From positions 1-32,903 of the forward strand of contig NW_005434496.1 in the NCBI RefSeq assembly GCF_000315625.1: a DNA stretch of 32,903 bases, in the 5' to 3' direction. The translations under genes and the position numbers were made by a program. The stretch comes from Guillardia theta CCMP2712 (taxonomy: Eukaryota > Protista > Cryptophyta). Below, piece by piece: positions 1 to 32,903 of the stretch; position 1 is the first letter of the stretch; the number at the start of each line of letters is the position of its first letter. The notes below the pieces were generated by a model. That model saw nothing but the letters and a program-made list of their open reading frames with translations, had not been told where the DNA came from and did not search any database.

Positions 1-123
1 TCCTCCTCCTCCTCCTCCTCCTCCTCCTCCTCCTCCTCCTCCTCCTCCTCCTCTTCTTCTTCTCCTCCTCCCCTCCCCCTTCCCCCGTTACCTCCTCCTC
101 CTCCTCCTCCTCCTCCTCCTCCT
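1..123. repeat. (CCT)n microsatellite inside a taspase intron
   Basis: Read directly from the sequence; follows the minus-strand donor GAT|GTGAGG at ~126. Confidence 0.9.
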
Positions 124-1114
124 CACATCTTTCATGATCTCAACTGCTGCAACGATAGGATTCTTGATCCCTGGGGCTGCTCCAACCTTGACAGGAGTCA
201 CTTCCTCCCTCTACCCTCCTCCCTCCCTCACCGCTCCGAAACCTCCCAGCCCTCCCTCCATCACGCTCGCATCGCATTCAACGAAACCGTCGATGTTCAA
301 GTTCGATCCAAAACCTGACGAGGAGTGAGAGAGAAGAAGACAGGATCTCAAGCTTTCAGACCCGCGTTGGTACAGTTGTCGTCCTCCATCACCTGATCGA
401 ACCTCCAAGTTACCGACACGAGTAAGAACGGCAGTCCTTGCCTTGATGGCTTCTTTCACAGCTTCAACAGCATCCGAGCCGTTGCGGAGGAGAAGAGCTG
501 AGCATGCATGTAAGCTTCGCACTGCCTCCCTCCGCATGCGAACCCGCTCGGCTGCATGCTAGAGCGAGCGATTTCTGGTAACGCAGCACGTGTCTGCCAG
601 CACAAACATCAGGACACGACCCTCCATCCGGCTGATCGAGCGCTTGCTCTCACTTCTGTGACATGTAGCCCTGCGCTGCTCCTCCATGAAGCGCGATGAA
701 CCAGTGAGCCCGTCTCTGCAACCCACATCACGGATGAACGTCCTTCCCAAAATGACCATACGGGATCATCATTCAGCACTCGTTGCCCTCTGTCTTCCTG
801 TGCTGTCTTCGTACCGTTCTGATGTCATCGCAGCTCAGTCAGCTGAGGATGAGAAGCACAAGAGACAAGGAGTGGAAGAGGTGAGGAAGAGGCAGGCGAT
901 AGTTCAAACTTGCCTGATACAGTCCATGGGGGTTGTTTGCGTCCTCTGTCCTCCCTCCCTCCCTCATTTTGTCGCAGTCAGCGTAGCCTCCTCCTCTCCT
1001 GATGCTGTCTTGCTCCGTCTGTGGTCGCTGAACCTCCTCCCCTCCCTCCCCTCCCTCCTCCACCCCCTCCTCCTCCCCCTCCTCCTCCCTTCTCCGCTTC
1101 ATCGGTCGCAACAT
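1..1114 (-). CDS. TASP1: Threonine aspartase 1 (taspase-1; type 2 asparaginase/Ntn-hydrolase family), 5' part; gene continues beyond the left edge
   Basis: Manual splicing (introns 819-913, 716-761, 594-653, 498-543, 393-441, ~317-361, ~187-231) gives a continuous frame: ...RRAHWFIALHGGAAQGYMSQKHVLRYQKSLALACSRAALLLRNGSDAVEAVKEAIKVMEDDNCTNAGFGSNLNIDGFVECDASVMEGGLGGFGAVGAAPGIKNPIVAAVEIMKD. HGGA, EDDxxxNAGxGSNLN and VECDASVM...GAVGA..GIKNP are asparaginase-2 motifs, and the GSNLN/VECDAS form is taspase-like. Start ATG at 1114 or 1102. Confidence 0.88.
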
Positions 1115-1116
1115 TG

Positions 1117-1210
1117 TAGTTGAAACTTTGAAAGTTTCGAGCCGTAAAGCCCCTGAAACTTTACTAGTTGAAACTTTGAAGAACTCCAAACTCCAAACCT
1201 TGAAACCTTC
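1117..1210. repeat. TGAAACTTT motif cluster including a perfect 16-bp direct repeat TAGTTGAAACTTTGAA (1117-1132 and 1165-1180)
   Basis: Read directly from the sequence; starts 3 bp upstream of the taspase ATG. Regulatory function is inferred only. Confidence 0.75.
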
Positions 1211-1284
1211 CCAAGATAACGGATTTTGTAACGAAAGTTTATCCGTTGCATCCAATGGATTTCCGTTGAGAGTGGATGGATCCT

Positions 1285-2035
1285 TGGGTACTTTCTTGCT
1301 TCACAAGGGGGTGGTCTCAGATATAAGGGGGTGGTGTGATTGGATGGCTGGAGCTCAATCAATTTGTGGTGCATGAAGGGGTACTTTTACCATGAAATCA
1401 ATTAGGAACGGATGGGTAACGGAAGTGTCAGCTTACTATTGGAGGGGTAGGGGTTACTTGACGGGGGGTACAGAACAAAGGTGGTAGGTGGGGGGTAAGG
1501 GGTGGTTGGCCCCAGAAGCGCCCCCAAGGAAAAAAAGCTCGTGCGATGGAATCACCACCCCATACCCTATGAAAATTAAGCTCAACTATCTAGATGCATT
1601 CATTTGAGTAAACTATGCGATGAGTATGGGGTAATTTTATTTAGTTATATTTAGTCAATAGTGAGTGAAGTTTTCCAACCACCCCTCAACACGCCTAAAG
1701 GAGAGTTTCAAATGTATGGGGTGGGTGTTGGAGGGTAGTCACCTGATGAATTGGGGGTAGGGGTGGTCTCTGAGATGCACATCTTGAGGGTGAGAGGGGG
1801 TAGGGGTGGTCAGTGGGTCCGTGATGGTCCTTTACGAGCCTTTCTTATTAGGAAAGGGTAGAGGTGAATGGTTGGAAAAAGTAGGGTAGGGGTAGTATCT
1901 AATTTCGGGGTGAATTTCAATCAGTGGGGTAGTTTTGTAGGAAATGATAGGGTGATATCTGAGGGGGTAGGGTGGGAAATGGGAGGGTGCGGGTACTGGG
2001 TGATAATATGGGGGTGGGGTAGTCATTGTGGTAGC
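1285..2035 (+). repeat. Strand-biased cluster of GGGGT(A/G) motifs with unique spacers (island A); G-quadruplex potential
   Basis: About 30 GGG(G)TA/GGG(G)TG words, nearly all G-rich on the + strand, e.g. GGGGGTAGGGGTGGTC at ~1753 and ~1796. Confidence 0.75.
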
Positions 2036-2991
2036 GGTGGCCGCCTGTTCGTCGGCCTCCGCTGGGGGAAAAAAGAGAAAAAAAAGCACACAAGAGAAGA
2101 AGAAGAGAGGAGAAGAACAAGTACAGAAGGCAAAACAGATGAAAGATTTGGCGAGAAGGGATGGAGACATGAAGCTGAGACGTTTGGAACATGTATAGAA
2201 GAAGTTGTGAGAAGAAACCGTGTCATGGAGGAAAGTTGGAATGCAGGACAGCATGCGCTTGAAACTGTGAAAAAGAGATGAACACCTCAAAGGACCGTTC
2301 CAACAGGAAATTTGGAAGAAATGGGACTTGGACAGATCAAGACATTGATTCCTCTTTCTTGACCTTCTTCTCGCTCAAGAACGAAAGCTTGCTTTGCATG
2401 CAGCTTGTCAGTCAGTAAAGGGGGGAAAGGTGTAGGATGTGAACAGGAGAGCAGAAAGGGGGTGACAAACAAAAGATGAGACTATGCATGAGAAACTGAT
2501 GAGACGTTTGATGGCATCGCATGATGACTTCCCTCACTTTTTACTGCGTTTGACATTTGTGGACAAAGTGGTAGTTTTGATAGAATATCGTTGTAGACCG
2601 AGAAGAATGTTGCGGTAGTTATGAGCAGCAGGTGTCTTATATGACTTGGAAGTATTGAGAAAGAATTTTTCAAGCTTTGGGATGAGTTGCTGAACAGAAG
2701 AGAAGTAGAGAGATGGAGCACCGTTCTTACTGAAATGAAGCGAACCTCACAACGCTTTCATCATGTTTGCTGAGCGGATTGCGATCATATTCTATATAAG
2801 TGTAGGCAGAGTGTTTTCTCTGATATGATTGGAGAAACCCTGTTTTTAGTAGCTCAAGTATGCGTTCTCAATCTGCTCTGTTTTAGATGTTATGAAACAT
2901 GTAGCAGTAGCAGTTGTTGCTTTAGATCGACTAGTTGTTCAACCTGATCTTTTCCATTGCTACTCAGTGTTCTCACTCGTTCTCTCTCAGG

Positions 2992-4857
<1,866 letters not shown>

Positions 4858-5335
4858 AAACTTGTTGTTAACCGAAGGTGATAAAGACTTTTACATCACA
4901 ACCATCCATCTCTCCCGATCTTGATTGTTGACAGCTCAAACACGTCGAGAGATGTTTGGGAGTGTTTCGACTGTTTATACAAGTTTATCATCACAGTTAT
5001 GACATGTACAATTAAAGTTGTCCTGGATGTTAAAGATGGTTCGAAAAACGTTCACTCCTCCGCTGGTGGCAACTTGTTTGCTTGATTGTTAAACTCTTTC
5101 AAACTTGGAGCGAATTTGTTTACCTTGACCTCCTTACCAACGAATACAACCTCACATGTTGTATTAGAAAACAATGTGAACATCCAACATGCTCGTTGAA
5201 CCGCCTGCTCCTCCTCCATCGTTCCTTTCGTCCTATCATTCCCCCTCCCCCTCCCCTTCCTCGCCCTCCTCTTCCTGCTCCTGCTCGTCCTGCTCGTCCT
5301 GCTCGTCCTGCTTCTCGACCTCGCCCTCGCCATCG

Positions 5336-9525
<4,190 letters not shown>

Positions 9526-9589
9526 GGCCGCCGGGAGATGAGGGTGATGAGCTACTGGACCCCTTGACGAGTTGGTCGTAGTGGTGATG

Positions 9590-10305
9590 AGGGTATCCGA
9601 AATCCGATTAATGGAATCCGGTAAACGTAATTTAAATTAAATAATATTTTTCCTCCTGTGGCTGGGGAAAGGGAGGGGTGGGGTGTGTCAAGGACAGATG
9701 TCCTTCAATGATTCTACAGTGGGTGGGGGTGGATCAAATTTTCAGAGTTCAAGTCTTAAGAGGGGGTACTTCTAGGAAATCATATGGGTACATTTTTCGA
9801 ATTCTACAAAGAGTGGGTAGGGTAGCCTCCCATTCGGATTTTGCGGGGGGATATCAAGGGGTAGGGTACTAATGGGGGAAATTAGGGGGTAGGGGTGATA
9901 AATCCACCTCGGTCAAGGCAGCTGCTTGTCCATTTCACTGGGTAGGGTATCAAAGTTACCGGTATATTTGACCATACATTCAGTTTAAACAAGGGGGTAG
10001 GGGTACTTGAATTTCAGTCTGTCATGATAGGGAGACGGGGGGTGGCTGCTGGTCCATGAGGACTCCGAGGGAATGAGGCTCACCCCCACCCCCCTCATTC
10101 TGTGGTCAAATTGGTTCTGCTATGTGCAATCATGGGGTGGGGTATATCTTGGAGGGGTAGTCCACTTCATGTGCCCATTTTCCCACTTAATTGCCTTGTA
10201 TTTGAAGGGGGTACTCCTGGATATTAGAACAGATCACCCAGGGTAGGGTTCTTCAAGTAGGGGTATCGTAGCAAGCAGTCTAGAAGAATGGGGTGGGGTT
10301 GGAGA
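9590..10305 (+). repeat. Strand-biased cluster of GGGGT(A/G) motifs (island B), upstream of the SMYD ATG
   Basis: More than 20 GGG(G)TA/GGG(G)TG words, G-rich on the + strand; same vocabulary as island A. Confidence 0.75.
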
Positions 10306-10319
10306 GGCACGTGTCTCAT

Positions 10320-10632
10320 TCAAATTCAAAAGAGATTTGTACCGGAAAAACAATTGATTCTTAATTTGTACCTACACCATAGATATTTGGTACAGTTGCT
10401 ACTGTCGAAATACAAAATTTATTTTTCAAGAACTTGGTAGTTATATAAATTTTTTGAAATGATTTGTACAATATTCATACAGAACGTACCTTAATTTCAA
10501 TAGAAATGTTTATATCTATAATATAAAATAAGTACTGGTGACTGGTTTTCTTGGTAGAAATTTATAGAACTGAATTAGGTCGTATGCAAGAGCTGAGATT
10601 TGGTATGTTTTAAAATATGTTTTAATTTTACT
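10320..10632. other. AT-rich block with repeated ATTTGTAC / (A/C)TTGGTA words
   Basis: Copies at ~10335, 10363, 10385, 10433, 10461, 10550, 10597; sharp compositional edges on both sides. Confidence 0.6.
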
Positions 10633-10734
10633 ACTGAGAAGGGCCATTCCAAGGGAAGTTGGCGGGTCAGAGAGCCCGCAGAAGGAAAGGAAGACGCCAA
10701 CTGGCAGGCCGAGAGTGGCGCGGGAGACAATATG

Positions 10735-11700
10735 CATGGCGGGAGAGCGGCACGGGACGTGGGGCGGGGAAGGAGGAGAGGGCAGGGAGGATGAGAGCCC
10801 GGGAGAGGAGAAGGAGATGATAGCGGGAAGGAGGATGAAGGTGAACCATGGAGAAGCAGATGAAGTTGTTGTAACTGGTATCGGTGTAGGAGGCGGATGG
10901 TAGGTGTAACCACCACATGTCACGAGCGGGAAGGAAATCGAGCGAAGAGCAGCAGGAGGACAGAGGAGTAGGCCAGGATCGATAGGATAGCACAGCGCGA
11001 TGGAGATGGAACGAGAGGGAGGGCAGGAAGGAGAGAAGAGCTTGTACGAGAGAACGAGGTGTATGATCTCGCTTCCATGACGTGGTGTCCAGCGCATGGA
11101 GGATAGAGAAGGAGGGGATGTATCGTGCTGGTTGAGGAGTGTGCAATGTGTGTCTTGTGTTAGTATGAGGCTAGAAAGGTTGAAGAAACTCTTGGATGTA
11201 CTTCAACGGTCATAGTCATGCAAGTAGAAAAGTTTTTTGCGCCATTACGACGAAACATGGAGGAAGTGTAGGACCTTCTCTTAGATTAGATACATCGTAT
11301 CGTTGAAGGAGAACGTGATAGAAAGCTTCTATCTTCATTTGCAGCTGATTACTCGCATGCTTGATGTGTGAGGAAAATGAGGTTGTTGATGTGATCAAAA
11401 CAGACCTTGTGGATTGATGTAGATATCCAGAGTGGCAGTCGATGGCAAAGAGAAGTAGAGAAATTGTTGCATGGAGGAGAGGAATCAGTGCAGGGCACGT
11501 ATGTTCAGTGTAAACATCAAGCATGTTAGCTGAGTGAGAAAGACGAGTAAGATTTGTTTGTGCATTTGACCCTACTTGGAATTCCATTTAGTTGACTCGA
11601 GATCCGTTTGTTGTGAAAAGGCTGATTTTCTACAACTTCTCGATATTTGCTTGTTCTGAGATCAGTATCCCTCTTTGACTTTCGCAATTCTCAATTGCCA
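10735..11700 (+). other. Possible unannotated spliced gene or gene relic (purine-rich, short open segments bounded by GT/AG)
   Basis: Segments such as MAGERHGTWGG... and TLWIDVDIQSGSRWQREVEKLLHGGEE are flanked by plausible splice sites, but no complete frame or family could be built. Confidence 0.2.
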
Positions 11701-11936
11701 TAGAAATCATGTTTCATGAACTTGTGTTCCTCACTGACGCTCCGGTGTCAATTATGCATTTTGTTTGTGTTTGGAGTTGATGAGTTAAGATGGAGTTTTT
11801 GTATTGGTTTGCGAGTGTTCTCTTAGTTTTACCTGGAGGAGTTCTTGATTCTTTTGAGGACAAGGTGGACGATTTCTCCCCCGACCCCAGCAAACAACTC
11901 TATGGATGTTGGAACTAAACATGTTGATGCAGGAGA

Positions 11937-12846
11937 ATGGAGGGAGCGCCACAATTCAAGCTCCTGCTTGTTGGAGATGGCGGTGTTGGCAAGACAACAT
12001 TCGTGAAGCGCCATTTGACTGTGAGCATGCCTCTCCTCTTCACCGTTTCACCTCCCCCGCTAACTTTCATGTCGCGCAGGGTGAGTTCGAGAAGAAGTAC
12101 ATAGCAACAGTGGGCGTTGAGGTACATCCTCTCCTCTTCCACACAAATCGTGGACCCCTCGTGTTCAACGTGTGGGATACTGCGGGACAAGAGAAGTTCG
12201 GTGGACTTCGTGATGGTTGGTCTTGACCTCGACAGGAGGGCTGAGCTGACCGCCATGCAGGGTATTACATTCAGGGTAACTGCGCGATCATTATGTTCGA
12301 CGTTACTGCCCGTATGACGTACAAGAACGTTCCCAACTGGCACAGAGACATCGTCAGAGTTTGCGAGACCATCCCCATCGTCCTCTGCGGCAACAAGGTA
12401 CTCGCCATGACGCGGGAGGCGCGACCGCTAACGAGGTATCAGGTTGACGTGAAAGATCGTAAGGTCAAGACCAAGCAGATCAACTTCCATCGAAAGAAGA
12501 ATCTCCAGGTGACGAGCGTGTGACCAGCAGCGTCCAGGTGACCTGATAGCTTTCTGCAGTACTACGAGATCTCGGCTCGCTCCAACTACCAGTTCGAGAA
12601 GCCCTTCCAGTGGCTGGCCAAGAAGCTTGTCGGAGATCCCAACCTCTACTTCGTTGAGTCTCCCGCTCTTGCTCCTCCCGAGGTTGCGATCGACGAGGGT
12701 ATGATGAGACAATACACCTTGCAGGTACCTCCTCTCCTTTCTTGTCCACCTCGTCTCCTTCTCATTGATGCTTGTCTCACTGCCTCTCTTAGTTGGAGGA
12801 GGCGAATCAAATCGCTCTGCCCGACGAGGACGATTCCGATCTTTAG
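11937..12846 (+). CDS. RAN: GTP-binding nuclear protein Ran; 6 exons
   Basis: Introns 12021-12079, 12216-12260, 12398-12442, 12509-12559, 12725-12792. Product: [46 protein letters not shown]...[17 protein letters not shown]...CGNKVDVKDR...[16 protein letters not shown]...LPDEDDSDL*, with the Ran-specific acidic tail. Confidence 0.99.
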
Positions 12847-13158
12847 ATTGACTGACTGACATGTTCATTGCCAACAATGGCTTCTCTCATCGTGCCTTGG
12901 ATAGCTCAGATGTGAAGTTTTGGGATCTTGATGGTGTAAAGATTATGACAAGGTGAAGAATGAGAAAACGAGGGCCTTAAGGGTTTTGCTTGTTTTTCTG
13001 ATAAAAACAAGAAAGAAATCTCTGTGATTCTGCGTCTCCTTTAAAGTTTACTGCACCTCCCTCACCCACTTCACATCTTAAAACATTCATCTTTCCTCTG
13101 CTCTCCATCAGATTCCTTCAGTCCTTGCACTGATTCCTTTTCCTTCCTCCACCTTCCT

Positions 13159-16100
13159 CTAGATGTTGTTGGGCGTCGGGACGGGGGAGTCGTCGTAGTC
13201 ATCCTGCAGCAGCTGCTCCATGTTACCTCGTTTTCCTCCTCCTCCTTCTCACCTGATCCGCCAGCGCGAAGTCGTCGTTCTCTCCCGTTGACAACCTCGA
13301 GTAACCATGAGCCTAAACAGGTTAAGCTCAGTGAAGGGGAGCGGAGAGGGAGGGAGGCGAGGGAGTGGTGGCGGGGAAGTGAGTAAGGGAGGGAGGGAGG
13401 GAGGGAGGGAGGGAGGGAGGGAGGGAGCGAGGGAGGGAGGAAAAGGTTCTTCTTGTACCCGTTGAGACGGCTGGAAGGACGAAAGCATCACCTCAGTCGC
13501 TCCTCGGATCCCTCGGCCCTTCAGGAACAGAGCAGAGGCAGCAGCACAGGCCCCGATCGCCACCACAGCCACCACACCAACCCCAACTCCACCCCAGCTC
13601 AGCCTCCTGCCCCCTTGCTCTGACGAGCCTCCTTCGCCTCCAACCGAAGGCGCCGCGTCGTTCTTGACACCGTCCTGCCGTGGGCAGACCAGCAGCTGGG
13701 GACGGAGGTCGAGACCTCCTTGGCAGGTGTTGCCCTCCACCAGGCGGTATCCCCTCGTCTGCAGGTCGAGAGCTCGTCACGAATTTGCGGGGTACAGCTC
13801 AGCACAGGCCCACCTTCGTGTAGGTGCCCAGGCAGTTAGCTGGGGGATAGGTCGGCTTCTCCCTGCCGGCACAGGACCAGACACAGGAGGAGGAGGAGAC
13901 GTTCTTGAGCGCCGCGCGCTTCTCACCAGCTCGCTCGTAGCAGAAGTCGCACTCGTAGTCTGCCTCCTGGCAGGGGCAGTTGCGCACAAGGGTTGACAGG
14001 CGGTTCTCCTTGCCGACGAAGCAGCGAGCTGTGGTCTTCCTCCTGACGTAATCGACCTGAGGAGGAGAGGATCAGACGGGACGGGAGGGAGGAGGGAGGA
14101 GTGGGAAAGAAGAAGTCGGGAGGGGGAGGGGGATGTGAAGGACAAGAGCGGATCGAGGGAAACAAGTGGGAAGTGTGGGAGATGGAGAAGGATGGAGTAA
14201 GCAGGATGCAGAGGAGGAAGCAGGGCACCTCAACAAGAAGAAGTGGAGCAGGAAGGGGACGAGAGTGCGAGAAGGAGGAAAGGAAGGGGGGCGGGAGGAA
14301 GAGAGGGAGAGGAGAAGAGGGAGGGAAGGGTGGGAGGAGGAGGAGGAGGACAGACCTGTCTTCCCATGACACAGATGTCTTGTTTCTCTCCTGACGGGCG
14401 CCACAGCGCGAAGTCCGAGCCAGGGTCACCAGCAAGGTCCACGTCCGAGCACTGGCGGGGGAAGAGCATAGAGAAATCTACGGAGAAGAAGTATGCCTCC
14501 TCCTCGCGCGGTACCGAGCCGTGCAGCAGGAAGTTGGAGCTGGCCACGCTTGGGTCACTCAGAACGTCCCTGACCTGACAAGTCGTCACCGGGCCTGACG
14601 TCAGCACACCGACCAGCTCACCTCCAGCTCAACGTCGGAGGAGAAGGAGCAAGTCTGAAAGCTTGCCCCCCCGTCGATGGAGAAGGAGATCTCGTTCGTC
14701 TCCTCTGAGTTATCTGCCAGCACCAGGATCGTTCCCTGGTCCCCGATGTCACCCACGCTCGTTCCTTTCCTTGCTCGCTCCCAACTCCTCCCCGCGTCTC
14801 TAGACACATACGTCGACGCCTCGTCCGTCCTTCCTGCCAACTCCGTCCCGACGTTGCCGACGCCGATCACAATCCCCACCGCCTTCTCGTTGCTCACCAG
14901 GGCACCGAAGCGCTCGTCCGCCTCCTTGTGTTGCCTTCTGTCCCACCTCCCAGGAGTTCCCTTCCTCTTGTGCCCCATGTGCAGGTGCAGCCCACAGTCT
15001 CTGCCCGTCGGCGTCACCCACCTTCCCTTCCTCTGGCTGTACTCGCATGCGAAGTCTCGGTCGTTGCCCGGAGGCTCCAGCGGGTGCCATTCGTTGCCGT
15101 TGTCGACGGATCGGAGGGTCCGCACGCGATTCTCAGCGTCGATGACGTTGGCGTGAAGGATTCCCCGCGGTCCCCGCAGGATGTGAAAGTCAACGTGGCC
15201 CACTGAGTCCCTCGTGTTATCCCGCAAGCTCATCACGTAGTCCTCTGCTCGAGCCCTCGTCACCCGGATATCGTCGATGTACGTCGCGTTGCAGAAGGAG
15301 GAGGAGGAGGAGGAGGAGGAGTGGGCTTGCAGCATGAGATGGACTCTGCTGATCGCTGCTCTCCCCGCATCTCTCCCTCCTTCTGCCCACACAAACTCGC
15401 TGTGCTGGCGAGGAAAGACGTACTCTACCCTCGTCCACTGATCGCTTGACTTTGACACCTTGTGGTGAACTCCCTTCTCCTCCTCCCCGCTCGCACTCCA
15501 GATGTAGCGACCAGGGAACCCATCGCTGAAGCCCTGCCATGCCACACCCAGGAACCAGAACGAGACCTTACAAGGGTAGGAGACGCTGCACGTGAAGCTC
15601 TCTAGCGAGAAGGCGTCTCCCTCCTCCCCGCATCCCGTCATCTTCATCACCTTCCCCCGACACGAGGAGCCTCCTGAGCAGAGGGGATCGTCGACGATCT
15701 TCGTACGAGAGGGCACAGCAGCAGCATGCTTGCCCCGCCATCGCGTCAGGCCTGACTCGAAGTCGTCCTTGAAGAGAACGTCCCCGTCCGCCACAGACGC
15801 ATAGATGTCGCCGACTGTGATGGAGTCACTGGGCATGCCCTGGATGCTAGTTCCCTCCTCCTGCTTCGAGTGCTCTACGCTCACAAACACGGTCCCGTCG
15901 TCCTCGTCGATGATGGTGTAGCGCGTCTCCTGCAGCTCCGAGGGGAAGACGGCAGGGAGAAAGCTCTGCGCGTCGTCCCTGGATACGAAGAGCTGCATAG
16001 TCCCATGCTCCCCTGCCACAGCCACGTACACTCCACCTTGCGACACCTTGAAGCCGACGCCATGGCGGACAACCAACCGGATGTTCTCCTGGGTGCGGAG

Positions 16101-16781
16101 CATGTCGACGGAGCGGTAGAGGTTGAGATTCTTCATGCTCTGGAAGTACTGATCTCCGACATGCTCGTCGTCGTAGGCGCTGTAGACCACAGTGTTGTCT
16201 CGCGGGCCCCAGTCAAACTGCTGAACGTAGTTGACCTTCTCGTGGAAGGTAGTCCCCCAGTCGTAGCTGACGTAGAGAGAGTTGAAGCAGAAGCCTGTGT
16301 CCGACAGCCCAAGGCAAACGTCGCTCATTCTTGAAACAAGGAGGCAGTCGGGATTCTTCTTGTGAAGCTTGATCTCCCCGAGGGGAAATTCTGTCCTGCG
16401 GGTATGAAAGGACTGACCTCTGTCGTATGTTACCCAGTGCACTTTCCCTCCTCCTTTGAAAAACACTCTTCTCTCATCTGCATCACTAGGGTACATCTCC
16501 ACCACTCCGTTGCTTGACTGCTCATCTTGAACTTCAGAGTCTTCAAGCTCTCCCATGACATTCTCGAACGTCCTGCCATCGTCCTTGCTTCTGTACAAGG
16601 TGTTCTCTTCCGTGAGGACAAAGACAACATTCTGGGTCAACCACACAACATCCTTGACAGCACCGTCCAGCTCAATCTCAGTGATCCGCAACCCCAAACT
16701 CTGACACGTCGCTACTGAGGATGATACAGCAGGAGCGAGGTGAAGACAGAGGAGCACCAGGATAGCATCAAGTCTCATCAT
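13159..16781 (-). CDS. VPS10: VPS10/sortilin family sorting receptor (signal peptide, beta-propeller, 10CC, TM helix, cytosolic tail) with an inserted jelly-roll domain
   Basis: Asp-boxes (LYRSKDDGRTF, LYVSYDWGTTF, LFVSRDDAQSF, RSVDNGNEW, YVSRDAGRSW, FSIDGGASF); AVGIVIGVGNVGTEL; 10CC motifs CVMGRQ|VDYVRRK..RCFVG, NCPCQEADYECDFCY and GYRLVEGNTCQGG; TM segment VGVGVVAVVAIGACAAASALF; tail GYSRL (YxxL) and acidic DDYDD. Exon 1 is 14622-16781; stop at 13159-13161. Confidence 0.95.
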
Positions 16782-17039
16782 AGCGGCGATGCCTGTTATC
16801 GGCTCAATTGGAGAGTAAGGGGAAATCGCATGAAACTTTTGATCCCTGGATTCACAAACAAGTCAGGACTCTCCAGCAGGTTAGGTCAGGTGAGAAAACT
16901 TCATGGAAAGGGAGCAGAGAACAATGGGAAAGCAACAGTGAAGAGATGGAATGAGAAAATAAGAAAACACGAGGTACGGAAAACTCAAAAACGTGAAAGA
17001 ATCTGAACGATGTCCGTTGGGTGGGAGGGCAGTGGCAGA

Positions 17040-17395
17040 AGGAAAGGAGAAGATGAGAGGACGAGAGGAGAGAACAGAAGAAAGAGAGGAGGAGAGGAGA
17101 GGAGAGGAGACGAGAAGAGAGGAAAGGAGAGAAGAGGAGGAGGAGAAGAGGAAAGGAGAGGAGGAGAGGAGGACGACAAGGAGGACGACGAAGAGGACAA
17201 AAAGGACGAGGACGATGAGGTGGAGGTGGAGGTTAACAAGGAGGACGAGGAGCAAGAGGAGGAGCAGGATCAGGAACAGGAACAGGAGGAGGAGGTGAAC
17301 GAGGAGGAGGAGGTGGTGGTGAACGACGACGACGACGACGAGGAGGAGGAGGAGGAGGAGGAGGAGGAGGAGGAGGAGGAGCAGGAGCAGGAGGT

Positions 17396-17430
<35 letters not shown>

Positions 17431-17468
17431 GGCAGGGGCAGGGGCAGGGGCAGGAGCAGGAGCAGGAG
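17040..17468. repeat. Compound purine microsatellite tract: (GAGAG)n, (GAG)n, (GAC)n, (GAGCAG)n
   Basis: Read directly from the sequence; upstream of the VPS10 ATG. Confidence 0.9.
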
Positions 17469-17639
17469 TGTTGGGAGTGTTGGGGCGGGAGGGGATGCCA
17501 GCCATTGAGCTGATGACCAAGAGAACAAAGAGAACCAACAATCACTCAACTCTCATGAAATAAACTCTTCGAGCTCGCCTCATGATAAGAGATAGGGGCT
17601 TTGAAAGGACATCGGGCTCGACAGTGACTGTTGCCCTTG

Positions 17640-18460
17640 TTTAGGTCACCGGGTCACCGGGTGGTTAGCTCAGACGGAGCCTCGGCCGACTGCCAAGTTC
17701 GGAGTCCGATCGGATCAGATGATCCAGGGCCAGTGCGCGGCCGGGGCACCGCTGGGCCCGGACTCGCCGGGACCAGATAACCGTTAGGGCCGCCGGGCCG
17801 CCGGACCGTCAACTTGGCAGGCCGGGCTGAGTCCCGGGCCCGGGCCGGTCGGCCCGGCGGCCAGCCTCAATTTGAGTCCGTCCCGGGCGGACGTCGCCCG
17901 GATGCCAGCCTGCCTGCGTCTGAACTTCCGGCGGAAGTTGACATATGATTTCACTTTGTTAACTTCGAGTAAACTGACTGCCAGGGCTACTGAGTTTTAC
18001 TTAACTTTGAGTAAACGTACGGTAGTTCCTGTAACGCGGGGGACCCTGACCTAACTAATAGGTACACTTCAAGAATCCACCATTACCATACTCTTTACTC
18101 AAAGTTACGTGAAAAATCAGTACTACCAATCATTTTCTTTACTCAAAGTTAAGTTAAAGATCAGTACGAATAATGCACGGTACCATCTAGTACTGAGTAC
18201 GGTAGCCACCGGGTCCCCCTCCCGGCCCCCGGCCCCCGGTACTACCAGGAATTAACTTTCAACTTATAATGGCCAAGTGACTTGCGGCCCTTCAGTATCA
18301 GCGGGCCGGGGCCCCGGGTCGGAGTTTATTGAATGTTCCGCCGGGGCTCCGTCCCACGTGACTTCTGCGCCGTGACTGCCCTGAAGTGGTCGGACAGTAG
18401 TATGCGAAGGAGTCACGGGAAGGTACGAAGGGCCACGGTTTCGCAGCCTTGGTGGTCAGA
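17640..18460. repeat. GC/CCGG-rich palindromic island with an internal AT-richer inverted-repeat array (MITE/foldback-like or regulatory)
   Basis: Inverted pairs CTGCCAAGTT/AACTTGGCAG (17690-17699 and 17811-17820), AACTTCCG-G-CGGAAGTT (17923-17939), and ACTTAACTTTGAGTAAA/TTTACTCAAAGTTAAGT (17999-18015 and 18138-18154). Confidence 0.7.
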
Positions 18461-18660
18461 CTGCGACTTCTGAAAGTGAACCGACGCTGCAACCAACGGG
18501 GAAAAACAATTTTTGAATTCTCACCGTTGCATTTACGCAACTTTTCGCTTTTACTGAACCTACCCCACCCTCTATCCTCCTTTGATACCTTCGAGCCCAT
18601 CCTCCTAGGGCAGCGCTTCCCCTCCTACACCATCACATACCTCAACACTGCTTCCACACA

Positions 18661-19446
18661 ATGTCCTTGTTGACAGGTCTTCACGTCCGCCGCCCCTCCT
18701 CCCTCCTCCCCTTCCCCGCTGCCCGCCGCGCCCGACTCACTCCTCCTCAGCGTGCCGCCATCGTCATGATGGACTCTATCAAGAACCCCCAAGAGCGCCT
18801 GACTCACTCTCAAATGGCTCACATGCTCGGCACGACCCGCTCAGCCATCTCCAAGACCCTCCGCCCGCAGTGTGTGGCGAGGATCCAAGCCATGTATCCG
18901 CAGCTCTTCACGACGAGCGGGGTGAAGGAGACGCACGAGTTCTTCGCCCTCCACTCCTCCCAGCAGACCTCGCAGCTTGACCCCGAGGCCTGCCGTGCTG
19001 GCTCGCAAGGGCCGCCGGAGCAGTCCCAGCCACAGCCCCAGCCCCAGCCCCAGCCCCAGCCCCAGCCCCAGGCCCAGGCCCAGCCCGCGTACAAGACGGT
19101 GGACTTCATGGTGTGCATGGCGGAGGGTGTCTGCGAGGGCGTGTCAGTACGGCTGGAGGTAGACGGGGAGGGGCGGGTGGTGAGGGGGCATGGGGCGCTG
19201 GTGAGGGCGCTGGTGGAGGAGTACGAGCTGGTGCTGGGGTGCTGCGAGGAGAGCGTGGTGGTGTCGTACGAGGACTCGGACGGAGATCGGGTGGAGATGA
19301 GGTCGGACGAGGACTTGGCACAGGCGATGGAGAGCTATCCTTTCGGGTACGTGAGGGTGTACGTGCAGGGGAGAGGGGGAGGGGGAGGGAGCTGCGGGGG
19401 CGGGGAATGGATCGTAGGGGAGCCTCCGGCTCCGACGCGAACGTGA
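18661..19446 (+). CDS. Intronless putative transcription factor: CENP-B/pogo(psq)-type HTH, (PQ)n linker, C-terminal PB1 domain
   Basis: 261-aa ORF with coding-like codon bias. RARLTPPQRAAIV...LTHSQMAHMLGTTRSAISKTLR fits the CENP-B N-terminal HTH pattern (RxxLTxx+RxxI...xxx+AxxxGxxRSxISKxL+). VVVSYEDSDGDRVEMRSDEDLAQAM...VRVYV is the PB1 OPCA motif. Confidence 0.82.
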   Translation: MSLLTGLHVRRPSSLLPFPAARRARLTPPQRAAIVMMDSIKNPQERLTHSQMAHMLGTTRSAISKTLRPQCVARIQAMYPQLFTTSGVKETHEFFALHSSQQTSQLDPEACRAGSQGPPEQSQPQPQPQPQPQPQPQAQAQPAYKTVDFMVCMAEGVCEGVSVRLEVDGEGRVVRGHGALVRALVEEYELVLGCCEESVVVSYEDSDGDRVEMRSDEDLAQAMESYPFGYVRVYVQGRGGGGGSCGGGEWIVGEPPAPTRT

Positions 19447-19789
19447 AGCGTTTCGGAGGATGAAGCATCAAAGAAAAACGATGATGAATGGCTTTCAGCG
19501 GTTGGAAGGTAGAAGGCCTTGTGTTCAACGTTGTTGCTGAGGCTTGGCCTGGACTCGGTATGTCTAATTATACACCCGGTTATCAACATAAGACGGCGGC
19601 GGGTTGAATTGAATATAAATACTTTGAAGTATGCTGATAATGATCTTTTCAAGTGTGATGATAAGAATCCTGACAATGGCTGAATTAGAAGTTCATGCAG
19701 CACACATGGGCGTCGGGATCACTATTAGCGGCTATCCTATTGTCTTTGAGGTCCTAAGACAGGGCTATCCGATGATCCGAGACACGTTG

Positions 19790-19925
19790 GGGTTCCGGAC
19801 CAAGTCAACTGAGCCTCAGCCTCAGCAGTGACTGCAGCCTTGCGAACGGTTCAGCTGAGCCCGGACCGTGGCTGAGTCCGAGTCGGGCCGAGGCCCCGTG
19901 ACTGTCCGACGGTCCGACGGTCGCA
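19790..19925. repeat. Small GC-rich CCGG/GAGTC/CTGAG island upstream of the FN3 gene
   Basis: Shares words with 17640-18460 (GGCTGAGTCC, CCGTGACTG, ACTGTCCGAC) and contains short tandem duplications. Confidence 0.6.
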
Positions 19926-20079
19926 TTTGGAATTTTGTTCCTTGAACGGAACATCGGTAGTTGACAGGCGGGTCATCCATCTAACCGGCATGGCCGGAAG
20001 GCCTGCAGGGGGGGAAGCGGGGGGGACGGCGGGGATTTCATGGCTGAGATGGCGAAGAAGGAGAGGACGGCTGGGGGAG

Positions 20080-23000
20080 ATGCTGCTGAAGATGCTGATG
20101 ACGACGATGACGATGGCTGTGCGAGGAGACGCTACATGTTCAGTGGATCCGCGACAGGAGCGAGTTAGAGGTGTAGTCGCTTCCGAGGTCGATTTGACAT
20201 CAGTGCTCATATCATGGGATGGCAGAACAGGGGTGCTGTGCGCGAAGTATGTTCAGGTCCTGTGGAAGAGGCAGGACACGCTGTCATGGGAGGCAGGGGA
20301 GATCGTTGGGTCGTCAGTTGGAAGCATCAGAATCGGAGGGCTGGAAGGAGGGACTGTGTACAGTGTTAGAGTTCAGACTGTCACCAGTGATGGGTATGGG
20401 ATACCGGAAGATGTAACGGTCGAAACAAGAGATTTCTTGAAGGCAACTAACTTGTTCGCAAGCACCGACAACAAGAGTACGAGCGCTACCTTGACCTGGT
20501 TGAACGCTACCATCAGCGAACAATACCTACAGTCGTTGTTATCCAGCGAGGATCAAGGTTTGACTTGGAACAATATTGTGGCGATTCCAGTTTGCAATCT
20601 CAACGGAAGTTATTGCACACAGACGGTGAACGGCCTCAAATCAATGCAGGCGTATCAATTTCGTGTTGAAACATCATTCAAAGACGCGAAGGGTGTTCTG
20701 CCAAGCATCCCTTCAAACAGAATAGTTATCCTTGATACATACCCGCCAGGCTCTGTCAGTCTTCAGTCTGTGAATTCAACTTCATTCTCGGTCACAATCA
20801 CATGGACAGATCTTTCTCCCATCAGTTCAATCAAGCAACACCTGATAGAAATCATTCTCGCTTCACAACAATTCCCTGACCCCAATCCGATTTCATCATC
20901 CTCGTCCAACATTGCAACCTTGTCCAACCTACCGAAGAACACACAGTTCTCAGTCAGAGTGTCCATTGTAGACATCTACGAAAGGACATCTCTTCCCAGC
21001 CAGCCTCTCCTCATATCCACTCTTCCTACTCTCCCGGGAAAGATCAACTTGCCAACAGCAAACATTTCCAATCAGGTCATCGTGCTGACATGGATGTCAT
21101 TGAAGTCAAACAACGAGACTGGAGGGCTGCCCATCCTCTCTTACAGGATTTATGGGAAGAGAAGCGATGAGACAAGCTTCACTCGCATTCTTGAGTTCAC
21201 ACCCTCTTCGTCGATCCAGCAGGTCACGTTACATTCTCTGTCCTCCCTCGCTGACGTTTGCAAGGCAGACTGCGAATGTTCAGTCCACCGTCGCTGGATT
21301 TGCCTATCAGTTCATAGTGACAGCGGTGAACTCAGTCGGGGAAGGGTTGCTGGGTACACCCTCAGTCAGTATCACTTCACCAATCTCTCCTATGATCAGC
21401 TCGCCGCATGTACTTTACATGTTCCAACGTTGCCTGCTGTGAATTCTGTTGGTTGCTCAGGTGAACATCATCACAAGCAAGGATTCGTGCGCTGCAAACG
21501 TCTCATGGGGATCCGTCTTTGTGCAGAGCCAGGGCTACATCGTTTCGATGCAGGTAGACTGAAGTTTCTCTGACTTCTGCAAGTAGTCAGCCTCAGAAAC
21601 TGACTGCTGCTGTATCAGGACTTGTTTGCTGGGCAAGGTGTACCCTTTGATGCTGGGATTGTGCTGCCTGCAGACCAGCGGTCTTATCTGTACAGCAACT
21701 TGTCGCAAGGGTTCTTGTACACGTTCAGAGTTGTCCAGTTTGCGGATCATCAAACTGCCAGTCAGTACAGCATTCCGGTAAGAGAAAGAGACTCTGTTTG
21801 CTTCCATGACCTCTCGGAGCTTAACTTGCCTTCATGATTGACTTCATTGCTCTTGAAACTCCTTTCTCCTTCTCTTCCATCCTCCCTCTTCTCGTCATCC
21901 TCCCTCCTGCTTCTTGCTGACACCGATAGCCTCTTCCTCCTCTTCCTCCTCTTCCTCCTCTTCCTCCTCTTCCTCCTCTTCCTCCTCCTCTCGCTCGCAC
22001 TCTAACCTTCCTCCTGCTCAGGTCACTGTAGAGACTCCAGACAGTAGCGCCCCGACGTCTGTCCGCGCGGACTCCTCGGGGCTGGCCATCACTGTCCAGT
22101 GGGTTGCTCCCTTGCTCGTGAATGACATCTCAATGTTCCAGGTGCCTCCTACTATCCTCGCTCCCTCCCTCGCTCCCTTCTGCTTCGCTCCCTCCCTCCT
22201 ACCTACCTCCCTACCTACTTCCCTCCCTCCCTCCCTCCCTTCCTCCCTCCCTTCCTGATCTCACGCACCGTTCCATGCAGATCTTTCAGGTCGACGAGGC
22301 TGGTCAGATCACCATGCTGTCGACATCGTCCTCCACACTCTCCTTGACCGTACAAGGAGTTGTTGGCAAGCAGTACAAGTTTGCAGTGCAGACAAGATAT
22401 GTCAACGGTGAGTCCTGGATGTGTTTGAGCTTCGTTGATTACAATCAACTCTTCCTTCCTTATCTCTGCTCCACTCCATTCTCCTGTCCTTCTCTTCGTT
22501 TCTCCCTCCTCCAACACCACTCGTAATTCTTTTCAAATCATCTCGTCTCGTTTCTCATTTCCTTTGACGTTTACATCCTTATCCTTTGATGTATTCTGTT
22601 GCTTACTCGTTGTCTTCTTTCTCTCCTCTCTCCTTCGCTCCTCTCTCCTCTCCTCTGTTCTTGACGTCTTCTCTCGCCTCCCCTGCTCCTCTCCTTCTAT
22701 TCATCTTACCCTCTCCTTCATTGTCAACCAGGTAGCGGCTCTCGAGTCAGCTTGTGGTCTCCCAACGTCTCTATCCCAGCAACCGTTCCTCTTCCCGTCT
22801 CGGCCCCTACCCTCCAGCTCGTCTCCAGCTGCAGCAGGTGCATCCTAGTCTCTTGGACCTTCTCAAACGTCGCGCCTACCAATGGAGGAAACGCCAACGT
22901 CTCCTTCGAGGTCAAAATATGCCATAGCTCTCCCTCCTGCCGAGTTCCTCCTGCTTCCCTCCCTCCCCGCTGCTCCTGCCTGCCTCCCTGCCTGCCTCCC

Positions 23001-23834
23001 TGCCTGCCTCCCTGCCTCCCTCCCTGCCTGCCTCCCTGCCTGCCTGCCTGCCCCTTCCATTTTAGTGTCTATACGTGCTACTCCTTCCTTCGTGATTTTG
23101 ATTCTACCATTCATTTTTCACCTCTTTTCCCTTCCCTCTCCTCCCTCTCTATCCTTCTCTCTCTTCCATTACCCACATCTTCTTCCCTCCCTCTCTCTCC
23201 CTGCCTTCTTCCCTCCCTCCGTCTGTCTGTCCGTCCCTCTCTTTCTTGTTTCCTCCCTCTCTTTCGTTTCTCCCTCCCTCTCTCCTCATCATTTTCCTGC
23301 CATGACGTCTTTGCTATACAGGTCCAGGACTCTGTCGACTCGATCACAGTCCCAACAGGCGACGTCCGCAGCGTCACGCTGACCAACCTCAGACCCAAGT
23401 TGTTTCATCAGATCGCAGTGCGAGTTAAGAACAACATTGGCTCCTCATCATGGAGTTCCTCCTCTTCCATCTTTCTCCCAGCCACCTACCCTGATGCTCC
23501 CACCAACTTGCAGGTTGTGGTTGGAAGCTACCAGGTGGTCAGCGGGATCATACAAGTCAGCCTTTCCTGGTCTGTTCCGCTGTCAGGGGATGATCAGAAG
23601 CTTGTTAGTTACCGCCTGTACAACACAACGATTCTCAATGATCTTGATCAAGGGACGGTGATCACTGTTGCCTACGGGAATGCGAACAATTTCACAGTGA
23701 AGAATCTTGTCGGGGGGATAGAGTACACTTTCCGTCTGAAAGCAATCAACAGTCAGAACTTGGAGGGGCCAAGCTCGAACTCAGTCTTCTTCGTTGCTGG
23801 CGAGGTTAGCGAACTCAGTCAACTCACTCTCCAT

Positions 23835-23899
<65 letters not shown>

Positions 23900-26800
23900 T
23901 TCGTTGACCTGTGTTGTCGTTCTTTCTGTGATTGCTACCCCTAACAGTTTCATTACACTTCCTCCGTGTTTATCTTCTTTCAACCCTCCTCCACTCTCTT
24001 CCTCTCTCCTCCTCTCTCCTCCCCATCTCCCTCTCTCCTCCCTCCCTCCCTCACTGACAGTTTGTCATAGGTTGCCCCTCTAGCCATGCCTGCTCCCTCT
24101 TACTCTGCCATCGCAAACCCTGATACCGGATCCTACTACAAGGTTCAAGTGTCTTGGGTAACGCCAACGTCAACAAGAGATGTAGGAGGAACAGCGTTGC
24201 TGAATCTTGTCCTCCAATACTCCAACCAGAGCTCGACTATCTCCCAGCCAAGCACCATCACAGACTGGAAGACACTGTGCACACCGGTCGACGCTTCTTA
24301 TCCCTGCTTGTCGTCAGGCAAACTTTCCGTCGTCTCCTCCATACAGTTCATCGTCATCAAAGGGACTTACTACTACCTCCGCATCGCTGCTCAGAACTCA
24401 GTTGGGTTGGGAGCTTTCAGTGACGTGTTATCCATCCCTCCTTTCTTCACTGTCCCTACTCAACCTCCTGCTCCCAACCTGATCCCTGCCACCAACAATG
24501 GGGTCAGTGTGGGGTGGGAGAGCTATGACGCGGCCTGCAGCGGTTGCTACCTCAGCAAGACAGTCAACGGAGGAAGGGTGATCACGAACTTGCAAGTCAT
24601 GATCAACCTAGGGGACGGAGTTTGGCGTATGCTCAACGACACTGTTGTGGGAGCTGCGAGAGCGACGGGGATCATCTACTCAAACGAGGACATTTACTCC
24701 AAGAAACGATTCAGCATGACCCTCTACGGTACCAACTACTCCTTCCGCATCCGCGCGAGCAACGACAACATGGCGACCTGGAGCTTGTGGTCGCCGACGT
24801 CAACAGGGACTACCTTGACCAACACGTTCGCCAACCTCAATGTCTCCTCCGGCTCCCCTCCCACCACCTGCGTCTTCTTCGAGTGGTACTACCCCTCTGA
24901 TTTCTGTGCGTCTGGTTGCGCCGTCCTCTACTTCGGCCGCTCCTCCTCCTCGCTGCAAGCAGCTCAAGTCGACGTCAGCATCAGCTACTCCACCTCTCAC
25001 GCTACTGGTACCCTCTGCAACCTGATCCCCGGCTCCTCCTACTACTTCCAAGTCAGAGGGAACCAGTCTGGAGTCTCCTACTCCTCCTCTATCTTCGGCC
25101 CCCTGCTCACCACCGTCGCCGTGCCCTCAAGCTCCATCTCCTTCTCTGTCCAAGTTCTGCTCGGCAGCGACCCCTCCGTTGGCAGCGTCCTCGTGCAGTG
25201 GGCTGACTTCTCCTCCTCCTGCTCAGCTGGACCCATCAATGCAGATGGCTCCATCAGCGCCTGCCCACGAGGCGGCCCAGCAGAGACTGTCAGGTGGCAA
25301 GTGTACATGCGGTTGAGCGGCACAGCCTACGGCAGCGCGCTGGTCGAGCTAGAGGAAAGCAAGCTGACGTACCAGGTGACGGGCCTGCTGAAAGGATCCT
25401 CGTACTGCTTCACCATGCGCAGCAGGAACAGCGTCTTGAGCAGCAACTTTGCTACTGAGCAATGCCTGACAGGAGCTTTCGTTACCGTGCCTGCTGCTCC
25501 TCCTCCTCCCTTCGTCCCTACTGCGAGCCTGACGAGTCTGCGAGTTAGTTTCCGTCCTCCCTCCGACCTCGGCGCGAGTTACGCAAAAGTGAAGAACTTC
25601 TTGCTGACCATGACACCTGGAAGAACTTCCGTCAGCGAGCAGTTCCAGTTTGACTGGCAGCGGTCTACCATCGTCACCGGACTCCAGGCGAACTCTCAGT
25701 ACAAGTTTGACTTGCGAGTCAAAAACGACCTGGTCGACAGCTGGAGTGAAGCTAGCTTGCCTACCTACGGGCAGACTGTCTCCCTCCCCCCAGCTGCCGT
25801 CCAGGTGTCAGGCACAGCAGCGACCAGCGTCTCGCTCGCCCTGAGCCCTCCACCAGTAGCTCAGCAGGGCAGCAACATCATCTATGGGTACAAGGTCCTC
25901 TATTCCTCCTCTGCTCTCAACGGCTCGTTCCTCTGCGCAAACGACGGCTTTTCCACCTGCCAAGTCTCCTCCCTCCTCCCTGGGATCAGGTATGACATCA
26001 AGGTCTCCACTAGCAACGACCCGCTCCTCCTCGCCAGCTTCGGCCCTCCCTCCTCCTCTGTCTTCGCCACTACACAGGCATACGCTCCCATCATCGGACA
26101 GCCAACGGTCTCAGGCGTGGACTGGCAGAGTGTGTATGTCTCATGGACTAGTCAGGACAGCGGCTCTCCCCTCTCCTCCTACACCATCGTCGCCTCTTCG
26201 GGCACATTTGAGCGGACTTTTCAGTCCTCCTCCTCGCCTTTCCTCGCGACTGGACTCGGATCGTCCCGCGTCTACACGTTTACCGTCACAGGGAGCAACC
26301 AGCTCGGGACAGCTACCAGTCCTCCCTCTGCCCCCTTCCTCCTCCCCCCAGCTGCTCCCCAGCGCCCCTCCTTCGTTGAGGTCCACAGCAGGTCCGTCGT
26401 CGTGTCCCTCAGCAGCAGCAGCAGGAGTGCTGACGTCACCAGCCTTGAGCTGCAGTACAAGACTTCTCCCTCCTCCTCCCAGTACGAGTCCAGCCTCCGA
26501 CTGATCCGCAATGCAGCATGGACAAGCATGGCCCCGGTCCCCTCAAGCCAGCAACAACTTACCATCAGCGGCCTTGCCAGCTCTTCCCAAGTTCAAGTCC
26601 GCATCCGAGCGCAGAATCCTACAGGGCTCAGCACTTGGTCGGAGATAGCGAGTACGACGACTATGCAGGAGGCTCCGTCCTTACCCTACGTGGAGCAATT
26701 CGGAGCCAAGTGGGTGCTACTGAAGTGGACGCCTCCCACCGGCGCGAAGAATTTCTACACGATCATCATCAGCATGTGGAACGGGTCCTCGTTCCTGGAC

Positions 26801-29800
26801 CTCCCACCCTTCCAGAAGCAGGACGGCGCAGCCGACTCGCAGAACCTGACTGCGTTGCTGAAGGGCACGCGGTACCGGTTCAAAGTAGCGGTGCTCCGGC
26901 TGGACGGGGGGGTCAGTGACTTCAGCGTGCAGACAGACGACATAACGACTCTCAGCACAGTCCCCTCCTCGGGTCCAGCCCTTTCCTTCTCCTCCGACGT
27001 GGGCGTGTCCTGGGTGGTGGTCCAGTGGACGTCTGACATCTCTTGGGAGGACAGGGGAGGGGAGCCCCTGCTGTCATACGAGCTGCAGGTCAGGGAGGAA
27101 TCTCAGATGTGGACCGTTGCGATCTCAAGGAGTTTCAACTTGACATCTGTCAACTCCTCAGCTGGGATGTCCCAGGTCAACTTCACCGGGCTGGTGGGAA
27201 ACACGAGATACGCCTTCCGACTGTCCCTCCGGAACTCCAAGGGAGGAGGAGGGTACGGACCAGACTCTGACCTTGTTATCACCCGCCCCCTGGCTCCTCC
27301 TCCTCCTTCCACCCTCTCCAGCCTGCAGTCCGTGCTGGTCAGCTGGGTGTCAAACGTCAACTTTGACGGGTTCAAAGTTCGCGGGTATCGGGTTGACAGC
27401 TCGGTGGAGACGCTGATAGGGGAGAAGCTGGCGGGGAAGACAGAAACGTCCATCCTCTTCTCTGGTCTGGCATTGGATAAGGAGTATCGCTTCAGCTTAG
27501 CGGGTAACACCCATGCTCGCTCCTCTCCCCTTTTTTCTGCTTCTCTCCTTCCCCTCCCTCCTCTCCCTCCCCTCCCTCCTCCTCTACTGCCCCTCTCTTC
27601 CCTACTAGTTCTTCTACCCTCTCTGCTTCTCCTAGTCATCTTGCTCTTCCCGCTGCTCTCTTGATTGTCCCCGGCTTCTGCGTTATGTCTTTTCCCTTGT
27701 GCACCTACTCCTCGTTCTGCTACGTCTTTTTCCTCTCTGAACTCTCTTCACAGTGAGAAATGCCGCTGGCTGGGGAGATTTCAGCAGCAAGAAAGTGACA
27801 AGAACAACGCTGGCAGCGTTTCCTCTGCGTCCTACTGCCATCACGATCATACAAGACACTTCTGCTACACTCAACTGGATCACCCCCAACGATGTACAGA
27901 GTACCATCGGATTCCTTGTGTATGCCTGCGAGGTTTGTGCTGTATGTTGTCTGACAAGAGAGTAGAGGAGATAAGATGAGAAGAGAGCGCCTTGAGAGGA
28001 GAGGAGAGGAGAGGAAAGGGGAGGAGAGGAGAGGGAGATTTGGGGCCGTAGGGGGAGTGGCTCGCATTTGGAGGGAGGTATTGAATTAGGCATCAGGGCT
28101 GTGTCTGCAAAGGTTGTCAATAGAGTAAGGGGGTCAGCTCTTTCCGCTGCCGAGGATGTCTGCATTGCGCCTCCCGCCCCTGGTGTCTTGTCCAGCCCGG
28201 GTAANNNNNNNNNNNNNNNNNNNNNNNNNNNNNNNNNNNNNNNNNNNNNNNNNNNNNNNNNNNNNNNNNNNNNNNNNNNNNNNNNNNNNNNNNNNNNNNN
28301 NNNNGGAGGCATTTCCTCAGTCACTCACGGAGTGAGGGAGGGAGGGAGGGAGGGAGGGAGGTAGTAAAGGAAAGGGAAGGAGAGAAGGAGCAGGGAGGGA
28401 GCAGGGGTGCAACGGTAGTTCTAAAGAGAGGAGCAGGTGATGGTACAGCTATGCATTTTTCCCTTGACTGGCGGCTCAATTCCAAGCTCGCTGACGAGGA
28501 CAGGGTTGAGGAGGAATACCAACTACACTCTCAGGCTGTCAGTAGCAAATCCAGGAGGAGAGGGCCCGTTAGGCCAGGAGTCTGAAGTGTTCACAACCTA
28601 CTCTACGTTCCCGGACAGGATGGCAGCAGTGCGGGTGGACGCGCTGACCAGCAACGAGCTCCTGGCTAGGTGGACCCCCCTAGTGGGATGGGACGAGAGG
28701 GGAGGCCTCCCAGTCTTCGCCTACTACGTCAAGATCGTGGCCGTCGACTACAACTACTCCAAGATGTTTTCCGTGTTCCCCTCCAACTCTTCTGATCCAG
28801 CTGAAGCCCAACTCGTTATCTCCGACCTCCTGCCCAACTCGGTGAGCTGACTCGATAGTGTCGCTCGTGCTGATCGAACTGCCGCTGTGAAGCTCTACGA
28901 CGTCACCGTCCTGGCTGAGAACACTGTACCTGCTGCTCCTCCTCCTCCTCTTCCTCTTCTTCCTCCTCCTCCTCTTCCTCTTCTTCTTCCTCCTCCTCTT
29001 CGTGCTCCTGCTTCTTTCCCCCTTTCGCTCCTGCTCTTTGCCTTAGTAACTTGACTTTTCTGCTCGATCTCCTCCTTGTTTGCCTCCTTCTCTCAGAAAT
29101 CCTCCTTCACTCAGCCTCCTCCTCCTCCTCCTCCTCCTCCTCCTCCTCCTTCCAGCCCTTCTTCTGCTCCTCCTTCTCCCTCTTGTCTTCCTCTCCATGG
29201 ATTTGACCATGACCTCACCAGAACTGCCTTGTGCAAGAAGGGAAGGTCATCGCAGGGATCGACTGCTGCGCCGATCACGTGTGCTCGCCGTTGTCACCGG
29301 CGACGAGGAACTCGACGCTCATGGGAACGCTTCCTATTCCTTTCATCCGATCCGCTACCGGCAGTGAGATCCTCGTGGGGTGGAATGCGATACAGGGCTC
29401 GATCAGCAACTTGCTGGAGATTCAAGTGGAGTATCAGGTGTTAGAGGGAAGGAGGAGGGAGGGGAGGGAGAGGGCAGACATGGACTGGAGAGAGGATGGG
29501 ATGGGATGGGATGGGATGGGATGGGATGGGATGGGATGGGATGGGATGGGATGGGATGGGATGGGATGGGATGGGATGGGATGGGATGGGAATAAAGGAG
29601 GAGGGAGAGGAGGAGGGTCTATAGTATTCGAGCAAGCCAAGTCTTACACTTGAGGCAGGATGCCGACAGGTCTTCTAAATTCTCCACGGATCAATGGTTT
29701 TCAGTGAGTGTTTTCTCTTAAATTTCATTTGTGTTTTCATCAATTTTAACTTCTTGTCAGGTTCAAGAACCCGGAGACGCAACTTCGGTCCTGATATCGG

Positions 29801-30046
29801 ATCTCCTCCCTAACAATGCGTACAACGTTCGGATCCGAACCCTTGACATCTTCAGACGTCTGGGCCCGTACAGTGACACTGCTGTCCTGATCACGATCCC
29901 GCAAAAGATTGGAAACCTGACGGCTGAAGCAATCGGTGATGATGATGATGATGATGGAGATGGTGATGATGATGATGATGACGATGATGATGATGATGAT
30001 GATAAATGATGATCATGATCATGATCATGATCATGCTGATGGTGTC

Positions 30047-30107
<61 letters not shown>

Positions 30108-31432
30108 AATATGCAATGATGATTGCAGCAAGTTAGCCACACATGTTGACAATCGTCTTCGTTCCATCACCTCACGATTCTTATCAGGTTCATCTTCAGC
30201 GCATTTGAGTTGGTCGCCTCCATTAGGAAGGAGCAAAAATCTCATTGGGTTCAACATCTCCATCCAAGAAGTTTCACAATTGTCCCCCGGTTACCTCTCC
30301 TGTCCTGTCCTGTCCCGTCCTCTCCTCTCCTGTCCTCTCCTCTTCTCTCCCCTCCTCTTCTCTCCCCTCCTCTCCTCTCCTCTCCTCTCCTCTCCTCTCC
30401 TCTCCTCTCCTCTCCTCTCCTCTCCTCTCCTCTTTACTCCCCTCCTCTCTTCTCCTCTCCTCTTCTCTTGCTCCTGTCTCCGCTTTTTCACTTGCTCCTG
30501 ACTGTCTTCTTTTCCCAGCTCTCTCGCCCCTCCCCATCTTCATCATCGTCAACAACATCTGGACAGACTATATCGTCACACAACTCAAGAGAAACACGCA
30601 ATACATCTTTCAGGTCGCTCCCATCAACTTTGCAGGACAGGCCACCTTCTCAGACCCTGTGAGATATGTTTTCATCTCCTGTTGTAAGTGTATAACGAAC
30701 CAATTTCCGTCAGAGTCTGTTGATCAGAACGGCACAAGAAGACGAAGTAGTCAGTTGTTCATTCTTTGGAAGTGCTCTGCACAAGAGCATTAGCGGTGAG
30801 ATTATTTGCTTTCTTTCTTCAACATTGCGATAATCTCTTCAACGCAGGAAACGTTCTCATTCAACGAGTTTCGTCTGCATACAGCATACAGGGCAAAGTC
30901 AACAACATCGCTCCTGGTATCTACAAGATGTTTGTTTCGCCGACAAGGATTAGTCAGAGTTACAACTGGACGGCAACTGGTTCGTTGTTGCAGGTATGAT
31001 GATAATTTGTTGTCATGTCCATCTCTTCTGCTGTCTACTTTGTTTCTTTCCCCTCTGTGTTTAGAATGGAAATTGTTTCATCCTGTCCTGCATTCATTCT
31101 TGTTTTATGTGCCCCTGACATCTTGGACTCAATCGTTTTCAATTCAAGTTGCAAGACTTCGATGCGAGCTTGACATTGTCGGAACTTTACGCCAACAAAC
31201 AAGACGACGCCTCCTACACAGGTACTGTACATCTCCTTTCACATCATGATAGAATCAATCGAGTTCTCACTTTTCTCTTCGCAGTGAACAGAAGTTATAC
31301 TTCTCAAGTGGGAGCAGATGTGTTCAGTTTGTATGGAAGCAACTCATACGTGGGTGGGACAGTCGCAATTGTTACTAACAACGAGGTGAATTGAATCTAC
31401 AAAGCATCATTCACCAACTGATCGCAACTCCA

Positions 31433-31474
<42 letters not shown>

Positions 31475-32903
31475 CTCCCCCCCACCATCATCTGCTCCTC
31501 CCTCGCCTCTCCCCCCCCCTCCCCCTCCGTCCATCTGCTCCCCTTCCCGCTCTCCTTCCCCCCCCTCAACCTCTTCCCCACTCTTCAACTCATCTGATTT
31601 TCTTCTTCAACTCTCTAGATGTTGGCTCAATGTCAGCTCGGCATATCAAGACCGAGCCCCAGTCAGATCAACGCAGTTGCCTCTCGTCCCTCCTCCTTCG
31701 CTTTCTGTCAACTCCAGCCCACACAGACCTCGTTGGCAAATCTCAGGTTATGCTCGTCCTCCTCCTCTGCTGCTGCTGCTCCTCCTCGCTGTGCTGCTGC
31801 TGCTGCTGCTCCTCCTCCTTCTCCTCCTCTGGATCCTCCTCCTGCCTCTGCCCGTGCTCCTGTTACAGCACCACCACATTCTTTTCCTCCATCCTCATCA
31901 TCTTTCTCCTCCTCCCCTGGCTCCTTCCCCTCCCTCTTCCTCTCCTCACTTGCTTTCAGCGGTATCGTCCTTCTCCAGCAGGCGGAGAACAACCTCGTCA
32001 TAGTCCGCGCAAGGATCTGCGGCTTACCTTCCAGCCTGACCGTCACTCTCAGCCTCAACGATTTCGGCGATCTCACAGACAAGCCTCAATCACTTGGGTC
32101 AAAAATTTCTCTCATTGGTGACATGTCATTCGACAACCTCGGGGTAACGATCACCTGTTCTGTATTGTGAATTATGCGTGTGTATCTGATACACGTCAAA
32201 TTCCGATCAAGCTGAAGTGTGTGATATCACGTGTAGTATCATGTTTGCAGATTTAAGTTCACACCTGGTGTTTCGAACCTCAGACTGTCTCTTTGAAATC
32301 TTTTTGCTGAACTTGCCTGCAGTCTGGAAATCTCTTCAACCCCTCCTCCTCAGCTGTCTCCCTTGACGCAACTTCTCCTCTCTCAGCTATCGGACGGTCT
32401 TCCCCTCTCCTCCTCCATCTCACAGCAGATTGACCAGCTTGCAGGTCCATGAGCGTCTACGAGACTACCGACCTGACGCTGGTGGCAACTTGCGTGATCG
32501 GAAGAGATGAAGCGACGACGAGCGAAGAATTCATCCCTCCATGCACTCCTTGCACGTATGCTCTCAACCAGGAGGTAAGTTCCTTCACCTTGAACTACCA
32601 ATCCCAACTCCACTCCCATGTCCTCCCTCTCCTGCTCCATCTCCTCCCCCTCACTCTTGTCTCTCTGCTCTGCTCTGCTCTGCTCTGCTCTGCTCTGCTC
32701 TCTTCAACCCAACTCAACTCTCATCTTCCCAGGACACCTTTGTCTCTGTCGCTACCATGTTCGGGGGTCAACTGGATGGACGTCTGGTCTCTCAATATCT
32801 TCTTGCACCCTGATCGCGCCCCCCCTGCGGGCACGAGCGTCTTCTATGCTCATCCTTACCAAGTGAGGAGAGCAGAGCAGAGCAGAGCAGAGCAGAGCAG
32901 AGC
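20080..32903 (+). CDS. Giant secreted or surface protein: signal peptide, ~24 fibronectin type III repeats, two Cu/Zn-SOD-fold-like domains, LysM; 3' end lies beyond the window
   Basis: More than 20 exons, most of which I could join in frame (joins around the 28205 gap are uncertain); largest exon ~24071-27502. Recurrent FN3 signature (V.+.W..P ... L.PG..Y.F.V.A.N..G...S). Start ATG at 20080 (alternative 19990). C-terminal exons show SOD-fold motifs (FGDLT, SLYGSNSYVG, AIGRSMSV, ATCVIGR) and a LysM motif (YALNQEDTFVSVATMF). Confidence 0.9.
23835..23899. repeat. (ATC)n microsatellite in an FN3-gene intron
   Basis: Read directly from the sequence. Confidence 0.95.
28205..28304. other. Assembly gap (100 N) within the FN3 gene
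   Basis: N run in the sequence. Confidence 0.99.
29494..29590. repeat. (GGATG)n microsatellite in an FN3-gene intron
   Basis: Read directly from the sequence. Confidence 0.95.
29937..30103. repeat. (GAT)n/(GATCAT)n microsatellite in an FN3-gene intron
   Basis: Read directly from the sequence. Confidence 0.92.
30295..30465. repeat. (CTCTC)n/(CTGTC)n microsatellite in an FN3-gene intron
   Basis: Read directly from the sequence. Confidence 0.9.

What the first reader, a model, noticed from the sequence alone, without database searches (positions are those of the whole stretch)
15246..15783. VPS10/sortilin with a ~180-aa lectin-like jelly-roll domain inserted in the middle of a propeller Asp-box
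Seen: the conserved VPS10 segment G.+Y.S...G..+..SL is split, with GDIYASVADG before and YVMSLRDN after an insert. The insert begins VLFKDDFESGLTRW, contains KVSFWF and QWTRVEYVF, and ends YIDDIRV. Established: F.DDFE.G...W and YIDD+.V termini are typical of galactose-binding-like beta-sandwiches (CBM4/9, MAM, cleaved-adhesin-like), which canonical Vps10/sortilin lacks. The insert is not bounded by introns. Inference: a sorting receptor with a built-in glycan-recognition module, possibly a new cargo-selection route (e.g. for extrusomes or surface components).
Basis: partly seen in the sequence, partly recalled or inferred. Interest (0 to 1): 0.75.

Follow-up and report, generated by a model that had tools for sequence, protein, structure and literature searches.

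The report
Sortilin receptor with inserted sugar-binding-type domain
A sorting-receptor gene (VPS10/sortilin type) of the alga Guillardia theta has a well-folded 179-residue domain, shaped like bacterial carbohydrate-binding modules, spliced into one loop of its ring-shaped cargo-binding part; this layout has not been described for this receptor family, and what the extra domain binds is untested.

Summary
The window comes from Guillardia theta. Its minus strand carries a six-exon gene (16781-13159), GUITHDRAFT_120374, 997 aa. The protein has a signal peptide, a Sortilin-Vps10 propeller, a 10CC module, a transmembrane helix, and a tail with YSRL and an acidic cluster. The Pfam propeller match breaks between profile positions 240 and 251, and 179 residues (aa 334-512, nt 15782-15246) sit inside the sixth Asp-box hairpin. 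A second G. theta VPS10 gene has that hairpin uninterrupted.

The insert is coding. Six other orthologous sequences, all that reach the N-side junction, share it; three show the C-side one. Non-synonymous change is lower in the insert than in the propeller. AlphaFold gives pLDDT 92.7, and the fold is a CBM22/CBM4/MAM-type jelly-roll.

The insert belongs to an unnamed domain family. Other members are found in dinoflagellate glucosidase-II beta subunits, in PA + C-type-lectin proteins, in giant repeat proteins and in small bacterial PEP-CTERM proteins (hhalign 98.8%).

Glycan binding and a new cargo route remain inference. It is a new variant of a known kind, of moderate interest. The scan has no earlier finding on VPS10 or sortilin.

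The parts
13159..16781 (-). Whole gene GUITHDRAFT_120374 (997 aa). The six exons are 16781-14622, 14574-14356, 14056-13814, 13758-13492, 13312-13253 and 13203-13159 (the last includes the TAG stop).
   Evidence: Each exon was translated separately and is a consecutive substring of P0001. All introns are GT-AG and phase 0. tblastn of P0001 on the window agrees. P0001 is 100% identical to the window ORF.
16719..16781 (-). Signal peptide, aa 1-21.
   Evidence: Hydrophobic N-terminus, with Kyte-Doolittle windows above 1.6 at aa 1-8; sequence.
15783..16718 (-). N-terminal part of the VPS10 propeller. It covers blades 1-5 and strands 1-3 of blade 6 and ends ...GDIYASVADG.
   Evidence: Pfam PF15902 positions 2-240 at nt 16601-15849. 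Five Asp-box hairpins align one-to-one with SorLA 3wsy.
15246..15782 (-). Inserted 179-aa jelly-roll domain (aa 334-512). It has 6 Cys, an N-terminal LFKDDFESGLTRW motif, a core with WQGF and FPG-x-x-x-W, and a C-terminal YIDDIRV.
   Evidence: AF2 pLDDT 92.7, pTM 0.88, all-beta. Foldseek top hits are CBM22/CBM4/MAM at E 4e-5. VIA Z is 10-11.4. There is no Pfam, NCBIfam or PDB-sequence hit. hhalign to the bacterial PEP-CTERM family gives 98.8%. pN is 0.21 against a saturated pS of 0.79 versus orthologue L001.
14566..15245 (-). C-terminal part of the propeller (aa 513-723). It begins EDYVMSL, which is strand 4 of blade 6, and spans intron 1.
   Evidence: Pfam PF15902 positions 251-445 at aa 514-723; SorLA alignment 530-901.
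13711..14556 (-). 10CC module (Sortilin_C), aa 727-890, spread over exons 2-4.
   Evidence: PF15901 E 2.3e-33; coordinates.
13516..13605 (-). Transmembrane helix, about aa 926-955.
   Evidence: Kyte-Doolittle 19-residue windows of 1.6-2.4; coordinates.
13162..13515 (-). Cytosolic tail, aa 956-997, spread over exons 4-6. It carries YSRL (a YxxPhi motif, nt 13303-13292) and the acidic stretch DDFALADQDDYDD.
   Evidence: Sequence. Reading these as sorting motifs rests on established knowledge of sortilin and Vps10 tails.

Best explanation
GUITHDRAFT_120374 is a type-I membrane VPS10/sortilin sorting receptor, specific to a cryptophyte lineage. Its ten-bladed Asp-box propeller is interrupted in the strand 3-4 (Asp-box) hairpin of blade 6 by a complete, independently folding 179-residue beta jelly-roll. 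That jelly-roll belongs to the galactose-binding-domain-like class (CBM4/9/22-like).

The first and last strands of the jelly-roll follow the hairpin arms with linkers of 0-3 residues. The domain is therefore probably held rigidly on the outer rim of the Asp-box face, and I infer that it sits next to the 10CC-b module.

The domain was recruited once, in the ancestor of this VPS10 paralogue. It comes from a so far unnamed family of secreted or luminal jelly-rolls that is also used by dinoflagellate glucosidase-II beta subunits, PA + C-type-lectin proteins, giant repeat proteins and small bacterial PEP-CTERM surface proteins.

Most likely mechanism (inferred, not shown): the insert adds a second ligand-binding site to the receptor, most plausibly for a glycan or glycoprotein determinant on cargo. 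The YSRL and acidic-cluster tail would drive adaptor-dependent cycling between the trans-Golgi and endosomal or secretory-organelle compartments. The insert-free paralogue would keep the ancestral function.
For: Shown:
- Receptor identity and full architecture.
- The split of the Pfam profile at positions 240/251, and the uninterrupted hairpin in the paralogue.
- Sixth-hairpin position: five Asp-box hairpins align with SorLA blades 1-5 before the break. Asp-boxes always lie in the strand 3-4 loop, and sortilin has them in blades 1-9 (PMC2716378).
- The VADG|(D/E)(V/L)LF junction is the same in six other orthologous sequences (P0002-P0005, P0036, P0132), down to about 43% identity. L013 shows both junctions, and P0002 and P0003 also show the C-side one.
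- Purifying selection: pN is 0.21 in the insert and 0.26 in the propeller, with synonymous sites saturated.
- Confident fold, with strands starting at insert residue 2 and ending at residue 176.
- Jelly-roll matches to CBM22, CBM4, CBM16, MAM, reelin and the Kgp adhesin. Concordant weak sequence signals point to CBM22 and CBM_4_9, and the language-model neighbours are CBM_4_9 and CBM27 clusters.
- Family membership: 98 hits, and hhalign 98.8%, E 4e-17, to the bacterial PEP-CTERM family.

Supporting a glycan or glycoprotein role:
- The same domain sits between the G2B and mannose-binding MRH domains of at least 10 dinoflagellate glucosidase-II beta clusters, and next to a C-type lectin.
- One bacterial relative lies in an exopolysaccharide-type locus.
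- Precedent: Vibrio cholerae sialidase is an Asp-box propeller interrupted by a lectin-like domain (PMC2716378).
Against: - No member of this domain family has a known ligand.
- The insert does not reach any Pfam CBM threshold. The structural matches form a flat list (Z about 9-11) that mixes sugar binders with protein binders, so the fold alone does not predict carbohydrate binding.
- The full-length model failed (pLDDT 34). The position of the insert relative to the ligand tunnel and to 10CC is therefore inferred from homology only.
- The Asp-box face is described as the conserved, non-functional face in glycosidase propellers (PMC2716378). That fits a structural role as well as a binding role.
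- I could not examine transcript or localisation data.
Confidence: 0.55

Rival explanations
1. The insert is a real jelly-roll but recognises protein rather than carbohydrate, as MAM, reelin subrepeats, Eph ligand-binding domains and gingipain cleaved-adhesin domains do. It might bind a specific cargo family or a co-receptor.
For: Reelin subrepeats (Z 11.4, 11.1), the Kgp K1 adhesin (Z 10.8) and MAM domains (Z 10.0) score as well as the CBMs. VPS10 receptors are classically peptide and protein binders (PMC2716378). The eukaryotic members have extra conserved cysteines, which are absent in the bacterial relatives and typical of extracellular protein-interaction modules.
Against: The sequence-level signals point to CBM22 and CBM_4_9 rather than MAM: Pfam MAM reaches only E 0.13 in one relative, whereas CBM_4_9 gives E 0.005-0.05 and CBM22 is the best profile hit in the PDB. 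The recurrent partners are glycan-handling domains (MRH, C-type lectin, trefoil).
Confidence: 0.28
2. The insert has a structural or regulatory role and is not a cargo site. It could brace blade 6 against the 10CC-b module, mediate receptor dimerisation, or act as a pH-dependent switch for ligand release.
For: It emerges from the blade-6 Asp-box. In human sortilin this Asp-box is the one distorted by a salt bridge to an arginine of 10CC-b (PMC2716378). The linkers are only 0-3 residues, which implies a fixed orientation. Asp-box faces are usually not ligand faces.
Against: The same domain works as a free-standing or tandem module in many unrelated proteins, including 200-aa bacterial surface proteins. 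That argues for an autonomous binding function rather than a VPS10-specific brace. The insert is at least as conserved as the propeller.
Confidence: 0.13
3. The insert is an annotation artefact: an unspliced intron or a mis-assembly that is absent from the real protein.
For: I could not inspect transcript data. The NCBI protein is a predicted model.
Against: The region is an uninterrupted reading frame. It is 73% identical at protein level to an orthologue, with saturated synonymous and low non-synonymous change. The junction is the same in six other orthologous sequences. The fold is predicted at pLDDT 92.7 and the domain is homologous to a large family. The real introns of this gene are 47-299 nt, and introns 2 and 4 are C/T-rich low-complexity. 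In orthologue L013, introns lie inside the insert, not at its borders.
Confidence: 0.02

Closest known systems
Sortilin, SorLA and yeast Vps10p (VPS10-domain sorting receptors; structures 3F6K, 3WSY)
   Same: Signal peptide, ten-bladed Asp-box propeller, 10CC module, a single transmembrane helix and a short tail with YxxPhi plus an acidic cluster. Pfam Sortilin-Vps10 E 4e-75 and Sortilin_C E 2e-33. phmmer E 9e-44 to SorLA.
   Different: The propeller is interrupted by a whole 179-aa domain in the blade-6 Asp-box hairpin. The vertebrate receptors are 'type 1' uninterrupted propellers (PMC2716378). Their extra domains (SorLA, SorCS) are appended after the VPS10 domain, not inserted in it. I saw no obvious furin-type propeptide site.
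Vibrio cholerae sialidase (1W0P), a 'type 2' Asp-box propeller
   Same: [quoted passage not shown]
   Different: It is a six-bladed GH33 enzyme, not a receptor. Its inserted domain belongs to a different family (Sial-lect-inser), and I did not check where in the blade it is inserted. This is an analogy of architecture, not homology of the insertion event.
CBM22, CBM4 and CBM_4_9 carbohydrate-binding modules (for example 4XUN/4XUP Xyn10C, 1K42, 4BJ0)
   Same: The same jelly-roll fold (Foldseek E 4e-5 to 1e-3, probability 1.0; VIA Z about 10.5). They share the N-terminal LF-x-DFE-x-G-x-x-x-W and C-terminal Y-x-DD-(I/V) signatures, aligned. Relatives give sub-threshold CBM_4_9 hits.
   Different: The insert itself has no Pfam hit. 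Identity is 11-19%. TM-scores are only about 0.5. The eukaryotic members have six cysteines. I could not map the known sugar-cleft residues. No carbohydrate binding has been shown.
Small bacterial PEP-CTERM jelly-roll proteins (unnamed; P0097, P0099, P0101; 45 loci, for example in Roseateles oligotrophus, Planctomycetota and Trichodesmium MAGs)
   Same: True homologues over the whole domain: hhalign 98.8%, E 4e-17, 34% identity over 142 columns.
   Different: They are free-standing: signal peptide + domain + PEP-CTERM anchor, about 200 aa, with no cysteines. They are bacterial surface proteins, and their function is unknown as well.
Dinoflagellate glucosidase-II beta subunits carrying the same domain (P0042, P0048 Polykrikos, P0050 Biecheleria, P0072 Yihiella, P0059 cluster Prorocentrum/Polarella)
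   Same: The same domain family is embedded in another luminal glycoprotein-handling protein.
   Different: There it lies between two domains in the linker, not inside a fold. It forms a separate clade in the domain tree (support 99), so it was recruited independently.

Membership tests
VPS10/sortilin receptor family | Ten-bladed Asp-box beta-propeller (Pfam Sortilin-Vps10, PF15902) | tested here: met
   E 4.1e-75, 253.7 bits against a cut-off of 33, in two stretches covering profile 2-240 and 251-445. phmmer E 9e-44 to SorLA 3wsy.
VPS10/sortilin receptor family | 10CC cysteine-rich module after the propeller (PF15901) | tested here: met
   E 2.3e-33, aa 727-890.
VPS10/sortilin receptor family | Type-I topology: signal peptide, one transmembrane helix, and a short tail with tyrosine-based and acidic sorting motifs | tested here: met
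   Hydrophobic N-terminus and a transmembrane helix at aa 926-955. The tail carries YSRL and DDFALADQDDYDD. Whether the motifs function is not testable here.
VPS10/sortilin receptor family | Continuous ('type 1') propeller without inserted domains, as in vertebrate Vps10-D receptors | tested here: not met
   A 179-aa domain lies inside the sixth Asp-box hairpin. This is the point of difference. It does not remove the protein from the family.
VPS10/sortilin receptor family | Cargo binding in the propeller tunnel and TGN-endosome cycling | not testable with these tools
   Needs binding and localisation experiments.
Galactose-binding-domain-like CBMs (CBM4/9/22, Pfam CBM_4_9) | Beta jelly-roll sandwich fold | tested here: met
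   AF2 pLDDT 92.7. Foldseek top hits are CBM22 at E 3.8e-5 and probability 1.0. VIA Z is 10.3-10.6 for CBM4-2 and CBM22.
Galactose-binding-domain-like CBMs (CBM4/9/22, Pfam CBM_4_9) | Sequence match to the family profile above the curated threshold | tested here: not met
   The insert gives no Pfam hit at E<=1. Relatives reach only 14.5-17.7 bits against a cut-off of 25.9. The family profile against PDB sequences has CBM22 4xun as best hit, at E 0.21.
Galactose-binding-domain-like CBMs (CBM4/9/22, Pfam CBM_4_9) | Carbohydrate binding in a cleft lined by aromatic residues | not testable with these tools
MAM domain | Match to Pfam MAM (PF00629) with its conserved cysteines | tested here: not met
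   No hit for the insert. One bacterial relative gives E 0.13. The only similarity is at fold level (Z 10.0).
Unnamed jelly-roll family (bacterial PEP-CTERM proteins, dinoflagellate GII-beta, PA-CLECT proteins) | Significant full-length profile similarity with the shared motifs LF-x-(D/E)DFE...W-x-GK, GDAF, WQGF, FPG-x-H-x-W-x-A, W...Y-x-F and Y-x-DD-I | tested here: met
   98 hits at E<=1e-3 and 53 at E<=1e-10 among 1.84e9 proteins. Alignment A3. hhalign 98.8%.

The most novel reading that the evidence does not exclude
The insert would define a new family of luminal or extracellular lectins, of bacterial surface-protein ancestry, that protists recruited independently into two glycoprotein-handling machines: a VPS10 sorting receptor in cryptophytes and glucosidase-II beta in dinoflagellates. 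In G. theta it would give a sortilin paralogue a glycan-based way of selecting cargo. That cargo could be destined for lineage-specific secretory organelles such as ejectisomes, in parallel with the sortilin-dependent biogenesis of Tetrahymena mucocysts (PMC3824020).
Probability: 0.2. Interest if true: 0.7.

Novelty: new variant of a known kind. Interest (0 to 1): 0.5.

Why it matters
VPS10/sortilin receptors are thought to select cargo through peptide motifs bound in the propeller tunnel. A paralogue with a rigidly inserted CBM-type domain would be the first of these receptors with a built-in second recognition module, possibly one that reads glycans. This would resemble the job that mannose-6-phosphate receptors do in animals.

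Sortilins build lineage-specific secretory organelles in ciliates and apicomplexans. This gene is therefore a concrete candidate for studying how cryptophytes sort material to ejectisomes, the periplast or vacuoles.

Separately, the work exposes an unannotated domain family with no Pfam or NCBIfam model. It spans bacteria, where it forms PEP-CTERM surface proteins, and several protist lineages. It deserves a family definition and a ligand screen.

Tried and rejected
1. Full-length AF2 model from a 9-row alignment. It failed (mean pLDDT 33.9, pTM 0.24), so the geometry of the insert relative to the tunnel and 10CC could not be obtained.
2. Word-based homologue searches. They found only P0001-P0005. 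The first search was probably swamped by low-complexity words. No deep VPS10 alignment and no named cryptophyte orthologues could be obtained.
3. Direct sequence searches with the insert against Pfam, NCBIfam and PDB sequences gave nothing.
4. A second copy of the domain in the G. theta genome. None was found, apart from a weak E 0.37 match at C5:269279-269587 that contains a stop. G. theta's own glucosidase-II beta gene lies elsewhere on C5 (about 971.5-972.0 kb).
5. The intron or artefact reading is rejected.
6. MAM membership is rejected.
7. Cluster look-ups gave no taxon names for the VPS10-with-insert orthologues; all are environmental. DNA for P0002 was not retrievable, and P0006 is too long for the contig look-up.
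8. Literature searches found no description of a VPS10 with an inserted domain, nor of this domain in glucosidase-II beta.
The annotated protein was used by its database id. The window exons were checked one at a time, and the paralogue was used only as separate exon ORFs.
Full report
**What is there.** The window is Guillardia theta CCMP2712 DNA. The 726-codon minus-strand ORF at 16781-14601 is 100% identical to NCBI protein GUITHDRAFT_120374 (P0001, 997 aa).

I translated the exons one at a time. Each is a consecutive piece of P0001: 16781-14622, 14574-14356, 14056-13814, 13758-13492, 13312-13253 and 13203-13159. All introns are GT-AG and phase 0 (tblastn).

The protein has these parts:
- a hydrophobic signal peptide;
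- Pfam Sortilin-Vps10 (E 4e-75);
- Sortilin_C, the 10CC module (E 2e-33);
- a transmembrane helix at about aa 926-955;
- a 42-residue tail with YSRL and an acidic cluster.

It is a complete VPS10/sortilin-type receptor. The database protein was used by id, and the paralogue only as separate exon ORFs.

**The observation.** The Pfam match falls into two stretches. Profile 2-240 lies at nt 16601-15849 and profile 251-439 at nt 15242-14634. About 200 residues therefore occupy the place of about 10 profile positions. Against the SorLA structure 3wsy, query 55-309 aligns with chain 44-286 and query 530-901 with chain 328-670.

G. theta has a second VPS10 gene (G000:C109:45442-47081) in which the profile is covered without a large gap. 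There the hairpin reads ANVYMSGPEGSSYTLSLR in one piece. The window gene reads GDIYASVADG-[179 aa]-EDYVMSLRDN. In frame the insert is nt 15782-15246 (aa 334-512).

Before the break, five Asp-box hairpins align one-to-one with those of SorLA. They contain LYRSKDDGRTF, HWVTYDRGQSF, LYVSYDWGTTF, LYRSVDML and LFVSRDDAQSF. According to Quistgaard and Thirup (PMC2716378), Asp-boxes always lie in the strand 3-4 loop, and human sortilin has them in blades 1-9. So the insert sits at the tip of the strand 3-4 hairpin of blade 6, just after the conserved glycine.

**It is coding, not an intron.**
- Four environmental proteins of about 60% identity keep the insert.
- Over the insert, the window and the genomic contig L001 are 73% identical, against 64% for the whole protein.
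- Between these two, synonymous sites are saturated (pS 0.79). Non-synonymous change is 0.21 in the insert and 0.26 in the N-terminal propeller.
- A more divergent genomic orthologue, L013, has the same junctions VADG|ELLFKDDFE and RVTRAGS|EDYVMAL. Its two introns lie inside the insert, not at its borders.
- Two fragments of about 43% identity (P0036, P0132) show the same N-terminal junction.

The insertion is therefore ancestral to this paralogue clade and under selection. I could not look at RNA-seq.

**Fold.** With a 24-row alignment, AlphaFold2 gives mean pLDDT 92.7 and pTM 0.88. The domain is all-beta; its first strand starts at insert residue 2 and its last ends at residue 176. The linkers to the propeller hairpin are thus only 0-3 residues long.

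- Foldseek against the PDB is led by CBM22 (4xup, 4xuo, 4xun; E 4e-5 to 2e-4). CBM4-2, CBM11, CBM6, MAM domains, Cry toxin domain III and Eph ligand-binding domains follow.
- An independent all-against-all structural search gives Z 10-11.4 for a Vip3 C-terminal domain, reelin subrepeats, the Kgp K1 cleaved-adhesin domain, a porphyran CBM, CBM4-2, CBM22, CBM16 and MAM. The list is flat, so only the fold class is identified.
- Sequence signals agree weakly. Relatives reach sub-threshold CBM_4_9 scores; one match covers profile 2-129 of 136.
- The family profile's best PDB sequence hit is CBM22 4xun (E 0.21), aligning the LF-x-DFE-x-G-x-x-x-W start and the Y-x-DD-(I/V) end.
- Language-model neighbours are CBM_4_9 and CBM27 clusters.

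**The insert belongs to a wider, unnamed family.** An HMMER search of 1.84 billion representative proteins with the insert profile gave 98 hits at E<=1e-3 and 53 at E<=1e-10. Only P0001-P0005, P0036, P0065/P0132, P0094 and P0008 (L013) have VPS10 flanks. The other contexts are:
- at least ten clusters of glucosidase-II beta subunits, with the domain between the PRKCSH-like N-domain and the MRH domain; the named ones come from the dinoflagellates Polykrikos, Biecheleria, Yihiella, Prorocentrum and Polarella;
- a protein with PA + C-type lectin + this domain, whose cluster includes a Picozoa sequence;
- a 5235-aa environmental protein with at least nine copies, and tandem two- and three-copy proteins;
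- an Ancoracysta protein, and trefoil and GON combinations;
- roughly 200-aa bacterial proteins made of signal peptide + domain + PEP-CTERM anchor.

The relation to the bacterial group is solid: hhalign gives 98.8% probability, E 4e-17, over 142 columns. That group occurs in 45 loci of reference genomes from Planctomycetota, Verrucomicrobiota, Proteobacteria, Acidobacteriota, Trichodesmium and others. One member lies beside Bac_transf, GT2 and DUF642 genes.

The eukaryotic members share cysteines that the bacterial ones lack. The G. theta insert has six.

In a quick tree the VPS10 inserts form one clade, and the glucosidase-II beta domains form another (support 99). The bacterial proteins group with Ancoracysta (98). 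This points to one recruitment into VPS10, independent of the one into glucosidase-II beta, with no donor identified. G. theta has no second copy of the domain.

**How it probably works.**

Shown:
- an intact receptor with trafficking-type tail motifs;
- a conserved, confidently folded jelly-roll grafted with minimal linkers into the blade-6 Asp-box hairpin;
- a canonical paralogue without it.

Inferred:
- The domain is held rigidly on the outer rim of the Asp-box face. It lies close to where 10CC-b contacts the blade-6 Asp-box in human sortilin (PMC2716378). It adds a second binding surface to the receptor.
- Its recurrent partners are sugar-handling domains (MRH, C-type lectin, trefoil), its nearest structural and sequence neighbours are CBMs, and its bacterial cousins are exosortase-sorted surface proteins. 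I therefore consider a glycan or glycoprotein ligand most likely. This is untested, and protein binding (MAM or reelin style) is a serious rival.
- A purely structural or regulatory role is less likely, because the domain works autonomously in many other proteins.
- The link to ejectisomes is speculation by analogy with sortilin-dependent mucocyst formation in Tetrahymena (PMC3824020).

**Comparison with what is known.** The protein is a member of the VPS10 family on all testable criteria except the uninterrupted propeller. PMC2716378 classes vertebrate Vps10-D propellers as 'type 1' (uninterrupted). It gives Vibrio cholerae sialidase as the 'type 2' example, with a lectin-like domain inserted in an Asp-box propeller. 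The G. theta receptor would be a type 2 case within the VPS10 family.

I found no paper describing this, or the domain in glucosidase-II beta. The scan holds no earlier finding on sortilin or VPS10.

**Verdict.** It is a new variant of a known kind. Interest is moderate (0.5): a clear, conserved and previously undescribed architecture, plus an unannotated domain family, but no evidence yet on ligand or pathway.

**Dead ends.**
- The full-length model failed.
- The word-based searches gave too few VPS10 relatives.
- The orthologues carry no taxon names.
- Two contigs could not be fetched.

Noticed in passing
P0042, P0048, P0050, P0052, P0057, P0059, P0061, P0072, P0043, P0038 (no window coordinates): Glucosidase-II beta subunits carry the same jelly-roll domain between the PRKCSH-like N-domain and the MRH lectin domain; the named ones are from dinoflagellates (Polykrikos, Biecheleria, Yihiella, Prorocentrum/Polarella). 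I found no paper on this. G. theta's own glucosidase-II beta gene lies at about G000:C5:971.5-972.0 kb, and no second copy of the domain was found anywhere in the G. theta genome.
   Followed up: partly
L014-L058 (GTDB genome contigs); L011:6001-6648: A family of about 200-aa bacterial proteins (signal peptide + this jelly-roll + PEP-CTERM anchor) has no Pfam or NCBIfam model. It occurs in 45 loci across Planctomycetota, Verrucomicrobiota, Proteobacteria, Acidobacteriota and Trichodesmium. One copy lies next to Bac_transf, GT2 and DUF642 genes.
   Followed up: partly
G000:C109:45442-47081 (minus strand; loci L004, L007, L008): A second, canonical VPS10 gene of G. theta without the insert, about 30% identical to the window gene. 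It has introns in the propeller region.
   Followed up: partly
P0006 (5235 aa, ENA contig of 18.9 kb): A giant environmental protein with at least nine copies of the domain. P0007, P0104 and P0010 carry two or three tandem copies. The contig could not be fetched because the protein exceeds the tool's length limit.
   Followed up: no
P0017, P0110, P0112 (cluster includes a Picozoa sequence): A PA domain + C-type lectin + this jelly-roll in one protein. This is another possible luminal or surface receptor architecture.
   Followed up: no
window 14355-14057 and 13491-13313 (minus strand): Introns 2 and 4 of the gene are long runs of C/T-rich low-complexity sequence (CCTCC and CCCT repeats). This contrasts sharply with the roughly 61% GC coding sequence.
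   Followed up: no
L013:1937-2066 and L013:2497-2684: The divergent orthologue from Logan run SRR14578326 has two introns inside the insert that the G. theta gene lacks. Intron positions therefore differ between lineages, and none marks the insert borders.
   Followed up: partly
G000:C5:269279-269587 (L003): The only other weak match to the insert in the G. theta genome (E 0.37, 31% identity, one TAG stop inside). It is probably chance.
   Followed up: no

What the first reader, a model, noticed from the sequence alone, without database searches (positions are those of the whole stretch)
18661..19446. CENP-B/pogo-type HTH fused to PB1: candidate new transcription-factor architecture
Seen: N-terminal HTH, a (PQ)n linker, and a C-terminal PB1 with an intact acidic OPCA motif (YEDSDGD...SDEDL); no DDE transposase domain. 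Established: PB1 mediates head-to-tail oligomerisation in plant ARF/Aux-IAA (B3-PB1) and NLP (RWP-RK-PB1) factors, and CENP-B-type HTHs derive from pogo transposases. Inference: a domesticated transposase DNA-binding domain convergently coupled to PB1. The basic beta-1 Lys is not clearly present, so it may need a partner PB1 protein. An oligomerising factor would suit the homotypic motif arrays seen in this window.
Basis: partly seen in the sequence, partly recalled or inferred. Interest (0 to 1): 0.75.

Follow-up and report, generated by a model that had tools for sequence, protein, structure and literature searches.

The report
Transposon-derived DNA-binder fused to PB1
A small single-copy gene of the alga Guillardia theta joins a DNA-binding helix-turn-helix inherited from pogo transposons to a PB1 protein-pairing domain; it belongs to an unnamed family seen so far only in cryptophyte algae, which may form a transcription-factor network wired like the plant auxin factors.

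Summary
Window 18661-19446 (+) is an intact 261-aa ORF with an N-terminal helix-turn-helix (aa 21-82), a disordered linker with a (PQ)n run, and a C-terminal PB1 (aa 143-237). PB1 passes Pfam's threshold and has a complete OPCA motif. There is no DDE domain.

The "CENP-B/pogo-type" call for the HTH fails a direct Pfam test on this protein. It is supported transitively, by paralogues carrying CENP-B_N + Tc5 HTH + PB1 all above threshold, by an hhalign match to this genome's own pogo DDE gene, and by CENP-B as the top structural neighbour.

The gene is not a one-off. G. theta has 8 HTH(+/-Tc5)-PB1 loci, half of its 16 detectable PB1 loci, and at least 107 loci with this HTH. Unnamed relatives occur in Hanusia, Rhodomonas, Teleaulax and environmental data. 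No paper found describes the fusion.

The window copy is a derived member. It has lost the second HTH, and its canonical PB1 lysine is Met150, so it probably pairs with lysine-bearing paralogues rather than self-polymerising. It evolves fast but keeps the conserved core. Expression is unverified.

The scan flagged this family before on other DNA of this genome (s1-437291, s1-443937).

The parts
18661..19446 (+). Complete single-exon ORF, 261 aa plus stop. Single copy in the genome.
   Evidence: GC3 is 0.84 against GC2 0.49, with flanks at about 0.51 GC.
18661..18720 (+). Short N-terminal leader (aa 1-20), disordered. Met1 aligns with an internal Met of the closest relatives ('YAMSL..GL'), so this copy lacks their ~85-aa non-conserved leader.
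   Evidence: Alignment; pLDDT about 42.
18721..18906 (+). HTH1 (aa 21-82), a CENP-B_N/psq-like helix-turn-helix. Recognition-helix block T59-R-S-A-I-S-K-T-L-R-P69.
   Evidence: Helices 28-38, 49-56, 60-66 and 69-78 at pLDDT above 90. 39% identical to HTH1 of L006 (E 8e-10). Profile against the pogo gene's HTH: 85%, E 6e-6. VIA top hit is CENP-B 1hlv at Z 5.8. The direct Pfam CENP-B_N test was negative.
18907..19086 (+). Disordered linker (aa 83-142) in the place where relatives carry the Tc5-type second HTH. Includes the (PQ)n/(AQ) run at aa 121-141 (nt 19021-19083).
   Evidence: pLDDT 46-65. 12-nt repeat family D3. No HTH_Tnp_Tc5 hit, against 22 of 57 relatives that have one.
19087..19371 (+). 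PB1 domain (aa 143-237), beta-grasp fold.
   Evidence: Pfam 31.8 bits against 23.6. AF2 strands 143-152, 158-167, 199-204, 210-213 and 231-237, helices 176-192 and 216-225. Foldseek hits to p62, PKCiota-Par6 and NBR1 PB1.
19108..19110 (+). Met150 codon, in the column of the canonical beta1 Lys ('FKVSL' in Lys-bearing relatives). Leu in L002 and Hanusia P0004, Asn in P0005.
   Evidence: Consistent in MAFFT and BLASTP alignments.
19267..19317 (+). OPCA acidic motif, Y203-E-D-S-D-G-D-R-V-E-M-R-S-D-E-D-L219, intact.
   Evidence: Read directly from the sequence. Y, D, D, D, D and L are invariant across this genome's PB1 paralogues. Aligns to the p62 OPCA motif.
19372..19443 (+). Gly-rich disordered C-terminal tail (aa 238-261). 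Relatives also end shortly after the last PB1 strand.
   Evidence: pLDDT below 50; alignment.

Best explanation
This is a genuine, single-copy, selectively constrained gene of Guillardia theta. It encodes a derived member of a family known so far only from cryptophytes. In that family the bipartite DNA-binding domain of a pogo-type transposase (a CENP-B_N/psq-like HTH plus a Tc5/CENPB-type HTH) has lost the DDE catalytic domain and is joined through a disordered linker to a C-terminal PB1 domain.

The window copy belongs to a subclade (with G. theta L002 and two Hanusia phi proteins) that has also lost the second HTH and the canonical beta1 lysine of PB1, while keeping a complete acidic OPCA motif. 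That makes it a type-A (acidic-only) PB1.

Most likely mechanism (inferred, not shown). HTH1 contacts DNA. The OPCA face docks onto the basic face of a lysine-bearing PB1, for which the HTH-Tc5-PB1 paralogues, L009 and L003 are candidates in this genome. The protein would then act as a heterodimer partner or chain-capping modulator of a PB1-wired set of DNA-binding proteins, much as Aux/IAA modulates ARF, rather than as a self-polymerising factor.

Shown: the domain identities, the family, its distribution, constraint on the sequence and the absence of the Lys. Inferred: DNA binding, nuclear role, partner choice and regulatory output.
For: Domains: PB1 is above Pfam's threshold and its fold matches solved PB1 domains. 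The HTH is modelled at pLDDT above 90.

Pogo link: L006 passes thresholds for CENP-B_N (25.0 against 21.2), HTH_Tnp_Tc5 (39.7 against 22.2) and PB1 (28.1 against 23.6). The window's HTH is 39% identical to L006's (E 8e-10). Five of 7 paralogue HTH blocks hit CENP-B_N (best E 3.9e-7). The HTH profile matches the HTH of G. theta's own CENP-B_N-like + Tc5 + DDE_1 gene (85%, E 6e-6). The top VIA neighbours are CENP-B 1hlv (Z 5.8), Tc3 transposase (5.7) and Brinker (5.5).

Family: 8 of 16 PB1 loci in the genome sit directly downstream of this HTH in one open frame. The exhaustive HMMER search gives 124 hits (29 at E <= 1e-10), many spanning HTH, Tc5 and PB1. Every species-named source is a cryptophyte: Hanusia, Rhodomonas, Teleaulax, Guillardia. 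Several come from transcriptomes.

Placement: the clade with L002 and the Hanusia proteins has 98/97 support.

Constraint: 19 of 29 conserved columns are kept against 12 of 91 variable ones, and GC3 is 0.84. L002 and its Hanusia orthologue are 58% identical.

PB1 type: Met150 sits in the Lys column in all alignments, while L006, L010, L011, L012, L009 and L003 keep the Lys.

Not a transposon copy: single copy, no terminal inverted repeats, no DDE on this contig.
Against: No direct Pfam CENP-B_N or psq hit for this protein, and the HTH profile does not reach CENP-B in the PDB by sequence. The structural Z scores are weak and tied with other small HTH domains, and Foldseek gave nothing significant for the HTH alone.

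No evidence of expression. The exact protein is absent from NCBI, UniRef, EukProt, MMETSP and Logan calls. No fragment above 50% identity exists among the exhaustive-search hits.

The branch is about 25 times longer than that of paralogue L002, and the composition deviates.

Loss of the second basic residue (Arg column = E159) depends on the alignment: BLASTP against L006 puts R164 next to that column. With a single HTH, sequence-specific DNA binding may be weak. Nothing tests DNA binding, localisation or PB1 pairing.
Confidence: 0.6

Rival explanations
1. A silent, young or decaying duplicate. The ORF is an intact but unexpressed paralogue of the L002-type gene, drifting under relaxed constraint, with no present function.
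For: Terminal branch 2.04 against 0.079 for L002, with deviant composition. No public gene model, transcript or protein fragment. It lacks the N-terminal leader, the Tc5 HTH, the beta1 Lys and probably the beta2 Arg.
Against: With about 2 substitutions per site on its branch, the 261 codons still hold no stop or frameshift. Conserved columns are retained five times more often than variable ones (66% against 13%). GC3 0.84 against GC2 0.49 shows coding periodicity. The recognition helix and OPCA motif are nearly perfect.
Confidence: 0.15
2. Not a gene-specific transcription factor but an architectural chromatin or repeat-binding protein in the manner of CENP-B and fission-yeast Abp1/Cbh, which are also pogo-derived. 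PB1 contacts would bridge DNA-bound molecules at repeats, centromeres or transposon remnants.
For: The same domain evidence as the main explanation. The closest structural neighbour is CENP-B bound to its box. The recognition helix is almost invariant across at least 107 paralogous loci, which fits a common repeated target better than diversified promoter motifs. A dispersed 35-80 nt repeat lies 500 bp upstream.
Against: There is no link between the protein and any repeat. The window copy lacks the Lys needed for canonical PB1 chains. CENP-B dimerises through a different C-terminal domain (own knowledge). Nothing distinguishes this reading from the transcription-factor reading computationally.
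Confidence: 0.15
3. A transposon-borne accessory gene, that is a 'PB1-pogo' element analogous to the plant PB1-MULEs, rather than a host gene.
For: Precedent: MULE transposons and the MUGB genes domesticated from them carry PB1 (PMC4948706). The HTH family is highly amplified in tandem and inverted arrays, and C146 holds near-identical duplicates.
Against: The window locus is single copy at the DNA level, with no flanking terminal inverted repeats. No DDE is adjacent, and only two DDE_1 loci exist in the genome, both elsewhere. Orthologues are conserved between Guillardia and Hanusia (58%) and transcribed in relatives. Amplification is local (segmental), not dispersed.
Confidence: 0.05
4. The N-terminal domain is a generic HTH, or one of bacterial type, that merely resembles CENP-B_N. 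The pogo ancestry would then be wrong for HTH1.
For: The window protein's best Pfam hits are HTH_Crp_2 (20.3 to 23.1 bits) and Sigma70_r4, all below threshold. The profile's best PDB sequence hits are archaeal and phage HTH proteins (E at least 0.0077). Structural Z scores of 4.5-5.8 are shared with many HTH classes.
Against: In 22 of 57 relatives HTH1 is followed at the canonical spacing by a Tc5 HTH above threshold, which is the diagnostic pogo/CENP-B bipartite layout. CENP-B_N is above threshold in L006. hhalign links HTH1 to this genome's own pogo gene. CENP-B and Tc3 rank first among 48,161 chains.
Confidence: 0.05

Closest known systems
Plant ARF / Aux-IAA (B3-PB1 and PB1-only) and NLP (RWP-RK-PB1) factors
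   Same: A DNA-binding domain coupled by a linker to a C-terminal PB1, with front/back (Lys/OPCA) polarity that lets family members pair with one another. There are full members and reduced members that could act as modulators. PMC7051960 describes ARF, Aux/IAA and NLP among the PB1 families. NLP-type clusters appear among the structural neighbours.
   Different: The DNA-binding domain is unrelated: a pogo-derived HTH instead of B3 or RWP-RK. The lineage is different (cryptophytes). There is no degron or EAR motif. The window copy's PB1 is acidic-only. The resemblance is convergent, not membership.
MUSTANG-B (MUG7/MUG8) and PB1-MULE transposons of angiosperms
   Same: The only described case found of a transposase-derived protein carrying a PB1 domain (PMC4948706 and PMC8616336).
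   Different: A different transposon superfamily (Mutator-like, not pogo/Tc1-mariner). MUG keeps the transposase core and has PB1 encoded in a short 5' exon. Here the catalytic domain is gone, only the HTH part remains, and PB1 is C-terminal.
CENP-B, Tigger/Jerky/TIGD and pogo transposases (CENP-B_N + HTH_Tnp_Tc5 + DDE_1)
   Same: The family's HTH1 + HTH2 layout matches the bipartite CENP-B/pogo DNA-binding domain. G. theta has two genes with the full CENP-B_N-like + Tc5 + DDE_1 layout. CENP-B is the top structural neighbour of the window's HTH.
   Different: No DDE domain. The window copy also lacks the Tc5 HTH. Its HTH1 has a 4-residue insertion between helices 1 and 2 relative to the pogo gene and does not reach the Pfam threshold itself.
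BTB-psq proteins of insects (Pipsqueak, Bric-a-brac, Ribbon); from my own knowledge, not tested here
   Same: A pogo-derived psq/CENP-B_N-type HTH, without transposase, fused to a protein-protein oligomerisation domain to make a transcription or chromatin factor.
   Different: The oligomerisation module is an N-terminal BTB/POZ, not a C-terminal PB1. This is an animal lineage and an independent fusion.
p62/SQSTM1, PKCiota-Par6 and NBR1 PB1 domains
   Same: Best structural and sequence matches of the C-terminal domain, with near-identical OPCA motifs.
   Different: Those are cytoplasmic scaffold or autophagy proteins with no DNA-binding domain. p62 has both Lys and OPCA and forms filaments, whereas the window PB1 lacks the Lys.

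Membership tests
PB1 domain (PF00564) | Profile match above the curated threshold | tested here: met
   31.8 bits against 23.6, aa 173-236.
PB1 domain (PF00564) | Ubiquitin-like beta-grasp fold | tested here: met
   AF2 gives the order beta-beta-alpha-beta-beta-alpha-beta at block-mean pLDDT about 82-96. Foldseek top hits are all PB1: p62 6tgy E 7.7e-5, 1wmh, 1oey, 6tgs.
PB1 type A (acidic) | OPCA motif YxDxDGDxxxxxSDxEL | tested here: met
   Y203EDSDGDRVEMRSDEDL219, aligned to the p62 OPCA motif.
PB1 type B / AB (basic) | Conserved Lys on strand beta1 | tested here: not met
   The column holds Met150, while L006, L009, L012 and L003 have Lys. The register was judged from sequence and turn spacing, not from a residue-level structural superposition.
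CENP-B_N / psq-type HTH (PF04218; first HTH of pogo transposases) | Profile match above the curated threshold | tested here: not met
   No hit for the window protein. It is met by paralogue L006 (25.0 against 21.2), and 5 of 7 paralogue HTH blocks hit at E <= 1 (best 3.9e-7).
CENP-B_N / psq-type HTH | Homology to a genuine pogo transposase HTH, and a tri-helical fold like CENP-B domain 1 | tested here: inconclusive
   hhalign against the G. theta pogo gene: 85%, E 6e-6. VIA rank 1 is CENP-B 1hlv at Z 5.8 over 60 residues, with Tc3 at 5.7. These Z scores are low and tied with other HTH classes, and Foldseek found nothing significant.
HTH_Tnp_Tc5 / 'HTH CENPB-type' (PF03221; second HTH) | Second HTH ending in the 'GW..RF..RH.L' motif | tested here: not met
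   Absent from the window protein, where aa 83-142 are disordered. Present in 22 of 57 relatives.
pogo / Tc1-mariner DDE transposase (PF03184) | DDE_1 catalytic domain; terminal inverted repeats; multiple copies | tested here: not met
   No DDE in the ORF or on this contig. No TIRs, and the coding DNA is single copy.
ARF / Aux-IAA, NLP | B3 or RWP-RK DNA-binding domain; degron or EAR motifs | tested here: not met
   No such Pfam hits. The similarity is in design only.
MUSTANG-B / PB1-MULE | MULE transposase core with an N-terminal PB1 | tested here: not met
   No MULE domain, and PB1 is C-terminal.
Sequence-specific transcription factor | DNA binding, nuclear localisation and an effect on transcription | not testable with these tools
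   Needs DAP-seq or EMSA, localisation and perturbation experiments.

The most novel reading that the evidence does not exclude
Cryptophytes independently built a PB1-wired transcription-factor system out of a domesticated pogo DNA-binding domain. Two-HTH members with Lys + OPCA PB1 domains would form DNA-bound homo- or hetero-oligomers. One-HTH, Lys-less members such as this gene would act as polarity-restricted caps or antagonists. This would be a convergent counterpart of the ARF-Aux/IAA logic, accounting for half of the detectable PB1 loci in G. theta.
Probability: 0.3. Interest if true: 0.75.

Novelty: new variant of a known kind. Interest (0 to 1): 0.55.

Why it matters
Known PB1-coupled DNA-binding proteins are essentially a plant story (ARF, NLP). 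The one described transposase-PB1 combination I found is the plant MUGB/PB1-MULE case.

A second, independent fusion in a distant algal lineage would be useful for three reasons:
- It would be a clean example of convergent transcription-factor design: a DNA-binding module plus a polar oligomeriser.
- It would be a further case of transposase DNA-binding domains being recruited as host regulators.
- It would give cryptophytes, whose transcription-factor repertoire is poorly characterised, a testable lineage-specific regulator family. That family has natural variants in HTH number and in Lys/OPCA status that predict who can bind whom.

The paralogues are deposited only as "hypothetical protein", and the window copy is not in the public protein sets searched, although the ESM Atlas holds its exact sequence.

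Tried and rejected
- The whole-protein word search returned only a low-complexity artefact (P0001). The HTH-restricted word search found nothing. Both were uninformative, so I used the exhaustive HMMER search.
- The HTH profile against PDB sequences did not reach CENP-B. Foldseek on the HTH-only model gave no hit at E <= 1e-3. Only the VIA wide search ranked CENP-B and Tc3 first.
- Expression evidence: the exact-protein look-ups, the JGI contig scan and a BLAST of all 177 fetched proteins found neither this protein nor fragments of it.
- An upstream exon or longer N-terminus was considered because 'HHHIPQHCFHT' upstream of the ATG resembles the L002 start. I rejected it as unnecessary: there is no in-frame start upstream, Met1 aligns with a conserved internal Met, and the leader is not conserved in relatives.
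- I first read D148 as replacing the beta1 Lys. On re-reading the alignments, the Lys column is M150, and D148 lies two residues earlier on the same face.
- Loss of the beta2 Arg (E159) holds in MAFFT and in BLASTP against L002, but shifts in BLASTP against L006, so I kept it as uncertain.
- The transposon reading was tested through copy number and TIRs and rejected for this locus.
- Model coordinates are not exposed, so I could not check side-chain exposure or electrostatics.
Full report
**1. The observation**

Window 18661-19446 (+) is an ATG-initiated ORF of 261 codons inside a 286-codon open frame.

- PB1: Pfam finds it above the gathering score (31.8 against 23.6 bits, aa 173-236). Sequence search of the PDB hits the PB1 domains of MAP2K5 and p62.
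- Whole-chain model: an AlphaFold2 model built on a 57-sequence family alignment (mean pLDDT 76.6) has two confident domains and a disordered linker. Helices lie at 28-38, 49-56, 60-66 and 69-78, with 10-residue block means of 91-97 over aa 31-80. A beta-grasp lies at 143-237.
- Fold match: Foldseek's top matches are all PB1 domains, namely the p62 filament 6tgy (E 7.7e-5), PKCiota/Par6 1wmh, p40/p67phox 1oey and NBR1 6tgs.
- OPCA: the acidic motif Y203-EDSDGDRVEMRSDED-L219 is complete. A profile of this genome's PB1 paralogues aligns it to the p62 motif (E 1.2e-6).
- Linker: the (PQ)n run is five 12-nt units at 19021-19092.
- No DDE: there is no DDE domain in the ORF. The only two DDE_1 loci in the 87-Mb genome lie on other contigs.

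**2. Organism**

The assembly has 87.1 Mb in 669 contigs. Paralogous ORFs are letter-for-letter XP_005823821.1, XP_005821400.1, XP_005830906.1, XP_005841804.1 and XP_005841099.1 of Guillardia theta CCMP2712. This agrees with earlier notes.

**3. Is the HTH CENP-B/pogo-type?**

The direct test fails. The window protein gives only sub-threshold generic hits (HTH_Crp_2 20.3 bits, Sigma70_r4 15.5) and no CENP-B_N or psq hit. A seven-sequence HTH profile does not reach CENP-B in the PDB by sequence.

The indirect case is good:
- The genome holds paralogues whose first ~60 conserved residues align with the window's aa 21-82 (LT..Q...IV...Q.A..G.SRSAISKILRP). The window against L006 is 39% identical with E 8e-10.
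- L006 (443 aa) passes Pfam thresholds for CENP-B_N (25.0 against 21.2), HTH_Tnp_Tc5 (39.7 against 22.2) and PB1 (28.1 against 23.6).
- Five of seven HTH blocks hit CENP-B_N, best E 3.9e-7.
- G. theta also has two long ORFs with Tc5 + DDE_1. The one scanned with Pfam, L015, reads CENP-B_N-like + Tc5 + DDE_1. hhalign matches the family HTH profile to the N-terminal HTH of that gene (85%, E 6e-6), with a 4-residue insertion in the family.
- An HTH-only model of the window protein (pLDDT 81) has, among 48,161 chains, CENP-B(1-129)/DNA as its best neighbour (Z 5.8, 60 residues, CENP-B domain 1). Tc3 transposase (5.7) and Brinker (5.5) follow. These Z values are low and tied, and Foldseek found nothing significant. 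The structure is therefore consistent with the assignment rather than decisive.

By PROSITE usage (my own knowledge), HTH1 is the psq-type domain and the Tc5 domain is the CENPB-type proper. The window protein keeps only the former.

**4. A family, not a singleton**

In this genome:
- The HTH profile hits at least 107 places, many in tandem or inverted arrays of 150-350-aa ORFs.
- Tc5 hits 26 places and PB1 hits 16.
- Eight PB1 loci lie directly downstream of this HTH in one open frame. Four have the Tc5 HTH (three on C146 and one on C2). Four lack it (C178, which is the window; two on C103; and C43).

Beyond this genome:
- An exhaustive HMMER search of 1.84 billion representatives, with an HTH...PB1 profile, gave 124 hits at E <= 1e-3 and 29 at E <= 1e-10. 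Many carry HTH + Tc5 + a long linker + PB1.
- Of a 57-member set, 29 pass PB1 and 22 pass Tc5 at E <= 1e-3.
- Every source that names a species is a cryptophyte: Hanusia phi, Rhodomonas salina, Teleaulax amphioxeia and G. theta. The rest are MMETSP transcripts, Logan RNA-run contigs and environmental assemblies, where the gene is a single uninterrupted ORF.
- None has a curated name. UniRef auto-labels them "PB1 domain-containing" or "HTH CENPB-type domain-containing".

**5. Place and state of the window copy**

A maximum-likelihood tree on HTH1 + PB1 places the window protein with L002 and two Hanusia proteins (98/97 support). This is a Tc5-less subclade. The window is colinear with L002 over 220 residues (32% identity, E 8e-33). 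L002 and its Hanusia orthologue are 58% identical.

The window's branch is about 25 times longer than L002's (2.04 against 0.079) and its composition deviates. Even so, it keeps 19 of 29 (23 of 29 counting similar residues) of the >=80%-conserved columns, against 12 of 91 variable ones. The ORF has GC3 0.84, GC2 0.49 and flanks at about 0.51 GC. That is the signature of a fast-evolving but constrained coding gene.

Its Met1 aligns with an internal Met of its relatives, so it merely lacks their non-conserved leader. The coding DNA is single copy, with no terminal inverted repeats.

**6. PB1 polarity**

In all alignments (MAFFT and BLASTP) the canonical beta1 Lys of the Lys-bearing relatives ('NFKVSL', 'KFKVAC', 'PLKATF') aligns with window Met150. 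That column is Leu in L002 and P0004 and Asn in P0005. An acidic residue (D148, or Glu in the relatives) sits two positions earlier.

The conserved beta2 Arg column is E159 in MAFFT and in BLASTP against L002. BLASTP against L006 shifts the register so that R164 lies beside it, so this second loss is less certain.

With OPCA intact and the Lys absent, this is an acidic-only (type A) PB1. By established PB1 rules it should dock onto a basic-face PB1 and should not form head-to-tail homopolymers. Lys-bearing candidates in the same genome are L006, L010, L011, L012, L009 (the tandem neighbour of L002) and the repeat protein L003.

**7. What is known**

The main PB1 survey used all MMETSP transcriptomes. 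For Chromista and Cryptophyta it lists only kinase, NBR1, CBS, TPR and EF-hand partners (PMC7051960).

These full-text searches returned no paper: 'PB1 domain' + 'CENP-B'; 'HTH_Tnp_Tc5' + PB1; and Guillardia + CENPB. The search for pogo + domesticated + PB1 led to the one precedent of a transposase-derived PB1 protein I found. That precedent is the plant MUGB genes and PB1-MULE transposons, from a different transposon superfamily and with a different layout (PMC4948706 and PMC8616336).

The ESM Atlas holds this exact sequence. Its structural neighbours are PB1 proteins with CBS, ZZ, TFG, RWP-RK, TPR, NBR1, Bem1 or Cdc24 contexts, and none is an HTH-PB1 cluster.

**8. Weak points**

Expression of this copy is not shown.
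- The exact protein is absent from the NCBI, UniRef, EukProt, MMETSP and Logan protein calls.
- No hit of the exhaustive search is more than 50% identical to it.

DNA binding, localisation and PB1 pairing are all inferred.

The array about 500 bp upstream is a dispersed short repeat with at least 44 other copies, and a Lys-less PB1 does not favour homo-oligomers.

**9. Verdict**

This is a truncated, acidic-only member of an undescribed cryptophyte family of pogo-derived HTH-PB1 proteins, not a unique architecture.

The scan had already flagged the family on other DNA of this genome (s1-437291, s1-443937). My genome-wide scans agree with those notes.

Noticed in passing
window 18091-18176 (also 17995-18015): The 'TTTACTCAAAGTTA...ATCAGTAC' units about 500 bp upstream of the gene belong to a dispersed short repeat. 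At least 44 other sites on many contigs match, many of them 100% identical over 35 nt. It is therefore not a locus-specific motif array.
   Followed up: partly
G000 contigs C167, C23, C30, C19, C312, C82, C221, C317 (loci L024-L029): At least 107 loci carry the same HTH, mostly as 150-350-aa ORFs in tandem or inverted arrays with near-identical copies. Each has a disordered N-terminus, then a conserved motif, then HTH1, with or without the Tc5 HTH.
   Followed up: partly
L004, L005, L009, L013, L025-L028 and most non-Guillardia relatives (P0006-P0020), just upstream of HTH1: A conserved motif R-x-W-(T/S)-x2-E-(R/K)-x2-H-x3-C-x-G-K precedes HTH1 in most family members. It is absent from the window/L002/Hanusia subclade, and its role is unknown.
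   Followed up: no
L014 (G000:C16, ORF 915-2606, minus strand) and L015 (G000:C3, ORF 1253-3016, plus strand): These are the only two DDE_1 loci in the genome. Both are intact ORFs of 563 and 588 aa with a Tc5 HTH + DDE_1, and L015 also has a CENP-B_N-like first HTH. Each is apparently single copy, so they are either rare autonomous pogo elements or domesticated transposases.
   Followed up: partly
L010 and L011 (G000:C146 at about 80 kb and 107 kb) and L006 (about 117 kb): Three HTH-Tc5-PB1 genes lie on one scaffold. Two of them are near-identical 395-aa copies about 26 kb apart, which points to a recent segmental duplication.
   Followed up: no
L032 (G000:C65, 1011-1667 plus strand and 2838-3209 minus strand): An inverted pair of open frames ends in family-like OPCA halves ('LTYIDEDNDEILVTSDHELAVAIRH'). 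No HTH was detected in the same frame, so these are possibly spliced or truncated relatives.
   Followed up: no
window 17010-17550: A purine-rich microsatellite-like block (12-nt and GA-rich repeat families D1 and D2) gives long artefactual Glu/Asp-rich and Leu/Pro-rich ORFs on both strands, just upstream of the gene's 5' region.
   Followed up: no
P0012 (environmental relative): Its OPCA region is split by a stretch of about 40 residues ('YK...VTPPTHH...VQDEDGDD'). This is probably an unspliced intron or an assembly artefact in that contig.
   Followed up: no

Follow-up and report, generated by a model that had tools for sequence, protein, structure and literature searches.

The window, that is, the whole 32,903-nt stretch of Guillardia theta DNA that was analysed, carries a single cryptophyte nuclear gene of at least 28 exons whose product, a protein of extracellular type, exceeds 2,760 residues. 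The one-gene model runs from 20080 to 32857 on the plus strand, as do all exons and domains given below, and counts 28 exons including one hidden in a gap of Ns. Its spliced ORF of about 2,762 codons is free of stops and ends at the splice donor at 32857, still open at the window edge, in agreement with the more than 2,700 amino acids put forward by an earlier reading made from the DNA alone (the sequence-only reading). Relatives were found only in Hanusia phi, whose P0002 is the best relative (74% identity over the exon at 28437-28838), and in two metagenomic eukaryote lineages. The metagenomic orthologue P0014 has about 11 FN3 domains, both SOD-like units and two LysM domains in one uninterrupted ORF of 1,459 amino acids. 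On its contig (L001), this ORF is overlapped by an upstream FN3 ORF of 1,319 amino acids as called (1,357 as an open stretch), giving a total of about 2,800 amino acids, the same size as the window's protein, and a hydrophobic leader stands before the first FN3.

The boundaries of the 5′ exons (20080-24071) are predictions, with no RNA support here. Exon 1 (20080-21222) is predicted to encode the initiating Met, a weakly hydrophobic signal-like N-terminus, FN3 1-3 and most of FN3 4; it lies in an open frame at 19876-21570 with FN3 HMM matches at 20170-21243, and a GT donor follows at 21223. Seven short predicted exons (21284-21409, 21461-21553, 21619-21777, 22022-22141, 22281-22407, 22732-22910 and 23322-23804) complete FN3 4 and carry the array to FN3 8, and at every junction within 21284-23804 a GT..AG pair can be chosen that leaves the reading frame open and the FN3 units complete. 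FN3 9-19 are encoded by a giant exon of 3,432 nt (24071-27502), which was identified by Pfam fn3, the FN3 HMM and transcript words; 95% of its sampled words are present in X1, one of the two transcriptome-like runs (X1 and X2) that supplied contigs, and its 3′ donor (27502/27503) is supported by RNA. An X2 contig joins it (27502>27753, GT..AG) to an exon at 27753-27932 that holds the end of FN3 19 and the first half of FN3 20, with a GT at 27933. Beyond an assembly gap, FN3 20b-23 are encoded by seven exons (28437-28841, 28893-28925, 29222-29437, 29659-29703, 29761-29935, 30188-30289 and 30519-30658). Three joints in this region were seen in X2 (28840>28892, 29703>29761 and 30658>30714), and the other boundaries were worked out from the contig's length, the depth bins and the reading frame. 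The exon order in 28437-30658 matches that of P0014 and P0089, and the region contains a conserved CC-x-DH-x-C insert.

The gap itself (28205-28304) falls in the middle of FN3 20. It is bridged by an X2 contig that passes from 27753-27935 to 28436-28523 with about 83 letters fitting neither flank; the 536 nt of this contig (X2 record 5) consist of 182 + 183 + 88 placed letters and 83 unplaced ones. The apparent joint 27935>28436, across the gap, reads TG..CA. Counting the 3 nt before and the 1 nt after the unplaced letters, 3 + 83 + 1 = 87 nt, and the gap therefore probably hides an exon that keeps the frame and is about 87 nt (29 codons) long, a length obtained by arithmetic on the record lengths of one contig and not by direct reading. 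The sequences on either side of the gap match adjoining parts of one FN3 in P0014, which has a Cys-rich insert at the equivalent point of the same FN3.

The sequence-only reading had placed FN3, SOD-like and LysM domains in a single gene, and the transcripts bear this out. One spliced X2 contig of 1,658 nt joins the FN3 exon at 29761-29928 to the exons out to 32142, and the 340 nt left over fit the final three exons to about 32860, so that FN3, SOD-like and LysM exons are carried together with the frame kept. Overall, the transcriptome contigs gave 12 listed joints, 11 of them GT..AG and one, across the gap, non-canonical. An alternative is that adjacent FN3 and SOD-like/LysM genes were merged by read-through or mis-joined at the gap. 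The 5′ introns without RNA evidence and the non-canonical gap joint would leave room for this, and one contig across two genes is not in itself proof of one transcript; however, the spliced contig keeps its exons in frame, the orthologues keep the same order within one ORF (P0014 among them), and the gap flanks fall within one P0014 FN3, which makes such an artefact very improbable.

Pfam fn3 (PF00041; cut-off 25) matched the open stretches at 19876-21570 (E 1.7e-16, 60.6 bits), 22665-24080 (E 1.8e-12, 47.7 bits) and 24071-27661, a stretch of 1,197 codons (E 1.7e-48, 163.2 bits, 7 stretches). A gene-specific FN3 HMM found 25 segments on the spliced model, corresponding to 23 units, so the earlier count of about 24 was right to within one. 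At 20080, the N-terminus (MLLKMLMTTMTMAV) has a mean Kyte-Doolittle value of 1.09, which is only weakly hydrophobic, so that "signal-like" was a fair label for what is a putative signal peptide. No membrane segment, scored as a 19-residue window with mean hydropathy >1.6, was found across the 2,762-aa model, which carries 33 N-x-S/T sequons and conserved Cys pairs.

Long arrays of FN3 domains are a typical feature of adhesins and matrix proteins. Searching 1.84 billion representatives with one FN3 exon gave as best matches very large multi-FN3 proteins (1,266-6,329 aa, up to 25 matched stretches), and the window's protein shares its long head-to-tail array with the giant FN3-array adhesins and matrix proteins of bacteria and eukaryotes. 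It differs from them in its C-terminus: among the best 150 matches, only P0014 and P0089 have the SOD-like/LysM module. Word searches with this C-terminal module gave no match. The combination of FN3, SOD-like and LysM domains, which the sequence-only reading had not recognized from any known protein, appears not to have been described previously. The company of giant FN3 proteins, together with the dimorphic, probably sexual, life cycles of cryptophytes (PMC7486100), might point to a cell–cell or cell–substrate adhesin, such as a gamete agglutinin or an attachment fibre, in which the FN3 array adheres and the LysM foot anchors. We regard this as quite improbable, given that neither a known adhesion motif nor a known partner domain was found and that transcriptomes from several independent cultures contain the gene's transcripts, an indication of ordinary vegetative expression.

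Downstream of the FN3 array lie two SOD-fold-like units without metal ligands. Unit 1 (30750-31640) is encoded by exons 30714-30794, 30847-30991, 31147-31218, 31282-31383 and the start of 31617-31742, whose joints are all GT..AG in one X2 contig, and unit 2 (31697-32502) by exons 31617-31742, 31956-32142, 32322-32395 and 32444-32572, whose joints are present in both X1 and X2. A linker of about 25-30 aa with a conserved AQCxxGxxRP motif separates the units, which are barely alike, hhalign aligning their last 25 columns only. Pfam Sod_Cu (PF00080) is blind to them: with an E limit of 10 it matched neither the window exons nor the orthologue units taken singly, and with a limit of 0.1 it gave no match on the whole of P0014. 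When orthologue profiles were compared with PDB sequences, solved Cu/Zn SODs came first (E 2e-4 to 3e-3). Orthologue profile A3 matched 2e47 at E 2.3e-4, with unit 1 aligning to 3ce1 (E 1.1e-3, chain residues 13-129) and unit 2 to 7b4o (E 2.9e-3). The orthologue unit 2 profile alone retrieved only SOD-family chains at E <0.01, including TIME 2e47 (E 2e-4) and SOD 7b4o (E 2.6e-4, residues 6-147/153). The window units align to the orthologue units, and the window model matched P0014 in phmmer at 6e-31.

Modelling of P0014 unit 1 gave a structure of 8 strands (pLDDT ~55-78) for which SOD1 is the best match in structure (6flh, Z 9.7, rmsd 3.1, 106/118 residues), and many further SOD and CCS chains are among its matches; GH2 Ig-like sandwich domains match nearly as well (Z 8.6-8.9 vs 9.7 for SOD1). 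The unit 2 model has a pLDDT of 31, and the unit 2 and LysM parts of the models (pLDDT 31-45) are too poor to use; the structural match supports unit 1 only. Two SOD-fold-like units, as the earlier reading had proposed, are accordingly present, both being supported by orthologue profiles and the first also by a structural match of the modelled orthologue unit.

Taking the Cu ligands H46, H48, H63 and H120 and the His3Asp zinc site as reference, unit 2 of the window has S, N, a non-His residue and Y at the four Cu-ligand positions, P0014 unit 2 has R, H, S and Y, and P0173 unit 2 reads F at the H48 and H120 positions. Across three lineages, His at the H46, H48 and H120 positions is kept only by P0014 (at H48). 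Unit 1 has no His at the Cu-ligand positions, and the zinc loop is missing or without His. On these alignments, the two units are best described as degenerate Cu/Zn-SOD-fold barrels without the metal-binding histidines. An extracellular antioxidant, with active Cu-only SODs on a stalk like fungal Sod5 or the animal CSRPs, would be in keeping with the homology of the units to Cu/Zn SOD, with the occurrence of Candida Sod5 (4n3t) among the structural matches of unit 1, and with the extracellular location of Cu-only SODs and CSRPs and their lack of a zinc loop (PMC13017621). However, the S/N/Y residues of the window, the differences among the three lineages and the lack of any ligand in unit 1 make this extremely improbable, as a conserved catalytic site would not be expected to differ in this way between lineages.

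Both CSRPs and Sod5 resemble the window's protein in being extracellular (for the latter, by prediction), in having SOD-fold domains (in tandem) and in having lost the zinc site (PMC13017621). CSRPs comprise 4-12 tandem Cu-only SOD domains joined by linkers of 5-9 aa, with Cu sites intact in many repeats (PMC13017621). Here, in contrast, two dissimilar units joined by a long linker and without conserved Cu histidines stand between FN3 and LysM domains; membership of the CSRPs was considered and rejected on the number of units, the linker and the Cu ligands. A precedent for a SOD Greek-key barrel without catalysis, as proposed here, is offered by CCS domain II and Bacillus subtilis YojM, of which 1ej8, 1jk9_B, 6fp6_B and 1s4i match the unit 1 model at Z 7.4-8.2. 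CCS, a chaperone inside the cell that docks onto SOD1, and YojM, a lipoprotein, are both small, whereas the protein described here is giant, modular and, by prediction, secreted.

A CTPC motif and LysM 1 follow at 32542-32857, split by an intron (32573-32730) and ending at the GT donor; the joint 32572>32731 is present in X1 and X2. The assembled window has an extra base at 32763 that breaks the LysM frame; contigs from X1 (depth 30.6) as well as X2 (depth 10.5) leave it out. With this base removed as in the transcripts, the 54-aa LysM 1 has Pfam LysM (PF01476) as its top family (E 0.0011; 19.4 bits, slightly short of the gathering score of 20.9), so the sequence-only reading was right to see at least one LysM in spite of the intron and the 1-nt frame error. 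The C-termini of P0014 and P0173 have two LysM each and score above the cut-off (22.6 and 25.9 bits, respectively), LysM 1 of P0173 being the best Pfam stretch in the 25.9-bit slice. The orthologue C-terminus also matches LysM chains in the PDB (4uz2 at E ~1e-3, 8i2e, 4s3k and 1e0g); the LysM part of the P0014 model has a low pLDDT (27-46). X1 record 3 extends 227 nt beyond 32857, and the protein continues past the window. Further LysM domains and a transmembrane or GPI signal had been suggested as things to look for downstream; in the orthologues, a second LysM is there and a hydrophobic anchor is not, since they end about 20-35 residues after LysM 2 with a hydrophilic stretch and no hydrophobic tail.

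The established ligands of LysM domains are peptidoglycan and chitin (PMC4004799). A LysM tip could accordingly capture or sense bacteria or chitin while their presentation or agglutination falls to the FN3 rod, serving bacterivory, control of the phycosphere or innate recognition, and the lack of a membrane anchor in the model is what would be expected of a soluble agglutinin. A tether, however, requires two attachment ends, and only one binding end was found, with nothing to tie the rod back to the cell; the tether reading is therefore weakened, and we consider capture possible, if rather unlikely. Since the protein has one glycan-binding end and no membrane segment, and its orthologues end without a hydrophobic tail, a scaffold held in a covering that contains GlcNAc, the other option raised by the sequence-only reading, would appear to fit somewhat better than prey capture.

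We lean towards the view that the protein is a secreted FN3 rod kept on the alga's own surface by a LysM foot, with SOD-fold units that are non-catalytic. At about 3.5-4 nm per FN3 domain, the secreted array would make a rod that is semi-rigid and some 80-90 nm long. Its C-terminal foot, made of the two SOD-fold barrels and the LysM pair, would bind a GlcNAc-containing glycan non-covalently, and the rod may thus be retained on the cell's own surface layer, be it the surface periplast or a fibrillar coat, and either stand out from it or pack side by side. In this view, the SOD-fold units would serve as structural or binding barrels in the manner of CCS domain II, not as enzymes. The cryptophyte periplast is proteinaceous (PMC12223506); that cryptophyte surfaces carry a GlcNAc polymer is not established, and we found no paper on one.

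The periplast of Komma caudata reportedly contains a polypeptide of high molecular mass that is secreted (Perasso et al. 1997, cited in PMC12223506). This polypeptide is like the present protein in coming from a cryptophyte and in being very large; it is secreted and forms the outer cell covering, as is proposed for the present protein. It is conceivable, though unlikely, that the family is this large secreted polypeptide, or one of several, from which the cryptophyte surface periplast or a fibrillar coat is built, and that its foot of two SOD-fold barrels and two LysM would define a LysM-based means of self-anchoring common to many surface proteins of the alga. We know of no sequence for the Komma caudata polypeptide, and its identity with the FN3–SOD–LysM family is a hypothesis only. 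Were it true, the covering of this "wall-less" alga would contain an unrecognised GlcNAc-containing polymer, and the SOD fold would have a new non-enzymatic use. Terminal tandem LysM domains likewise act as a non-covalent glycan anchor in bacterial C-terminal-LysM wall proteins (such as LytE-type endopeptidases, YaaH and MltD), to which the solved LysM chains matched by the orthologue C-terminus belong; the present protein differs from these in that its cargo is a rod built of some 23 FN3 domains, with two SOD-fold barrels, instead of an enzyme, its host is a wall-less eukaryotic alga, its ligand is a presumed one, and a CxxC motif precedes its LysM.

In the Guillardia theta window, we identified an expressed single gene on the + strand, extending from 20080 to the window end, in which an array of FN3 units is followed in a set order by two SOD-fold-like units (unit 1, 30750–31640; unit 2, 31697–32502) and a LysM domain (LysM 1, 32542–32857). 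The window sequence is eukaryotic, and from 19.9 kb onwards it carries on the + strand many open stretches with stop-rich low-complexity segments between them. The three largest of these stretches lie far above the Pfam fn3 cut-off of 25 bits: 19876–21570 (60.6 bits), 22665–24080 (47.7 bits), and 24071–27661, which has 1,197 codons (163.2 bits). The gene model consists of 27 sequenced exons and one putative hidden exon, with 2,762 codons, zero stops, and an end still open at the window edge. Its 3′ exon boundaries were mostly fixed by RNA-supported joints; three boundaries with no listed joint were set by transcript-contig size, depth bins, reading frame, and the orthologue, and alternative exon solutions at 29.93–30.66 kb were ruled out by the depth bins and the orthologue match. 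In the 5′ part a GT..AG solution is available for every junction, and there the exons, introns, and start codon are predictions. A gene-specific FN3 HMM found 25 segments, corresponding to 23 units, on the spliced model. The N-terminus of the model is weakly hydrophobic, its N-x-S/T sequons number 33, and a scan of its 2,762 codons found no hydrophobic 19-mer and no membrane-spanning segment.

Sequencing runs with 77–95% of the words sampled from the big FN3 exon (24071–27502) contain only 35–42% of those from the intron-rich stretch 28.3–32.9 kb, as would be expected of transcriptomes. Transcript contigs were placed on 27000–32903, the stretch with the assembly gap and the disputed domains. 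The run X2 gave 12 listed joints, of which 11 are GT..AG and the twelfth crosses the gap; an additional joint, 31742>31956, was deduced from the pieces of one X2 contig, and the last three joints were independently confirmed by a second run, X1. One 1,658-nt X2 contig is spliced from FN3-coding exons (29761–29928) through the SOD-like exons, with listed pieces to 32142, and the 340 nt left over can be accommodated by the last three exons, which bear the LysM, up to about 32860. An X1 contig (record 3) continues 227 nt further than 32857, which is enough for an ending of the orthologue type (second LysM plus short tail). The contigs of another run, X8 (2011), are unspliced at 28389–28922 and 30697–31132, across introns removed in X2; they therefore come from genomic DNA or unspliced RNA and do not support transcription.

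The public assembly disrupts this gene twice, by a gap (28205–28304) that probably hides an exon and by a 1-nt indel. An X2 contig of 536 nt (record 5) lies on 27321–27502 and 27753–27935 and resumes at 28436 with 88 letters, leaving 83 letters (536 − 182 − 183 − 88) that match neither gap flank. Its joint at the gap appears as TG..CA and carries the flag 'between: not known'; canonical sites are present nearby, with GT at 27933 and AG at 28435–28436. From these lengths we infer, as the simplest reading, an 87-nt exon (3 + 83 + 1; 29 codons) in the unread stretch, with the frame kept. A Cys-rich insert is present at exactly the gap position of the corresponding FN3 in the metagenomic orthologue P0014. 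At window position 32763, one base is absent from the contigs of both X1 and X2. The LysM exon as assembled undergoes a frame shift and then reaches a stop, while in the transcript reading no stop precedes the GT donor at 32858; the extra base probably reflects an indel in the assembly or a difference between strains.

No identical protein was present in the protein collections searched, possibly a consequence of the gene being broken in the assembly. When the 1,197-aa exon was used for a word search, there was no self match and a sole relative, P0001, with 32% identity over FN3 only. The closest match of exon 28437–28838 was a 154-aa Hanusia phi fragment in EukProt (74% identity), which points to a cryptophyte, probably Guillardia theta. 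The best 150 matches of this FN3-exon search, made over 1.84 billion representatives, were then searched locally using the last 362 aa of the spliced model, and among them only P0014 (1,459 aa, E 6e-31) and P0089, together with its longer cluster-mate P0173, contained the C-terminal module. Scanning metagenomes with the C-terminal alignment gave four loci, all from the two lineages already found, and a word search using the last 320 aa of the orthologue gave no match in the size range of 176–560 aa. FN3, the SOD fold, and LysM are each known, as is the logic of a LysM-tipped secreted protein; given the empty word searches, the two matches in the best 150, and the two lineages behind the four loci, the combination of an FN3 array, two metal-less SOD-fold barrels, and a LysM pair appears to be undescribed. 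ESM Atlas features gave no usable match for the C-terminal module.

P0014 is a single uninterrupted ORF found on eukaryotic contigs from metagenomes. In contig L001 (63.6 kb), which carries a gene of this type, the called upstream FN3 gene (1,319 aa, in an open stretch of 1,357 aa) overlaps the start of P0014; its first FN3 is preceded by a hydrophobic leader, and about 22–24 FN3 units are countable. The comparison of the window gene with the orthologues indicates that architecture and size are conserved in at least three lineages. In L001:3850-13771 (Ga0620987_03668, uncultured eukaryote) the orthologue measures about 2,800 aa, shows the same architecture, and has introns near its 5′ end only; the overlap of the ORFs of 1,357 and 1,559 aa at 9092–9374 suggests one intron or frameshift there. 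In the second environmental lineage (P0173 residues about 525–555; the P0089 and P0167 C-termini), the predicted proteins share a break point that follows APTDRVPPP within SOD-like unit 2, where they either end or carry an odd 30-aa insert; the most likely cause is an intron missed by gene calling of the prokaryotic type. Conserved landmarks of the three-way alignment are AQCxxGxxRP (between the SOD-like units), RxCG, LGRSxxxY, AxCVxG, PPCTxCT, WSLN, and AGTSVYYAHPY. Window exons entered in alignments as fragment rows were misplaced by MAFFT and left out.

The orthologues terminate after LysM 2: in P0014 and P0173 the second LysM precedes a brief hydrophilic tail, in which two Cys are conserved, and then the protein ends. 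Their C-termini each exceed the Pfam LysM cut-off in two stretches (22.6 bits for P0014 and 25.9 bits for P0173), with LysM 1 the best LysM stretch in P0173, and the solved LysM proteins matched by the orthologue C-terminus include 4uz2 (1.1e-3), LytE, YaaH, and MltD. The family that best matched window LysM 1 (54 aa, transcript reading) was LysM, its 19.4 bits (E 0.0011) falling slightly under the cut-off. Pfam searches of raw ORF pieces and single 3′ exons gave neither Sod_Cu nor LysM, since the domains are split across exons of 24–62 aa.

Sequence profiles support a relationship of both units to the Cu/Zn SOD fold by homology, and unit 1 has structural support as well. This evidence comes from the orthologues, to which the window model aligns at E 6e-31. 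A phmmer search of all PDB sequences with the orthologue C-terminus retrieved the SOD homologue TIME (E 3e-3), and a four-sequence profile gave TIME at 2.3e-4, the Cu/Zn SOD 3ce1 at 1.1e-3 (unit 1), and 7b4o at 2.9e-3 (unit 2), with 13 of the 19 chains listed belonging to the SOD family. The profile of unit 2 alone matched only SOD-family chains below E 0.01, its alignment to 7b4o spanning residues 6–147 of 153. AlphaFold2 modelling of the 409-aa C-terminal module from the four-sequence alignment (mean pLDDT 45) was usable for unit 1 only, which formed an 8-stranded sheet domain at pLDDT about 55–78; unit 2 modelled alone was unusable (pLDDT 31). In an exhaustive structural comparison the unit 1 model matched SOD1 (6flh) best (Z 9.7, 106 of 118 residues), followed by many SOD, CCS domain II, and SOD-like chains at Z 7.4–8.5, with generic GH2 Ig-like domains interleaved at Z 8.6–8.9. 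Foldseek with the first module model was weak, tethered SOD dimers being the two best rows (E 3.5e-3). Only the last 25 columns of the two units could be aligned by hhalign, which gives no support for a recent internal duplication.

The units do not qualify as members of the Cu/Zn SOD enzyme family: Pfam Sod_Cu gave no match in window exons or orthologue sequences, and the metal ligands have been lost. In window unit 2 the residues at H46/H48/H120 are S/N/Y, and these positions differ from lineage to lineage; the zinc loop is missing or has no His, and unit 1 is devoid of any metal ligand. An enzymatic SOD role is unlikely. Among extracellular SOD-fold proteins, CSRPs and fungal Cu-only SODs (PMC13017621) are the closest relatives, but they keep their copper sites. 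The gene probably joins the few known examples in which a Cu/Zn-SOD fold has been co-opted for a non-catalytic role.

We infer that the protein is secreted, that its FN3 array would form a rod of about 80–90 nm, and that the C-terminal foot may attach it to a GlcNAc-containing glycan. The sequence-only reading had proposed, as one option, that the LysM tip captures bacteria or chitin, which we consider a less likely alternative. Retention on the alga's own covering is preferred, on indirect grounds, because only one putative binding end was found, because its LysM occupies the very C-terminal end, an arrangement shared with wall-retained proteins of bacteria, and because a 1997 paper (Perasso et al., cited in PMC12223506) reportedly describes a secreted polypeptide of high molecular mass in the surface periplast of the cryptophyte Komma caudata. 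Our literature search on LysM or FN3 in Guillardia, or on a Guillardia chitin synthase, found nothing relevant. Very little is known, to our knowledge, of what molecules build the cryptophyte cell covering, and an expressed giant predicted-secreted protein with a putative glycan-binding foot is a concrete candidate for a role in that covering or in algal–bacterial contact. Its interest would grow if it proved to be a periplast component or revealed a GlcNAc polymer on cryptophyte surfaces.

Some features of the introns were also observed. The 213-nt intron 31743–31955 separates the linker exon from SOD-like unit 2; it is stop-free and in frame, and its retention would add 71 low-complexity residues; the 183-codon ORF 31619–32167 is this retained-intron reading, and a word search with its 183 aa gave no match. 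Introns at 23830–23900, 29450–29600, and 29936–30100 are filled with microsatellites, namely (ATC)n, (GGGATG)n reading as 'GMGWD' repeats, and (GAT)n. Other introns are very short: among the 18 introns of the 3′ part that RNA supports or constrains, 7 measure 48–63 nt.
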